Part shown: positions 1-64,000 of the stretch, piece by piece | Layout: the number at the start of each line of letters is the position of its first letter | How positions within the stretch are numbered: the stretch's first letter is position 1 | From: Aminipila sp. | GTDB taxonomy: Bacteria > Bacillota > Clostridia > Peptostreptococcales > Anaerovoracaceae | Length of the DNA: 64,000 bases | Reading direction: 5' to 3' | Assembly: GCA_047974845.1 (NCBI GenBank) | Contig: JBKECQ010000041.1 | Location: forward strand, 37,314-101,313 | Program-made: the position numbers and the translations under genes | The notes under the pieces: model-generated | The model's database searches: none | What the model was told of the DNA's origin: nothing | Seen by the model: the letters and a program-made list of their open reading frames with translations, nothing else

Positions 1-1
1 T

Positions 2-718
2 GGAGCAAGTTTAATCGGAACTTCTTTAGCAAAAGAGCTGTCTAATGACAAGCAAAAGCATATTGGATATGTGGAGATTCCACAAACTATGAGAAAAAAT
101 TATTTATTTGATAGTTTAGGCATGGATAAAAGGTTTGCGGGAAGAACATTCTTTAATTTATATAAGGAGGTAGCAGAGGGTAGAAATATTTCAAATCTTA
201 TTAATTTAGATGAAAGAATTAACTGGGCATTACAGATACCTAAGACCATGGGATCATGTAAGGATAAACCGTTAGAACGTATTGAGTTAGAAAATATTGA
301 GTTAGAAAATATTGTACTATGTAGACTGGTAAACAATATTGCCGCTGATATTGTTATTTGCGATATATCAATTGGTGAGAATAGGGAGGAGCTGTTAAAA
401 GATGTTGACTACATAGTATGTGTAATAGATCCATTACCATCAAAGGTTATAAATGGATACGATGAAATATGTAAAATAAAAAGATATAGCTTAATGGAGC
501 ATAAGGTTTTATGGGTGGTGAACAAATATAATGAAGGTATTAACATGAAAGAATTCAATGAATTTATAAAAATTAAAAATTACATAAAAATTCCTGCAAT
601 TCCCATTACAGAATTTTATTCGGCAGAATACAATTGTAAATTACCATATAGCATAAAGTCAGTAAATTCAATGTTAAAGCCACATATACAAAAAATAATT
701 CACCAACTTAACACCTAA
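2..718 (+). CDS. MinD/ParA-fold (CpaE/AAA_31-like) protein, C-terminal part; the 5' end lies upstream of the window
   Basis: The frame is open from nt 2 (GASLIGTSLAKELS... precedes the listed Met at 71). The C-terminal half has MinD/ParA-like strands (VCVIDP, WVVNKYN). No Walker A is visible inside the window. Confidence 0.4.
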   Translation, partial: GASLIGTSLAKELSNDKQKHIGYVEIPQTMRKNYLFDSLGMDKRFAGRTFFNLYKEVAEGRNISNLINLDERINWALQIPKTMGSCKDKPLERIELENIELENIVLCRLVNNIAADIVICDISIGENREELLKDVDYIVCVIDPLPSKVINGYDEICKIKRYSLMEHKVLWVVNKYNEGINMKEFNEFIKIKNYIKIPAIPITEFYSAEYNCKLPYSIKSVNSMLKPHIQKIIHQLNT

Positions 719-859
719 ATGTAACACTTTTGTAATGAATGTAGCTATTTAAAAAAATGTCAGACTAATGTATAATGAAATGATGATATTTATATTAAAT
801 TGTAGAAAATAGGCAAATTGGATTTATAACAATAAATAGTAACAGGGAGGTTACCCTAT

Positions 860-1600
860 ATGATAGTTTTTGAGAACGTTACCAAAACTTATAGGACAAA
901 TATAGGCTTGGATAATGTTAGTGTTAAGATTGACAAGGGAGACTTTGTTTTTTTGGTGGGACCCAGCGGCGCAGGGAAATCCACTTTTATTAAACTTATA
1001 CTTAAGGAGATTGATGCAGACTCGGGGAGCATCAAGGTAAACGGAAGCGAAATTACTACTTTACCAAATAGAAAAATTCCAAAACTTAGGAGAAGTACGG
1101 GTATTGTTTTTCAGGATTTTAGGCTCTTACCTAAGATGACGGTTTATGAAAATGTAGCTTTTGCAATGGAAATAATACATATGAGTCCCAGAGCTATAAG
1201 AAGACAAGTACCTCAGGTCTTAAGCTTAGTTGGAATAAGTAATAAAGCAAATAAGTATCCCGATGAATTATCGGCAGGGGAACAACAGAGAGTTGCCATT
1301 GCCAGAGCAATAGTTAATAATCCAACAGTAATGATTGCGGATGAACCAACGGGAAACCTTGACCCGGATACTGCATGGGAAATAATGAGATTATTAGAAC
1401 AGATTAATCTAAGAGGAACTACTATTGTAATGGTAACTCATGCAAAAGATATAGTAGACAAAATGGGAAAAAGAGTAATTGTTATTGAAAAAGGTAAAGT
1501 TGTACGAGATGACGTTGGTTCCTATATAAAAGAAGAGGACACCAAAAAGCATATTCATACAGGAATGTATAAAGGGGGGGTATTTGGCGGTCATGTTTAA
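860..1600 (+). CDS. ftsE: Cell-division ABC transporter ATP-binding protein FtsE
   Basis: Walker A GPSGAGKST, signature LSAGEQQR and Walker B MIADEPTGNLD are present. The N-terminus MIVFENVTKTY is typical of FtsE. An RBS GGGAGG lies upstream and ftsX follows. Confidence 0.92.
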   Translation: MIVFENVTKTYRTNIGLDNVSVKIDKGDFVFLVGPSGAGKSTFIKLILKEIDADSGSIKVNGSEITTLPNRKIPKLRRSTGIVFQDFRLLPKMTVYENVAFAMEIIHMSPRAIRRQVPQVLSLVGISNKANKYPDELSAGEQQRVAIARAIVNNPTVMIADEPTGNLDPDTAWEIMRLLEQINLRGTTIVMVTHAKDIVDKMGKRVIVIEKGKVVRDDVGSYIKEEDTKKHIHTGMYKGGVFGGHV

Positions 1601-2486
1601 TAGCATCAGATATACATTAAAGCAAGCCTTTATTCAGGTATTTAGGAACAGAACCATGAGCTTAGCTTCTGTCTTTTCTATAACGGCAATGCTTTTAATT
1701 TTAGGACTGTTTTTCGTTTTAATCGTTAACATAAATATGGCAGCTGAGGCGGCAAAGCAAGAGTTTGACACTGTACAAGTGTACCTTTTAGATTCTACGA
1801 CACCTGAACAAGCAGAGACAATGATAACTGAGGTAAAGGGGTTAAGAGGGGTAGCTGACGTATCTTATCTTTCAAAGGATGACGCTATTCAAAATTGGAA
1901 AGCTGATTGGGGAGAAAATGCATACTTGCTTGACTCTCTTGCAAGCAATCCGTTACCAAACTCTATAATGGTGAAAGTAGAAAGCTTAGAAACCTCTGAT
2001 ACGGTTGTAAAAGCATTGAAGGCCTTTGAGGGCGTAGAAGATATAAAATATTATAAGGAAACCGTGGACAAGCTTGTAAAAATAACTGACTCGATTCAGA
2101 TTGCCGCATTAATTATAATGATATTTCTAGTGGTAGTTTCGGTGGTAGTTGTGTCAAACACAATTAAACTTACTGTACTGGCAAGATCAAGAGAAATTCA
2201 CATTATGAAATATGTTGGTGCAACAAATTGGTTTATACGAGGACCATTTTTAATAGAAGGCATCGTTATTGGGCTTATTTCTGCAGGAATTTCAGTGGGA
2301 ATAGTGGCCTTGGTATATGGAAAAGTTGTTGAACTAATTGGTCAGGATTTATTCTTGATTTTGTCAACCCCAATGGTTTCAGCGGGATTTTTGACAACTA
2401 ACCTAGTATTTATATTCCTTGCAATAGGGGTTAGCATAGGTGCGTGTGGAAGTATTATCTCTATGAGAAGATTCTTAGATACATAG
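1593..2486 (+). CDS. ftsX: Cell-division permease-like protein FtsX
   Basis: FtsX architecture: TM1, a large extracytoplasmic loop, then 3 C-terminal TMs. It overlaps the ftsE stop. I prefer the ATG at 1593 (12 nt after a G-rich RBS) over the listed TTG at 1584. Confidence 0.88.
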   Translation: MFNSIRYTLKQAFIQVFRNRTMSLASVFSITAMLLILGLFFVLIVNINMAAEAAKQEFDTVQVYLLDSTTPEQAETMITEVKGLRGVADVSYLSKDDAIQNWKADWGENAYLLDSLASNPLPNSIMVKVESLETSDTVVKALKAFEGVEDIKYYKETVDKLVKITDSIQIAALIIMIFLVVVSVVVVSNTIKLTVLARSREIHIMKYVGATNWFIRGPFLIEGIVIGLISAGISVGIVALVYGKVVELIGQDLFLILSTPMVSAGFLTTNLVFIFLAIGVSIGACGSIISMRRFLDT

Positions 2487-2500
2487 AAAGGAAAATACAT

Positions 2501-3619
2501 ATGAAAAAGTCAATATCCTATACTCTAATCTTGCTACTTGTTTTGTCTTTAGGGGCATGGAGTATTTCATACGCGGGAACAACACAAGACAAGTTAGACG
2601 ACGTTAATGGACAGCTTAGTGATGTTAAGCAACAATTGAACGAAGGTAAAAAGCTTGAAAATAATTTGAATAAAGAGATACAGGCTTTGGAAAATAAAAT
2701 TAATGATTCACAGGCAGAAATTAATGCTCTTAGCGGAAATATTGCCGCTACTCAAAAGAAAATTAACGATGCACTGGCAGAACTTGATAAACTTGAAAAA
2801 GATATGGAAGTTCAGAATTCAAATCTAAATGGCAGATTAAGAACAATGTATAAAAATGGTTCGGTTGGCTTTATAGATGTACTTCTAGGATCTACAGGCA
2901 TCTCTGATTTAATGACAAATATGGATAGAGTCCAGAGAATTTATGATAATGATAAAGATGTAATGGAAGAGTTGCAAAAACAGCATGCCGTTATAGCCGC
3001 TCAAAAGAAATATTTACTTGATTTACAATCTGAATTGGTTGCGGCACAAAATGAAGAGGCTGAAAAGAAAGCGTCACTAAGCGAGGATAAATCTGTGGTT
3101 GCGGATAAGAAAGCTGAGGTTGCCAGTGACAATAAAGCATTGGAAGAAATGGAAAAAGCATTCTTGGCGGAAGCAAATAGATTAAAAGCGGAAATTCTTG
3201 CGGCGCAAAGTACCGGAACAAATTACAACGGGGGAACAATGGCTTGGCCTGCACCGGGAGTTACAAGAATTACTTCTCCTTTTGGCTATAGAATTCATCC
3301 TATTTTAAAAGTAAAGAAATTACATACCGGTATAGATATTGGAGCACCTTCGGGAACTACTATAGTTGCGGCAAATGATGGCACTGTTATTAAGGCAGGC
3401 TGGAATAACAGTTATGGAAATGTTGTAATGGTTGACCACGGAGGTGGTATTGTAACATTATATGCTCATAACTCCAGCCTATTGGTAAGTACAGGCGATG
3501 TTGTTTCTAGAGGTCAAGCTATTTCAAAATCAGGGTCTACAGGACAGTCTACTGGCCCACATCTTCACTTTGAAGTTCGTGTAAACGGTGACTATAAAGA
3601 TCCTAAGGCTTGGGTATAA
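2501..3619 (+). CDS. Secreted coiled-coil M23 (LytM) peptidase, EnvC/PcsB-like partner of FtsEX
   Basis: Signal peptide MKKSISYTLILLLVLSL, a long Q/E/K/L coiled coil, and a C-terminal M23 domain (HTGIDIGAPSGT..., HLHFEV). The ATG at 2501 follows an RBS GAAAGGAAAA; the listed start at 2444 lies inside ftsX. Confidence 0.9.
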   Translation: MKKSISYTLILLLVLSLGAWSISYAGTTQDKLDDVNGQLSDVKQQLNEGKKLENNLNKEIQALENKINDSQAEINALSGNIAATQKKINDALAELDKLEKDMEVQNSNLNGRLRTMYKNGSVGFIDVLLGSTGISDLMTNMDRVQRIYDNDKDVMEELQKQHAVIAAQKKYLLDLQSELVAAQNEEAEKKASLSEDKSVVADKKAEVASDNKALEEMEKAFLAEANRLKAEILAAQSTGTNYNGGTMAWPAPGVTRITSPFGYRIHPILKVKKLHTGIDIGAPSGTTIVAANDGTVIKAGWNNSYGNVVMVDHGGGIVTLYAHNSSLLVSTGDVVSRGQAISKSGSTGQSTGPHLHFEVRVNGDYKDPKAWV

Positions 3620-3641
3620 AATTCAAGGAAAAAGGCGATAA

Positions 3642-5282
3642 ATGAATAAAATTAATCCGATAATAATAGAATTATTAAAAAAAAGAGGGATTTCAGGTGA
3701 TGCTGAAATACTTGAATTTTTGTCGGACAAACCACAAAAAACATATGATCCATTCCTGCTTCACGATTTAGAAGCGGGGGTGGATTTAATACTGTCCGCA
3801 ATAAATAATAAGAAAAAAATATGTATATATGGAGATTATGATGCAGACGGAGTAACTTCAGTTAGTATTCTTATGCAATTCTTTTCAAATTTTGATGCAG
3901 ATATTACTTATTATATACCTTCCAGATTTGATGAGGGCTATGGCTTGAACAAGGGCGCCATAGACTATATTAAAAACATTGGAACAGATTTAATAATAAC
4001 GGTTGACTGTGGTAGCGTGTCTTGTGACGAGGTAGAGCACGCAAAGGAAATTGGATTAGAAATAATAGTTACAGACCATCACAGCATCGCAGATAATGCT
4101 GCTGATTGTATATTAATCAATCCCAAGCACCCAAACTGTAAATACCCGTTTAAATATTTGGCAGGTTGTGGTGTGGCATTTAAACTTGCACAAGGAATAC
4201 AGCGAAAATCAGGTATTTCCAAAAGGGCTGTAAATGAACTTTTAGATTTAGTTGCAATTGGAACAATTGGCGATATAGTTCCATTGGTTGATGAAAACAG
4301 AACTTTAGTTAAATATGGCATGAATGTAATAAAAGATGGTCATAGACTAGGGCTGTCTAAACTTATCAATGGCATTTCATTAAACTCAAAATTAATAAAG
4401 TCAGATAATGTAGCATTTGGCATTGTCCCTCATTTAAATGCGGCGGGAAGAATGAAAGCTGCTAAAATAGGTGTAGATCTGATGAATTGCAAAGAAATAA
4501 ATCAGATTGATGTGATAGTTGAAGATTTAATACATAATAATAGGAATAGAAAGAGGGTACAAGAAGATACCTTCGCTGAGTGTGATAGGATTATCCAGAC
4601 ACTGCATAAGGATGACTTGTTTTATATAGTTAATTGTGAAGAAGCACATGAAGGCATTGCAGGTATTGTTGCAGGGAAATTGAAGGATAAATATCACCGA
4701 CCTACCATTATACTTACCCCAACGGGAGAAGGATTTTTAAAAGGGACAGGAAGAAGTATCAGCAAAATAAATCTTTATAATGTATTAAAGGAGCAGGAAG
4801 ATTTATTTGAAAGATTTGGCGGACATTCGGGAGCCTGCGGTCTTTTAATGCAGGAAGAAAAGTTACCAATATTTAGGTCTGCAATTGCAGATAGTATGAA
4901 AATGCTTTTGGAAAGTGACCCAAGTGCATTTGATGACGATAAAGAGGCTGATATTGTATTGGAAGGTAAAGAAATAACTTTTGACTTTATAAGGGATATA
5001 GAAAAACTTGCTCCATTTGGCAGTTGCAATGAAAGACCCTATATTGCATTAGAGGAAGTAGTAATTGCCAAAGTTCAATACATGGGGTCAGAAGGAAAGC
5101 ATGCTAAATTTTCGGCATGTTGTCGTGACGGCAGTGTAATACAATCTGTATTTTTTAATCGAGCAGAGGAATTTAAAGACAAGCTTTTTTCTAATTCCCC
5201 ATTAAGGCTTTTGGGAAGCCCGGAAATTTCGGAATGGAATGGAAATAAAAGAATACAGTTTTTAGTAAGTGATATTAAATAA
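3642..5282 (+). CDS. recJ: Single-stranded-DNA-specific exonuclease RecJ (DHH/DHHA1 family)
   Basis: GDYDADGVTS, TVDCG, VTDHH and GGHSGACG motifs appear in canonical RecJ order, and the N-terminus LLKKRGI...FL is RecJ-like. Confidence 0.85.
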   Translation: MNKINPIIIELLKKRGISGDAEILEFLSDKPQKTYDPFLLHDLEAGVDLILSAINNKKKICIYGDYDADGVTSVSILMQFFSNFDADITYYIPSRFDEGYGLNKGAIDYIKNIGTDLIITVDCGSVSCDEVEHAKEIGLEIIVTDHHSIADNAADCILINPKHPNCKYPFKYLAGCGVAFKLAQGIQRKSGISKRAVNELLDLVAIGTIGDIVPLVDENRTLVKYGMNVIKDGHRLGLSKLINGISLNSKLIKSDNVAFGIVPHLNAAGRMKAAKIGVDLMNCKEINQIDVIVEDLIHNNRNRKRVQEDTFAECDRIIQTLHKDDLFYIVNCEEAHEGIAGIVAGKLKDKYHRPTIILTPTGEGFLKGTGRSISKINLYNVLKEQEDLFERFGGHSGACGLLMQEEKLPIFRSAIADSMKMLLESDPSAFDDDKEADIVLEGKEITFDFIRDIEKLAPFGSCNERPYIALEEVVIAKVQYMGSEGKHAKFSACCRDGSVIQSVFFNRAEEFKDKLFSNSPLRLLGSPEISEWNGNKRIQFLVSDIK

Positions 5283-5296
5283 ATAAACTCATATAT

Positions 5297-5336
5297 TATG
5301 GTATAATGACTGCAAAAGTAGCCATTATAAGATTGG
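5297..5336. repeat. Copy 1 of a 3-copy palindromic intergenic element (TTATGgTATAATGACTGCAAAAGTAGCCATTATAAGATTG)
   Basis: Near-identical sequence occurs at 18973-19010 and 46213-46256. The imperfect 12-bp arms are 5303-5314 and 5318-5329. A TGnTATAAT extended -10 motif is embedded in the left arm. Confidence 0.8.
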
Positions 5337-5434
5337 AGTGCCATGCCAGAATTTCGCCATGGGCGAAAAGGCATATGGCGGATTATATCATAAAACTTTT
5401 AGTTTTATGATATAATAACTTGCGGAGGCAAAGA

Positions 5435-6616
5435 ATGATACAAATAAAAAAACGTAATCTAGTGATTATAATAATCATTTCATTTCTTTTGGGTGGAGCT
5501 ATAACCTTTTCCGGTATAATCTTCTACCCGGGGCAGACAGTTGTAATAAATAGGGATGACTATAACGTTTATAAAGATATCATGCAGAGATATTCAAAAG
5601 TGGAATCTTTATATCAAACATTAAACCAATACTATTATAAGGACTTAGATCAAGATAAACTTATAGAAGGTATGTGTTATGGTTTATTTGAGGGAACAGG
5701 TGATCCTTACACTAACTATATGTCAAAGGAAGAATATGACAACCTTATGATTAAAACAACCGGAAAGCTGGAAGGCATAGGAGTCACAGTGGGTGCTAAT
5801 ACCGATGGTTACATCGTAGTTGTTTCTACTGTAAAAGGCAGTCCGGCAGAGAAGTCGGGAATTCAATCAGGTGATTTAATTATTGCTGTTGATGGTGTGT
5901 CTTATAAAGGCTCTGAACTAGATAGTGCTGTGGCAAATATGCGTGGTGCAGCAGGTTCAAAAGTCAAGGTTGCATATATAAGGGATGGCAAACAAAAAGA
6001 GGTTGAACTAACAAGGGCTAGTATTACTCTTGAATCGGTTTTCTCTGAAACATTGGATAATGGTATAGGCTATATTTATATTAGCAACTTTGAAACAAAG
6101 ACAGGTGAGGAGTTTAAGAAAGAACTTCATGGATTTGAACTAAAAGGTGCAAAAGGTGTTGTTATTGACTTAAGAAATAATGGCGGCGGAGTTGTAGAGA
6201 GCGGAATTGAAGTGGCAGATTTGCTGTTAGATGAAGGCGTGCTTGCCTATACTGAAGGTAAAGCCCAAGAGCGCACGTATATGAATACAACAGAAGGTAA
6301 GACTACATTGCCATATGTTATTTTGATTAATGAAGGAACAGCTAGTACCTCAGAAATAGTGGCGGCAGGCATAAAGGATAACAAGGGCGGTAAGATTGTA
6401 GGAACAAAATCTTTTGGAAAAGGTGTAATACAATCAATGGCACCGCTTAAAGACGGTGACGCTATAAAGATAACTGTATCTCAATACTTTTCACCTAAAG
6501 GAAAAGTGATACATGGCATTGGAGTAGAGCCTGATTATGAGGTTGAATTACCACAAGACAGCAAAGTTGATACACAACTTAACAAAGCAATAGAATTATT
6601 AACACAAGAAAATTAA
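5435..6616 (+). CDS. S41 family carboxy-terminal processing peptidase (CtpA/CtpB-like) with PDZ domain
   Basis: An N-terminal TM, a PDZ region (GSPAEKSGIQSGDLIIAVDG), the catalytic region GTASTSEIVAAG and the SFGKG lysine motif. The ATG at 5435 follows an RBS GGAGG; the listed start is a TTG at 5420. Confidence 0.9.
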   Translation: MIQIKKRNLVIIIIISFLLGGAITFSGIIFYPGQTVVINRDDYNVYKDIMQRYSKVESLYQTLNQYYYKDLDQDKLIEGMCYGLFEGTGDPYTNYMSKEEYDNLMIKTTGKLEGIGVTVGANTDGYIVVVSTVKGSPAEKSGIQSGDLIIAVDGVSYKGSELDSAVANMRGAAGSKVKVAYIRDGKQKEVELTRASITLESVFSETLDNGIGYIYISNFETKTGEEFKKELHGFELKGAKGVVIDLRNNGGGVVESGIEVADLLLDEGVLAYTEGKAQERTYMNTTEGKTTLPYVILINEGTASTSEIVAAGIKDNKGGKIVGTKSFGKGVIQSMAPLKDGDAIKITVSQYFSPKGKVIHGIGVEPDYEVELPQDSKVDTQLNKAIELLTQEN

Positions 6617-6693
6617 AGTTGAATTTAAACATATAAAAAATTAAAGTTTAAATTGTGACACAAGAAAATTAAAGTTTAAATTGTAAGATAAAA

Positions 6694-6744
6694 ACCTAGG
6701 ATAGATGTAGCTGAATCAGCAAATCATCATTCCTAGGTTTTTTA
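6694..6744. terminator. Bidirectional hairpin terminator between the S41 peptidase and CaCA genes
   Basis: AACCTAGGA...TCCTAGGTT outer stem with inner GCTGA-A-TCAGC pairing, flanked by an A-run on the left and TTTTTT on the right. It sits between convergent genes. Confidence 0.7.
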
Positions 6745-6758
6745 ATTAGTGCCTTTTC

Positions 6759-7718
6759 TTATCTGCTTATAATATAGAATGTATATAGTATGTACATTGC
6801 TACCATTATTGAGCCTTCAATTCTGTTAAGGGTTCTACCCATTATAAAAAATATCCAAGTTACTATACTGATAGCTACTAGCAATATCATATCGGAAATA
6901 GATAGGATATTTATAGTTATTGGATGTATTAATGAGGAAAGCCCCAAAACAAATAAAATGTTAAAGATATTAGAACCTAAAGCATTTCCAACAGCTAAGT
7001 CACTTTCTCCTTTAAGTGCAGCAACGACACTTGTAATAAGCTCCGGCAAAGATGTACCGATGGCAACAATGGTAAGCCCTATTAGTGCACTGCTTATGCC
7101 AAAGGACAGTGCAATATCGCTGGCAGAATCAACCACCAGTTTACCACCAAAAATAATTGCTACAAGCCCTAAAAGTGATTTAAATAGGGATGGCAAAATT
7201 GGTAACTGAGAATTACTTTTTACAGAGTTTTTAACTGGGCTCTTTTTGTGTTTACCGGCTTCAGGTAACATGATTATTAAAAGATATATAACAAAAATTA
7301 TGAGAAATATTATTCCGTCAACTCTTGAAAAGTCTTTTTCAGAAGAACCGGGCAAAATAAAATCCAAAGCAAGTATTAGCATAAGTCCTGAAATAATGGT
7401 ATTAAGCGGAAAATCACGCTTTAAAAGCATAGGTTCAATTTCAACGGGTTTAATAATAGCACAGACTCCAAGAACTACTAGCGTATTAAATATATTGGAA
7501 CCCACAACATTTCCCGTAGCAATATCATTTTGTCCAATAAGTGCCGCAGTAGTGCTAACAGCAGCTTCAGGAGCACTTGTACCCATTGCCACTATGGTTA
7601 GACCAATAATAAAAGATGGGACATTGAACTTTTTTGCTATACCTACGCTTCCGTCAACGAAAACGTCAGCACCTTTAACTAATAAAAAGAATCCTAAAAC
7701 AAGCAACATATAATGCAT
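6759..7718 (-). CDS. Ca2+/Na+ antiporter, CaCA (YrbG-like) family
   Basis: Two alpha-repeat motifs (GTSAPE...[10 protein letters not shown] and GTSLPEL...[11 protein letters not shown]) and about 10 TM segments. Confidence 0.9.
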
Positions 7719-7840
7719 ATAAATAATTTACCTTCTTCCTTTTCATAATATCAAAAAATTTTACCACATAATACCTCCCTTTGCAATTGACATTAGTTCA
7801 TTTTATTGATAAGCTAAAAAAGTAAATTTTCTAAATTTTA

Positions 7841-7869
7841 TTGCGTTTCATAGACTAAAGTGTTATAAT
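7841..7869 (+). promoter_or_regulatory. Sigma-A-type promoter of yerC (TTGCGT-17 nt-TATAAT with upstream TG)
   Basis: -35 TTGCGT at 7841-7846, a 17-nt spacer, TGt then TATAAT at 7864-7869, about 40 nt before the yerC ATG. Confidence 0.6.
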
Positions 7870-7909
7870 TATACGGTAAAGTGTTAAAGTGTTCGAAAGG
7901 AGCAAAATT

Positions 7910-8209
7910 ATGGCATATGAATCAAAATTTAAACGTGAAGATATTGATGAGTTGTTTAAGGCTATTTTGACATTACAAGATGAGGAAGATTGTTACAGAT
8001 TTTTTGAAGATATCTGTACTATCAATGAAATACACGCTATTGCACAGAGATTGCAAGTAGCAAAGCTACTTTCACAAAAGAAAACTTATAGTGAAATTGA
8101 AGAGGCGACTAAAGCTAGCACTGCTACCATTAGTAGAATAAATAAATGTTTAGTTTATGGTGCTGAAGGTTACCAAAGAATTTTAGCTAGGCTAGACGAA
8201 CAGAAGTAA
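7910..8209 (+). CDS. yerC: YerC/YecD family TrpR-like DNA-binding protein
   Basis: LFKAILTL...EE...FFEDICTINE...AQRLQVAKLL...TYSEIE..T.ASTATISR is the YerC/YecD signature. The ATG at 7910 follows an RBS AAAGGAG. Confidence 0.85.
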   Translation: MAYESKFKREDIDELFKAILTLQDEEDCYRFFEDICTINEIHAIAQRLQVAKLLSQKKTYSEIEEATKASTATISRINKCLVYGAEGYQRILARLDEQK

Positions 8210-8234
8210 ACTTTACATATGAATGAGGCATAAT

Positions 8235-8275
8235 AAGCACCATGTATATTATCTTGATATATATGGTGCTTTATA
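8235..8275 (+). terminator. Hairpin terminator after yerC
   Basis: AAGCACCAT...ATGGTGCTT stem with inner AT pairing, followed by a T/A-rich tract. Confidence 0.55.
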
Positions 8276-8291
8276 TATATAGGAGATAAAT

Positions 8292-8894
8292 ATGAATCTA
8301 TATATCTATAAGGGCGTAGGTAACAATGAGGATAAGGGGAAGGAACTAATAAACATTGCATTAAAAAACTACACCGGAGATAACAATGTAAGGCTCTCAA
8401 TTAAAAGGACAGAAAGTGGTAAACCATATTTCAGCAATTTAAATATTAATTTTTCAGTTAGTCACTCAAATGATGTATGGGCTTGTTTGATGGCTGATTT
8501 TAATGTGGGCTTGGACATACAAGAGGAAAGAACTGTAGCATATGAGAAAATATCCAAAAGATTTTTTGTAAAGGATGAGTATGAATATATAAGAGAAAAG
8601 GGTAAAGAGGCATTTTTTGATATTTGGACAGGTAAAGAGGCATTTGTTAAATATACGGGCAATGGTTTTGCAAAAGAAGGTTTTGATACTTTCAAAGTTA
8701 TTTGTAATGGAGAAATTGCTAAAGAAATAATATGGAATGATGAGCAGGTAAAGTTATATAAACTAAATATGAATATAAAAATGAGAGAAGCACTGGAATT
8801 TAGAAACTTCTATGGTGCGGTTTGCTCTGCAAAAGAGGAAAAAATATACTATAAATATATAGCATTAAGTGGTGAGGTATTAGATTATGATTAA
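8292..8894 (+). CDS. 4'-phosphopantetheinyl transferase, Sfp type
   Basis: GKPYF, FSVSHS, GLDIQ and WTGKEAFVKYTG motifs are present. Confidence 0.85.
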   Translation: MNLYIYKGVGNNEDKGKELINIALKNYTGDNNVRLSIKRTESGKPYFSNLNINFSVSHSNDVWACLMADFNVGLDIQEERTVAYEKISKRFFVKDEYEYIREKGKEAFFDIWTGKEAFVKYTGNGFAKEGFDTFKVICNGEIAKEIIWNDEQVKLYKLNMNIKMREALEFRNFYGAVCSAKEEKIYYKYIALSGEVLDYD

Positions 8895-9759
8895 TATAAC
8901 ATTTTTATCAGAAAACAAAACAGACAATCCGGGATGTTTGGCGGAGCACGGGTTATCCATATATATTGAAGCACATAACAGAAGAATCCTCTTTGATGCA
9001 GGTGCTTCGGATGTATGTATTAAAAATGCTGAAACATTGGGTATTGATTTAGAAAAGGTGGATTCTGTAGTTATTAGTCATGGACATTATGATCATACCC
9101 AGGGCCTCCCGGCATTTTCTGAAATTAATAAGGATGCTGAAATATATATACATAAGGATGCCTTTGGAGAGTTTTATGGTATGGATGACGGAATATTAGA
9201 CGAGGACACTTGTGGAATTATATGGACAGCAGAAGAAAAAGAGCTATTATTGAAAAGAACGGTTTTGACAGACGGAATTTATAAGCTTTCCGAGGACATA
9301 ATAATATCAGGAGAAATACCAAATGTTGAAGGAGTGGAACCTCCGGAAAAATTCTATATAAAATGCTTTAATGATGATAATGAGCAGTTCCTGGAAGACA
9401 ACATGAGTCATGAGCAATTCCTAGCTATACGAGACAGAGATTCAGAAGGAAAATCCGGCGGCATATATTTATTTTCAGGTTGCAGTCATAAAGGCATTGT
9501 TCCCGTTATTAGATATGCTAAAGAGCTGTTCCCCGGTGAAAAAATACTAGGGCTTATAGCCGGAATGCATTTATATTGTGTTGATAAAGACATTAGGAGT
9601 AAAACAATTGATGAAATACTTAAGGCAGATGTTGAAATGGTAATGCCTGTTCATTGCACAGGGATAAAAGCTATTTGTGAGATTAAAGCGATAATGGGAG
9701 ATAAATGTGTTGTAGCTACGGCTGGAGATTATTTTCACTTACCAATGGCAACAGAATAA
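8887..9759 (+). CDS. MBL-fold metallo-hydrolase
   Basis: An HGHYDH motif in an MBL-like context. An 8-nt overlap with the upstream gene suggests translational coupling. Confidence 0.8.
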   Translation: MINITFLSENKTDNPGCLAEHGLSIYIEAHNRRILFDAGASDVCIKNAETLGIDLEKVDSVVISHGHYDHTQGLPAFSEINKDAEIYIHKDAFGEFYGMDDGILDEDTCGIIWTAEEKELLLKRTVLTDGIYKLSEDIIISGEIPNVEGVEPPEKFYIKCFNDDNEQFLEDNMSHEQFLAIRDRDSEGKSGGIYLFSGCSHKGIVPVIRYAKELFPGEKILGLIAGMHLYCVDKDIRSKTIDEILKADVEMVMPVHCTGIKAICEIKAIMGDKCVVATAGDYFHLPMATE

Positions 9760-9776
9760 TTTTAATGGAGTAATAA

Positions 9777-10295
9777 ATGAATGAGAAAGCACTAAACAAT
9801 GCACTAAAATATTTAACGATAAAAGATAGAACAGGTGCAGAAATGCAAACATACTTAAAAAGAAAGGAATATAGCTCACAGGATATTAAAGAAGTTTTAG
9901 AATATCTCGTGGAAATGAACTATATTAATGACAATGAGTATGCAATTAAATACTCAAAGGAGTTATGTACAAGGGGAAACGGAAGTGGCAAGGTTAAAAA
10001 CGAACTTGTAAAGAAAGGAATATCGGGAGAGATAATAAAGCAGGTAATGGCTGAATCTGATGATTTTGATATTGCAATAGAGAAAGAAAAAGCACTGGAA
10101 CAGGCTAAGAAGATTATTCTTAATAACTTTGATGAACTTAAAATTTCATACAGTGATGATTTTGAAACAAAAAAAATAAAATATAAAGCACAACAACAGC
10201 TTAAAGGCAAGATTGGGAGGAGATTAATTTCAAAGGGGTATTCTCAGGATATTGTTTTTTCAGTTATAAATGATATTTGCAAAGAATATCTGTAG
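9777..10295 (+). CDS. recX: Recombination regulator RecX
   Basis: Repeated three-helix RecX pattern (ALKYL...R...E...YL.RK....DI.EVLEYL.E..YINDNEYA). Confidence 0.8.
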   Translation: MNEKALNNALKYLTIKDRTGAEMQTYLKRKEYSSQDIKEVLEYLVEMNYINDNEYAIKYSKELCTRGNGSGKVKNELVKKGISGEIIKQVMAESDDFDIAIEKEKALEQAKKIILNNFDELKISYSDDFETKKIKYKAQQQLKGKIGRRLISKGYSQDIVFSVINDICKEYL

Positions 10296-10488
10296 TGACG
10301 TTTGTAAATGTATATTTCGCCCTAAAAAGACATAATAATACATTAAATTACACAAAATGCTTTTAAATTTATTTAATAAATGGTATCATATATTAAATAA
10401 AAAGATTCTGAATTGTGAGAAAATATTCGATTCTGGATTTTTTATTCTGCCCTTAAATAATAGTTTTAAAAAACGGTGGGAGGAATTT

Positions 10489-12486
10489 ATGAAATTTAGA
10501 AGCATAAGAACAAAAATCTTAGCTACTGTATTAATTGTTTTACTTTTATCCCTGGGTGCTGTATCTACGCTATTCGGAATTTTGAATATTAGGGGAACGG
10601 AAAAAACAGTTGAGAAAATCTTGACAGAAACCGCTGGTACGGCAGCTTTGGCTGTTGGCAATATGGTGACCGCGTATAAAAACATTATAAAAGAAATTGG
10701 GACGATTCCATCTCTTACAGATGAAACTTTAAGTGTAAAAGACAAAGAGGAAATTCTAAACGGAAAACTTAAAGAATATGGAATGGAAGAGATTGATATT
10801 ACTAATAAACAGGGAATCGATTTAAACGGCGAGAATGTTTCTATGAAAGAATTTTTTGAAGCATCTATAAATGGACAGCTTTTTATATCTTCGCCTATGA
10901 TGGACAAAGAAACTTCTAAAATGGTAGTTCATATATCAGCACCACTTTGGAAAGATGGATTGTTTGGTGGTGAAATTGTTGGTGTTGTGTATGCCAAAGA
11001 AGATGCGAATTTTATATCCAGTATTTCCAATGCAGTTGAAGTTGGAGATACGGGGTCTGCATATATAATTGACAGTAAGGGTATCACTATAGCCCACAAG
11101 AATGAAGAAGCTGTAATTAATATGGAGAGCACGGCAAAAGATGCTGAGAGTGACAAACAATTACTTCCATTGGCGGAACTAGAGGCTAGAGCAATTAAGG
11201 GTGAGGTTGGCTTTGGAGAATATACATATGGAGGTACAACTAAATTAACTACCTATGCACCTGTACCTAATACAGAGGGCTGGTCTGTTTTCGTAAATGT
11301 GGAGAAGAATGAGTTTATGAAACACTCCTATAATGCTTTGGTGATTTGTGCTATTTTGGCTATTATTGCATTAATCATTTCCACATTTGTTGTAATCCTT
11401 TTATCAAGAAGTATTTCAAAACCTATAAAAGAGGTGGAGAAAGTGGCGCTAGATTTATCGGAGGGGAACTTCGATATAACAATAGAATCTAAAAGCAATG
11501 ATGAACTTGGTAACTTGGCAAATAGTATGGAAAATATGGTGTCAATAACAAAGGACATTATTGATGATACTGTTAGAGGACTTGGACAGATTGCAAAGGG
11601 TAACTTTGACTTAAATCCTAATGTTGAGTATATTGGCATTTATAAAAAATTAGAAAACTCCATATGTGAAATTATTTTATCACTAAGTGAGACATTAAAC
11701 AGTGTAAAGAGTTCTGCTGAGCAAGTAAATATAGGTGCAGAGCAAGTATCGTCAGCCTCTCAGACTTTGGCTCAAGGTGCAGTTGAACAAGCAAGTTCAA
11801 TAGAAGAGCTGGCGGCATCAATCAGTGAAATCTCGGATAAAATAAATGAGAGTGCAAACAATGCGAGAACTGCCAATGAGCAATCTATTATTGTGGGAAA
11901 AGATTTGGCAGAAAGCACTGAGAAAATGAATAAAATGGTGTCGGCTATGAAGGACATCTCGTCTAAGTCCAGTGAGATTGGAAAGATTATAAAGACCATT
12001 GAAGACATTGCGTTCCAAACAAATATTTTAGCTCTTAATGCTGCGGTAGAGGCCGCAAGGGCAGGTGAAGCAGGAAAAGGCTTTGCTGTAGTGGCAGATG
12101 AAGTAAGAAACTTGGCTGGAAAATCAGCAGAAGCGGCAAAGGATACTACAGCCTTAATAAAAGACACGGTTAATGCAGTTAATGAAGGGACTTCAATAGC
12201 AGTGGAAACCGCTGATTCTATAGGCTATGTAGTGGAAAATACAAGAAGTGTTGTAGACTCTATGCATTTGATTGCAAATTCGGCAACAGAACAGGCTGCA
12301 TATATAAAACAGTTAACACTTGGGCTTGATCAGATTTCTTCAGTGGTTCAATCGAACTCGGCAACAGCAGAAGAAAGCGCGGCTGCAAGCCAAGAACTTT
12401 CTGCTCAAGCAGGTATGTTAAATGATGAAGTTAGTAAATTTGTAATTAAAAACTCTACAGATTTTTCGGTTAAACACACAAAATAA
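10489..12486 (+). CDS. Methyl-accepting chemotaxis protein (Cache-type sensor, HAMP, MCP signalling domain)
   Basis: TM1, a periplasmic Cache-like region, TM2, HAMP, and the highly conserved [39 protein letters not shown]. The ATG at 10489 follows an RBS GGGAGG; the listed 44-aa N-terminal extension has no RBS. Confidence 0.92.
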
Positions 12487-12528
12487 GAATAAATTTCTTG
12501 ACATAAATAAACAAAAGCTATAGAATAA

Positions 12529-12557
12529 AAAAGGATATGCGAAATGCATATCCTTTT
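12529..12557 (+). terminator. Intrinsic terminator of the MCP gene
   Basis: AAAAGGATATGC-gaaat-GCATATCCTTTT, a perfect 12-bp stem that includes the T-run. Confidence 0.85.
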
Positions 12558-12558
12558 G

Positions 12559-12722
12559 TTGAAGCCTTGCCCGTATCTTTGATAGGTTGCGCAAGTCTCA
12601 TACAGAAATTCCCCAAAACCGATTGGAAGGAATTTTTCAGTTGAAGCCTTGCCCGTATCTTGTATAGGTTGCGCAAGTCTCATACAGAAATTCCCCAAAA
12701 CTGATTGGAAGGAATTTTTCAG
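12559..12722 (+). repeat. Head-to-tail tandem duplication, 2 x 82 bp
   Basis: Unit 1 is 12559-12640 and unit 2 is 12641-12722. They differ only at a few positions (TTTGATAGG vs TTGTATAGG; AACCGATT vs AACTGATT). Each unit ends in the hairpin GAAATTCC-CCAA...TTGG-AAGGAATTT followed by TTTTC. Confidence 0.9.
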
Positions 12723-12734
12723 TTAACTAAATAT

Positions 12735-12950
12735 ACCTAAGCAATGAAGGAACCAGTAGTAACTATGTAAAATCCTTACAGAGAAATATGCAAGAGCTGA
12801 GAGCATATTGGTGAAATAGTATATGAATATCACTCCGGAGCTTTATCACAATTAAGAGGCAGAATAAATATGGTTTGTTTTGCAAATAGGGTGGTACCGC
12901 GGTTATTAATAATCGTCCCTAATTCACGTATGTGGATTAGGGATTTTTTA
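12735..12950 (+). ncRNA. T-box leader (Ile specifier AUC) controlling ileS
   Basis: Stem I elements are present: AATGAAGG...AGTAG GA motif, AGAGA bulge, GCTGAGAGC distal loop and TGGTGAAA. The specifier GAAT-ATC-A is at 12829-12831. The T-box sequence AAATAGGGTGGTACCGCGG is at 12885-12903. The terminator TCCCTAAT...ATTAGGGA plus TTTTTT is at 12916-12949. Confidence 0.9.
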
Positions 12951-13144
12951 TTGTGTAGGAAATATTAACTATGACATTTGAAGGGATAAAATACTTTGTA
13001 TTTTGGAACTTCAAAACAGAATAGATGGTTAAGTATATTTTATCTTTGGAAATATCGGAGAAAAAGATTGATTATATACATAATTAAGTGGATATAACTA
13101 CTTTTGTACGATTTATATAGGATTTAGAAAGGGAGCTGATAATA

Positions 13145-16100
13145 ATGTTTAAGAATTTATCTGAGAAACCCATAGCAGAATGCCAGCACGAGCAGGCAGT
13201 GGCTTGGGAAAACGAGAAACTTTTGGAAAAGTGTGTTACAACAAGAGAGGGTATGCCATCATTCGTATTTTACGAGGGACCTCCTACCGCAAATGGAAGA
13301 CCGGGAATACATCACGTGATTGCAAGAACTTTAAAGGATTCAGTTTGTAGATATAAAACTATGCAAGGCTATGCTGTAAAAAGAAAAGCCGGTTGGGATA
13401 CACACGGACTTCCTGTTGAAATAGAGGTTGAAAAGCAACTTTCCATGTCCGGTAAACAGGATATAGAAAAATACGGTATTAAAGAATTTAATGAAAAATG
13501 TAGAGAATCTGTATTTACTTACGAAGGTATGTGGAGACAGATGACTGAAAGAATGGGATACTTAATTGACCTTGACAATCCTTATATTACCCTAGACAAT
13601 AATTTTATTGAATCAGGATGGTGGATTTTAAAGGAATTCTTTAAAGCAGGAATGATTTATGAAGGACATAAAATTCTTCCTTATTGCCCACGTTGCGGAA
13701 CAGGTCTAGCTTCTCATGAAGTAGCACAGGGATATAAAGAAGTAAAAACACAGACTATTACTGCTAAATTTAAGAGAAAAGATGCAGATGAGTATTTCTT
13801 AGCATGGACAACTACTCCTTGGACTCTAGCATCTAATGTTGCACTTACTGTTGGTCCAAATGTTGATTATGTTAAAGTAAAGATGCATGATGACACAGAA
13901 GAGAGCGGAAAAGTTTTTTATGTGGCAAAAAACCTTGCGGACAAGGTATTGGGTCAAGAAAAGTATGACATCCTTGAAGAAATGAAGGGTAAGGATTTAG
14001 AATATCTTGAGTATGAACAGTTAATGCCATTTATAAAGCCGGATAAAAAGGCTTTCTTTGTAACTTGTGCAGACTATGTAACAATTGAAGATGGTACTGG
14101 AATCGTACATTCAGCTCCTGCATTTGGTGAAGATGACTATCAAACAGGAAGAAGATATGATTTACCTGTATTAAATCCTGTAGATGAACAAGGTAATTAT
14201 ACGGATACACCATGGGCTGGCAGATTTGTAATGGAAGATGGCCTTGATGTAGATATAATCAAATGGCTTGCCGCAGAAAAGAAGATTTTTGCTAAGGAAA
14301 AAATGGAGCACAATTATCCTCACTGTTGGAGATGTAGCACTCCGTTGATTTACTATGCAAAGCCAAGCTGGTATATTGAAATGACTAGACTAAAGGATCA
14401 GCTAGTTGAAAACAATAAAACAGTAAACTGGTTCCCTGATTATGTTGGAGAAAAGAGATTTGGAAACTGGCTGGAAAATGTAAACGATTGGGCAATTTCC
14501 AGAAATAGATATTGGGGCACACCAATTCCAATTTGGAGATGTGAATGCGGACACTTAGAGTGCATTGGAAGCAGGGCTGAACTTGTTGAAAAAGCACAGG
14601 AAAATATAACTGAGGATATTGAACTTCATAGACCATATGTGGATGATGTACATTTAACTTGCTCTGAGTGTGGTAAGACTATGACAAGAATACCTGAAGT
14701 TATGGACTGTTGGTTTGATTCAGGTGCTATGCCTTTTGCACAACATCACTACCCGTTTGAAAACAAAGAGAAATTTGATGAAGAATTATTCCCGGCAGAC
14801 TTTATTTGCGAGGGTATAGACCAGACTAGAGGTTGGTTCTACTCACTTCTTGCCATATCAACATTCATAAAGGGAAAAGCTCCATATAAGAATGTTCTTG
14901 TAAACGATCTTATCCTTGATAAAGAAGGCAAAAAAATGAGTAAGTCAAAAGGCAATACCGTTGATCCATTTGCACTTTTTGACAAGTACGGTGCGGATGC
15001 TACCAGATGGTACCTTCTTTACGTTTCACCAGCTTGGTCTCCAACTAAGTTTGACGAGGATGGATTAATTGAGGTAATCAGTAAATTCTTTGGAACTTTG
15101 AGAAATGTATATAATTTCTTTGTACTTTATTCAAATCAGGATGATATTAATCCTTCAAAGCTTGAAGTGTCATATGAAAACAGACCGGAATTGGACAGAT
15201 GGATTCTTTCAAAGTACAATCAGTTAGTTTTAGATGTTACTGCTGAAATGGAAAGATATGACCATATGAAAACTGTAAGAAAGATTCAGGACTTTGTTTC
15301 TGAAGACCTTTCAAATTGGTATATAAGACGTGCAAGAAGAAGGTTCTGGGGTGAAGAATTAACTGAAGATAAGAAGAGTGTATACGCTACAACATATGAA
15401 ATTTTAGTAGGCGTTTCTCAGCTTATTGCACCTTTTGCTCCGTTTATTTCAGATGAAATATATACAAAGCTTACAGGAAATGAATCTGTTCACATTTCAT
15501 TCTTCCCTAAGGCAAATGAAACTCTAATTGACAAAAATGTAGAGGAAAGAATGGATCTTGTAAGAACTCTGGTTGCACTTGGAAGAGGAACAAGAGAAAA
15601 AGAGAAGATAAAAGTAAGACAACCATTATCAGAAATTCTTGTAGATGGTAAATATGAGGCTCTAATCGGAGATTTAACACCGTTAATCATGGAAGAATTA
15701 AATGTTAAGAATGTTGTTTTTGAAACTCAGTTAGACAAATTTATTGACTATAGCTTAAAACCAAACTTTAAGGTGGCAGGACCTATTTTAGGTGCTAAAA
15801 TAAAGGCGTTTGGCGGAGCACTGGCTAAGGCAGACCCGGCAGAGCTTGTTGGAAAGCTGGAAGCTGTAGGAGAGGCTGTATTAAATGTAGATGGCGAAGA
15901 CTTTACCATTAATAAAGAACTAGTGGAAATAAAGATTAACGCTAAGGACGGATTCTCTGTATCTATGGAGAACAATGTCTTTACTATTCTTGATACAACT
16001 CTTAATAAAGATCTTATTGAGGAAGGGCTTGCAAGAGAACTTATCTCAAAGGTACAACAATTGAGAAAGCAAAATGATTTTGAAATGATGGATAATATTA

Positions 16101-16261
16101 AGATTTATGTTTCTTCTGACGAAGAAGTAAAATCTGCTATTACAGCTCATAAAGAATATATTATGAAGGAAACTCTTGCTGTTGCAATTGAAGAAAAGTC
16201 CGGTTTAACAGAATATGAACTAAACGGACATAAAACAGGAATTGATGTAGAAAGAGTATAA
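13145..16261 (+). CDS. ileS: Isoleucine--tRNA ligase (type 2, 1038 aa)
   Basis: HIGH-type motif PTANGRPGIHH and KMSKS (KKMSKSKGN) are present, with an editing-domain insert. An Ile T-box lies upstream. Confidence 0.97.
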   Translation: MFKNLSEKPIAECQHEQAVAWENEKLLEKCVTTREGMPSFVFYEGPPTANGRPGIHHVIARTLKDSVCRYKTMQGYAVKRKAGWDTHGLPVEIEVEKQLSMSGKQDIEKYGIKEFNEKCRESVFTYEGMWRQMTERMGYLIDLDNPYITLDNNFIESGWWILKEFFKAGMIYEGHKILPYCPRCGTGLASHEVAQGYKEVKTQTITAKFKRKDADEYFLAWTTTPWTLASNVALTVGPNVDYVKVKMHDDTEESGKVFYVAKNLADKVLGQEKYDILEEMKGKDLEYLEYEQLMPFIKPDKKAFFVTCADYVTIEDGTGIVHSAPAFGEDDYQTGRRYDLPVLNPVDEQGNYTDTPWAGRFVMEDGLDVDIIKWLAAEKKIFAKEKMEHNYPHCWRCSTPLIYYAKPSWYIEMTRLKDQLVENNKTVNWFPDYVGEKRFGNWLENVNDWAISRNRYWGTPIPIWRCECGHLECIGSRAELVEKAQENITEDIELHRPYVDDVHLTCSECGKTMTRIPEVMDCWFDSGAMPFAQHHYPFENKEKFDEELFPADFICEGIDQTRGWFYSLLAISTFIKGKAPYKNVLVNDLILDKEGKKMSKSKGNTVDPFALFDKYGADATRWYLLYVSPAWSPTKFDEDGLIEVISKFFGTLRNVYNFFVLYSNQDDINPSKLEVSYENRPELDRWILSKYNQLVLDVTAEMERYDHMKTVRKIQDFVSEDLSNWYIRRARRRFWGEELTEDKKSVYATTYEILVGVSQLIAPFAPFISDEIYTKLTGNESVHISFFPKANETLIDKNVEERMDLVRTLVALGRGTREKEKIKVRQPLSEILVDGKYEALIGDLTPLIMEELNVKNVVFETQLDKFIDYSLKPNFKVAGPILGAKIKAFGGALAKADPAELVGKLEAVGEAVLNVDGEDFTINKELVEIKINAKDGFSVSMENNVFTILDTTLNKDLIEEGLARELISKVQQLRKQNDFEMMDNIKIYVSSDEEVKSAITAHKEYIMKETLAVAIEEKSGLTEYELNGHKTGIDVERV

Positions 16262-16277
16262 CTAAATAGACGCTTTA

Positions 16278-16315
16278 AAAAACCGTTTCTAATTTTTAAT
16301 AGAAACGGTTTTTGT
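16278..16315 (+). terminator. Intrinsic terminator of ileS
   Basis: AAACCGTTTCTA-loop-TAGAAACGGTTT followed by TTTG. Confidence 0.85.
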
Positions 16316-16396
16316 ATTGGATAAATATAGGATTTGTAGTATGATTATATTACAACTTAAAATTATAAAAAAAGAACGAATTTATAGGAGGTTAAA

Positions 16397-17272
16397 ATGA
16401 GAAAATTATTAAGCGTATTACTTGTTATAACTTTAGTATGCAGTGGCTTTGTTGTATCTTTTGCAAAGGATTCAGAAAGTAAAACTGCCCAACTTAGACC
16501 TGATTATAAAATTATAATTGACGGTACACAGTGCGGATTTAAAAATTCTAACGGGAATTATGTTTACCCTTTGGTGTATAAAAACTCTACATATTTACCT
16601 TTGAGATCCATTGGCGAGGTAATAGGTAAAAATGTAAACTGGGATGAAGCTAACAAAACAATAACTTTAAGCGGCAATAAAAATGTGACATTAATTAAAG
16701 TTCCGGAAACTACTGTAGATAAGCAGAATATAAGTATTCAGGTAAGACCGGATTTTAAGATTGTAATAGATGAAAAGGTTATTGAGTTTAAAGATGCAAA
16801 GGGTGACAGAGTATATCCTGTACTTTATAACGGGTCAACTTATCTTCCAATAAGGGCAATTGGAGAGATAATGGGTAAAACTGTTGAGTGGGACAATGCT
16901 AGTAAAACTATTACACTGGGCAGTAGCACAAATACAGTTACAGATGCAGACAGCTTTAACACATCTAATGTTGTAAATAATGAAAATAAACCAACTACTA
17001 ATACAGATAAGAATAACTCTAATAATTCAGACAAGAATAGTAGTGACATAGGTTTAGAAAAAGCTAAAGAAATCGTATTAAAACACGCAAAACTAGATTC
17101 AAGTAAAGTAACATTTACAAAACAAAAACTAGATATAGATGATGGAAAAAGAGTGTATGAAATAGACTGTGTGTCAGGAGACAAATCATATGAATATGAA
17201 GTTAGAGCACATGACGGAAAAATTTTAGATTTCGACATAGATAATATTCATGATGATGAAGATAATGACTAG
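16397..17272 (+). CDS. Secreted protein with two copper-amine-oxidase-N-terminal-like (stalk) repeats and a C-terminal PepSY domain
   Basis: A signal peptide, then two repeats of VYP..Y..STYLP.R.IGE..GK.V.WD...KTITL, an N/S/T-rich linker, and a PepSY-like C-terminus (KAKEIVLKHAKLD...YEIDC...YEYEVRAHDGKILD). Confidence 0.75.
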   Translation: MRKLLSVLLVITLVCSGFVVSFAKDSESKTAQLRPDYKIIIDGTQCGFKNSNGNYVYPLVYKNSTYLPLRSIGEVIGKNVNWDEANKTITLSGNKNVTLIKVPETTVDKQNISIQVRPDFKIVIDEKVIEFKDAKGDRVYPVLYNGSTYLPIRAIGEIMGKTVEWDNASKTITLGSSTNTVTDADSFNTSNVVNNENKPTTNTDKNNSNNSDKNSSDIGLEKAKEIVLKHAKLDSSKVTFTKQKLDIDDGKRVYEIDCVSGDKSYEYEVRAHDGKILDFDIDNIHDDEDND

Positions 17273-17312
17273 GCATAAATAAAAATAACTAATAGGATTG
17301 AAGAGTATAAAT

Positions 17313-18356
17313 ATGAATAAAACTAATTTGAAAGATTTGACCATTGAAGAAATGGAGCAATACTTTGAACAAATGGATGAAAAGAAGTTTAGGGCAAAGC
17401 AAGTATACCAATGGTTATATAAAGGAGTTTCTAACTTTGAAGAAATGACCAACATCTCAAAGGGACTAAGAGATAAGTTAGAAGCAAACACAGAGATTGG
17501 GTCTTTAGAAATAATTCAAAAGCAGGTTTCTAAAAACGATGGCACTAGAAAGTACTTATTTGGCTTAAAGGACGGAAATAGTATTGAAAGTGTATTTATG
17601 AAATATAAGCATGGAAACTCAATTTGTATATCCTCACAAGCGGGTTGTCGCATGGGATGTAAATTTTGTGCATCAACTATTGGGGGTCTAAAGAGAAATT
17701 TATCAGCAGGTGAGATAATTGATCAAATTGTTTCTGTAGAACGAGATACAGGAGAAAAGATTAGTAACATTGTGGTCATGGGAACAGGAGAACCATTTGA
17801 TAATTATGAAAACCTTTCAAAGTTTATTCATATTGTTAATAGTAAAGATGGCTTAAATATTGGCATGAGGGGAATAACGGTATCGACTTGCGGTATTCTA
17901 CCTAAAATTGAAGAGTTTGTACATGATTTCCCTCAAGTTAATCTAGCCATTTCACTTCATGCGCCTAACGACAAGATTAGAAGCACTACAATGCCTATAA
18001 ATAAAAAGTATCCAATTGATGAATTAATAAAAGTATGTAAAAAATACACTGACACAAGCAACAGACGAATCACTTTTGAATATGCTTTAGTAAAGGGGGT
18101 TAATGATAAAGACGAACACGCTGTAGAATTGGCATCAAGATTAAGGGGAATTCTTTGTCATGTAAACCTGATTCCTCTAAACAGTGTAAATGAAAGTGAG
18201 TATGAAGGCAGTTCAAGAAAAAATGCACAACTTTTTAAAGATAAATTGGAAAAACTAGGTATTACTACTACGGTGAGAAGAGAGCTGGGAAGTGATATAG
18301 ATGCGGCATGTGGTCAATTAAGATTGAACAATTATGAAAATTTTGAAAATTGTTAG
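17313..18356 (+). CDS. rlmN: 23S rRNA/tRNA A2503/A37 C2-methyltransferase RlmN (radical SAM)
   Basis: FRAKQVYQWLY, radical-SAM CRMGCKFCAS, GTGEP, and the C-terminal ACGQL. The ATG at 17313 is preferred over the listed TTG at 17298. Confidence 0.93.
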   Translation: MNKTNLKDLTIEEMEQYFEQMDEKKFRAKQVYQWLYKGVSNFEEMTNISKGLRDKLEANTEIGSLEIIQKQVSKNDGTRKYLFGLKDGNSIESVFMKYKHGNSICISSQAGCRMGCKFCASTIGGLKRNLSAGEIIDQIVSVERDTGEKISNIVVMGTGEPFDNYENLSKFIHIVNSKDGLNIGMRGITVSTCGILPKIEEFVHDFPQVNLAISLHAPNDKIRSTTMPINKKYPIDELIKVCKKYTDTSNRRITFEYALVKGVNDKDEHAVELASRLRGILCHVNLIPLNSVNESEYEGSSRKNAQLFKDKLEKLGITTTVRRELGSDIDAACGQLRLNNYENFENC

Positions 18357-18365
18357 CACTTATTA

Positions 18366-18394
18366 CTTATTTATCTTGATTAGGCATAATTGAT
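18366..18394 (+). promoter_or_regulatory. Sigma-A-type promoter (TTGATT-17 nt-TATAAT) upstream of the small P-loop ORF
   Basis: -35 at 18366-18371, a 17-nt spacer, -10 at 18389-18394, about 80 nt before the ATG at 18477. Confidence 0.55.
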
Positions 18395-18476
18395 GGTGTA
18401 TAATGGGTTCAAACAAGCTGTTATAGCAAGTTCGAGTATGCAAGTTATTGCATAGCTGAAAGAGGAGGCGATTAAA

Positions 18477-18899
18477 ATGGTTAAGTTATTAATCGGTAAA
18501 AAGGGTTCAGGAAAAACGAAAACAATGCTTGACATGGCCAATGAGGGGATTGAGGAAAGCAAAGGTAGTGTTATATTTATTAATAAAAATCAAAGGCTTA
18601 TGTGTGATTTAAAGCATAAGATTCGGGTTGTGTGTATGGAAGATTTTCCTCATATAACCAATAGTGATGAATACATTGGATTCCTGTACGGTATAATTAG
18701 TTCTGACCATGATATTGAAAAAGTCTTTATTGATAGCATACTTAAACATGCAGATATTAATGAAGAAAGTGTTCCCGAGTTTATTGAAAGGCTCAAAAAT
18801 ATATCAAAGAGATATGATATTGAGTTTATAGTAAGCTTAAGCCTCGAAAGAGAACAGCTGAAAAGTGTTGATTTAGAAGCATTTGAGATTATGAATTAA
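18477..18899 (+). CDS. Small (140 aa) P-loop protein of unknown function
   Basis: A strong RBS GAGGAGG, Walker A-like GKKGSGKT at residues 7-14 and a Walker B-like hydrophobic strand with Asp (KVFIDS). It has its own promoter and terminator. No family recognised. Confidence 0.6.
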   Translation: MVKLLIGKKGSGKTKTMLDMANEGIEESKGSVIFINKNQRLMCDLKHKIRVVCMEDFPHITNSDEYIGFLYGIISSDHDIEKVFIDSILKHADINEESVPEFIERLKNISKRYDIEFIVSLSLEREQLKSVDLEAFEIMN

Positions 18900-18930
18900 A
18901 TTAGAGTATTCTAGCAAGAAATTGCTTGAT

Positions 18931-18963
18931 AAAATGGCGGTGATACAATCACCGCCATTTTTG
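18931..18963 (+). terminator. Intrinsic terminator
   Basis: AAATGGCGGTGA-tacaa-TCACCGCCATTT followed by TT. Confidence 0.85.
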
Positions 18964-18972
18964 GGATTGAAT

Positions 18973-19010
18973 TTTATGCTATGATGACTGCAAAAGTAGC
19001 CATTATATAG
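18973..19010. repeat. Copy 2 of the 3-copy palindromic intergenic element
   Basis: TTTTATGcTATGATGACTGCAAAAGTAGCCATTATATAG. The core is the same as at 5297-5336 and 46213-46256. It lies 24 nt before the EamA ATG. Confidence 0.8.
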
Positions 19011-19033
19011 AAAAGAAAACGAGGACAATAGAC

Positions 19034-20044
19034 ATGAAGAAGGTTGCACTATATATTTTTTTAACAGCGTTTTTATTTGGAACTATGGAGGTTGCCTTAA
19101 AACTAGCAGGAAGTGGAATGGATTCCTTTCAACTTACTTTTTTAAGATTTATGATAGGAGGAGTACTGCTTTTACCATTTGCAATAAGTGAAATAAGTCA
19201 AAACCAGACTAAATTTGTTTTTAAAGACATTTTATACTTATTTTACTTAGGTGTAATATGTATACCCATAAGTATGTTATTCTTTCAATTGGGTGTAATG
19301 CGTTCAAATGCATCCACCGCGTCAGTAATAATGTGTATAAATCCATTGTTTACAATGATTTTTGCTCATTTTATTTCTGACGAGAAATTTAATAAAAAGA
19401 AAGCTATAGTATTATTTTGGGGCATTTTAGGATTAGTGTTCATGGTAAGCCCGTGGAAATTACAAGAGGGAAATACACCTATAGGAATTCTATTTATGAT
19501 ATTGGCGGCAGCTTCCTTTGGACTTTATACTGTTCTGGGCAAAAACAGCATACAAAAGATTGGTATAATGGCTCAGACAAGTATAAGCTTTATTTTAGGG
19601 TCTTTTGCATTACTGGTCATAATGCTAGTTCTTGATAAGCCGGTTTTTGTTGGAGTTAAGGAAAACTATATACTGGTAGCTTATATAAGCATTTTTGTAA
19701 CAGGATTGGGCTATTATTTTTATTTCTCAGCTATTAAGCTGTCAGATGCAACCACGGGGTCAATTGCCTTTTTTATTAAGCCGGCAATCTCTCCTATTAT
19801 AGCAGTAATAATATTGGGAGATAAATTGCTGTGGAACACATATTTAGGAATAGGGTTTATATTAATTGCTTCTTATTTAAATCTAAAGAGTAAAAGGAAG
19901 CAAAAAGAATTGACTAAAATTGATATTAAAGATATAAAAGAGATTGAATATATAAAAGAAAGTAAATATATAAAAGAAAGTAAAGATATTAAAGAAAGCA
20001 AAGATTGTATTGAGGGTAAAAGCAGTGAAAAAAAGAGAGCTTGA
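19034..20044 (+). CDS. EamA/DMT-family transporter with a repetitive charged C-terminal tail
   Basis: Ten predicted TMs in two EamA-like halves. The tail KDIKEIEYIKESKYIKESKDIKESKD is encoded by 3 x 18-bp tandem units at 19949-20002. Confidence 0.8.
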   Translation: MKKVALYIFLTAFLFGTMEVALKLAGSGMDSFQLTFLRFMIGGVLLLPFAISEISQNQTKFVFKDILYLFYLGVICIPISMLFFQLGVMRSNASTASVIMCINPLFTMIFAHFISDEKFNKKKAIVLFWGILGLVFMVSPWKLQEGNTPIGILFMILAAASFGLYTVLGKNSIQKIGIMAQTSISFILGSFALLVIMLVLDKPVFVGVKENYILVAYISIFVTGLGYYFYFSAIKLSDATTGSIAFFIKPAISPIIAVIILGDKLLWNTYLGIGFILIASYLNLKSKRKQKELTKIDIKDIKEIEYIKESKYIKESKDIKESKDCIEGKSSEKKRA

Positions 20045-20666
20045 TATTAAAGTTATTGAAGACTTATTTAAAAACAGAAAACCGGGTGTAATTGGCAGGT
20101 ATAGATATTATTCTGTTCTTGTTCCAATAATTAAAAAGGAAAATCAATTATTTTTATTGTATGAAGTTCGCTCAGATGATTTAAAACGTCAACCGGGAGA
20201 GATATGCTTTCCAGGTGGTGCAATAGAAGAAAATGAAAGCAGAAGGCAATGTGCAATAAGAGAAACCTGTGAAGAATTGGGAATTAGAAAAAAACATATT
20301 AAGGTTTTGGGTGAGTTAGATACATTGTATACCTACAGCAATTTTACAATGTATTGTTACTTAGGAGAAATTCCTTATGAAGAAATATATAATATGAAGT
20401 TAAATAAATCAGAAGTAAAAGAAATCTTCTTAGTGCCATTAGATTTTATCCTAGAAAATCCCCCTTTTATCTACAATGTGGAAGTGATACCAAATATAGG
20501 GGCGGATTTTCCGTATAATATCCTAAAACTTAACAATGGATATAATTGGAGAAAAGGCGAATCTGAGATACCGATTTATCAGTTTGGAGATAGAATAATA
20601 TGGGGGTTAACTGCTAGAATTACACACAATTTGGCAAATATATTAAATGCAAAAAACAGGGAATAA
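20025..20666 (+). CDS. Nudix hydrolase (CoA pyrophosphatase-like)
   Basis: Nudix box GGAIEENESRRQCAIRETCEELGI. The start is uncertain: GTG at 20025 has a GAGGG 8 nt upstream, and the listed TTG at 20010 is also possible. It overlaps the EamA 3' end. Confidence 0.8.
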   Translation: MKKRELDIKVIEDLFKNRKPGVIGRYRYYSVLVPIIKKENQLFLLYEVRSDDLKRQPGEICFPGGAIEENESRRQCAIRETCEELGIRKKHIKVLGELDTLYTYSNFTMYCYLGEIPYEEIYNMKLNKSEVKEIFLVPLDFILENPPFIYNVEVIPNIGADFPYNILKLNNGYNWRKGESEIPIYQFGDRIIWGLTARITHNLANILNAKNRE

Positions 20667-20802
20667 AATGCCTCTGTTTTTTTATTGGTAATTTTTATAT
20701 AATGATTTTTGCCACAAAAGGGTCTTATACTTTTTTTGGGGGCGAAACCAAATCGAATAAAATTCCCCCGTATTTTGGATAAAGTGGAAAGGGAGAAAAA
20801 TC

Positions 20803-21849
20803 ATGAAAAGGAAATTTGTAAAATTAACGTTAACACTAACACTATTAATGGTTGCAGCAGCACCTACGGCTGCCTTTGCAGGAACAAATTGTAGCGCGAA
20901 AGCTTCAGTTCCATCAAACCAGTCAGTAATTAAGACCTTTAACAAGAATTGCTCTTTAAGCCAGTTGGGGAACTACTTAGGTAAGCAATCTTGCATAAAC
21001 GGTCAAGCTAATTGTAAGTTAGACGGTGAAGATTTTGGATTTGTTCCAAAGAAAGTTAAAAATAATATAAACCAAAATGTGGCAGGAGTTCAGAAAACAA
21101 ATAAGAACTATAATACAAGTTGCAATAACAATTTAAATTGCAATAAAAGTAATAATTGCGGTATAAACAACAACTGTAATTTAAACAGCAATTGTGGAAC
21201 AGGTAATGACTGCGGCTTTGACAACAATTGTGGAACAAATAGCAGTTGTGATAAAAATAATAACTGCGGTTCAAATAATGGTTCTGGAAACAACAACGGA
21301 AATGTGAACAACGGAAACAACGGAAACAACAACGGAAATGTGAACAATGGCAACAACGGAAACAACAATGGAAATGTAGACAACGGAAACAACGGTAACA
21401 ACAATGGAAACACAAACAACGGTAACAATAATTCTGGTAATGAAAAGCCTAGCATTGATAACAATGTAGGAAATTATGAAAAACAGGTTGTAAACTTAGT
21501 AAATGAAGAAAGAGCTAAAGCTGGACTTGCGCCTTTAAAGTTAAATACTAAATTGGCAGGAGTTGCAGGAGTAAAGGCTGAAGATATGAGAGATAGCAAC
21601 TACTTTTCACATACATCGCCAAACTATGGCTCACCGTTTGATATGATGAAAAAATTTGGTATCACATATTCAAGTGCAGGGGAAAATATCGCTAAGGGTC
21701 AGAGAACACCTGAAAGTGTTATGAGTGCTTGGATGAACTCTTCAGGTCATAGAGCAAACATTTTAAGTAGTAATTTTGACGAAATTGGTGTGGGATATAC
21801 TACTGATAGCAAAGGGAATACATATTGGGTACAAATGTTTATTAAATAG
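20803..21849 (+). CDS. Secreted CAP/SCP (YkwD-like) domain protein with an Asn/Cys/Gly-rich repetitive N-terminal region
   Basis: A signal peptide, then the C-terminal CAP domain (VNEERAKAGL.PL...L...A..KA.DM....YFSHTSP.YGSPFDM...F.......GENIA.G...PE.V..AWMNS.GHR.NIL...F.EIGVGY). Confidence 0.85.
   Translation: MKRKFVKLTLTLTLLMVAAAPTAAFAGTNCSAKASVPSNQSVIKTFNKNCSLSQLGNYLGKQSCINGQANCKLDGEDFGFVPKKVKNNINQNVAGVQKTNKNYNTSCNNNLNCNKSNNCGINNNCNLNSNCGTGNDCGFDNNCGTNSSCDKNNNCGSNNGSGNNNGNVNNGNNGNNNGNVNNGNNGNNNGNVDNGNNGNNNGNTNNGNNNSGNEKPSIDNNVGNYEKQVVNLVNEERAKAGLAPLKLNTKLAGVAGVKAEDMRDSNYFSHTSPNYGSPFDMMKKFGITYSSAGENIAKGQRTPESVMSAWMNSSGHRANILSSNFDEIGVGYTTDSKGNTYWVQMFIK
21292..21425 (+). repeat. About 3.7 x 36-bp in-frame tandem repeat (NNGNVNNGNNGN units) inside the CAP-domain gene
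   Basis: AACAACGGAAATGTGAACAACGGAAACAACGGAAAC is repeated with a few synonymous or near-synonymous changes. Confidence 0.85.
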
Positions 21850-22077
21850 TTTATTCAATTCATTCCGTACAAAAGTGTGAGATGAGGTAGATTATTTAAT
21901 AAATAGGGGGATAATCCGTTACTTTTTTAAATTCTAATATACTTTTTACATAATAATTAAATATATTTTTAATATACAAAAAAATATTTTACGAAAATAG
22001 TCAAAAGTATTAAAAGTATCACTGTTAAAATGTCACAATTAATCAATAATTGCAAATAAAAATAATTTCTTGTAGAA

Positions 22078-22123
22078 AACACTTATATACAAAGTGTTGC
22101 TAGCCGCTTTGTATATATTTGTT
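22078..22123 (+). promoter_or_regulatory. Terminator/antiterminator-like alternative hairpins in the leader of the BMP ABC operon
   Basis: Hairpin B is TATATACAAAG (22084-22094) with CTTTGTATATA (22107-22117), followed by TTTGTT. Hairpin A is AACACTT (22078-22084) with AAGTGTT (22092-22098). The two share nucleotides, so they are mutually exclusive. Confidence 0.45.
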
Positions 22124-22222
22124 CCCACAATGGTCATAATAACTGTATTGAAAATTTTATTGTAAGCCTATATAATGTAGGTATGTAATATGATCAACCG
22201 TATTTCAGGAGGGAAAAATCTT

Positions 22223-23326
22223 ATGAAGAAATTTTTAGCAATTGTACTTGCGTTAACGCTTGTACTTGGATTGGTTGCTTGTGGCGGTAGTGATGCTCCT
22301 GCTGGAGAAAATGATGCGGCAGGAACTTTCGAAATCGCAATGATTACAGACGTTGGAGAAATCGATGACAAATCCTTCAACCAGGGTACTTGGGAAGGTA
22401 TCAAAGCTTATGCAGAAGAAAACAATATAACTCATAAGTACTATAAGCCAACAGAAGAAAGTGTAGATGCTTACTTAGCAGCTATTCAGCTTGCTGTTGA
22501 AGCTGGTGCAAAAATAGTTGTAACTCCTGGTTACCTATTTGAAACACCAATCTTTAAGGCTCAGGAACTTTACAAGGATGTTAACTTTATTTTAATTGAT
22601 GGAAATCCTAACGATGGTAACTTTGAACAGGAAGGCGGCCCTACTTATCGTACAGATGAAAATGCAGTGGGTATCGTATTTGCTGAAGAACAGTCTGGTT
22701 ACTTAGCAGGATATGCGGCAGTAATGGACGGATATACTAAATTAGGATTTATGGGCGGAATGGCTGTTCCGGCAGTAGTTCGTTTTGGTTATGGATTTGC
22801 ACAGGGTGCAGAAGAAGCTGCAAAAGAACTTGGAATCAATGACATTCAGCTAAAATATCACTATACAGGTGGCTTTATTGCAACTCCGGAAGCACAGACA
22901 TTAGCGTCTTCTTGGTATGCAGATGGCACTGAAGTAATTTTTGCTTGTGGTGGTAAAGTTGGCGACTCTGTTATGAAGGCAGCAGAAGCATCAAATGGTA
23001 AAGTTATCGGTGTTGACGTAGACCAAAGCGGAGATTCAGAAACAGTTATTACTTCAGCAATGAAGGGATTAGCTCCGGCTGTACAAGCGGTTCTTGCAGA
23101 TTATTATGCAGATAACTTCCCAGGAGGTAAATCTCTAGTATTTGGCGCAACTGAAGATGGTGTTCAGCTTCCAATGGAAACTTCAAAGTTCAATACTTTT
23201 ACAAAGGACGATTACGATGCAGTGTATGCTGACTTAAAGGCAGGAAATATTAAGCTAAAGAAGGAAGAAGTTAAATCAGCATCTGACTTAGGATTAAGCT
23301 GCGTTAATGTAACTGTTATTAAGTAA
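22223..23326 (+). CDS. BMP-family ABC transporter substrate-binding lipoprotein (nucleoside/purine-type, PnrA/Med-like)
   Basis: Lipobox LGLVAC-G after MKKFLAIVLALTLV, plus BMP-family blocks (DKSFNQG, GYLF, GVDVDQ). The ATG at 22223 follows an RBS GGAGGG. Confidence 0.88.
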   Translation: MKKFLAIVLALTLVLGLVACGGSDAPAGENDAAGTFEIAMITDVGEIDDKSFNQGTWEGIKAYAEENNITHKYYKPTEESVDAYLAAIQLAVEAGAKIVVTPGYLFETPIFKAQELYKDVNFILIDGNPNDGNFEQEGGPTYRTDENAVGIVFAEEQSGYLAGYAAVMDGYTKLGFMGGMAVPAVVRFGYGFAQGAEEAAKELGINDIQLKYHYTGGFIATPEAQTLASSWYADGTEVIFACGGKVGDSVMKAAEASNGKVIGVDVDQSGDSETVITSAMKGLAPAVQAVLADYYADNFPGGKSLVFGATEDGVQLPMETSKFNTFTKDDYDAVYADLKAGNIKLKKEEVKSASDLGLSCVNVTVIK

Positions 23327-23367
23327 AAAAACTTTATAAAGACGGTTGATAGAATGATTATTTAATT

Positions 23368-23397
23368 AACAACACACCTTTTGGTGTGTTGTTTTTT
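23368..23397 (+). terminator. Intra-operon hairpin/terminator after the binding-protein gene
   Basis: AACAACACACC-tttt-GGTGTGTTGTT plus TTTT. This placement is typical of differential expression of the binding protein versus the membrane components. Confidence 0.8.
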
Positions 23398-23452
23398 ATA
23401 TGCTTTTTAGGTATAATAATAAGGTATTACATTGAAAAGAGGGTAAACTATT

Positions 23453-24982
23453 ATGGAATATATAATAGAAATGTTAAATATTACGAAAGAATTCCCTGGT
23501 ATTGTTGCAAATGACGATATTACGTTGCAATTAAAGAAGGGAGAAATTCATGCACTGCTTGGAGAAAACGGTGCCGGTAAATCTACTCTAATGAGTGTTC
23601 TCTTTGGTATGTATCAACCTGAAAAGGGAGTTATAAAAAAGAATGGCAAAGAAGTAAAAATCAATAATCCCAATGATGCAAATTTAATGGGAATAGGCAT
23701 GGTACACCAGCACTTTAAGTTGGTGCACAATTTTACTGTACTTCAAAATATTATTTTAGGTGTGGAATCTACTAAAAACGGTATGTTGCAAATGAAAGAA
23801 GCTAGAGATAAAATAGTAGCTCTTTCAGAAAAATATGGTTTGATGGTTGATCCGGAAGCAAAAATCGAAGATATAACTGTAGGTATGCAACAGAGAGTTG
23901 AAATCTTAAAGATGCTTTACAGAGAAAACGAAATCTTGATTTTTGATGAGCCAACAGCAGTTCTGACTCCGCAAGAAATAGAAGAACTGATGAAAATAAT
24001 GAAGGGTCTTGCAGCAGAAGGAAAATCAATTCTATTTATTACACATAAATTGAATGAAATCAAAGAAGTTGCCAACAGATGCACAGTTCTAAGGAAAGGA
24101 AAGTATATAGGTACAATTGATGTAGCCAATACTTCCAAGGAAGAAATGTCAGAAATGATGGTAGGACGAAAAGTAAACCTAAATATTAATAAAACTGATG
24201 GCATAGCTTCTGAAACGGTTTTAGAAGTAAGAAACATGAGCGTTAAATCTAAGCACAATTCCAAAAATGCTGTAAACAATGTAACTTTTAAGGTAAGAAA
24301 AGGAGAAATTGTCTGTATTGCAGGTATAGACGGAAATGGGCAATCAGAATTAGTCTATGGTATTTCCGGAATATTACCTATAGAATCAGGTCAAATTTTT
24401 GTTAATAACCAAGATGTTACAAAATATAGTATCAGAAAGAGAAATTTGGCCGGAATAAGCCATATACCTGAGGATAGACATAGAGACGGACTTGTATTGG
24501 ATTATAATTTAGCAGAAAATCTGGTACTTAAAAATTATTTTAAACCTGAATTTCAAAAACATGGGTTTATTAACTTTAAAAAATCAAGGGAGTATTCCGA
24601 AAAGTTAATAGAACAGTTTGACATAAGAAGTGGACAGGGCTCAAGGACAATTGTGAGAAGTATGTCAGGCGGAAACCAGCAAAAAGCTATTATAGCCAGA
24701 GAAATTGATCTTAATCCGGATATTCTAATAGCCGTTCAGCCTACAAGAGGTCTGGATGTGGGAGCTATTGAATATATTCACAATCAACTAATTCAAAAAA
24801 GAGACGAGGGAAAAGCTGTTTTATTAGTATCCTTGGAACTAGATGAAGTCATGAATGTGAGCGATAGAATATTAGTTATTTATGAGGGCGAGATTGTGGC
24901 TGATTTAAACCCAAAAGAAATAACGGTACAAGAGCTAGGGCTTTACATGGCTGGTTCAAAAAGAAATGAGGTGACCGCATAG
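23453..24982 (+). CDS. ABC transporter ATP-binding protein, duplicated ATPase (nucleoside/sugar importer type)
   Basis: Two ABC cassettes: the first has Walker A GENGAGKST, and the second has the signature SGGNQQK and a degenerate Walker A GIDGNGQS. Confidence 0.9.
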   Translation: MEYIIEMLNITKEFPGIVANDDITLQLKKGEIHALLGENGAGKSTLMSVLFGMYQPEKGVIKKNGKEVKINNPNDANLMGIGMVHQHFKLVHNFTVLQNIILGVESTKNGMLQMKEARDKIVALSEKYGLMVDPEAKIEDITVGMQQRVEILKMLYRENEILIFDEPTAVLTPQEIEELMKIMKGLAAEGKSILFITHKLNEIKEVANRCTVLRKGKYIGTIDVANTSKEEMSEMMVGRKVNLNINKTDGIASETVLEVRNMSVKSKHNSKNAVNNVTFKVRKGEIVCIAGIDGNGQSELVYGISGILPIESGQIFVNNQDVTKYSIRKRNLAGISHIPEDRHRDGLVLDYNLAENLVLKNYFKPEFQKHGFINFKKSREYSEKLIEQFDIRSGQGSRTIVRSMSGGNQQKAIIAREIDLNPDILIAVQPTRGLDVGAIEYIHNQLIQKRDEGKAVLLVSLELDEVMNVSDRILVIYEGEIVADLNPKEITVQELGLYMAGSKRNEVTA

Positions 24983-24983
24983 A

Positions 24984-26117
24984 ATGGAGCGAATTAAAAA
25001 AGTTTTAGTAAGTAATGGATTTAATAATGCTATGTCATCTATTTTTGCTATCATTATAGGATTGTTGTTTGGTTTTATTATATTATTAATCAGTAATCCA
25101 TCACAGGCATTTGATGGGCTTATTATAATATTAAAAGGCGGATTTAGTACCGGAGGGAAGGGGCTTGGTCAAGTTCTTTATTTTGCCACACCTCTGATTC
25201 TGACAGGTTTGTCCGTGGGATTCGCATTTAAAACGGGTTTATTTAATATTGGTGCAGCAGGCCAGTTTATAATGGGTGCTTTTGCGGCAATATATGTGGG
25301 TGTACACTGGACCTTCTTGCCGGCGCCATTTCATTGGATTGTTGCTCTTTTAATGGCAGCTGTTGTTGGTGGGCTTTGGGCACTTATCCCCGGATTGATG
25401 AAGGCTTATTTGAATGTACATGAAGTTATTTCTACTATTATGATGAATTACATTGGTATGTATATGGCCAATTATTTAGTTAAACTTACAGTATATGATA
25501 GTATGAAGACACAATCTTCAAATGTTGCAAGTTCATGTGTCATTCCTAAGATGGGGCTTGATAACATTTTCTATAACACATTGAGTGGAGGAAAAGATTT
25601 ATCTACTGTAAATGGAGGCATATATATTGCTGTTATTATGGCGATAATTATGTATATTGTTTTAAATAAAACAACTTTTGGCTATGAGTTAAAAGCTTGT
25701 GGATACAATCCCGATGCCAGCAAATATGCAGGTATTAGTGAAAAAAGAAACATTGTATTATCAATGGTTATCGCAGGTGCACTGGCAGGACTGGGCGGCG
25801 GGCTATTATATTTGTCCGGTTCCAGCGGAAGACATATAAAAGTTGTTGATGTATTGGCATCAGAAGGATTCAACGGTATTCCAGTTGCCTTATTAGGACT
25901 TTCAAACCCTATTGGTATTATTTTTTCTGCAATATTTATTTCTTATATTACTCAGGGCGGAAATTACTTACAAAGACTTGACTATGCACCGGAAATTATT
26001 GAGATGATTATTGCTTGTATTATTTATTTCAGCGCATTTTCACTAATATTGAGAAAAATAATACCTAGTATTATACGAAATAGAGCAGAAAAGCATGAGG
26101 AAGGGGGAGAAAAGTAA
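24984..26117 (+). CDS. ABC transporter permease (BPD_transp_2 family)
   Basis: A multi-TM protein. Its start is 2 nt after the ATPase stop, and the next permease follows. Confidence 0.85.
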   Translation: MERIKKVLVSNGFNNAMSSIFAIIIGLLFGFIILLISNPSQAFDGLIIILKGGFSTGGKGLGQVLYFATPLILTGLSVGFAFKTGLFNIGAAGQFIMGAFAAIYVGVHWTFLPAPFHWIVALLMAAVVGGLWALIPGLMKAYLNVHEVISTIMMNYIGMYMANYLVKLTVYDSMKTQSSNVASSCVIPKMGLDNIFYNTLSGGKDLSTVNGGIYIAVIMAIIMYIVLNKTTFGYELKACGYNPDASKYAGISEKRNIVLSMVIAGALAGLGGGLLYLSGSSGRHIKVVDVLASEGFNGIPVALLGLSNPIGIIFSAIFISYITQGGNYLQRLDYAPEIIEMIIACIIYFSAFSLILRKIIPSIIRNRAEKHEEGGEK

Positions 26118-27076
26118 TGGATGTTTTGTATTTAGTAGTTCAACAAACAATGTTCTTTTCAATTCCACTTTTAATTGTAGCTCTGGGTGGTATGTTTACT
26201 GAACGTGGTGGCGTTACAAATATCGCCCTTGATGGTACCATGATTATGGGTGCTTTTGCCAGCATATATTTTATAAATCAAATGCAAGATACTATGAGTG
26301 GGCAATTATTATTGTTGCTTGCTATAGTAGTGGCGGTTGTTGTTGGAGCAATATTCTCATTGCTTTTAGCATATTCGGCAGTAAATATGAAAGCAGACCA
26401 GATAATAGGCGGTACTGCATTGAATATGTTTGCTCCGGCTTTTGCAATTTTTGTTGCAAGAATGATTCAAGACAACGGGGTTCAGCAGATTCCTTTTGAT
26501 AATACATTTAGATTAGTTTCTGTTCCGGTACTTGGAGACATTCCTTTTATTGGAGGGCTATTCTTTCAAAATGCATATATTACAACATATATAGGTTTTG
26601 CAATACTGATTGTTTCAACTATTGTATTATATAAAACAAGATTTGGACTTAGGCTTCGTGCTTGTGGTGAACACCCTCAGGCTGCGGATTCCGTGGGTAT
26701 AAATGTATATAAAATGAGATATGCAGGTGTAATGATTTCCGGCGGATTGGCAGGATTAGGGGGCTTAGTCTTCGTTATTCCTACCTCTACCAATTTTAAT
26801 GCTACTGTGGCAGGTTATGGATTCTTAGCTTTAGCTGTTATGATTTTTGGGCAGTGGAAGCCTATGCGAATACTTTTTGCAGCATTTTTCTTCGGACTAA
26901 TGAAAACCATTGCATCGGCATATTCCGTTATACCAGTACTATCTACTTTAGATATACCAAGTGATATTTATAAGATGATACCGTTTATTGCAACATTAAT
27001 TGTACTTGCATTCAGTTCAAAGTCTTCACAAGCACCAAGAGCTGTAGCACAACCGTACGATAAGGGTAGCAGATAA
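26117..27076 (+). CDS. ABC transporter permease (BPD_transp_2 family)
   Basis: A multi-TM paralogue of the preceding permease. Its start overlaps the upstream stop (ATGA-type coupling). Confidence 0.85.
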   Translation: MDVLYLVVQQTMFFSIPLLIVALGGMFTERGGVTNIALDGTMIMGAFASIYFINQMQDTMSGQLLLLLAIVVAVVVGAIFSLLLAYSAVNMKADQIIGGTALNMFAPAFAIFVARMIQDNGVQQIPFDNTFRLVSVPVLGDIPFIGGLFFQNAYITTYIGFAILIVSTIVLYKTRFGLRLRACGEHPQAADSVGINVYKMRYAGVMISGGLAGLGGLVFVIPTSTNFNATVAGYGFLALAVMIFGQWKPMRILFAAFFFGLMKTIASAYSVIPVLSTLDIPSDIYKMIPFIATLIVLAFSSKSSQAPRAVAQPYDKGSR

Positions 27077-27102
27077 ATAATAAAACGTAAGAAAGAGGAA
27101 TT

Positions 27103-28995
27103 ATGGGATTTTTACCTATAACAAAACAAGAATGTGAAGCAAAGGGTTGGACTCAGCCAGACTTTGTTTTAATTACTGGGGATGGCTATATAGACCATCC
27201 CTCTTTTGGCACAGCTATAATAAGTAGATTACTTGAACATTATGGATATAAGGTTGCCATATTGTCACAACCTAATTGGGACAGTAAAAAAGATTTTATG
27301 AAATTTGGGAAGCCAAGATTAGGGTTCCTTATTAATGCTGGAAATGTAGATTCAATGGTAAATCATTATTCAGTATTTAAACACAAGAGAAGGTCCGATG
27401 CATACTCTCCGGGGGGAGAGGCTGGCAAAAGGCCAAATCGTGCGGTCATTGTATACAGTAACAGGGCTAGAGAGGCTTATAAAGACGTTCCTATAATAAT
27501 AGGAGGTATAGAAGCAAGTTTAAGGCGCCTTGGACATTATGACTATTGGGAAGATAAAGTTAGACGATCTATATTATTAGATGCAAAAGCCGATATTTTA
27601 ATATATGGCATGGGAGAACGTGCTATATTAGAGATAGCGGAAGCCCTTGATTCAGGAATAGAGGGTAAGGATGTAGGCTGGATAAAGGGAACCTGTGTAA
27701 AATCAAAGGAAATTTATTGGGATGACGAAACTATAAGCTTACCGGATTTTAATGATATTACTAAATCAAAAAAATCATATGCGGAAAGTTTTGCTATCCA
27801 ATACAAAAACAATGATTTCATAACAGCCAAAAGATTGGTTGAAAAGTATGAAGAAGGTTTATTTGTAGTGCAAAATCCACCGCAAGAACCTCTTAATACT
27901 GAGGAATTGGATCAAATATATGAATTGCCGTATGAAGGGACATATCACCCATCATACGAACAAATGGGTGGAATACCGGCAATTAAAGAGGTGGAGTTTA
28001 GCATTATAAGCAGTAGAGGCTGTTTTGGGGGATGTGCATTTTGCGCATTGACATTTCATCAAGGTCGACAGGTGAGAGGCAGAAGCAAAGACTCTATTGT
28101 ACGAGAAGGGAAGAGACTAACTCAACTTCCTAAATTCAAGGGATATATTCATGATGTTGGAGGTCCAACTGCAAACTTTAGAGGACCTGCGTGTAAAAAA
28201 CAGGTTACAAAGGGTGTATGCACAAATAAAGACTGTTTGTATCCCAGCCCTTGTAATCAGATGATAGTAGACCATTCTGAATATTTACAGGTTCTAAGAG
28301 AGCTAAGAGAGCTTGAAGGAATTAAAAAAGTCTTTATTCGTTCAGGCATCAGGTTTGATTATGTTATGGCGGATAAGAATGAAGACTTCCTAAAAGAGCT
28401 TTGCAAACATCATGTAAGTGGTGTTTTAAAAGTTGCACCGGAGCATATTTCAGATACGGTTTTATCCTGTATGCATAAGCCTGAAAAGAAAGTATTTGAG
28501 GAATTTAGTAAGAAATATAAAAGGATTAATGAACAACTTGGGTTAAAGCAATATCTAATTCCTTATCTGATTTCCTCACATCCCGGTAGCAGACTGGAAG
28601 ATGCTGTGGAATTAGCCGAATTTTTAAGTGACAATGGGTTTATTCCGGATCAGGTTCAGGATTTTTATCCTACTCCGGGCACATTGGCTACTTGTATGTA
28701 TTATACGGAAATGAATCCTTTAACCATGGAAAATGTTTATGTGCCAAAGACTATGGAAGAGAAAAAAATGCAAAGAGCGTTAATACATTTTAATAAACCG
28801 GAGAATCATAATTTGGTGAAGGCGGCTCTTTATAAAGTTGGAAGGCAGGATTTAATACCTAAGCTTATTAGAAACAATAAACAAAGTAGAAATAACAATG
28901 TACAAGATAGAAATAACAATGTACAAAGTAGAAATAACAATGTACAAAGTAATAATGTCCATAATCATAAACGAAAGCAAGGCAAAAGGAGATAG
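27103..28995 (+). CDS. ygiQ: YgiQ family (UPF0313) radical SAM protein
   Basis: A YgiQ-type N-terminus (LPIT..E....GW...DFVLITGD.YIDHPSFG.AII.R.LE), the radical-SAM cluster CFGGCAFC, and a basic repetitive C-terminal tail. Confidence 0.9.
   Translation: MGFLPITKQECEAKGWTQPDFVLITGDGYIDHPSFGTAIISRLLEHYGYKVAILSQPNWDSKKDFMKFGKPRLGFLINAGNVDSMVNHYSVFKHKRRSDAYSPGGEAGKRPNRAVIVYSNRAREAYKDVPIIIGGIEASLRRLGHYDYWEDKVRRSILLDAKADILIYGMGERAILEIAEALDSGIEGKDVGWIKGTCVKSKEIYWDDETISLPDFNDITKSKKSYAESFAIQYKNNDFITAKRLVEKYEEGLFVVQNPPQEPLNTEELDQIYELPYEGTYHPSYEQMGGIPAIKEVEFSIISSRGCFGGCAFCALTFHQGRQVRGRSKDSIVREGKRLTQLPKFKGYIHDVGGPTANFRGPACKKQVTKGVCTNKDCLYPSPCNQMIVDHSEYLQVLRELRELEGIKKVFIRSGIRFDYVMADKNEDFLKELCKHHVSGVLKVAPEHISDTVLSCMHKPEKKVFEEFSKKYKRINEQLGLKQYLIPYLISSHPGSRLEDAVELAEFLSDNGFIPDQVQDFYPTPGTLATCMYYTEMNPLTMENVYVPKTMEEKKMQRALIHFNKPENHNLVKAALYKVGRQDLIPKLIRNNKQSRNNNVQDRNNNVQSRNNNVQSNNVHNHKRKQGKRR
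28885..28947 (+). repeat. 3 x 21-bp in-frame tandem repeat (S/D-RNNNVQ) in the YgiQ C-terminal tail
   Basis: AGTAGAAATAACAATGTACAA is repeated three times, with a 1-2 nt difference in the middle unit. Confidence 0.9.
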
Positions 28996-28998
28996 GCA

Positions 28999-30342
28999 AT
29001 GGGCTTGATATATAAGCTTGCAGATATAGTCGATGAGTGCAAACAAGAATATGAAAAACTTGCAATGTTATTAGATGAAAATAGCGATGAAAAGCATGGA
29101 TTTAATGTTATAGAAAGTTATTCTAGTTCAATAGAAAACGGAAATCTATTGGCTGAGGGTAATAATCTTGAATTTATGCTTTATCTTTTGTCTGAAAAAA
29201 ACATGAAAGGTAAGATAAAACTAATTTATGTTGACCCACCATTTTTTTCAAAGGCAGATTATAATTCGCAAGTAAAAATCAGCACCAAATGTTTTGAAAA
29301 GAATATTAATATTAGGCAAACGGTCTATACCGATAGCTGGAAGGACGGAATTGAATCATATTTGAGGATGATAGGCATAAGATTATATGTTATGCGAGAA
29401 CTCCTTGCTGAGGACGGATGCATTTGGATGCATCTGGATTGGCACGCCGCCCACTATGTAAAAATAATAATGGATGAGGTTTTTGGCTCCGAGAATTTTA
29501 TAAATGAGGTTATTTGGAACTATAAATCAGGAGGTTCAGGGCAAAGAAGGTTTGCAAGAAAACATGATACTCTGCTTTTTTATGGAAAAACAAATAAGTA
29601 TTTTTTTGAGGTTCAGAAGGAAAAGTCGTATAATAGAGGCATGAAACCATATAGATTTAAAGGTGTAGAGGAATTCCAAGATGAAGTGGGCTGGTACACC
29701 TTAGTTAATATGAAGGATGTATGGCAAATGGACATGGTTGGAAGAACCTCTGCCGAAAGAACTGGTTATGCCACACAAAAACCGGAGGCTTTACTTGAAA
29801 GGATATTAAAAAGTTGCACTAAGGAAGGCGATTTGTGTGCCGACTTCTTCGGAGGGTCAGGGACATTAGCTGTGACAGCAAACAAAATGAAGCGTAACTG
29901 GATTACCTCTGATATAGGTAAGATGTCCATAGCAAGTATTAGAAAACGGTTGATTAGGAATGAGGCTAATTTTTCTGTGATTTCAAATTGTAATCATTCA
30001 CAAGAAATATGCAGAGTTCATGCAAGTTGTGAAAAAAAACATGGCGACATATATTTGATTACACTACATAATTATAATCTGGATGAAGAGTCCATGAACC
30101 TTGCAAATGAAGAAGAATATAAAAATATTAAATTGATACTGGAAAAAGATAGTTTAAGCTTAATTGATTATTGGAGCTTAGATTTTAATTTTGATGGAAT
30201 TAATCATAGACCACAGATTATACATTTAAGAGAAAAAGGTACTATAGAAATGCAAGGTGAGCTTACTAGTCAAACAGGAGTAATAAGTATGCTTTGCGTT
30301 GATGTCCTTGGCAACACGTCAAAGAAACTTTTTTATGTATAA
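28999..30342 (+). CDS. Orphan beta-class (N6_N4_Mtase, Type III Mod-like) DNA methyltransferase with an extra roughly 125-aa C-terminal domain
   Basis: Motif IV IYVDPPFFS comes before TQKPEALLERILK and motif I FFGGSGT, and the FGSENFINEVIWNYK block is present. An RBS AAGGAG lies 9 nt upstream, and the start is 3 nt after the ygiQ stop. No nuclease gene is adjacent. Confidence 0.85.
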   Translation: MGLIYKLADIVDECKQEYEKLAMLLDENSDEKHGFNVIESYSSSIENGNLLAEGNNLEFMLYLLSEKNMKGKIKLIYVDPPFFSKADYNSQVKISTKCFEKNINIRQTVYTDSWKDGIESYLRMIGIRLYVMRELLAEDGCIWMHLDWHAAHYVKIIMDEVFGSENFINEVIWNYKSGGSGQRRFARKHDTLLFYGKTNKYFFEVQKEKSYNRGMKPYRFKGVEEFQDEVGWYTLVNMKDVWQMDMVGRTSAERTGYATQKPEALLERILKSCTKEGDLCADFFGGSGTLAVTANKMKRNWITSDIGKMSIASIRKRLIRNEANFSVISNCNHSQEICRVHASCEKKHGDIYLITLHNYNLDEESMNLANEEEYKNIKLILEKDSLSLIDYWSLDFNFDGINHRPQIIHLREKGTIEMQGELTSQTGVISMLCVDVLGNTSKKLFYV

Positions 30343-30403
30343 AAATGTTTTTATATTTAAATAGGATTTTAGTTTGTATTTAATATAGATAGGAGGATGT
30401 AAC

Positions 30404-31291
30404 ATGAAAAAACTTACCGATGAACAAATCAAATCATTTGCTGTAGACTTTATATTAGTATTGATTGCTTGCTGTATCGGTGCTTTTGCCACTGTATCCA
30501 TTATGATTCCAAATGGTCTTTCCAGTGGAGGTCTTACAGGTGTTATAAGAATACTACAGAACTATTTGCCTTTTGGATTTTCTGTTATGTATTATATTGG
30601 AGCGATTTTAATTCTAATAGTCTGTACAATAACGCTTGGGGTGAAAGAAGCAAAAAAGATTGTCTTGATGTCTATTTTGTATCCTACAGTTATGGTAGTT
30701 TTTGAACATTTAAATTTTCAATTATTAGAGGAAAAAGATATTATATTAGCTGCCATATATTGCGGTGTATTTTCAGGGGCTTGTAGTGGAATAGCATTTT
30801 CAAGAGGATATTCGTCAGGAGGCTCTGATACAGTAGCTAAGATAATTCAAAAAAAGCTTTTGCCACATATGAGTTTAAGTAAGCTATTGATGACAATTGA
30901 TGCGGCAGTAATAATCACATCGGGTTTTGTTTTTGGAAGGAATATAGCTTTATATGCACTTATTACTACAGTTATTATTTCTAAAACAATAGATTTAATA
31001 TTGTTTGGTTTGGCCACTAAAATTGTTCAAGTAGAAATAATTACAGAAAATCAGGCGGAAATTACTGATTACATCATGAATGATATGGAAAGAGGCGTAT
31101 CTATAGAAACTATTGTGGGTGCTTACTCCGGGAGAGAAAAAAGTAAATTATTGGTTTTATGTTCTCCAAGAGAGGGGCTGCTAATAAGGCAACATATTGC
31201 TAAAACCGATCCCAGTGCATTGATAACTGTAATCCATGTAGACTCAGTGTGGGGAAATGGTAATGGATTTAATGATATAGATAAAGAATAA
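30404..31291 (+). CDS. YitT family membrane protein (DUF2179 C-terminal domain)
   Basis: Five or six TMs with the GG.TG motif (GLSSGGLTGV) and a C-terminal soluble DUF2179-like domain. Confidence 0.8.
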   Translation: MKKLTDEQIKSFAVDFILVLIACCIGAFATVSIMIPNGLSSGGLTGVIRILQNYLPFGFSVMYYIGAILILIVCTITLGVKEAKKIVLMSILYPTVMVVFEHLNFQLLEEKDIILAAIYCGVFSGACSGIAFSRGYSSGGSDTVAKIIQKKLLPHMSLSKLLMTIDAAVIITSGFVFGRNIALYALITTVIISKTIDLILFGLATKIVQVEIITENQAEITDYIMNDMERGVSIETIVGAYSGREKSKLLVLCSPREGLLIRQHIAKTDPSALITVIHVDSVWGNGNGFNDIDKE

Positions 31292-31326
31292 TATTTTGAA
31301 ATTAAAAGGTATTGCGGAGGTTGAAT

Positions 31327-31968
31327 ATGAAAGCAAGGGTATTAATCACATGGGCTGTGTTACTAACTTTAACCTTTAGTTTTACTGCTTGTGGGGATCC
31401 TGGTACAAAGAGTTCTGCAAAAAAGATAAATGCGGCACTGGAAAAAAGCATTGAAATCAAAAGTGGTAGCATTGAAACAAATATATTAGAGGGGAGCTAT
31501 TATCCCAAAGACGCACCTAACAAAATTGTATCGGATTTTGAAAATCTAAACTCTAAAAAGGAGAAGGATGAAAGAAACATTGAATTTGATGTGACTTTTT
31601 ATTATTCCGATAGAGAAAAAGAGGTAAGCAATAGAACTAATTATGAAGGCCTATATTTAAATGTTTACTATCCATATGAGAGATATAATAAGATAAATGT
31701 TGATAGAGTGGAAAAGATAGTTTCTGAAAAAAATGAAAATGGCACTACATATTATGTATATTATAATGGAAGTCATTTATCACGGAGAGAAGAATGGGCA
31801 GATTGTAAAGTAATTAAAGACTTTGAATACTTTTTTATTGATAAAGAGGGTATTATTACTGCGTATACCAGTGAAACCAGTTACAGGATTCAAGATAAGG
31901 ATTCCCAAAAGTGGTCAGATGGTAAGAGCCGACTATCTGTCAAGCTTGAAAACTATGAAATATACTAA
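31327..31968 (+). CDS. Lipoprotein of unknown function
   Basis: Lipobox SFTAC-G after a hydrophobic signal, and an RBS GGAGG before the ATG at 31327. No family recognised. Confidence 0.65.
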   Translation: MKARVLITWAVLLTLTFSFTACGDPGTKSSAKKINAALEKSIEIKSGSIETNILEGSYYPKDAPNKIVSDFENLNSKKEKDERNIEFDVTFYYSDREKEVSNRTNYEGLYLNVYYPYERYNKINVDRVEKIVSEKNENGTTYYVYYNGSHLSRREEWADCKVIKDFEYFFIDKEGIITAYTSETSYRIQDKDSQKWSDGKSRLSVKLENYEIY

Positions 31969-31980
31969 TTGGAGGCGAAC

Positions 31981-33738
31981 ATGAATGAAGATGTTCTAAC
32001 GAGGAAAACAGGATATTTAATAAAGAGGTTTATTCCGTATTTTAGTAAATATAAATGGATTTTAGTATTAGATTTATTTTGTGCAACGCTAACTACATTA
32101 TGTGATTTGGTATTGCCTTTGATTGTAAGATATATTACAGATAAGGGTATGAATGATATTGAGTCATTAACCTTACAAATTATTTTAAGTTTAGGTGCGG
32201 TATATCTGGTTCTAAGATTTATAGATGTAATTGCTAATTATTATATGGCAAATATTGGTCATGTTATGGGGGCTAAGATTGAAACCGATATGCGTAAAGA
32301 TTTATTTTCGCATATGCAAGAACTTTCCTATTCATATTATAGCAATACGAAGATAGGTCAGCTAATGGCTAGAATTACAAGCGATTTATTTGATATTACA
32401 GAGTTTGCACATCACTGCCCGGAAGAATATTTTATTGCAGGTCTTAAAATTATTGTTTCCTTTGCAATTTTATGTTCGGTAGATGTGTGGCTAACAATAA
32501 TTATTTTTGCCATTTTGCCAATTATGATATTCTGTTCTATGCAATTTAACCAAAAAATGAAAAAAGCTTTTAAGAAACAGAGAAATCAGGTTGGAGAAAT
32601 AAATGCACAAGTTGAAGACAGTTTGTTAGGAATCAGAGTATCAAAATCATTTGCCAATGAAGAGCTAGAAAAAGAAAAATTTGAAGAGGGAAATAATAAA
32701 TTTTTAGATGTAAAAAAAGAATCATATAAATATATGGCGGGATTCCAAGGAACAGTTAGACTGTTTGATGGAATCATGTATATTGCAGTTGTTGTAATCG
32801 GATCTATTTTTATGATTAACGGTAAAATACAACCGGCAGATTTAGTGGCATATCTTCTTTATGTGGTTATGCTTTTAAATTCAGTTAGAAGAATTGTTGA
32901 ATTTACAGAACAATTTCAAAGGGGTATGACCGGAATAGAGAGATTTATAGAAGTAATGGATGAACCTATTGAAATTGATGATTTGCCTGATGCCATTGAT
33001 CTTCCTTCCGTAAAGGGAAATATTCAATTTGAGGATGTAAGCTTCAAGTACTTTGACAGTGACAATATATTGAATAACATAAACATTTCAATAAAAGCAG
33101 GAGAAAATGTGGCTCTTGTGGGTCCCTCTGGAGCGGGGAAAACAACACTGTGCAATCTACTTCCAAGATTTTATGACGTGAATAAGGGAAAGATTTTAAT
33201 AGATGGATTTGACATAAAAAAAGTGACAATCCAATCCTTAAGGACACAAATTGGTATAGTTCAACAGGATGTTTATTTATTTTCGGGAACTGTATATGAA
33301 AATATTGAATATGGCAAACCCGGGGCTACAAAAAAAGAAATTGAAGAAGCGGCTAAACTTGCAGGCGCTCACGAGTTTATATCTAAGCTACAAGAGGGGT
33401 ATAATACCTATGTGGGAGAACATGGTGTTAAGCTTTCAGGTGGGCAGAAGCAGAGAATCAGTATAGCAAGAGTATTCTTAAAGAATCCACCCATATTAAT
33501 TTTAGATGAAGCCACATCTGCACTAGATAATGAAAGTGAGCAAATCGTGCAAGAATCGTTATCAAAGCTTGCTAAGGGCAGAACAACTCTTACTATTGCA
33601 CACAGACTGACAACCATAAAAAATGCGGATAAAATTGTGGTACTCACTGATAACGGTATAGAGGAAAGTGGAAGCCATCAAGAACTGATTGATAGAAATG
33701 GAATTTATGCTAAGCTGTATAGTATGTATAAAAAGTAG
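31981..33738 (+). CDS. ABC exporter, fused permease/ATPase (MsbA/multidrug type)
   Basis: Six N-terminal TMs, Walker A GPSGAGKTT, signature LSGGQKQR and Walker B ILILDEATSALD. The ATG at 31981 follows an RBS GGAGG. Confidence 0.9.
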   Translation: MNEDVLTRKTGYLIKRFIPYFSKYKWILVLDLFCATLTTLCDLVLPLIVRYITDKGMNDIESLTLQIILSLGAVYLVLRFIDVIANYYMANIGHVMGAKIETDMRKDLFSHMQELSYSYYSNTKIGQLMARITSDLFDITEFAHHCPEEYFIAGLKIIVSFAILCSVDVWLTIIIFAILPIMIFCSMQFNQKMKKAFKKQRNQVGEINAQVEDSLLGIRVSKSFANEELEKEKFEEGNNKFLDVKKESYKYMAGFQGTVRLFDGIMYIAVVVIGSIFMINGKIQPADLVAYLLYVVMLLNSVRRIVEFTEQFQRGMTGIERFIEVMDEPIEIDDLPDAIDLPSVKGNIQFEDVSFKYFDSDNILNNINISIKAGENVALVGPSGAGKTTLCNLLPRFYDVNKGKILIDGFDIKKVTIQSLRTQIGIVQQDVYLFSGTVYENIEYGKPGATKKEIEEAAKLAGAHEFISKLQEGYNTYVGEHGVKLSGGQKQRISIARVFLKNPPILILDEATSALDNESEQIVQESLSKLAKGRTTLTIAHRLTTIKNADKIVVLTDNGIEESGSHQELIDRNGIYAKLYSMYKK

Positions 33739-33787
33739 CAGGACATAATAATATCAGATAGAAGTAACTTTACGGAGGATTAAATCT

Positions 33788-34246
33788 ATGTATGATATTA
33801 TGATTGATACAAGCTTTTTATGTAAAGCAGCAGGGATATATGGGTTGATTAATGAAAAGAAATTTTTAGGTAGGGGAGTTTCATATAGTGCAACCTATGA
33901 CGGAATTCTTTATACCGATAAATTTGCAGCTGTGGTTGGAAGTGGAAAAACTGCTCTTAAGGAAGCGGCTCTTTTATCTGATTATTGTAAAAGGGTGTAT
34001 ATAATAAATGAGCAAAAAAGCTCTAAAGAACAAAGTCTTTTAATAAGAGAATTAGAGAAAAAGAGAAATATTGAATTTATATTTAATGCAACTATTGCTA
34101 AACTCGAGGGAGAAGACATACTTGAAAGAGCAATCATAGAAAATAAAGAAGTGGGCTGGTTTAGGAATATTGAAATTTCCAGACTCTTCATAGAATCAGG
34201 GCAGACCAATAGCATAAAAGGTAATGTTAAAGAGGTTGTGGAATAA
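33788..34246 (+). CDS. Thioredoxin-reductase-derived NAD(P)-domain fragment lacking the redox cysteines (possible gene remnant)
   Basis: FLGRGVSYSATYDGILY...AAVVGSGKTALKEAALLS...VYIINE aligns by eye to TrxB GRGVS.CATCDG.FY...VAV.GGGN.A.EEA..L....V.LIHR, with CATC replaced by SATY. No FAD-binding N-terminal domain is present. It has an RBS GGAGG and its own terminator. Confidence 0.6.
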   Translation: MYDIMIDTSFLCKAAGIYGLINEKKFLGRGVSYSATYDGILYTDKFAAVVGSGKTALKEAALLSDYCKRVYIINEQKSSKEQSLLIRELEKKRNIEFIFNATIAKLEGEDILERAIIENKEVGWFRNIEISRLFIESGQTNSIKGNVKEVVE

Positions 34247-34265
34247 TCTACAACTTCTTTTTTTA
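34230..34265 (+). terminator. Intrinsic terminator overlapping the stop of the TrxB-like ORF
   Basis: AAGAGGTTGTGG-aataat-CTACAACTTCTT (two G-U pairs) followed by a T-run. Confidence 0.7.
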
Positions 34266-34322
34266 TATAAATGATAGATTTACATCATAAAAGGTTAATT
34301 ATATTGTGAAAGGATGTGAAGT

Positions 34323-34856
34323 ATGAAAGTAAGTGAAGAAAATTTTGTAGTGCAAATGCAAGCTCATAATGAGGAAGCACTTCAGTATATAATAAAGAAC
34401 TATGGTTGGGTTATAAAAACCGTGGTAACGAAGCATCTAAGACGATTGCCTTGGTATCAAGAAGAATGTATGAATGATGTTCTACTGGCAGCATGGAACA
34501 ATGTGGATAGATTTGATCAAAGAGCAGGCTCTTTTAAAAACTGGTTGGCAGGAGTGGCAAAATATACAGCCCTTAATTATGTAAGAAAATATAAGCATGA
34601 AATAGAACAAGAGGAATTAAAAGAGAACTCCATGGAAGAGACTGAATACCAAAAATCTCAGATGGAAATGAAAGAAGCCTTTGAGGAACTAATTAGTTGT
34701 TTAAATGAAAGAGACAGGGAATTATTTATTCGATTATATTATAAGGATGAGTCTATGGAAAAAATAAGTGAGATAACAGGAGTAGAAAAATCTGTATTAT
34801 ACAATAGAATATCTCGAGCAAAAAAGACTATTAGGCATAGTTATAACAAGGGTTAA
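34323..34856 (+). CDS. ECF-type sigma-70 family RNA polymerase sigma factor
   Basis: Region 2 (DVLLAAWNNVDRFD...SFKNWLAGVAKYTALNYVRK) and region 4 HTH (SMEKISEITGVEKSVLYNRISRAKKTI). Confidence 0.88.
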   Translation: MKVSEENFVVQMQAHNEEALQYIIKNYGWVIKTVVTKHLRRLPWYQEECMNDVLLAAWNNVDRFDQRAGSFKNWLAGVAKYTALNYVRKYKHEIEQEELKENSMEETEYQKSQMEMKEAFEELISCLNERDRELFIRLYYKDESMEKISEITGVEKSVLYNRISRAKKTIRHSYNKG

Positions 34857-34869
34857 AGGAGCGAAAAGT

Positions 34870-35853
34870 ATGGAAAAAAATATTTACGATTTATTGAATA
34901 ATGCTTATGTGGATTTAGACGATTACAATAAAGAACAGATAACCGATTTAGAAGGTGCAAAAATGATGAAATTTATGAAAGAAAAAATGGGACAAAATAA
35001 TAATACAAGGAAACAGAAAAGAACAAAAACGGCAGTTGCGGCAAGTATTGCGGTATTAATGCTTGTTGGTGGCACTGTTGGCGGAGTTTCTGTTATGGCA
35101 ACAGAGAATCCCACAGCATATAAAATTGCAAATTTTTTAGGAATAGAGAAGAATTTGGACTCATATGAATCCATGATTAATCAATCTGTTACTAAGGATG
35201 GAGTTACATTATCATTAAAAGGTGTTATTATTAATGGTGATGAGCTGGTAGCATCAGTGGTAACAAGTAGTCCAGAGCTAAGCAGTGACAACTTTGAAGC
35301 TCCGGGTGCAGTTGTTTTTATTAATGGAGAAAGAATAAATGGTGGTTCCATGATGCAATTTAAGGTTTTAGATGAGCATACAGGGCATTCAATAATCAGA
35401 GTTCCACTATTAAAGCAATATGAAGGAATTTTGGATGTGAAATTACAGTTATCTACGCCTTTAAAGGAGATGGAACGTTCACCACACTGGGAATTTGAAT
35501 TCCGCACCAGTGGAGATGAGTTAAAAGAAGATACATTTATTCAAGATATTAATGAGACAGTAAGCCTTCCGGATGGAAAAACAATTAAACTAAATAATTT
35601 TCAGTTGAACCGTTTATCTTGTACAATTGATTTTAGTGCAGAAAATGGTTTGGGTGGAAATCAGGTAGAAATATATTCTGTGGATGAAAAGGGCAATGAA
35701 ATAAAATTTGAACTTGATGTTATGACTTCTACAAAGGGTAAACTTGTATTACCAATTGAGTATCATGAAACGGTAGAACAGGCAAAAACACTCAATTGCA
35801 CGGTAGTGCTTAATGGGGAAAAACTGGGTCAGACTTTTATGATTCAAAAATAA
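34870..35853 (+). CDS. Membrane anti-sigma factor-like protein (DUF4179-type)
   Basis: It lies 13 nt downstream of the sigma gene. It has a short cytoplasmic N-terminus, a single TM (AVAASIAVLMLVGGTVGGV) and a beta-rich extracytoplasmic domain. Confidence 0.7.
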   Translation: MEKNIYDLLNNAYVDLDDYNKEQITDLEGAKMMKFMKEKMGQNNNTRKQKRTKTAVAASIAVLMLVGGTVGGVSVMATENPTAYKIANFLGIEKNLDSYESMINQSVTKDGVTLSLKGVIINGDELVASVVTSSPELSSDNFEAPGAVVFINGERINGGSMMQFKVLDEHTGHSIIRVPLLKQYEGILDVKLQLSTPLKEMERSPHWEFEFRTSGDELKEDTFIQDINETVSLPDGKTIKLNNFQLNRLSCTIDFSAENGLGGNQVEIYSVDEKGNEIKFELDVMTSTKGKLVLPIEYHETVEQAKTLNCTVVLNGEKLGQTFMIQK

Positions 35854-35879
35854 TAACTTTACCTTTAATTAAAAAAATA

Positions 35880-35908
35880 TTGATAAATCAATAATTATGT
35901 GATACAAT
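35880..35908 (+). promoter_or_regulatory. Strong sigma-A-type promoter (TTGATA-17 nt-TGaTACAAT) of the spe leader
   Basis: -35 at 35880-35885, a 17-nt spacer containing an extended -10 TG at 35900-35901, and -10 TACAAT at 35903-35908. Confidence 0.7.
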
Positions 35909-35914
35909 TCAGTT

Positions 35915-36210
35915 CAAGTTTAACATAACTTACTGACCATCTTATTAAGATTGAGGCCATACGGACAGCCGGGTCAACCGCCGATTGCAACTCAGAAGAA
36001 CTATTGATTGAGTTAATGTATTAATTTTATAAGTTGGTTGCTTTATAACCGAGAGTGCTTTGCACAAAACTTGTGAAACGGTCAATAAGAGTAGTAAAAG
36101 TAGGTTGTTTACTGTATAGACTCTACAAACTGGAGCTAATACTAACATATAATGATAAATGTTTTTATTAAAACCCCAAGTTTTTTGCATTGCAAAACTT
36201 GGGGTTTTTT
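35915..36210 (+). ncRNA. Unclassified structured leader / candidate riboswitch-attenuator upstream of speA-speE-speB
   Basis: About 300 nt lie between the promoter and an intrinsic terminator that ends 82 nt before the speA ATG. An internal copy of the terminator 3' arm (36059-36074) could form an antiterminator. No T-box sequence is present. Confidence 0.5.
36170..36210 (+). terminator. Intrinsic terminator inside the spe leader
   Basis: CCCCAAGTTTT (36174-36184) pairs with AAAACTTGGGG (36194-36204), followed by TTTTTT. Confidence 0.85.
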
Positions 36211-36292
36211 ATCGTATAGACTAATTTAGTAAAGAAATATTATGAAGAGCATATATGAAGCATCAGAATTTTTATTCGAGGAGAGATGAAAA

Positions 36293-37732
36293 ATGAATAA
36301 AGCTCCTATTTATGAAGCTTTGATGGAGCACAGAAAAAAGCGTATAGTCCCCTTTGATGTCCCCGGGCATAAAGGAGGTAGGGGAACCCCTTTACTTACA
36401 GAATTTTTAGGACAGGATTGTTTAAAAACCGATGTTAACTCAATGAAGCCATTAGATAATCTCTGTCATCCTATTTCGGTTATTTCAGAAGCAGAGGATT
36501 TAGCTGCACGAGCTTTTGGTGCAAAAAAAGCATTTTTAATGGTAGGAGGAACCACTTCGGCTGTTCAATCTATGATTATGTCATGCTGTAAAACCGGAGA
36601 AAAAGTTATCATGCCAAGAAATGTACACAGAAGTGCTATTAATGCTTTAGTGGTATGTGGTGCAATCCCTGTTTACGTTAATCCCGGTATTGATAAAAAA
36701 CTTGGAATACCACTGGGTATGTCCCTTGGTGAATTGGAAAACGCCATAAGGAATAATCCGGACGCTAAGGCAGTATTGGTAAACAATCCAACGTATTATG
36801 GGGTGTGTTCAGATCTAAGAGAAATTGTACGTATTGCACATGAAAATGGGATGTTGGTTCTTGCGGACGAAGCACATGGAACACATTTTTATTTTGGAGA
36901 AAACCTTCCCATTTCTGCAATGGCGGCAGGTGCAGATATGGCAGCTGTTAGTATGCATAAAACGGGGGGCTCTCTTACACAAAGCTCATTTTTATTGTGT
37001 AACGATACTGTTAATGATTCTTATGTAAGGCAAATTATTAATCTGACGCAAACAACAAGTGGGTCATATTTACTTTTAGCCTCCCTTGATATTGCTAGGA
37101 TGAATTTGGAGGACAACGGAAAGCAAATTTTTGCTAAAACTCTTGGACTTGCTAAATATGCAAGAGAAGAAATTAACAAAATTGGCGGATACTATGCTTT
37201 TGGAAGCGAATTAAAAAACGGAGATAATATTTATGATTTCGATACAACAAAGCTCTCTGTTCATACGTTGGATATAGGCCTTGCGGGAATTGAAGTTTAT
37301 GACTTACTCAGGGATGAATATGATATTCAAATCGAGTTGGGAGATTTGGCGAATTTTTTGGCTATAATTTCAGCAGGAGACAGAGCTTTTGAGATAGAAA
37401 GGCTTATATCAGCACTGGTTGAGATAAAACGAAGGTATTCAAAAAATAAAACGGGTATGTTAGATCACGAATATATTAATCCTGAAATCGTTATGCCACC
37501 TCAAAAAGCATTTTTCCACAAAAAAAAGCAGGTGGATTTAGAGGATAGTATTGGCAAGATTTGCGGCGAATTTGTAATGTGTTATCCGCCCGGAATTCCG
37601 ATTTTAGCTCCGGGAGAACTAATAACCAAGGAAATTGCAAATTATATTAAATACGCAAAAGAAAAAGGCTGTTCATTAACGGGAACAGAAGATTTATCAA
37701 TTGAAAAAATAAACATATTGGAGGAAGAATAA
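36293..37732 (+). CDS. speA: Arginine (Orn/Lys/Arg family) decarboxylase, Bacillus SpeA type
   Basis: The family fold and PLP-lysine motif S-M-H-K-T (AAVSMHKTGGSLTQSS) are present. It is followed by speE and speB. Confidence 0.85.
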   Translation: MNKAPIYEALMEHRKKRIVPFDVPGHKGGRGTPLLTEFLGQDCLKTDVNSMKPLDNLCHPISVISEAEDLAARAFGAKKAFLMVGGTTSAVQSMIMSCCKTGEKVIMPRNVHRSAINALVVCGAIPVYVNPGIDKKLGIPLGMSLGELENAIRNNPDAKAVLVNNPTYYGVCSDLREIVRIAHENGMLVLADEAHGTHFYFGENLPISAMAAGADMAAVSMHKTGGSLTQSSFLLCNDTVNDSYVRQIINLTQTTSGSYLLLASLDIARMNLEDNGKQIFAKTLGLAKYAREEINKIGGYYAFGSELKNGDNIYDFDTTKLSVHTLDIGLAGIEVYDLLRDEYDIQIELGDLANFLAIISAGDRAFEIERLISALVEIKRRYSKNKTGMLDHEYINPEIVMPPQKAFFHKKKQVDLEDSIGKICGEFVMCYPPGIPILAPGELITKEIANYIKYAKEKGCSLTGTEDLSIEKINILEEE

Positions 37733-38586
37733 TGGAACTTTGGTATACGGAAGAACACTCAGCAAACACTAGATTCTCAATAAAGGTTGAAAAACAAATT
37801 TATAGTTCTCAAAGTCAGTTTCAAAGAATTGATGTTTTTGAATCAGAGGAATTTGGTCGCTTTTTTACACTGGACGGTCTTATGATGGTTACGGAAAAAG
37901 ATGAATTTATTTATCACGATATGATTGTACACGTACCTATGGCAACGAACCCAAACATTAAAAAAGTGTTAGTTATAGGAGCCGGAGATGGTGGTACCGT
38001 TCGTGAATTGACAAGGTATTCAAATATTGAAAGTATTCACATGGTAGAAATAGATAAAATGGTAGTGGATGTGTGCCTTGAGTATTTACCACAGACATCA
38101 GAAAAACTAAACGACCCAAGGGTTCAGCTATATTTTGAAGATGGATTGAAATTTGTTAGAAACAAGCAAAATGAATATGACCTTATCATTGTTGATTCTA
38201 CCGATCCATTTGGACCGGGAGAGGGCTTATTTACAAAGGAATTTTATGGAAATTGCTATAATGCCCTTAATGAAAATGGTATATTAGTAAACCAGCATGA
38301 AACTCCTTATTATGCAGAGTACGCAAAATCAATGCAACGTGCACATAAGAGAATTAAAGAATTTTTCCCTGTATGTAAAGTATATCAGGCTCATATTCCT
38401 ACATATCCATCAGGACATTGGCTATTTGGATTTGCATCTAAAAATTATGATCCAATTGTTGACCTTAAGGCTAAAGAGTGGAATGATTTAAAACTTAAGA
38501 CAAAGTACTATAATACTGATTTACATATTGGATGTTTTGCAATTCCAAACTATGTTAAAGAATTGTTGGAGCAAAGCAATGAATAG
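37732..38586 (+). CDS. speE: Spermidine synthase
   Basis: WYTE..., QRIDVFES..FG..F.LDG, VLVIGAGDGGTVRE and DSTDPFGP motifs. Its start overlaps the speA stop. Confidence 0.93.
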   Translation: MELWYTEEHSANTRFSIKVEKQIYSSQSQFQRIDVFESEEFGRFFTLDGLMMVTEKDEFIYHDMIVHVPMATNPNIKKVLVIGAGDGGTVRELTRYSNIESIHMVEIDKMVVDVCLEYLPQTSEKLNDPRVQLYFEDGLKFVRNKQNEYDLIIVDSTDPFGPGEGLFTKEFYGNCYNALNENGILVNQHETPYYAEYAKSMQRAHKRIKEFFPVCKVYQAHIPTYPSGHWLFGFASKNYDPIVDLKAKEWNDLKLKTKYYNTDLHIGCFAIPNYVKELLEQSNE

Positions 38587-39421
38587 AAATATACAAACCT
38601 TTTTAGGTTGTGAAAATGAATATGAAGACAGTAGCATCGTAGTTTTTGGTGCACCCTTTGACGGGACAACAAGCTATAGACCGGGGACAAGGTTTGCTTC
38701 TGCGGAAATGAGAAAAGAGAGTTTTGGTATAGAAACATATAGTCCTTACCAAGACAGAGACTTAGAGGATATAGAAATATTTGACGGGGGCGATTTGGAA
38801 ATTGGTTTTGGCAATACGGAAAAAGCGCTAAAAACCATAGAAGACTTCACTGCTAAGGTCATTAAAGATGATAAGATTCCGCTTATGATAGGCGGGGAGC
38901 ATTTGGTGACACTTGGAGCAGTAAGGGCAGTAGCAGAAAAATATCCGGATTTGCATATTATACATTTTGATGCACATGCAGATTTAAGAGAAGAGTATAT
39001 GGAAGAAAAACTTTCCCATGCTACTGTTTTGAGAAGGGTTTATGAAATTGTCGGTGAAGGTAAAATCTTTCAATTTGGAATACGTTCCGGAGAGAAGAAA
39101 GAGTTTGAATTTGCAAAAAAACATACTGCCATGTGTAAGTTTAATTTTAATGGGCTAAGTGACGTAGTGAATTCCCTCAAAAACAAGCCCGTATATTTCA
39201 CCTTAGATTTGGATGTATTGGACAGTTCTGTTTTCCCCGGAACAGGTACACCGGAAGCAGGAGGCGTGACATTTAAAGAACTCATGGAGGCATTATTGAT
39301 GCTACAAGATTTAAATATTGTAGGCTGTGATATCAATGAGCTGTCACCAATGCTGGATACAAGTGGGGCATCAACAGCAGTGGCCTGTAAAGTTTTAAGA
39401 GAGGTATTGTTGTTACTTTAA
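38579..39421 (+). CDS. speB: Agmatinase (ureohydrolase family)
   Basis: HFDAHADLR, GGEH and DLDVLD metal-binding motifs. The ATG at 38579 overlaps the speE stop by 8 nt; the listed start at 38528 lies inside speE. Confidence 0.9.
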   Translation: MNRNIQTFLGCENEYEDSSIVVFGAPFDGTTSYRPGTRFASAEMRKESFGIETYSPYQDRDLEDIEIFDGGDLEIGFGNTEKALKTIEDFTAKVIKDDKIPLMIGGEHLVTLGAVRAVAEKYPDLHIIHFDAHADLREEYMEEKLSHATVLRRVYEIVGEGKIFQFGIRSGEKKEFEFAKKHTAMCKFNFNGLSDVVNSLKNKPVYFTLDLDVLDSSVFPGTGTPEAGGVTFKELMEALLMLQDLNIVGCDINELSPMLDTSGASTAVACKVLREVLLLL

Positions 39422-39431
39422 AATAGAAGTA

Positions 39432-39481
39432 AAAAACGGCATTTTGTTATATAAAAATATGATAACAAATGCCGTTTTTTT
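39432..39481. terminator. Bidirectional terminator between speB and the convergent small ORF
   Basis: AAAAACGGCATTTTGTTAT...ATAACAAATGCCGTTTTT, a long stem flanked by A- and T-runs. Confidence 0.85.
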
Positions 39482-39510
39482 AGATGTTATTTCTAAGATA
39501 ATTGTAATTC

Positions 39511-39663
39511 TTACACTGGATTTGCTCTTACCTTTCCAGACTTTGCTTTTCCTTGTATTTCGGGAACAGGTTCTACATCATTTTTGGGAAAATGTGACTT
39601 ATGATTGCTTTCTGTTCCATGGGGTTCTTTTGGATCTGGTCTTTTCATTCCTGCTTTAGCCAT
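39511..39663 (-). CDS. Unlisted small ORF (50 aa, hydrophilic, basic): MAKAGMKRPDPKEPHGTESNHKSHFPKNDVEPVPEIQGKAKSGKVRANPV
   Basis: ATG (complement of 39661-39663) is preceded by AAAGGAG with a 7-nt spacing. It lies 30 nt downstream of the HD gene and ends about 30 nt before the bidirectional terminator. It is below the ORF-track length cut-off. Confidence 0.6.
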   Translation of the reverse strand: MAKAGMKRPDPKEPHGTESNHKSHFPKNDVEPVPEIQGKAKSGKVRANPV

Positions 39664-39693
39664 AATTATCTCCTTTGCTCAATTAAAATAATA

Positions 39694-40311
39694 TTAATGC
39701 TCCACTTTTGAAAATTTTGATAAAAATAGATTAACATTTTCTTGTTCCTTTTCAAAACTTGGATTAGTCCTACCCATGCGGTCGCACAGGCTCAAAAGTG
39801 CTACTTCTTGTGGGTTAGTACGACTTCTTAGACCCTTTAAATCACTAAAGGGTAAATTCTTTATTATAAATAGCGGGTGCATATGAAATCTCACTAAGGA
39901 TGAAACCTGCTCTGTAAAAGTCAGTGGACAGTCTACTGATAATAGAAATTTTTTGCATAATTTTTCTCCGATTTTGTCATGGTCATACGCAGTTATCCTA
40001 TTCCTACGCTTCTCAGTAGCCGCTGGCTTCCCTATATCGTGCAATAATGCAGCCCACATAAATACCTTTTCATTTATACTTTGAGATTTTTGTTTTGCAG
40101 CCTCATCAACTACAAGCATAGTGTGATTCCATACATTTCCTTCTGGATGGTGCTTGGGATCTTGTTCGGTATCCATTAAATCCAAAAGCATATTGAAAGG
40201 GTAGGCTTCAAAAGCTTGTTCATTACTTATCTGATTTAAGTAAACTGAAGGCTCATGGTCTTGTAATAAGTGATTCGTAATTAATTCAAATAATTTTTTT
40301 TCAGAAGTCAT
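39694..40311 (-). CDS. HD-domain phosphohydrolase
   Basis: HHPEGNVWNHT and ALLHDIGKP motifs (HD superfamily, similar to the HD domain of CCA-adding enzymes). Confidence 0.8.
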   Translation of the reverse strand: MTSEKKLFELITNHLLQDHEPSVYLNQISNEQAFEAYPFNMLLDLMDTEQDPKHHPEGNVWNHTMLVVDEAAKQKSQSINEKVFMWAALLHDIGKPAATEKRRNRITAYDHDKIGEKLCKKFLLSVDCPLTFTEQVSSLVRFHMHPLFIIKNLPFSDLKGLRSRTNPQEVALLSLCDRMGRTNPSFEKEQENVNLFLSKFSKVEH

Positions 40312-40637
40312 AATAACACCTCATTATTTATTAAAACCGTAAAAATCAAAAAACTTTATTACGTATCCTTTATAATACCCAATTGACACTGTTTTATCTG
40401 CAATTTTGTATTATAATAAACTAAATTATTATAGTTTTGCATTTGTGTATTATAAATAGTTTGTTGTACTGTCTTAAATGACTAAATGTATAATTGATAT
40501 AAGTTACATTTTTCTTAACAATTGCATAAGTATGTATTAAACTATATATGGATAAGTTATAATGTCAATAGAAAGCTTGAATACAGATATTAATTTGTTA
40601 TAAACATTTACGTTGAGATTGCGGAGGTAAATTAGAA

Positions 40638-41114
40638 ATGAGTGATTTGATAATTAGATCCTGCCAGCCAATGGACAAGCAAAATTGGATACTACTAAAC
40701 AAAGAGTTTATGTCATTTGAAATACAAGATGATGTGTTTTGGAATAATGCCGGAGAGAGTAGTCATGAAATGTTTTCAAGTACTTTTGATGAAGCACTAA
40801 AAAATCAGGATTTAATAAAACTGTTAATAGTTGAGAAAGATGGAGAAGCCATTGGTTTTGCCAATTTATTGACAATATTTAGTGTTTGGAGCCATGGCAA
40901 AGCGTTGATTTTGGATGATTTATACATAAAAGAAAATATGAGGGGACAGGGAATTGGCCGTGATATAATGAAATATATTGAACGTTACGGCAATGAGCAA
41001 GGGGTTAAGCGCTTACAATTTCAATCAGAAAAGACAAACCCGGAAGCACATAATTTCTATACACACCTTGGCTATAAATCTGAAATAATGAATTTTTATG
41101 TGAAATATTTATGA
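40638..41114 (+). CDS. GNAT family N-acetyltransferase
   Basis: Acetyl-CoA binding motif RGQGIGRDIM and the C-terminal NPEAHNFYTHLGY. Confidence 0.85.
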   Translation: MSDLIIRSCQPMDKQNWILLNKEFMSFEIQDDVFWNNAGESSHEMFSSTFDEALKNQDLIKLLIVEKDGEAIGFANLLTIFSVWSHGKALILDDLYIKENMRGQGIGRDIMKYIERYGNEQGVKRLQFQSEKTNPEAHNFYTHLGYKSEIMNFYVKYL

Positions 41115-41123
41115 GGTTTTAGA

Positions 41124-41846
41124 ATGGAGTTACGCAAGAAGCGGTATATAAAAAGAGGTATTATTGTAATAGCATTGATTTTCTTAACGGTTATAGTTTT
41201 ATCGTTGGCTATAAATGAATATGTTGTAAAGACTTCAACACCTTTAATTGTAGCAGAAATTAACAATGACAAAGTAACCCGGCTTTCGGACAAAGAGTTA
41301 GAATTACTAAAGGAAAAGAACGCTGAATGCATTTTAATTCTTGGGGCTGGGCTACAGCCTGACGGAACACCCAGTTATATGTTAGCTGATAGGCTTGAAG
41401 TTGGGTTAGCTTTATATAATGAACAGGTGGCACCAAAAATTCTTCTAACCGGGGACCATGGACAAAAAGGATATGATGAAGTAAATGCCATGAAAAAATA
41501 TATGGTAGATAGTGGCGTCAAGGAGGAAGATATTTTTTTAGACCATGCAGGCTTTTCAACCTATGAATCAATGTATAGAGCAAAGGAGATTTTTAATGTT
41601 GATACAGCTATTGTAGTTACACAAAAATACCACCAGTATAGAGCAATTTATATTGCAGATAAATTGGGCTATAATGCATATGGTGTTTCCTCTGACCAAA
41701 AAATCTACGTAGGTCAGGAAGTAAGAGATGTAAGAGAATCTCTTGCAAGGATTAAGGACTTTGCAAAAACTATCTATAAGCCATCGCCCACATATTTGGG
41801 GGATGCAATACCAATTAGTGGTAATGGAATGGAGAGCTGGGACTAG
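41124..41846 (+). CDS. SanA/YdcF (DUF218) family membrane-anchored protein
   Basis: An N-terminal TM, then ILILGAGLQPDGTPS.ML.DRL..G..LY......KILLTGDHG...YDEVN.M..Y. Confidence 0.8.
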   Translation: MELRKKRYIKRGIIVIALIFLTVIVLSLAINEYVVKTSTPLIVAEINNDKVTRLSDKELELLKEKNAECILILGAGLQPDGTPSYMLADRLEVGLALYNEQVAPKILLTGDHGQKGYDEVNAMKKYMVDSGVKEEDIFLDHAGFSTYESMYRAKEIFNVDTAIVVTQKYHQYRAIYIADKLGYNAYGVSSDQKIYVGQEVRDVRESLARIKDFAKTIYKPSPTYLGDAIPISGNGMESWD

Positions 41847-41885
41847 TAAATTTAGACTTACAATATTGGGGGATGTAAATAAAAG

Positions 41886-42560
41886 ATGAAAAGACGACTA
41901 ATGATAATATTTGGAGTAGGGGTTCCAATAGGAATTTTAATGCTTATAATAAAAAATACATTGAATATAGAAGATTCAAGATTCTTTAAGTACTATATAG
42001 TGTTTTCAATAGTTATTATTGCATTGGCAGTTATTATTAATTGCATATATCAGATAAAATTCTGTAAGAGGGTAAATACTCTTATTAAAGATTTAAGAGA
42101 AAATGATGATGTGGATTTTTTTATTTCTGAAATGCAAAATTTGCTTGGGAAATCAAAATCAGCTTTTAGAAAAAGTATATTACTTATCAATATTTCCTAC
42201 GGCTATTCTAAAAAAGGGCAATATGAGAATGCATTGCAAACACTTGAGGCAATAGACCTTAAGACAATAAAGGGAGTAAACAATTCTATATATAATATAA
42301 ATAAGATAAGTTTTTATTTTCATTTAAAAAACTATAGTCAGGTCATCAATCTGGTAGAACAGTATAATATGGAGTTTGAAAAGCTGCAAAATCATTCACA
42401 AATTGCATGGAATATAGAGGCAACTAAAATATATTATAATATTGCAAAAGGTGAGATTGAAGAGGCAAATAAAATTCTTCAAAAAGCAAAAGAAAAGTGG
42501 ACCACAAAAGAAATGGTTGAGGAATGGAAACTTATTGAGGAAAGGATAGCAGAGTATTAG
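41886..42560 (+). CDS. Two-TM membrane protein with a helical (TPR-like) C-terminal domain, function unknown
   Basis: Two N-terminal hydrophobic helices. The C-terminal region has TPR-like periodicity (GQYENALQTLEAI...). No family recognised. Confidence 0.55.
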   Translation: MKRRLMIIFGVGVPIGILMLIIKNTLNIEDSRFFKYYIVFSIVIIALAVIINCIYQIKFCKRVNTLIKDLRENDDVDFFISEMQNLLGKSKSAFRKSILLINISYGYSKKGQYENALQTLEAIDLKTIKGVNNSIYNINKISFYFHLKNYSQVINLVEQYNMEFEKLQNHSQIAWNIEATKIYYNIAKGEIEEANKILQKAKEKWTTKEMVEEWKLIEERIAEY

Positions 42561-42562
42561 AA

Positions 42563-43075
42563 ATGGCAGAATATGAAACAGTAAAGCAGCCCTTTGAACC
42601 TATTTACAATGAAAATTCAAAGATTTTAATATTGGGCAGTTTACCTTCTGTAAAATCCAGAGAAACTGGATTTTTTTATGGACATCCTCAGAATAGGTTT
42701 TGGAAGCTAATTGCAAAATTATATAGATATGAAGTGCCCGAAACTATAGAAGAGAAAAAGAAAATGCTTATGAATGAAGGAATAGCACTTTGGGATGTTA
42801 TTGAAACTTGTGAAATAAAGGGATCTGATGATAATAGCATTAGAAATATTGTTATAGCGGATTTTAATAGTATTTTAGAAAAATGCAATATAGAAAAAAT
42901 TATTGCAAATGGTAAAACAACAGCAAAGCTATATAATAGATATGCAAAGTGCAATACCGGTAGAGAAATTATTGAATTGCCATCTACCAGTCCTGCTAAT
43001 GCTAGATATTCGTTGGAAGCGCTGATAGAAAAATGGGGAGAACATTTGGGGAACAATGAGGGAAACGATTTTTAA
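42563..43075 (+). CDS. Uracil-DNA glycosylase superfamily protein, DNA-deoxyinosine (hypoxanthine) glycosylase type
   Basis: ILILGSLPS..S......YGHP.N.FW.L and LPSTSPAN motifs. Its start is 2 nt after the upstream stop. Confidence 0.7.
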   Translation: MAEYETVKQPFEPIYNENSKILILGSLPSVKSRETGFFYGHPQNRFWKLIAKLYRYEVPETIEEKKKMLMNEGIALWDVIETCEIKGSDDNSIRNIVIADFNSILEKCNIEKIIANGKTTAKLYNRYAKCNTGREIIELPSTSPANARYSLEALIEKWGEHLGNNEGNDF

Positions 43076-43739
43076 GAAGGTTACAGGCATATTTATTATA
43101 GTCGTATTTGGTTGTATGCTTATGTCCTTTGTGGATGGTATTTGGCAACCGGGCTATGTGACCAAATCAATATTGAAGATGGTGGCATTTTTAATAATTC
43201 CAATTTGCTATAGTTATTTTAATAAAGACATATTAATTAAAGACCTGTTTGTTGTAAATCCAAGGGGAATAATTAGAGCAATTGGACTTGGAGTAGGTGT
43301 ATACATTTTTATATTAGCCTGTTACTTCACAATAGGAAGCTTTTTTGACTTTTCTCAAGTGACGGGTGCATTAAGTGAGAATGTTGGCGTAAATAGAGAA
43401 AACTTTATATTTGTGGCAATTTATATTTCGTTTATAAATTCTTTGCTGGAAGAGCTGTTTTTCAGGGGCTTTGCTTTCTTAAACTTAAGGAAGCTGGCAG
43501 GAAGAAGGTTTGCATATTGTTTTAGTTCTTTATGCTTTGCGTTATATCATATTGCAATGATGATTGGCTGGTTTTCTTTTTTACTTACATTAATATTGCT
43601 CACGGGATTAATAGTAGCGGGAATACTATTCAATTGGTTAAATGAAAAACAGGGGAACATATATAGTTCTTGGTTTGTTCATATGTTTGCTAACTTTGCA
43701 ATAAATACAGTAGGCTTTATGCTCTTTGGATTGATTTAA
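43056..43739 (+). CDS. CPBP family intramembrane glutamic endopeptidase (CAAX protease-like)
   Basis: EELFFRGF, FALYH and HMFANF motifs in a multi-TM protein. It overlaps the upstream gene by 20 nt. Confidence 0.85.
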   Translation: MRETIFKKVTGIFIIVVFGCMLMSFVDGIWQPGYVTKSILKMVAFLIIPICYSYFNKDILIKDLFVVNPRGIIRAIGLGVGVYIFILACYFTIGSFFDFSQVTGALSENVGVNRENFIFVAIYISFINSLLEELFFRGFAFLNLRKLAGRRFAYCFSSLCFALYHIAMMIGWFSFLLTLILLTGLIVAGILFNWLNEKQGNIYSSWFVHMFANFAINTVGFMLFGLI

Positions 43740-43814
43740 AGCCGGGGGGTTGAAATAGAAATTTTTTGAGAGAATAATGCTAAATAAATAGCAACTAATG
43801 AGGAGGGATAAAAC

Positions 43815-45476
43815 ATGAAAACAAAAGGGAAAAAACTAATTGCAGTTTCAATTGTAGGCACACTTTTAGCATCGTCAGTACCGGCTATTCCGGTATTTGC
43901 AGATACAGGGTATGCAGATGTTCCACAAGAAAGCTGGGCAGCAAAATATATTCAAGATGCCGGAAACTATGGATTGATGAAAGGGCAGGCAGAGGGAAGC
44001 TTTGGATATGGCAAAACCGTAACAAAGGCAGAATTTGCAACAATACTTTGTAATATGCTTAAATGGGATTCCGTAACCCCATCAAATCCAAGTTTTTCAG
44101 ATGTAACAAAAGATAAATGGTACTTTTCATACATAGAGACAGCACTAAATAATGGTGCGATAGATAAAACTACAAATTTTTCACCGGATTCTGCTATTAC
44201 TCGAGAAGAAATGGCAGTAATGTTCGTAAAGGCACTGGGTCTGTCTGACGCTTTAAAATACGGAGAGACTTCAGCCAATAAATTTACCGATGTTTCATCA
44301 AATAAAGGTTATATCGGTATTGCATATGATATAGGAATGATTAATGGAGTATCAGATAATAGTTTTGCTCCTACTAGCACAGCAAAAAGAGAAGAAGCAG
44401 CAGCAATGCTAACAAGAGTGTATGAGAAATATTATGGAAAAACCCAATTTACCAACGGGTATTATGCCATTTCCTCTTACTCACAAAAAGAATTAATTAA
44501 AGAAATGGATGCTATAACCTTTGGTTGGAGCAGAATGGCAAACGACAGCAAAGGTGTTTGGCTAAACACAGGTAATGAAAAAAATAACGAATATAAAATA
44601 CCTTCAGGGTATGAAGATATTTTAAATTATGTGGAGAGCAATGGTAAAAAAGCACACTTAGGAGTTTATATGGACAACTCTGATGGTGTAAAGGAAATGC
44701 TCGTTAGTGAGGAAAAAAGAAAAGCCGCAATCGATGCTATTATTTCAGAGCTAACAAGAAATTATGAGGCAGTAGGCAAAAACCCATATAGCGGTGTAAC
44801 TATAGACTTTGAAGGTCTGAAAGGTTCAGATGCAAAGCAAGGCTTTAATGCCTTCCTACAAGGTCTTTCAGAACAACTAAAAATAAAAGGAAAGACTTTA
44901 TATGTTACTGTGCAACCAGCGTTGAGTAACGGTGTATACTTTGATGGATTTGATTACAAAACCATTGGAAACCTTGCGGATAAGGTTATATTAATGGCTC
45001 ACGATTACAATCCTACATCCTTAGATGGATATGTTGGCACACAATGGCACAAAAATGCGGCGCTTACACCTATTGGCAGTGTTTATTATTCATTAAAAGC
45101 AATAACCGATAGCGATACCGGGGTAACTGATAAAGAAAAAATTTCCTTGGCAATAAGTTTTTCAAGCATTGGTTGGGAGTTGGACAGTGCAGGAAAGCTA
45201 TTATCCTCTAGCCCACTAAGAGCAAGTACCGAGGCAGTATATAGCAGAATGATGGCAGAAGGCACTGAAAAGGGATTTTCAGATGTATATAGAAATCCAT
45301 ACTTAAAATACACCACACCGGAGGGCAAAAACGTATTTCTTTGGTATGAAAATGAACAAAGCGTTTTTGAAAAGGTAGCACTTGCAAGAATGTTTGGTAT
45401 TGATGAAATATCAATTTGGAGACTTGGAATAATACCAAATTATAATGGTTATAGCGTAATAGATAGTATTAAATAA
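43815..45476 (+). CDS. SLH-domain cell-wall-anchored GH18-like (YaaH/YdhD-type) hydrolase
   Basis: A signal peptide, three SLH repeats (F.DV....WA..YI; F.DVTKDKWYF.YIE; FTDVSSNKGYIG) and a GH18 core with GVTIDFEG. Confidence 0.8.
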   Translation: MKTKGKKLIAVSIVGTLLASSVPAIPVFADTGYADVPQESWAAKYIQDAGNYGLMKGQAEGSFGYGKTVTKAEFATILCNMLKWDSVTPSNPSFSDVTKDKWYFSYIETALNNGAIDKTTNFSPDSAITREEMAVMFVKALGLSDALKYGETSANKFTDVSSNKGYIGIAYDIGMINGVSDNSFAPTSTAKREEAAAMLTRVYEKYYGKTQFTNGYYAISSYSQKELIKEMDAITFGWSRMANDSKGVWLNTGNEKNNEYKIPSGYEDILNYVESNGKKAHLGVYMDNSDGVKEMLVSEEKRKAAIDAIISELTRNYEAVGKNPYSGVTIDFEGLKGSDAKQGFNAFLQGLSEQLKIKGKTLYVTVQPALSNGVYFDGFDYKTIGNLADKVILMAHDYNPTSLDGYVGTQWHKNAALTPIGSVYYSLKAITDSDTGVTDKEKISLAISFSSIGWELDSAGKLLSSSPLRASTEAVYSRMMAEGTEKGFSDVYRNPYLKYTTPEGKNVFLWYENEQSVFEKVALARMFGIDEISIWRLGIIPNYNGYSVIDSIK

Positions 45477-45484
45477 AGAAGATT

Positions 45485-46210
45485 ATGTATATAAGATCAG
45501 TAAAGAGAGCAGAAAATGAAATAATAGAAGGCTATGAGTATTTGTCTGAAATTCCATCAATTCAAAATTTAACAGAGTTAGAATTTAAAAAACCGGTTAC
45601 CTTTTTTATTGGAGAAAATGGAAGTGGCAAATCTACTTTAATGGAAGCTGTGGCTGTAAATTATGGTTTTAATCCTGAAGGCGGAACGAAAAACTTTAAC
45701 TTTTCAACAAGGGAAACACATTCTGGGTTATATGATGTTATAACTCTTGTAAAAAGTCCGTTTAGACCCAATGATGGCTTTTTTCTCAGAGCAGAAAGCT
45801 TTTACAATGTGGCTACTGTAGTTGAAGAGGTTGCCTCACGGGGCAGCAGAGGGTATGAGGATTGGGGCGGAAAATCGTTGCATGAACAATCACACGGGGA
45901 AAGTTTTTTGGCTCTAGTTCAGAATAGGTTCAAAGGACATGGATTGTATCTTTTAGACGAACCGGAAGCGGCACTTTCACCATCAAGACAGCTTTCACTT
46001 ATTGCTTTAATTCATCAGCTGGTACAAAAAAATTCTCAGGTGATTATAGCTACACATTCCCCTATTTTAATGGCATACCCAATGGCTGAGATATTTCATT
46101 TTGGGGAAAAAGGAATACAAAAGGTAGCATATGAGGAAACTGAGCATTTTAATATTACAAGAGATTTCCTAGAGAATCCTAAAAGAATGTTAGATATATT
46201 AATGGAGTAG
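45485..46210 (+). CDS. Stand-alone ABC/SMC-like AAA ATPase (COG3910-like)
   Basis: Walker A GENGSGKST, Q-loop/signature-like SHGESF, Walker B LYLLDEPEAALSP and H-loop ATHSPIL. No TM partner. Confidence 0.75.
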   Translation: MYIRSVKRAENEIIEGYEYLSEIPSIQNLTELEFKKPVTFFIGENGSGKSTLMEAVAVNYGFNPEGGTKNFNFSTRETHSGLYDVITLVKSPFRPNDGFFLRAESFYNVATVVEEVASRGSRGYEDWGGKSLHEQSHGESFLALVQNRFKGHGLYLLDEPEAALSPSRQLSLIALIHQLVQKNSQVIIATHSPILMAYPMAEIFHFGEKGIQKVAYEETEHFNITRDFLENPKRMLDILME

Positions 46211-46212
46211 AG

Positions 46213-46256
46213 ATTTTATGATATAATGACTGCAAAGGCAGTCATTATATAGATTG
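46213..46256. repeat. Copy 3 of the 3-copy palindromic intergenic element (perfect 13-bp arms)
   Basis: ATATAATGACTGC-aaag-GCAGTCATTATAT at 46221-46250, preceded by TTTTATG and followed by AGATTG. It starts 3 nt after the ATPase stop and ends 29 nt before the nnrE ATG. Confidence 0.85.
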
Positions 46257-46284
46257 AAAATAATTTAATTAAAGGTAGGTAAAT

Positions 46285-46992
46285 ATGCATAATTCACTTA
46301 TGGAAAGTGTGACTTGTGAGGAAATGAAAGAAATTGAGAGAAAAGCAAGTCTATCAGGAATAAGCTATTCTAAAATGATGGAAAATGCAGGTTGTGCAGC
46401 AGTGGACGTTATTTTATCTAAGGTAGGGTTAGATAAAAAGCAAGGAGTTTGCCAAAGTAAGGCGGGAGCTTCTTTTGATGCGATTATTTTTTGCGGCAAA
46501 GGTAATAATGGTGGCGATGGCTATGTAGTAGCTAGAGAATTAGCGTTGCTTGGTATGAATGTTTCAGTTGTAATGGTGGAGGGAAATCCGAGAACTGAAG
46601 AAGCCATAGCAAATGCAAATATTGTTCTTAGGAGAGGCATACCTGTTATTGATGCAAAAGAATATTTTGAAGACATTCCTGAAATCCTTGAAGCCTCTGA
46701 ACTGGTTGTTGATGCTATATATGGTACAGGATTCCATGGTGAGTTTAAGAAAACCGTTAGAAAATGTACAAAATTAATTAATGAACAGCGAGACAGAAAC
46801 ATTGCAGGCATAAAAAAACATATCTTTTCTTTGGACATACCCTCGGGCTTGAATGGGGATACCGGAGAACAAGAAAAAGATTCTGTTATTGCTGATTATA
46901 CAATAGCATTTCATAGGGCAAAGCCTGTTCATACCATGGATGAAGCAAAGGCTCACTGCGGGGAAATCGTAGTTGTTGATATAGGAATATAA
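46285..46992 (+). CDS. nnrE: NAD(P)H-hydrate epimerase (YjeF N-terminal domain only)
   Basis: The GKGNNGGDGYVVAR and DAIYGTGF motifs are present. There is no fused C-terminal dehydratase domain. Confidence 0.85.
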   Translation: MHNSLMESVTCEEMKEIERKASLSGISYSKMMENAGCAAVDVILSKVGLDKKQGVCQSKAGASFDAIIFCGKGNNGGDGYVVARELALLGMNVSVVMVEGNPRTEEAIANANIVLRRGIPVIDAKEYFEDIPEILEASELVVDAIYGTGFHGEFKKTVRKCTKLINEQRDRNIAGIKKHIFSLDIPSGLNGDTGEQEKDSVIADYTIAFHRAKPVHTMDEAKAHCGEIVVVDIGI

Positions 46993-47022
46993 AAAAAGAT
47001 ACTTGAATAAACTTAAATAAGC

Positions 47023-47070
47023 AAGGTACGTAATCGCTAAAATGACAAGCAAATTACGTACCTTTTATTT
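47023..47070 (+). terminator. Intrinsic terminator
   Basis: AAGGTACGTAAT...ATTACGTACCTT followed by TTATTT. Confidence 0.75.
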
Positions 47071-47321
47071 GTGGTCTCATTTACACGTCTAACTTTATAT
47101 ACAAATTATAATTATTGTTCTGTCAATTATAAAAAATAGTCACAGGATATAGGTATATATTTGTTTGTACAATAACCGGAAATAAAGTAATAGAGTGAAA
47201 TTTGGAATTAGTTATGATATAATATTTTCACATTTGTATGATGTTTTTGCTGTAATCATACTAATTAAAATAACAAAAACTTAGTTGTGATAAGTGTTTT
47301 ACTAGAGGGGCAATATGCTAA

Positions 47322-48290
47322 ATGAGTTTAATGCCGTTTGTGTGTTTGGGTGTAGGCTTAATAATAAGCTTTAGGCAGTTATCAGAAAAATTTCTAAAAG
47401 GTGTTGATATAATAATAAACATTGCATTAATAATTTTAATGGTAACTATTGGTATGAACATAGGGATTAATGAGTCTGTTATGTCTAACTTAGCTACAAT
47501 AGGAGTTAATTGTGTAGTAATATCGCTACTTGCAATCTCTTTTAGTGTGTTATTCGTGTTTTTAGTAGAAAAAACTATATTGCCACTTTCGGCTTTGCAA
47601 GAAAAACTCTACTCTGAAAATCTTGATGTGAGCAATGAAGTGGATATAAAGGAAGAAGAGGGAAAGAAAACTTCTCCATTGGTGTGGATAATGCCGGCCA
47701 GCATAGTGGCAGGCGTGTTAACAGGTGTATTATTGCTTAAAGAATCCATAGCTCCGTATCTTGATTATAGCTTGTATGGGTCATTGGTATTGCTGTACAC
47801 AGGGGTAGGTATAAGCCTTGGAAATAATAGAAAAGTATTTGGTTACATAAAGATTTTAGGGTTTAAAATCATTTATATCTCTATTGCAATTTTTTTAGGG
47901 AGTTTAACAGGTGGCTTTATTGCGGGATTAGTGATGGGTGTGCCGTTAAATATTTCAATGGCTGCTGCCGGAGGTATGAGCTACTATAGCATTACAGGGG
48001 CATATATGACTCAGGCTTTTGGCATTGAGGCAGGAACTTATGGCTTTATTGTTAATGTTATGAGAGAATTTTTTACAGTGTTGATACTACCACTACTTAT
48101 TAAAATCAGTAAGGGTAGCCCTATTGCAGGAGGGGCAGCCGGAAACATGGACACTATGTTAGTTCCCGTAACAAAATTTGTTGGTGCTGAATTAGGCTTA
48201 GTGGCATTAATAACCGGAGTAATTCTTACATTTTTTGTTCCTTTTGAGCTACCGATTTTATGTAATATAATTAGTGGACTTATACACTAG
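47322..48290 (+). CDS. LysO/DUF340-family membrane protein (fused short and long DUF340 modules)
   Basis: A multi-TM protein. The C-terminal part (GGMSYYSITGAYMTQ...REFFTVLILPLL) resembles lysine-exporter LysO family proteins. Confidence 0.55.
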   Translation: MSLMPFVCLGVGLIISFRQLSEKFLKGVDIIINIALIILMVTIGMNIGINESVMSNLATIGVNCVVISLLAISFSVLFVFLVEKTILPLSALQEKLYSENLDVSNEVDIKEEEGKKTSPLVWIMPASIVAGVLTGVLLLKESIAPYLDYSLYGSLVLLYTGVGISLGNNRKVFGYIKILGFKIIYISIAIFLGSLTGGFIAGLVMGVPLNISMAAAGGMSYYSITGAYMTQAFGIEAGTYGFIVNVMREFFTVLILPLLIKISKGSPIAGGAAGNMDTMLVPVTKFVGAELGLVALITGVILTFFVPFELPILCNIISGLIH

Positions 48291-48314
48291 AGATAATCAG
48301 TTGGGGAGAAACAA

Positions 48315-49895
48315 ATGAAGAGAAAAATTTGCTTATTTTTGGTTATTTGTTTATTAATAATGGTAGCTACAGCCTGCAATGATAAAAATGAGCCAAAGGA
48401 TAACAATAAAGAGTCTGCTATTTGGTCAGAGGCAGATAAAGTAGTGAAAGAGAAAATTATACCGCAGTATAAAAAATATGGGTTAGATATTGTAGAGTAT
48501 GAAATTACCAATGTTGAATTAGCTGCCAAGATACCGTACAGCGGTGGTGGTGGGTTTGATTTTTATGAAGTTGGGTTTAAACTTAAACCTAAAATAAGTA
48601 AGCAAGTTGCACAGGCTGAAAAATTATATGGGATTAAACTAATAACAGACAGCCAAGGATGGATTGTTCAAGAGACAAAAAATAAGGGTGTAGATGATAG
48701 AAAATTATTTTTATCAGTTTATAGCAACAACGATAGTTTGTGTGAATTTAGAACGTACAAGGGTACTGATTTTAATCAACCGATTAAAGAGGGAAAATAT
48801 AATAATGAGGCTTTTGAAAGTATGGTGAAATATATATACGAAGAAATGAGCCAATTACCTATAGAACCCGAATATAGTTTTAAAATAGATAATAAAAGCA
48901 TTTCATTGGGAGAAAATTTAAAGGGAGAGCTATTCTTAGAAAATACTCAACTTGAAAGAAAAGGTACTGAGGATTTGATGTATATATTAGCAGGTTATAG
49001 AGAAATCCAAAAATCAAATAAACTTTCAATAGAGACATATGGATATTTTGAAAATTATTATGAGCCTGTAACTTCTATGTTTACAGAGAATAGCAGTGTA
49101 GAGACAATGAGAGGAATCAAGGTTGGCGATCCGGAAAGTAAACTGTTTGAAGTTTATGGAGAGGATAACTTAGTATTTTCAAGTGAATCGTATGGAGGAG
49201 AAAGCTTTAACAGCTTTGCAAAAAAAGAAAATTTAATTTCAGAGGAACTGGTTTGCTATGGGTATACAGGAGACGATGAAACACAATACTATATTGCTTT
49301 TTTTGTAAAAGATGGAGTAGTATGTTCTATAGAAATGGGTTCAGGAATGGACTACAAACCGTTTAAAAAGGAAGTGGGGCAATACATATTTCAGGTTGAG
49401 GATTTAATCAATGAACATATAGATGAAGCTAATATTATGAAATACGATGTAAAACTGCCTAGAGTAAAAGAGACTACGGTGGGGAGTGAAAGCCTAAATC
49501 TAATAATTCAAAATGATTTTGAAAGAATTGTAGCATTTTCTGAAAACGGAAAGTTTGAACCTATGGATATAGGATACGCTTACCCTTGGGTTCAAATAGA
49601 GTATAGCGTAAGTAATGTAGGATATGTGGCAATATTAAATGTATTTAGCACATACTCATCTGCTTTAGGCTCCGGAGCCGACAAGTATTTAAATTCATAT
49701 TATTATGATACTACCTGTGGTGCCAGAATGTCTAAAGAGGCGGCGCTTTATAAATTAGGTTATTCAAAAGAAGCTTTAGAAGAATATTTTAAATTTAAAG
49801 AGCCGGAGCTATTTAAAACTCTGGGAAAAGAAAACTGTAAGTTGGAAAATATTGCATTTTATTTTAGTAAAACAGGGGAGCCTAGAGTGTTGTAA
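48315..49895 (+). CDS. Lipoprotein of unknown function (526 aa)
   Basis: Lipobox VATAC-N after the hydrophobic signal MKRKICLFLVICLLIM, and an RBS GGGGAG. No family recognised. Confidence 0.65.
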   Translation: MKRKICLFLVICLLIMVATACNDKNEPKDNNKESAIWSEADKVVKEKIIPQYKKYGLDIVEYEITNVELAAKIPYSGGGGFDFYEVGFKLKPKISKQVAQAEKLYGIKLITDSQGWIVQETKNKGVDDRKLFLSVYSNNDSLCEFRTYKGTDFNQPIKEGKYNNEAFESMVKYIYEEMSQLPIEPEYSFKIDNKSISLGENLKGELFLENTQLERKGTEDLMYILAGYREIQKSNKLSIETYGYFENYYEPVTSMFTENSSVETMRGIKVGDPESKLFEVYGEDNLVFSSESYGGESFNSFAKKENLISEELVCYGYTGDDETQYYIAFFVKDGVVCSIEMGSGMDYKPFKKEVGQYIFQVEDLINEHIDEANIMKYDVKLPRVKETTVGSESLNLIIQNDFERIVAFSENGKFEPMDIGYAYPWVQIEYSVSNVGYVAILNVFSTYSSALGSGADKYLNSYYYDTTCGARMSKEAALYKLGYSKEALEEYFKFKEPELFKTLGKENCKLENIAFYFSKTGEPRVL

Positions 49896-49997
49896 CTTTT
49901 GCAAGGTGTTAAATAGCTCTTGAAGCTATAATCACCGCTTAGTTGACATCACCTGACTTTTATGGAAGTAATAGTTTTAAAAGCTATGGGGGAAAAA

Positions 49998-51428
49998 ATG
50001 AAGAAATTTAAGGGGAAGAGATTAATTGTATGGTTTTTAATTACTGTGGTAGTTTTGTGCAATACAGCATTTGCTTTTGCAGAATCAAATGACCATGAAG
50101 AGTTTAAGGTTGTAGGATATTATTCAGGTGACTTATTTAATGAACCTGTAGAAAAATTACAAACGGATAAAATGACACATATTATGTATGCGTTTCTTAT
50201 ACCAAATGAAGACGGAACCATTAAACCTTTAGAAAATCCAGAGCAACTATCGGCAGTAGTGTCAAAGGCTCATAGTGATGGTTGTAAAGTATTTATAGCT
50301 TTAGGCGGCTGGTCATATGAGGGAAAACCTCTTTCAGGAACCTTTGATAAGGTTGCGGCAGATGACAAGCTTAGAGAGAAGCTTATGGATAGTGTTGTAA
50401 ACTTTACAATAAAAAATAAGATTGATGGAGTGGAAATCGATTGGGAATATCCAAATGAAAGCAATTTGGCTAACTATGAGAAACTAGTGGTAGGTCTTTC
50501 TGAAAGATTAAAAGCAAATGGGAAAGAACTTACAGCCGCACTTAGCGGGGCTTGGTCTAAAACTCAAGGACCCGGGGTATCACAGCTTATAACTGATAAA
50601 TGCTTAAATTCATTTGACTTTATAAATGTTATGGCATATGACATGAATAATGGAGAGCATAGTCCCCTTTGGTTTGCAAATACATCAATAGAATATTGGC
50701 TAAATAGAGGTGTACCTGCTAATAAAATAGTATTAGGACTGCCTTTATATGCAAGACCCAGCTGGATGCAATACAGACATTTGGTTGAACAAGATAAAAG
50801 TAATGCATATAAGGATTATGTAGCAACCATACCTAATGAGTCATATTACAACAGCTTAAGAACATTAAGGGAAAAAACTAATATTGCCATTAAAAAGGCT
50901 GGTGGTGTTATGTTTTTTGATGTAAATGAGGATGTAGACTATAGAAACAGTGAACTGGCTAAATACAGTGCAGTTTCAACAGTATATGATTCAGTTAAGA
51001 ACGCAAAGGGTTTAACCCAGGCGGAAAAGAAAAATTTTGTTACAGTAGTTTTAAATAATGAGTTAGTCGTATTTAATAAGCAATCAGGTATGGGAGTACC
51101 TTATTTAGATGAAAATCACAGAACTTTGGTTCCCATGAGGAAATTGTTAGAAACTATTGGTGCAAAAATACAATGGGACAATCAGACTAAAACCGTAACA
51201 GCATCAAAATTGTTGCCGGCAACAAATGAGTATCCGGCAGGTAAGAATGTAGTTGTTAATGTAACTATTGGAGATAAATTTATTACTGCCAATGGAAAAC
51301 GTATAGATATTGATACGAAGGCAGTCATGAAGGATGGAAGGACTTATATTCCGGTAAGAGCTGTTTTAGAAGCTTTTGGATATGATTTATCATGGAATGA
51401 TGCCGGAAGTGTAGTATATATACAATAA
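49998..51428 (+). CDS. Secreted GH18 chitinase-like hydrolase with a C-terminal copper-amine-oxidase-N-like domain
   Basis: A signal peptide from the ATG at 49998, the catalytic motif DGVEIDWEYP, and the C-terminal VP...........VPMR...E..GA...WD..TKTVT...GRTYIPVRAVLEAFG. Confidence 0.85.
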   Translation: MKKFKGKRLIVWFLITVVVLCNTAFAFAESNDHEEFKVVGYYSGDLFNEPVEKLQTDKMTHIMYAFLIPNEDGTIKPLENPEQLSAVVSKAHSDGCKVFIALGGWSYEGKPLSGTFDKVAADDKLREKLMDSVVNFTIKNKIDGVEIDWEYPNESNLANYEKLVVGLSERLKANGKELTAALSGAWSKTQGPGVSQLITDKCLNSFDFINVMAYDMNNGEHSPLWFANTSIEYWLNRGVPANKIVLGLPLYARPSWMQYRHLVEQDKSNAYKDYVATIPNESYYNSLRTLREKTNIAIKKAGGVMFFDVNEDVDYRNSELAKYSAVSTVYDSVKNAKGLTQAEKKNFVTVVLNNELVVFNKQSGMGVPYLDENHRTLVPMRKLLETIGAKIQWDNQTKTVTASKLLPATNEYPAGKNVVVNVTIGDKFITANGKRIDIDTKAVMKDGRTYIPVRAVLEAFGYDLSWNDAGSVVYIQ

Positions 51429-51557
51429 AAGAGATAAATCAAGCTAAAAAGATAAAGTTGTTTGCATACACTCTATACAGTTAGATTAAAATATATAGTA
51501 GATTAAGAGTAAATTTTAAATATTATATATCTTAGTTGATTAAAGGGGTGTGTTTGT

Positions 51558-52022
51558 ATGAAAAATATAAAATCATTAGCTATATTTATAGCGATTCCGT
51601 TGATACTTGGAGGAATTTCCGCACTGATTTCTGGGGGAAATGCAGAACTATATAGTTCTATTGTTTTACCTAAATTTGCTCCTCCATCGTATATTTTTCC
51701 AATAGCATGGACAATTCTCTACATTTTGATGGGAATATCATCGTTTTTGATTTATAAGTCCTCATCGCCTTATAGAAAAGAAGCATTAAAGATTTATGTT
51801 ATTCAGCTTTTAGTTAATTTTATTTGGTCTCCTATATTTTTTGGCGCACAAATGTATGGTTTAGCTTTTATAGTTTTAATACTGCTGTGGGTTTTAGTAG
51901 CATTGATGATAATAAAGTTTTATGAAGTTGAGCCTTGTGCGGCGTACTTACAAATTCCGTACTTTTTATGGTTGACATTTGCCGGATATCTAAACTTATT
52001 CGTATACTTATTAAACAGATGA
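51558..52022 (+). CDS. tspO: TspO/MBR family tryptophan-rich sensory protein
   Basis: Five TMs, with PP..IFPIAWTILYILMG and W-rich motifs typical of TspO. Confidence 0.85.
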   Translation: MKNIKSLAIFIAIPLILGGISALISGGNAELYSSIVLPKFAPPSYIFPIAWTILYILMGISSFLIYKSSSPYRKEALKIYVIQLLVNFIWSPIFFGAQMYGLAFIVLILLWVLVALMIIKFYEVEPCAAYLQIPYFLWLTFAGYLNLFVYLLNR

Positions 52023-52079
52023 GATATTTTACCGATGAAAAAATTCAGTTAAGGAAAATAATTTGTAGAATTAGCTGAA

Positions 52080-53474
52080 ATGGAGAGAACAATGGAAAAA
52101 AACAAAGAAATTGAAAGTCAAGGAAATAAACTTGGTACAGAGAAAATAGGAAAACTGATAATTAGTATGGCAGCTCCTGCTGTTGTAGCTCAACTGGTAA
52201 ATGTACTATATAACATTATAGATAGGATGTATATTGGAAGAATAGAAGATGTGGGATCTTTGGCATTAACCGGTTTAGGTGTATGTTTTCCTATTATTAC
52301 CCTAATTTCTGCTTTTAGCGCTTTTGTTGGTGCAGGAGGTGCCCCTTTAGCAGCTATACAGATGGGAAAACAAAACTATGATGAGGCAGAACGTATACTG
52401 GGAAATAGCGTTTCTGCGTTATTAGCACTGACTGTAGTTCTTACTACATTCTTTTATTATTTTAAGGAACCTTTTTTATATGCATTTGGAGGAAGTAATG
52501 ACACCATTTATTACTCTTTACAATATTTAGACACATATTTATTTGGAACTATATTTGTACTTATCTCGTTAGGACTAAATATGTTCATTACTTGTCAAGG
52601 TAACTCGAAAGTTGCAATGTTATCAGTCTTAATCGGTGCAATTGTAAACATTGTATTAGATCCTATTTTTATTTTTGGATTTAATATGGGAGTAAAGGGT
52701 GCGGCGCTTGCAACTATTATCTCACAAGCGTGTAGTGCAATTTGGGTAATAAGATTTTTGACTTCCTCAAAATCAACAATAAGAATAAAAGCTAAGAATT
52801 TGAAAATAAAACCTAAGGTTTTAGCAGGGATTGCGGCATTGGGGATTTCTCCTTTTATAATGCAATCCACAGAGAGCCTAATTACAGTAGCTTTGAATAA
52901 GGGACTTCAAAGCTATGGCGGTGATTTATATGTAGGGGCTATGACTATTATGCAAAGTGTTATGCAAATAATAGTTATTCCTACAATGGGAATAACCCAA
53001 GGAACCCAACCGATTATTAGTTATAATTATGGTGCAAACAATATAGATAGGGTCAGAAGAACCTTTAAATATGTATTGTCAGTGACATTTTGTGTAACTA
53101 CGATTTCTTGTATTGTTACTATGATGTGGCCGGAAGTTTTTGCAATGATATTTACTCCGGATAAGTCATTGATTGAAATTGTAAGTAAAGCAATGCCGAT
53201 TTATATGGCAGGAATCTGGATTTTTGGAGTCCAAATGGCTTGTCAGGCAGCCTTTGTAGGTTTAGGAAAAGCAGGTATTTCACTATTCCTTGCATTGCTT
53301 AGAAAAGTATTTTTGCTTTTACCTTTAGTAGTAATATTACCAAAATCTTTTGGTGTAATGGGTATTTTCTACGCTGAGCCAATTGCAGATATTACAGCAG
53401 CATTAGTGACAGGTGCGCTGTTTTATTTCAGCTTAAGAAAAATAATTAAAAACTCATCAGAAATAAATCTATAA
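52080..53474 (+). CDS. MATE family efflux transporter
   Basis: Twelve TMs and an N-terminal MATE pattern (P....QL.N.LYNI.DR.YIG). An alternative start is the ATG at 52092. Confidence 0.88.
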   Translation: MERTMEKNKEIESQGNKLGTEKIGKLIISMAAPAVVAQLVNVLYNIIDRMYIGRIEDVGSLALTGLGVCFPIITLISAFSAFVGAGGAPLAAIQMGKQNYDEAERILGNSVSALLALTVVLTTFFYYFKEPFLYAFGGSNDTIYYSLQYLDTYLFGTIFVLISLGLNMFITCQGNSKVAMLSVLIGAIVNIVLDPIFIFGFNMGVKGAALATIISQACSAIWVIRFLTSSKSTIRIKAKNLKIKPKVLAGIAALGISPFIMQSTESLITVALNKGLQSYGGDLYVGAMTIMQSVMQIIVIPTMGITQGTQPIISYNYGANNIDRVRRTFKYVLSVTFCVTTISCIVTMMWPEVFAMIFTPDKSLIEIVSKAMPIYMAGIWIFGVQMACQAAFVGLGKAGISLFLALLRKVFLLLPLVVILPKSFGVMGIFYAEPIADITAALVTGALFYFSLRKIIKNSSEINL

Positions 53475-53535
53475 ATAGCTATGGAACAATTTTAGTATTA
53501 ATTTTTAAATTATTAATGGCAAATGGAGATAAAAT

Positions 53536-54864
53536 ATGATTATCAATCTACCAATAGATGTAGAAAATATAATAGAAAAGCTTGAAGGTCAAGGGTTTCA
53601 AGCATATGCAGTTGGAGGATGTATTAGGGATTCTTTATTAGGAAAGAATCCCTATGATTGGGATATTTCTACGTCTGCCAAGCCAAATGAAACCAGAGAA
53701 TGCTTTAAGGACTACAAGGTGCTTGATATAGGTATAAAGCATGGAACCATTACTGTAATAATCAATGATAAACCATATGAAATAACTACTTTTAGAGTTG
53801 ATGGAGAGTATTTGGACAATAGGAGACCCGAAAGTGTCTCATTTGTGAACTCATTGAATCAAGATTTAGCCAGAAGAGATTTCACTGTAAATGCCATGGC
53901 GTATAATACAAGAGAAGGGCTAAAGGATTATTTCCATGGATGTGAAGATTTATCAAAGGGTATTATCAGATGTGTTGGCGCTCCGGACAACAGGTTTCAG
54001 GAGGATGCATTAAGAATAATTCGTGCATTAAGGTTTGCTTCTGTTTTAGGTTTTGAAATAGAAGAGGAAACAAAAAAGGGCATACTGAGAAACCGAGAGC
54101 TTTTAAACTGCGTTGCTAAAGAAAGAATAATGACAGAGCTTAGCAAGCTACTTTTGGGCAAAGATGCAAGCAAGGTTTTGGGACAGTATGCTGATGTAGT
54201 ATCTGTACTCATTCCTGAAATAATTCAAATGGTAGGATTTAATCAAAATAACCCACATCATTTTTTAGATGTATGGCAGCACTCTTTAAGGGCTTTAAAA
54301 TTCTCAAGCGATGATTTAATAACAAGACTAGCCATATTATTTCACGATATTGCAAAGCCAAGATGCTACACTTGTGATGAGAATGGAATTGGACATTTTT
54401 ACGGTCACGCAGAGCACGGTGCTGAAATTGCGAGAAATATTTTGTGCGGTTTAAAGTTTGATGGTCAAACGGTGAATTGCGTATGTCAGTTGATAAAGTT
54501 CCATGATGCCGAGATAAGCCCACAGGAAAAGTTTATAAAAAGGTGGCTAAATAAGATTGGGGAAGAACAACTTAAGAGGCTTATTGATGTTAAAAAAAGC
54601 GATATAATGGCTCAATCAGAACATATGAAGGAACATAAGTCTGAAAAACTCTGTCAAATTGAATATATATTTAATAAAATTTTGATGGAAAAACAATGCT
54701 ATAGTTTGAAAGATTTGGCTGTAAATGGAAATGATTTAAAATGTATCGGAATAGCTGAAGGAAGGGCTATGGGGGAGGTTTTGGATTATCTTTTAGAGCA
54801 GGTAATCGATGGAAATTTAGAAAATAATAAAAACGCATTAATTGAGTCAATTAGAAACAATTAG
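53536..54864 (+). CDS. cca: CCA tRNA nucleotidyltransferase (PolyA_pol head plus HD domain)
   Basis: GGCIRDSLLG, RRDFT.NA and LRFA motifs, then the HD region HH..DVW.H...FHDI.KP. Confidence 0.88.
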   Translation: MIINLPIDVENIIEKLEGQGFQAYAVGGCIRDSLLGKNPYDWDISTSAKPNETRECFKDYKVLDIGIKHGTITVIINDKPYEITTFRVDGEYLDNRRPESVSFVNSLNQDLARRDFTVNAMAYNTREGLKDYFHGCEDLSKGIIRCVGAPDNRFQEDALRIIRALRFASVLGFEIEEETKKGILRNRELLNCVAKERIMTELSKLLLGKDASKVLGQYADVVSVLIPEIIQMVGFNQNNPHHFLDVWQHSLRALKFSSDDLITRLAILFHDIAKPRCYTCDENGIGHFYGHAEHGAEIARNILCGLKFDGQTVNCVCQLIKFHDAEISPQEKFIKRWLNKIGEEQLKRLIDVKKSDIMAQSEHMKEHKSEKLCQIEYIFNKILMEKQCYSLKDLAVNGNDLKCIGIAEGRAMGEVLDYLLEQVIDGNLENNKNALIESIRNN

Positions 54865-54904
54865 GAAATAAACAATGCAAATTTAAAAACTTATGTTATA
54901 ATAT

Positions 54905-54943
54905 ACTTTAATGGGAGCTGTCCCATTAAAGTATTATTTTTTT
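54905..54943 (+). terminator. Hairpin with T-run after cca (also lies just downstream of a TGtTATAAT motif at 54894-54902)
   Basis: ACTTTAATGGGA-gctg-TCCCATTAAAGT followed by ATTATTTTTTT. Confidence 0.7.
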
Positions 54944-54953
54944 GGAGGGGATT

Positions 54954-56447
54954 ATGAAAAAAATTTTATCGCTGTTAGTTATCGTGGCTCTTTTAATGAC
55001 CTCTGGCATTACTTCGTTTGCAGCTAGTTCTGCTGATGAATCTTTGGATAAGCTTTCTGTAAGTAAGAGCAAGAGCTCTAGCTCAAGTAAAACTTATGAG
55101 ATGCTTCCGAGATTTGACCCTGAAATAGCTGATTATTATGTTTTCTTGCCAGAAGATTTTGATTATGCATATATTTATATGAAGCCTGAAAGTAAAAGCT
55201 ATAAAGTTTATTGTGATGGAGAAGAAGTAGATGACGATGATGACTATTATGCGTACATTAAGAATATTTCAAATGAAGATGATATTGACATTGTAGTTAG
55301 AGATAAGAATGATGATAAGCTTGATACATATACAATAACCTTTTTAAAAGGTCGAGAAAAAGACAATGATGAAGCTAGACTTTCTGATCTTTATGTAAAG
55401 ACAAAAGATGGCAGGGATTCTTATTCAAAGGTATCTTTAAATAAGGAATTTGATAGATCGGAAGATTCATATTCAGTATCCGTTAAGGAAAATGATTATG
55501 ATTCTATTAGAATCTATGCAGAGCCTAAGGATTCCAGTGCCTATACTTTTATAAATGGAGAATGGCTAAAAAAAGACGAATATGTTGACGTAAAGGTGGA
55601 AAAGGGCAAAAATGAATTTAAGATAAATGTTGTTGCAGAAAATTGTGAGGATACTGAAGAATACACATTAACTGTAAATTATGATACAACTGATACTGAT
55701 AAAAAAGCTGAAGCTATACTTTCTACACTATCCGTTAAAGACAATTTAGGGAATAACATAGCATTAAGCCCTATGTTTAATTCAGGGAAGAAACATTATA
55801 CTGCAAGCGTAGGAAGCCATATTAACAGTGTTAACTTCTATACTACTACAGGAAATAATACATCTATGTACCTAAATAACACACAGCTAAAGAGTTCTAT
55901 TTGGAGTCAGAACTATAATCTGGTAGAAGGAATGAATACTTTTACAATTACTGCATATCTGACCGGGGATTCATACGATACAAAAACATATTCTGTAAAT
56001 GTTTTTAAGTATCCTAAAAAAATAGAAGCTTATATTAGTGCTCAAAAACTAAATATTAATGGAATTTCAAAACAACTTAAGGCATACAATATTGCCGGAA
56101 ACAACTTTGTAAAACTAAGAGATATTGCAAGCCTACTTGCGGGAACTAATAAACAATTCTCAATTGGATATAATGAACTTTCAAATTCTATATCATTATT
56201 GAGCGGAGGTTATTACACTCCTAATGGACAAGAAAACTCGAACTTATTGAAGGCAAAAGAAATAATGATATCAATTCAACCTGTAACTCTTGACAATCAA
56301 CAGATTTCTTTGACTTCATACAATATAGATGGAAATAATTTTGTGATGTTAAGGGACTTAGCATTGTTGCTTAACTTTGGATTAACATATAATTCTGCAA
56401 CTGACACAATTCAAGTATCTACAAACAGTGCTTATATGTCTAACTAA
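54954..56447 (+). CDS. Secreted protein with cadherin-like beta-sandwich repeats and a C-terminal copper-amine-oxidase-N-like domain
   Basis: A signal peptide from the ATG at 54954, repeats beginning L..L.V/LS.LYVK/LSTLSVK, and two C-terminal motifs (AYNIAGNNFVKLRDIA; SYNIDGNNFVMLRDLA). Confidence 0.7.
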   Translation: MKKILSLLVIVALLMTSGITSFAASSADESLDKLSVSKSKSSSSSKTYEMLPRFDPEIADYYVFLPEDFDYAYIYMKPESKSYKVYCDGEEVDDDDDYYAYIKNISNEDDIDIVVRDKNDDKLDTYTITFLKGREKDNDEARLSDLYVKTKDGRDSYSKVSLNKEFDRSEDSYSVSVKENDYDSIRIYAEPKDSSAYTFINGEWLKKDEYVDVKVEKGKNEFKINVVAENCEDTEEYTLTVNYDTTDTDKKAEAILSTLSVKDNLGNNIALSPMFNSGKKHYTASVGSHINSVNFYTTTGNNTSMYLNNTQLKSSIWSQNYNLVEGMNTFTITAYLTGDSYDTKTYSVNVFKYPKKIEAYISAQKLNINGISKQLKAYNIAGNNFVKLRDIASLLAGTNKQFSIGYNELSNSISLLSGGYYTPNGQENSNLLKAKEIMISIQPVTLDNQQISLTSYNIDGNNFVMLRDLALLLNFGLTYNSATDTIQVSTNSAYMSN

Positions 56448-56461
56448 GTATTAAGAGCTGA

Positions 56462-56497
56462 AAAATTCCCTTCAAGGCTTAGGCTTAGGAATTTTTG
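56462..56497 (+). terminator. Intrinsic terminator after the cadherin-like gene
   Basis: AAAATTCC...GGAATTTT followed by TGT, 15 nt after the stop. Confidence 0.55.
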
Positions 56498-56544
56498 TAT
56501 ATAACTTGTGCCACGTATGAAAGATACGTGTAAATATTTAAAAT

Positions 56545-56582
56545 AAAAGGACATTCTAATGAAATAGAATGTCCTTTTTTAT
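56545..56582. terminator. Bidirectional terminator (serves the - strand rluA-family gene)
   Basis: AAAAGGACATTCTA-atgaaa-TAGAATGTCCTTTT flanked by A- and T-runs. Confidence 0.8.
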
Positions 56583-56611
56583 TTAAGATTTTTAATAACT
56601 ATATATTCATG

Positions 56612-57517
56612 CTATGCTTTTAATTTTTCAATGGTTTCTAACATATCCTTAGGAAGCTCTGCTTCAACTTCCATAAACTCTTTACTAACAGGATGATAAA
56701 AAGATAAATACCTTGCATGAAGTGCCTGTCTTTCAATTAACCAAGGATTTTCGCCGCCATAAAGATGGTCTCCCAGTACCGGATGTCCAATGTGAGACAT
56801 ATGTACTCTTATTTGATGTGTACGACCTGTCTCCAAAAGCAATTCAATAAGGCTGTAGCCTTTTGTATATCTTTCAAGAACCTTATAGTGAGTAACGGAA
56901 GGGTATCCGTCTTCCATGACACCTCTTTCAACTTTTTCAGGATCAGGTCGACCTAAAGGCGCATCTATTGTGCCACTATCTTTTTCTACGATACCTTTTA
57001 CTATAGCAACATATCTCTTGGCTACTTTATTTTCCTTCATTTGCTTTGTAAATTCATCTTGACTATGAGAATTTTTGGCTACCACAAGTAGTCCGGAGGT
57101 ATTCATATCAAGCCTATTTATGAATCTGATTTTAAAGCTTTGTTGGGTATCAATCATGTATTGCATGATGCCATTTGCCATAGTATGAATAGGGTGGCCC
57201 TTGGTAGGGTGAACTACATATCCCGGTTGCTTATTGATAATAAGTAGGTCTGTATCTTCAAATACCGGATTTACTTCAATATTTTCAGGAAGAAAATCAC
57301 TTTTTTCTTCCGGTAGTTCAATAGTTATTATATCTCCTTGTTTTGCGTTAAGGTACATTTTTATTGATTCACCATTGACAAAGAATAGGTTATTTTGTTT
57401 TAACTTAGTCATTAATCTACTGGAAAAAGTAAAGTTATTTCGAACTAATTCCTTATAGGACAGTCCAATGTCACTTTCTTTTACGATATATTCAAATTTA
57501 TTTGTTGTGTTTTTCAT
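56612..57517 (-). CDS. RluA family pseudouridine synthase (RluD-like, with S4 domain)
   Basis: An N-terminal S4-like region, the catalytic HRLD equivalent (NRLDMNTSGLL), and the GRTHQIRVH motif. Confidence 0.88.
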   Translation of the reverse strand: MKNTTNKFEYIVKESDIGLSYKELVRNNFTFSSRLMTKLKQNNLFFVNGESIKMYLNAKQGDIITIELPEEKSDFLPENIEVNPVFEDTDLLIINKQPGYVVHPTKGHPIHTMANGIMQYMIDTQQSFKIRFINRLDMNTSGLLVVAKNSHSQDEFTKQMKENKVAKRYVAIVKGIVEKDSGTIDAPLGRPDPEKVERGVMEDGYPSVTHYKVLERYTKGYSLIELLLETGRTHQIRVHMSHIGHPVLGDHLYGGENPWLIERQALHARYLSFYHPVSKEFMEVEAELPKDMLETIEKLKA

Positions 57518-57527
57518 ATTACCTCTG

Positions 57528-58334
57528 TTATAAAAATTTAGTCTTTACTTTATTCCAAAAATCATAGTTTTCGAAACGAAGCAGATTTACAATTTTGTCA
57601 GAAAACTCAATTGTGATATTTGCAATATTATGATAGTTATACTCCAAATGATCTGTTGTGATTTTAATACCATGCTTTTTCATATATTCAGGTATTATAC
57701 CTAGAGAAAGGTCTGAAGGCAATACTAAACTTGAAGTAAATGAACGGTAAGCAGTAGTATTCATAGGAGCTATTGGTGTTACTTGGATTAGCTTTAAACG
57801 TGGATCGATAATACATCCGCCTAAAGAATAATTATATGCAGTACTTCCGGCAGGAGTAGAGACTAATATCCCATCGCCACTAAATCTTTCAATAAAGCTT
57901 CCGCCTATGGAAATATTTAAATGTACGGGGTGAGAAAGTTCACCTCTTATAACTATTTCATTAAGCCCTGTATGTTCAAAACTGTTGCCATCATCTGTGG
58001 TTATAACTGCTTTTACAGTTGACAACGGTTGAAGGCAATATTTATCCATTTTATAATGAAATATAAAGTCATCAAGTTGATTTCGGCCTATTTCCTGAAA
58101 AAAACCTAAATGACCAGTGTTTACACCTATAAAAGGTATATTAGGAAAAGAAAATTTATGTATGCCTTCTAAAAAGGCTCCATCGCCACCGATGCAAACA
58201 ATAAGCTCAGAATCAGAATCAAGAGAGTCTGAGACTATAAATCCGTTACCTTCTAACTTTTTGGTTAGTAATTTTTTTGTCTTAATTGATAACGCAGTAT
58301 CATTTGTGTGTATTGTAACAACTCTGTTTTTCAT
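57528..58334 (-). CDS. nadK: NAD kinase
   Basis: GGDG (CIGGDGAFL), NTGHLGF and STPAGSTAY motifs. Confidence 0.92.
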   Translation of the reverse strand: MKNRVVTIHTNDTALSIKTKKLLTKKLEGNGFIVSDSLDSDSELIVCIGGDGAFLEGIHKFSFPNIPFIGVNTGHLGFFQEIGRNQLDDFIFHYKMDKYCLQPLSTVKAVITTDDGNSFEHTGLNEIVIRGELSHPVHLNISIGGSFIERFSGDGILVSTPAGSTAYNYSLGGCIIDPRLKLIQVTPIAPMNTTAYRSFTSSLVLPSDLSLGIIPEYMKKHGIKITTDHLEYNYHNIANITIEFSDKIVNLLRFENYDFWNKVKTKFL

Positions 58335-58469
58335 TAGTACATACCAATCTTTTTAATCCTAAATAACATATTATGTTATTCCTATAAGTGATATATTAAA
58401 ATAAGTAAGAAAATTACGCCTTAAGGCAATATAAATTACCTTAAGGCTCAGTTCCTTTACCAATATAAA

Positions 58470-60269
58470 TTACACTAGTGATTCAAATTCGTCAACTAGG
58501 TTTTCAAATTCTTTCATAGCAAGCTGGATAGGTTCAGGAGAACTCATGTCTACACCTGCGATTTTTAATAGCTCGATAGGATAATTTGACTCACCGGTTC
58601 TAAGGAAGTCAATATATTTTTCTACTGCTGATTTACCTTCAGATAATATCTTATTTGAAATTGCAGTTGCTGCCGAATAACCTGTAGCGTATTTATATAC
58701 ATAGAATGAGTTGTAGAAGTGAGGTATTCTTGCCCATTCATATTTAATATAATCGTCATCTCCAAGCGCTTCTCCAAAATACTTCTTATTTAATTTTTCA
58801 TATTCTGTACACAACCATTCAGCTGTTAATACTTCTCCCTTTTCAACAGCTTCATGAGTAAGAAGTTCAAATTCTGCAAACATAGTCTGACGGAATAAAG
58901 TAGTACGGAACTCCTCAATATGAAGATTTAACAAATACTTCTTCATTTCTACATCTTTGGCATTATTCAATAAATATTGCATTAACAGAGACTCATTTAC
59001 AGTTGAAGCTACTTCAGCAGTAAAGATAGAGTGCCCACCATATACAAATGGCTGAGTTTCTCTAGTATAATTTGAGTGCATGGAATGACCCATTTCGTGG
59101 ACTATTGTAAATACATCCTTAAGTTTTTCCGAATAGTTGAGAAGGATGAACGGCATACTGTCATAACTTCCGAAGCTATAGGCACCGCTTGTTTTACCTT
59201 CATTTTCGTAAACGTCAATCCAACCGTCAGAAATACCTTTGTTTACTCTTGAAAGATAATCTTCCCCCAAAGGATTAAGCCCTTCACGCATAATATCAAG
59301 AGCTTCGTCGTAAGAAACAGTCTTATTTGGAACTTCAATCAGAGGTACATATACATCATACATCTTTAAAGTATCTACTCCCAAAAGCTTTTTACGCAAG
59401 TTCATATATCTATGCATTGTAGGTAAATTCTTATTTACAACATCTATTAAATTATAATATACATCTTTTGAGATGTTATCTCCTGACAATGCCGCAGATA
59501 GTGAAGAATCGTATCTTCTTATTCTGGCGCCTACTACGTCTGTCTTAGTATTATAATTGTAAATTGTTGCAATTGTATTAATCTGATTTTTATATGCTTC
59601 ATACATATGGTCAAATGCATCTTTTCTAACGCGTCTGTCATATGATTCAAGAAGATTAATATACCTTCCGTGGGTTACCTCAACTTCATCACCATCTTCG
59701 TCAGTAATAGTGCCAAATTTTATATCAGCATTGTTAAGCATGGTAAATATATCATTGGTAGCAGAAGTAACTTCACTCATTTGAGCTAAAATATTTTCTT
59801 CTTCCTTTGACAGTACATGGGCTTTTTCTCTTAGAATATCTAAGATTAAATATTCGTATACCTTTAAACCCGGTTCCTCTTTAATAAAGCCTAATAATTT
59901 ATCTTCCGGGATTTCCAGTAATTCAGGAATAAAGAATGACATTGCGGCTGAAGTTTTAGCAAGTAAAGCATGGCATTTATCAGCCAGAGTTTGATATTTA
60001 TTGACTCTGTTATCTTCATCACGTCTCATCCGTGCATAAACATAAACTTTTTCTGCAATCTGCCATATTTTATCTTTTTCTTTCAACGCCTCAAGAAGCG
60101 TAGAAGCACCGGTTCCAAGAGTCCCTTGATATTTGCTAAATGCATCATCTAAACTCATGACAGTATTGTAATCCTTGTCCCAGTCATCTTCATTCGGATA
60201 CATACTTTCTATGTTCCACTTATATTTTTCTTCTATCTCGTTTCTTGATTTAGTTTTTTTGTTACCCAT
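58470..60269 (-). CDS. pepF: Oligoendopeptidase F (M3B family)
   Basis: The HEMGH zinc motif in a TIVHEMGHSMH context, a length of about 600 aa, and the PepF-type N-terminus (R.EI...YKW..E..Y). Confidence 0.92.
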   Translation of the reverse strand: MGNKKTKSRNEIEEKYKWNIESMYPNEDDWDKDYNTVMSLDDAFSKYQGTLGTGASTLLEALKEKDKIWQIAEKVYVYARMRRDEDNRVNKYQTLADKCHALLAKTSAAMSFFIPELLEIPEDKLLGFIKEEPGLKVYEYLILDILREKAHVLSKEEENILAQMSEVTSATNDIFTMLNNADIKFGTITDEDGDEVEVTHGRYINLLESYDRRVRKDAFDHMYEAYKNQINTIATIYNYNTKTDVVGARIRRYDSSLSAALSGDNISKDVYYNLIDVVNKNLPTMHRYMNLRKKLLGVDTLKMYDVYVPLIEVPNKTVSYDEALDIMREGLNPLGEDYLSRVNKGISDGWIDVYENEGKTSGAYSFGSYDSMPFILLNYSEKLKDVFTIVHEMGHSMHSNYTRETQPFVYGGHSIFTAEVASTVNESLLMQYLLNNAKDVEMKKYLLNLHIEEFRTTLFRQTMFAEFELLTHEAVEKGEVLTAEWLCTEYEKLNKKYFGEALGDDDYIKYEWARIPHFYNSFYVYKYATGYSAATAISNKILSEGKSAVEKYIDFLRTGESNYPIELLKIAGVDMSSPEPIQLAMKEFENLVDEFESLV

Positions 60270-60644
60270 TTCTAACCTCCATGTATATTATAAATTGTAT
60301 AATACAGTTTCTATTTACATATCATACATAATTGTTTAATATATTATGTATATCTTAATTCATTTAAAATGAATAATATATGGTATATTTTGACCACAGG
60401 GATTTTTATTAAAATATTATAAAAAAACAATAATATTTTTAGAACGACGCAATGTGTTAATCTAAGCTGTTTAACACGTTATTAATAAATTAATAATGTG
60501 TAACAAAGCTATAAATTTATGAATAAGTATTTATAAGTACGTCAAAGCTTATTATACCATAATTTACATACTTATATGTATTTTTTTCGAATACACAAAG
60601 TGCAGTTTAAGTGAGAGTTTATATTAAAGTGAGGGATAGCGAGC

Positions 60645-61280
60645 ATGAATTATGATGAGTTGTTAGAGAAGTTAGACATTGAAAATCCAAATGAGTTTCA
60701 ATATTTTGAACACTTTGCGGATTTAATGGAGTGCGATGAGTATATTTCATATGATGCTCTTTTTGAATTAATATCACAGGTTGATAAGGCAGTTCTAAGT
60801 GAGCTTATTGAAAATTATTTTGAAGAAATATCCGAAAGTCTACCGGATGATGGAACAGAGGCATATACCTTGTTAAAGACTGTTAGTATGTCTTTAAGGG
60901 GAATGTTAAAACCAATGCAAGAAGATGATGGTGAAGATTACGACAGAGAGCTGGTGGCTTTCACTTCTGAGCTTGAAAGGTTTAGAAACTGGTATGTTAT
61001 AGACAGCAATATTCAATGTGCCAGCAAGAAAGATGGGAAGATAAAAGAGGTTTCATTTTTTGATGCACTTATATTATCAAGATTGGAAAAACTCAATGAA
61101 GAGGAATACTCATATGGATTTGATGAAGGTCTGGACTATAGCATTGATGAATATGTTGTTTCCTTTAGTGATGTTATTGAAGACGAAGAGGACAATGAAG
61201 GGTATATAGAAGAAGACTTGGAAGAAGATCCTGAATCAGAATATATGAAGGGACTTGAAGAAGACGAATACGACTTTTAG
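60645..61280 (+). CDS. Highly acidic protein of unknown function
   Basis: An RBS GTGAGGGA, an intact 211-codon ORF, and a very D/E-rich C-terminus. No family recognised. Confidence 0.55.
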   Translation: MNYDELLEKLDIENPNEFQYFEHFADLMECDEYISYDALFELISQVDKAVLSELIENYFEEISESLPDDGTEAYTLLKTVSMSLRGMLKPMQEDDGEDYDRELVAFTSELERFRNWYVIDSNIQCASKKDGKIKEVSFFDALILSRLEKLNEEEYSYGFDEGLDYSIDEYVVSFSDVIEDEEDNEGYIEEDLEEDPESEYMKGLEEDEYDF

Positions 61281-61345
61281 TCACACAATTTTATTTAACC
61301 GCATATTATGATTAATAATAGTATCATACATATGGAGGTTAGATT

Positions 61346-61546
61346 ATGGGTGACGGTAATTTCTGTGAAAAAGAGTGTTTTAGAGATTGTAGAGACAAAT
61401 GCGATGATAGATGTTACGACGATTGTTGCTGTAACAACAATGATTGTGGTGGATCAGGTCATATTATACTTATTTTAATTGTTCTTTACTTACTTTTCTG
61501 TAATAATAATGGAAAAGGCGGCGGACTATTCGGTGGTCTGTTCTAA
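61346..61546 (+). CDS. Small Cys-rich protein with one TM helix and a Gly-rich tail (YjcZ-like sporulation peptide, tentative)
   Basis: An RBS GGAGG 7 nt upstream. The 66 aa comprise 10 Cys in residues 7-34, the TM HIILILIVLYLLF and the tail GKGGGLFGGLF. A strong terminator follows. Confidence 0.6.
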   Translation: MGDGNFCEKECFRDCRDKCDDRCYDDCCCNNNDCGGSGHIILILIVLYLLFCNNNGKGGGLFGGLF

Positions 61547-61570
61547 AACATAATAAAAGTAAAAAATAAA

Positions 61571-61611
61571 AAAATCCCCTCTGCATACATGAATTGCAGA
61601 GGGGATTTTTT
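61571..61611 (+). terminator. Intrinsic terminator
   Basis: AAAATCCCCTCTGCA-loop-TGCAGAGGGGATTTT followed by TT. Confidence 0.9.
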
Positions 61612-61821
61612 ATGTTATTTTGAGTTATGGTTTTGATGAATAATACATACTTGCTATTAATTTTTTAATAAATTTATTAATAAATTAATAAAAAAATGGT
61701 ACAAGCTATGATATATTTTATTTAAACTTTCTTTTGTGAAATTTCTGATTAATAGCAATTTACTGGTAATGCGGGTTTTTTTCAGTTACAAATACAAAAA
61801 AATGATTAGTTTTATCTATGT

Positions 61822-61836
61822 TGGCATAGGCTTTGC
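61822..61836 (+). promoter_or_regulatory. Sigma-54 (-24/-12) type promoter: TGGCAT-aggct-TTGC
   Basis: GG and GC have canonical spacing (TGGCAY-N5-TTGC). It lies about 64 nt upstream of the aminotransferase ATG at 61900. Confidence 0.65.
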
Positions 61837-61899
61837 GAATATATATTGCAAGATAAAAAAATATCAATTTGTTTACTAATCAGTATTGGAGGAGAAAAA

Positions 61900-63255
61900 A
61901 TGGAATTAAAAAATGCATTACCTAAAATTATTACATCAGAGCTTCCTGGCGAGAAGGCCAAGAAGATTATTGAAAGAAGAGCAGAGTCTATTCCAAATGC
62001 TATTAAATGTATATATCCTTGCGTAATGGAAAGAGCGGAAGGGGCAATGTTTGAAGACGTTGACGGAAACCTTTTCCTAGATTGGATTGGTGGAGTTGGT
62101 GTTACAAACGTGGGTTATAGTCAGCCGAAAGTAATAAAAGCTGTACAGGAGCAGGCAGAAAAATACTTCCACAGCATGATGAACATAACTACACATGAAG
62201 GATATATTAAGCTTGCTGAAAAAATGAATCAGATTGTACCTGTTAGAGGAGAGAAAAGAAAAACAATGTTCTTAAACAGTGGTGCGGAAGCGGACGAAAA
62301 TGCTGTTAAGATTGCAAAAGGCTATACAGGACGTCCTAATATCATTGTATTTAGTGGTGCATTCCATGGAAGAACTCTTATGACTATGGCTATGACCGGT
62401 AAGAAAGCTTATTCAGTTGGAATGGGACCTTTCCCTGATGGTGTATATCGTGTTGAATATCCATATTTATACAGAGCTCCAAAGGGTCTAACTGAGCAAG
62501 AAGCAATTGATTACTACGTTAACAAAATTGAAACTGCATTTATTGAAGCTTCTCCGGCGGAATACATAGCAGCTATTGTTTTAGAGCCGGTTCAAGGTGA
62601 GGGTGGATTTGTACCAGCGCCAATTGAATGGGTTAAAGCTATAAGAAAAATTTGTGATGAAAAGGGAATCTTGCTGATAGCAGACGAAGTGCAGACCGGA
62701 TTTGCACGTTCAGGTAGAATGTTTGCCAGTGAATATTGGGCAGAAGCCGGTTGTGCTGCGGATATTATTACAACAGCTAAGTCAATTGCCGGTGGTGCAC
62801 CAATAAGTGCTGTAACAACCAGTGCAGAAATCATGGATAAAGTTCCTGCTGGAACTATTGGTGGAACATATTGCGGAAATGCACTTGCCTGTGCGGCGGC
62901 ATTAGAAGTTATAAATATTATGGAGACTGAAAAGTTCCCGGAAAAGGCTCTTAAAATTGCCGATAAAGTAATGAATATATGGAAGAAATGGCAAGAACAA
63001 TATGAGGTTGTAGGCGATGTAAGAGGCGTTGGAAGCATGATGGGTATAGAGTTTGTTAAGGATAAGGAAACCAAAGAACCAAACCCTGAAATTGTAAATA
63101 AAATTGTTAAGGAAGCTTGGAATCATGGATTACTTTTAGAAAGCGCAGGAACTTATGGAAATGTTATACGTTTCCTTGCACCGCTAGTAATTACTGACCA
63201 GCAGTTAGATGCAGGTTTAGCTATATATGAAGAAGCTATTAAAGCAAGTCTTTAA
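61900..63255 (+). CDS. Class-III PLP aminotransferase (4-aminobutyrate / 5-aminovalerate aminotransferase-like)
   Basis: GabT-like blocks (DVDGN.FLD...G.GV.N.GY..P.V..A...Q, LNSGAEA.ENA.KIA, DEVQTGF.R.G). The ATG at 61900 follows an RBS GGAGGAG. The listed TTG at 61846 would sit at the predicted sigma-54 transcription start. Confidence 0.85.
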   Translation: MELKNALPKIITSELPGEKAKKIIERRAESIPNAIKCIYPCVMERAEGAMFEDVDGNLFLDWIGGVGVTNVGYSQPKVIKAVQEQAEKYFHSMMNITTHEGYIKLAEKMNQIVPVRGEKRKTMFLNSGAEADENAVKIAKGYTGRPNIIVFSGAFHGRTLMTMAMTGKKAYSVGMGPFPDGVYRVEYPYLYRAPKGLTEQEAIDYYVNKIETAFIEASPAEYIAAIVLEPVQGEGGFVPAPIEWVKAIRKICDEKGILLIADEVQTGFARSGRMFASEYWAEAGCAADIITTAKSIAGGAPISAVTTSAEIMDKVPAGTIGGTYCGNALACAAALEVINIMETEKFPEKALKIADKVMNIWKKWQEQYEVVGDVRGVGSMMGIEFVKDKETKEPNPEIVNKIVKEAWNHGLLLESAGTYGNVIRFLAPLVITDQQLDAGLAIYEEAIKASL

Positions 63256-63262
63256 CAAAAAA

Positions 63263-63325
63263 CAGATAGGTAAAAGTAGGTTGAGTTGAAATAAGAAACA
63301 GCATAGTTAAAAGTAAGTTGAGTTG
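63263..63325 (+). repeat. Two copies of a roughly 25-nt direct repeat (CAGATAGGTAAAAGTAGGTTGAGTTG / CAGCATAGTTAAAAGTAAGTTGAGTTG)
   Basis: The copies are at 63263-63288 and 63298-63325, in the aminotransferase/Fe-ADH intergenic region. Confidence 0.75.
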
Positions 63326-63489
63326 TATATAAATAAGGTTATGGATGTCGGGAGCTATCCAGCTCCCGGCTGGAACGGAATAAAAAGTAAGAGAATGTAT
63401 TTTAAAACGAAAATGGATATTTATTGGGGCAAAACTTAATAGAGTATGATTTTCAAAATGAAATTAATAAATAACAGGGAGGGAATAAA

Positions 63490-64000
63490 ATGCTAGCACT
63501 AAGAGTGGTTCCGAAAATATTTTACTTTGATACATTTAAAGAGTTCCATCAGGAATTCAACATAGGTCCTAGAGATGTTTTGGTTACAAATGAATGGTTG
63601 TATGATGCGTTTATTAAGCCGCTTGATATAAATACCAATGTAATAGATCAAGGTGACTTTGGGCTTGGAGAACCTTCTGATGAAATGATTGATGCTATGT
63701 CAAAGAAAATAGGCGAGTATGACTATGATAGAATTATTGCTTTTGGAGGCGGGACAATTGTAGACATATGTAAGATTCTAGCTTTAGATGTTCCGGAAAA
63801 GTCAGTAGACTTGTTTACAGGAGTTGTGCCTCCTAAAAAAATTAAAGAATTAATTATTGTACCAACAACTTGTGGTACAGGAAGTGAAGTTACAAATGTT
63901 TCAATTGCAGAATTAAAGTCCATTAATACGAAAAAGGGTATAGCAGTAGAAGAAACATATGCCGATGCAGCTGTTTTAATTCCGGAGACACTTGCAGGGC
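63490..64000 (+). CDS. Iron-containing alcohol dehydrogenase, 4-hydroxybutyrate dehydrogenase-like; 3' end outside the window (not in the ORF track)
   Basis: The ATG at 63490 follows an RBS GGGAGGG. The frame is open to the window end: MLALRVVPKIFYFDTFKEF...IIAFGGGTIVDICK...IVPTTCGTGSEVTN (Fe-ADH GGGS/T..D and TT.GTGSE motifs). Confidence 0.8.
   Translation, partial: MLALRVVPKIFYFDTFKEFHQEFNIGPRDVLVTNEWLYDAFIKPLDINTNVIDQGDFGLGEPSDEMIDAMSKKIGEYDYDRIIAFGGGTIVDICKILALDVPEKSVDLFTGVVPPKKIKELIIVPTTCGTGSEVTNVSIAELKSINTKKGIAVEETYADAAVLIPETLAG

Follow-up and report, generated by a model that had tools for sequence, protein, structure and literature searches.

The question that this locus raises is whether, and how, the 439 nt upstream of a polyamine operon control its expression. 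In the window, the 64,000-nt stretch of Aminipila DNA that was analysed, this gap occupies 35854–36292 and follows a DUF4179 open reading frame that ends at 35853. The operon spans 36293–39421 on the forward strand, the strand of all features below unless stated otherwise. It consists of an Orn/Lys/Arg decarboxylase gene (SpeA-like, 36293–37732; Pfam OKR_DC_1), a spermidine synthase gene (37732–38586; Spermine_synth) and a gene for an agmatinase/arginase-family protein that runs to 39421 (Arginase), and this gene order is repeated on independent contigs. By inspection, the first gene begins with the ATG at 36293–36295, and a Shine-Dalgarno sequence, GAGGAGAG, lies at 36278–36285. Near the 5' end of the gap is a candidate sigma-70-type promoter with an extended -10 element (TTGATA-17-TGaTACAAT, 35880–35908), which matches 10 of 12 consensus positions plus the TG and is predicted to start transcription at about 35914–35917. 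There is no excess of promoter-like sites here, with 2 found and 3.5 expected in such AT-rich sequence, and we call this one a promoter only on the quality of its match and its position. A leader peptide or small ORF in the gap was ruled out, since the reading frames of at least 20 amino acids found there have no plausible starts and no coding frame is conserved on either strand of the domain described below, including an 81-aa minus-strand ORF of the window at 35945–36190. A preliminary description of the window had read the gap as a leader RNA with a structured domain, a terminator and a competing antiterminator ahead of decarboxylase-speE-speB. Our analysis bears out that architecture. The 439-nt gap, the promoter and a terminator at 36170–36210 with its 82-nt spacing to the ATG are all present in the sequence, as are the other sequence features listed in that description, with coordinates off by at most 1 nt.

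The same description had proposed that the leader represents a novel class. We scanned the whole 64-kb window against Rfam at the gathering threshold, and the sole match was RF02440 (SpF59 sRNA / ldcC RNA) at 35934–35984. It spans model positions 1–54 of 54 and, at 63.4 bits, clears the gathering score of 37.2 (E = 4.7e-9 for the whole window). Because this is a full-length match above the gathering score, an outcome that had been named beforehand as refuting novelty, that claim falls; the leader is a member of the ldcC motif family, which is already catalogued. The P1/P2 hairpin with its conserved 3' bulge, AAGGCCAUACGGACAGCCG, is present, the bulge being identical save for an A-to-G change at the second position (GAGGCC...), and the tail of the matched part ends in GCCGA. 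The site, in the 5' UTR upstream of OKR_DC_1-Spermine_synth-Arginase, is the gene context expected of the ldcC motif. Weinberg et al. described the motif in 2017 as a hairpin with a bulge and a possible invariant pseudoknot, widespread in Firmicutes, in the 5' UTRs of arginine, ornithine or SAM decarboxylase genes and of potA (PMC5737381). They considered it a candidate cis-regulator and suggested a role in polyamine homeostasis, and no ligand was reported (PMC5737381). The family description gives its hosts as Firmicutes/Bacillota or Spirochaetes. The invariant nucleotides of the published pseudoknot show no variation, which makes covariation uninformative for them. Full-text literature searches found no later characterisation of the motif with respect to binding, regulation or ligand. 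As the preliminary description had supposed, the leader is not a T-box, L-box/lysine, SAM or guanidine element: models of these classes gave no match at their gathering scores in the window or at E <= 10 in a second, permissive Rfam scan of 35800–36400.

Conservation of this leader extends well past the Rfam model. We scanned one genome per species for an invariant 21-nt core and obtained at least 120 Bacillota loci, a set that sampling by an exact 21-mer biases towards conservative members. The loci listed include Paenibacillus, Neobacillus, Priestia, Brevibacillus, Oscillospiraceae, Lachnospiraceae and Acidaminococcus; the element spans Bacilli, Clostridia and Negativicutes, and all related loci among the matches listed belong to Bacillota. 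Gap positions 98–271 (window 35951–36124, ~175 nt) are ~75–83% identical to most of the listed Bacilli and Clostridia leaders. Near-invariant blocks extend to ...UAUAGACUCU, and unpaired regions, such as CUUGUGAAACGGUCAAUAAGAGUAGUAAAAGU, are highly conserved in sequence. A covariance model of the full domain (R1; 199 positions, 55 pairs), built from ten helices derived by hand and then realigned, was matched end to end in 99 of the 99 sources searched, among the matches listed, at 59–222 bits; about half of these sources lay outside the R1 seed. The window matches R1 positions 1–199 at 35934–36126, at 159 bits and as a single copy in 64 kb, and R1 match, identity and covariation together delimit an aptamer-like domain of 193 nt. 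In 12 typical members, Rfam covers the first ~54 nt, and the 3' ~140 nt have no Rfam match of any kind. The conserved domain is thus ~193–199 nt long with ten helices, roughly four times larger than the 54-nt Rfam model. Independent sampling by a 3'-domain pattern yielded three metagenomic members. In two of them, L125 and L126, the 5' hairpin has diverged or is largely gone; they score 150 and 124 bits with R1, and neither is detected by RF02440 at E <= 0.01. These results suggest that the RF02440 model needs extending.

Covariation supports the larger structure. Standard pairs fill 95.7% of the alignment cells compared with 31–44% when partners are slid, and 32 pairs have changed on both sides, against 16.1 +/- 1.7 in shuffled alignments (0/500), as counted on an alignment fitted to the structure. 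Changes on both sides occur widely in P2, all of which co-varies in the family, in P3, in P8 and in the outer pair of P1; they are more modest in P5 and P7, and in P9 each pair shows them in just one or two sequences. P6 varies mainly on one side (GU/AU/GC) and P4 not at all, and for the nearly invariant P4, P6 and P9 the alignment is consistent with pairing rather than proof of it. Run on a gap-stripped alignment, RNAalifold recovered P2, P3 and P5–P9 independently. On the raw MAFFT alignment of 115 leaders, in which variable hairpins were misaligned, it had returned just 7 invariant pairs, and that alignment was replaced. RNAalifold also offered a downstream GGUC as an alternative partner for P1, which we rejected, as covariation in the outer pair (UA 44, GC 36, CG 6) supports the Rfam partner. 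A pseudoknot between GCCG in the tail and CGG(U) in the P6/P4 junction was likewise discarded, variants such as CAA in loci L009, L013 and L020 being uncompensated. The window leader itself folds better than its shuffles (z = -2.78).

In the window, the domain opens with P1 (UGACC 35934–35938 / GGUCA 35972–35976, as aligned in RF02440), the P2 hairpin (35939–35951) and the invariant 20-nt bulge (35952–35971). P4 (UAUUGA 36002–36007 / UCAAUA 36082–36087) lies outside a three-way junction (36025–36078) that is made of P6 (UUUUAUAAG 36025–36033 / CUUGUGAAA 36070–36078), P7 (GGUU 36036–36039 / AACC 36047–36050) and P8 (GUGC 36055–36058 / GCAC 36062–36065). P9 follows with AGAGU 36088–36092 / ACUCU 36120–36124 and AGUAA 36093–36097 / UUACU 36109–36113, separated on the 3' side by a GUAUAG bulge (36114–36119). 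P1, P2, the invariant bulge, P4, P6–P9 and the switch discussed below are intact. P3 (~35987–36001) is degenerate, with 4 of 6 pairs non-canonical, and P5 (36008–36024) is weakened, with 2 of 5 non-canonical; a hairpin specific to the window (AACUCA 35990–35995 / UGAGUU 36008–36013) may replace them. A short, non-conserved linker (36127–36169) follows. Counted up to where the terminator hairpin begins, it spans 47 nt in the window, against 24–175 nt (median 93) in the loci listed.

Most ldcC members carry a conserved 5' flank that forms a long closing helix, P0, with the 3' end of the domain and the linker, whereas the window copy has neither. Cognate short P0 duplexes average -10.57 kcal/mol, compared with -9.28 for non-cognate pairs and -6.14 for shuffled flanks, and cognate long duplexes -23.75 compared with -19.35 for non-cognate ones (0/2000 permutations in both cases). 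The window scores at background (-5.8 short, -18.4 long), and its promoter sits where the P0 flank would be, the -10 box ending 25 nt before P1; P0 and the 5' hairpin are therefore absent from this copy. A promoter abutting P1 was dismissed as a family feature, since promoter positions relative to P1 are heterogeneous across the family and most starts lie at least 35–50 nt upstream of P1. Upstream of P1, 38 of the 117 loci listed have a 'CAAG box', an enrichment over the ~9.6 in shuffles. We attribute this to the conserved 5' hairpin and P0 region, of which the box forms part, and the CAAG near the predicted start site of the window is probably incidental. A metagenome scan with a lineage-specific 20-mer found no close relatives of this reduced variant. 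Judging by which parts it retains, we take the window copy to be a functional but reduced variant; the missing closing helix and the degenerate P3 and P5 could leave it impaired.

The leader ends in an intrinsic terminator (CCCCAAGTTTT / AAAACTTGGGG plus T6, 36170–36210) of about -17.9 kcal/mol. Its 5' arm, AAAACCCCAAGUUUU, lies at 36170–36184, the loop at 36185–36193, the 3' arm, AAAACUUGGGGUUUU, at 36194–36208 and the U-run at 36205–36210; a simple hairpin scan missed it because the loop is 9 nt. In ~105 of the 107 loci listed, a strong terminator lies 150–330 nt past the core and is followed by a long ORF. The 5' arm contains CAAGT or CAGGT in 47 of 94 distinct terminators (shuffle mean 2.65, maximum 9), and the 3' arm of these 94 never does. 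This motif complements the invariant ACUUG at the start of the P6 3' strand, and the neighbouring bases of the 5' arm complement the variable P8 3' strand of the same locus. Examples of such pairs of domain segment and terminator arm are GCAGACTTG with CAAGTCTGC in locus L003 and CATCA(A)CTTG with CAAGTGATG in Bacilli. Duplexes between domain segment and terminator arm have a mean of -13.22 kcal/mol for cognate and -11.40 kcal/mol for non-cognate combinations (0/2000 permutations). The antiterminator is a conserved, co-varying feature of the family, and the pairing proposed in the preliminary description for the window holds in ~90 other loci.

In the window, the switching segment GCACAAAACUUG (36062–36073), made of the P8 3' strand and the start of the P6 3' strand, pairs with CAAGUUUUUUGC (36177–36188) over 11 bp at -10.5 kcal/mol. 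For the nascent transcript 35934–36192, in which the terminator 3' arm has not yet been made, this antiterminator is the unconstrained minimum-free-energy fold at -50.3 kcal/mol; with P6, P7 and P8 forced, the same transcript reaches -49.6 kcal/mol. Since the energies of the antiterminator and aptamer states are nearly equal, the RNA is poised at the decision point. In the full-length transcript, the combination of terminator and aptamer (-64.2 / -65.2) is more stable than the antiterminator (-60.5). The folding models thus predict mutually exclusive expression-platform structures. The switching segment is interior to the domain and ~100 nt from its partner, which is unusual for riboswitch expression platforms.

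Several smaller features pointed out in the preliminary description fared less evenly. The near copy of the terminator 3' arm, TTGCACAAAACTTG, was found at 36060–36073 rather than 36059–36074, and the hairpins GTGC-ttt-GCAC (36055–36065) and CACAA-aac-TTGTG (36063–36075) exist; the latter mini-hairpin, offered as a clue to alternative pairing, is not a family feature. GATTGAG does occur twice (35949 and 36006), with CTCA at 35991. The alternative pairing suggested for them was rejected as a family feature, as the two copies lie in unrelated positions (the end of P2; P4/P5) and CTCA in the degenerate P3 of the window. Copies of GTATAGACT do flank the terminator, at 36114 (given as 36113) and 36214. 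The first is the P9 bulge plus 3' strand and the second occurs in 1 of the 95 loci listed, that of the window, so that we ascribe this second copy to chance.

The first ORF past the terminator is a polyamine synthesis or uptake gene in 104 of the 104 loci listed: an Orn/Lys/Arg decarboxylase (OKR_DC_1) in 35, a SAM decarboxylase (AdoMet_dc) in 28, a dehydrogenase of the carboxy(nor)spermidine type (Sacchrp_dh) in 22 and a PotA-type importer ATPase (ABC_tran + TOBE_2) in 19. Spermidine is a product or substrate common to all four groups. As two alternative spermidine pathways and the PotA importer stand under the same element, the signal is expected to be a shared end product and not an intermediate of one branch. 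Joint control of synthesis and uptake genes normally points to repression by product. In every locus examined, the element lies directly 5' of the polyamine gene and in the same orientation. No linked regulator gene emerged upstream, where 126 Pfam families occur, each in at most 3 of the 103 loci listed.

Taken together, these results lead us to favour, at a probability of roughly 55%, a cis-acting OFF attenuator that binds spermidine or a closely related polyamine directly, that is, a riboswitch. RNA polymerase would start at the extended -10 promoter, and the nascent RNA would fold into the 193-nt domain. Whenever 36062–36073 is kept within the domain, in the 3' strands of P8 and P6, the hairpin at 36170–36210 would form and transcription would terminate 82 nt before the first gene. 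Pairing of 36062–36073 with 36177–36188 would instead block the terminator and allow read-through into decarboxylase-speE-speB. The effector would stabilise the folded domain, hide the antiterminator strand and so turn the operon OFF; end-product repression fits because the folded domain hides that strand. Spermidine or a similar triamine, bound directly, would be the most probable effector, so that polyamine synthesis would be subject to feedback by its end product. Since binding of polyamines to RNA can be non-specific, a specific interaction is not to be taken for granted.

The same architecture would also serve a trans-acting protein or other macromolecule that senses polyamine status and acts on the conserved single-stranded blocks. 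These blocks could be the footprint of a protein just as readily as a pocket for a ligand, and the literature searches turned up no ligand reports for the ldcC motif since 2017. However, direct metabolite sensors typically have folds of this kind, with ten helices and nested junctions, the element is spread over Bacilli, Clostridia and Negativicutes, and the 103 loci listed reveal no conserved neighbouring regulator gene, although a regulator may be encoded elsewhere. We consider a protein effector unlikely. If the RNA does sense a metabolite, it might be a different one (agmatine, putrescine, decarboxylated SAM, MTA, arginine or a general cation signal), or the logic might be ON, with the ligand freeing the antiterminator strand. 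Our choice of ligand and direction draws on gene context and the hidden strand alone, and with states of near-equal energy either direction is physically possible. Against this, a regulon that unites two spermidine pathways with the PotA importer favours a shared end product, and control of synthesis together with uptake is normally product repression; another ligand or the opposite logic therefore seems quite doubtful to us.

Two further readings concern whether the leader switches its operon at all. The Rfam name, 'SpF59 sRNA', and the entry type of RF02440, 'Gene; sRNA', would suit a terminated leader (~295 nt, ~35915–36210) that functions mainly as a trans-acting small RNA, and the architecture does predict a stable terminated transcript. 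It is very hard to reconcile with the loci listed, in which the element always has the same orientation, directly 5' of a polyamine gene and followed by a terminator. Covariation of antiterminator and terminator makes sense only in cis, and we give a chiefly trans-acting RNA very little weight, though an additional role in trans could exist. It is also highly improbable that the window copy is a decaying relic whose terminator is constitutive or insulates against upstream read-through. Its P0 and 5' hairpin are lost, P3 and P5 are broken, and its R1 score of 159 bits compares with 180–220 in typical members. Yet P1, P2, the invariant bulge, P4 and P6–P9 are intact, and the antiterminator is both complementary and energetically poised. 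Nor are the losses peculiar to the window: P3 or P5 is wholly absent in some members (L052; L009/L013), and a good short P0 is missing in ~18% of loci among the matches listed.

A direct polyamine sensor would have a precedent, contrary to the preliminary description, which knew of no established riboswitch class for polyamines. The spermidine riboswitch, a variant of SAM-I, was experimentally validated by Salvail et al. in 2023 and is rare, with 13 representatives (PMC10853860). It shares the gene context of ldcC, speE and speB and, with the mechanism favoured here, the termination OFF switch, the competition of terminator and antiterminator and end-product feedback (PMC10853860). Its fold is unrelated, and no match of the SAM-I type appears in 35800–36400 at E <= 10. 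While that riboswitch is rare, the ldcC motif is widespread in Bacillota. In the classical terminator/antiterminator OFF riboswitches of Bacillota, S-box/SAM-I and L-box/lysine, the outermost helix supplies the switching strand from its 3' side, adjoining the terminator. The ldcC leader resembles them in having a large multi-helix aptamer-like domain followed by a terminator, with a strand of a domain helix that doubles as antiterminator. It differs in that the switching strand is internal (P8/P6) and is separated from the terminator by ~50 nt of domain plus a linker of 24–175 nt. The speFL/speF leader of Gammaproteobacteria encodes a translated, ornithine-sensing arrest peptide that acts through ribosome stalling. 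Both systems place a decarboxylase operon of the polyamine pathway under control of its leader, but the ldcC leader has no conserved ORF.

For the family as a whole, we tentatively propose, at somewhat less than even odds, that the 54-nt ldcC motif, published in 2017 as a bulged hairpin, forms the 5' quarter of an aptamer of ~200 nt (~260 nt with the 5' flank and closing helix) that has ten or more helices and is followed by a terminator. The 3' domain would be its more universal core, as members in which the Rfam part is divergent or missing still carry it. Such elements may make up a riboswitch class that is widespread in Bacillota, responds to spermidine-type polyamines and has no relation to the rare SAM-I variant; with an antiterminator drawn from an internal strand, it would govern the two spermidine pathways as well as the Pot importer. 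What we add to the published motif is a ~199-nt domain supported by covariation, a conserved antiterminator and an exclusively polyamine-related regulon. If earlier ligand tests used the 54-nt motif alone, and if the large-aptamer reading is true, binding would have been missed. In the window, decarboxylase-speE-speB can now be annotated as an operon controlled by a leader-terminator element that belongs to a known family. Polyamines are indispensable but become toxic in excess, and the validated polyamine riboswitch is the rare SAM-I variant only; the full-length boundaries, the switching segment and the prediction of an OFF switch make identification of the ldcC ligand directly approachable.

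Most members of the ldcC-motif family (Rfam RF02440) carry a conserved 5' flank that spans roughly positions -70 to -8 relative to P1, the first helix of the structured domain, as judged by comparing the 5' flanks of L001-L120, among the Bacillota matches listed from the scan with the 21-nt core. Within this flank are (C)AGAGTC and a hairpin, TTGGAAAG...CTTTCCAAG or TTGAAAGA...TCTTTTCAA. The flank is complementary to the 3' end of the domain together with the linker that leads to the terminator (its first ~50 nt after the domain). With the domain 3' end and linker it forms a long closing helix, P0, which shows clade-wise co-variation. In Clostridia-type members, the 3' strand of P0 overlaps that of P9 (GACUCU), so that these two helices may form as alternatives to each other. 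The domain-terminator linker is long in Bacilli-type loci, about 100-140 nt (for example L027, L014, L038, L039 and L045). Its sequence is kept among Bacilli, GATATATTTTGAATATT...AATATTGA..ATATC, and a portion of the linker is complementary to the 5' hairpin's loop (AATATTCAA with TTGAATATT). In another family locus, from Peribacillus sp., a c-di-GMP-I riboswitch on the minus strand (L078:5106-5195; RF01051, 75.6 bits) sits ~4 kb from the ldcC-family leader; it has no relation to the finding.

The conserved flank is absent from the window (35854-35933), and the leader there has features of its own. AACUCA at 35990-35995 can form a window-specific hairpin with UGAGUU at 36008-36013. This hairpin would take the place of P3, which is degenerate here, and would be in competition with the P5 5' strand, while the P4 5' strand would lie inside it; no close relatives were found in which to check it. 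GTATAGACT is repeated exactly at a spacing of 100 nt. The first copy (36114-36122) makes up the bulge and 3' strand of P9, while the second (36214-36222) directly follows the terminator and occurs in the window only (1 of 95 loci). The terminator stem (36170-36210) is flanked by AAAA on its 5' side and U6 on its 3' side, a bidirectional shape that could therefore also stop transcription coming in on the minus strand. Weak, sub-threshold Rfam matches to both strands of this stem are generic terminator look-alikes.

Directly upstream, on the leader's strand, 34323-35853 encodes a sigma factor of the ECF type (Sigma70_r2/r4_2) together with a putative anti-sigma protein (DUF4179/DUF5643). Because no terminator lies between the stop codon at 35853 and the promoter at 35880, read-through from these genes into the leader is possible. 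An 81-aa ATG ORF on the minus strand (35945-36190) spans the full leader in antisense; other family loci do not conserve this ORF, and thus it is almost certainly spurious.

Two metagenomic members, L125 (5704-5916) and L126 (1175-1352), retain an intact 3' domain. Their 'ldcC' 5' hairpin and bulge are divergent in L125 and mostly missing in L126. Neither is detected by RF02440 at E <= 0.01, so the curated model probably undercounts the family.
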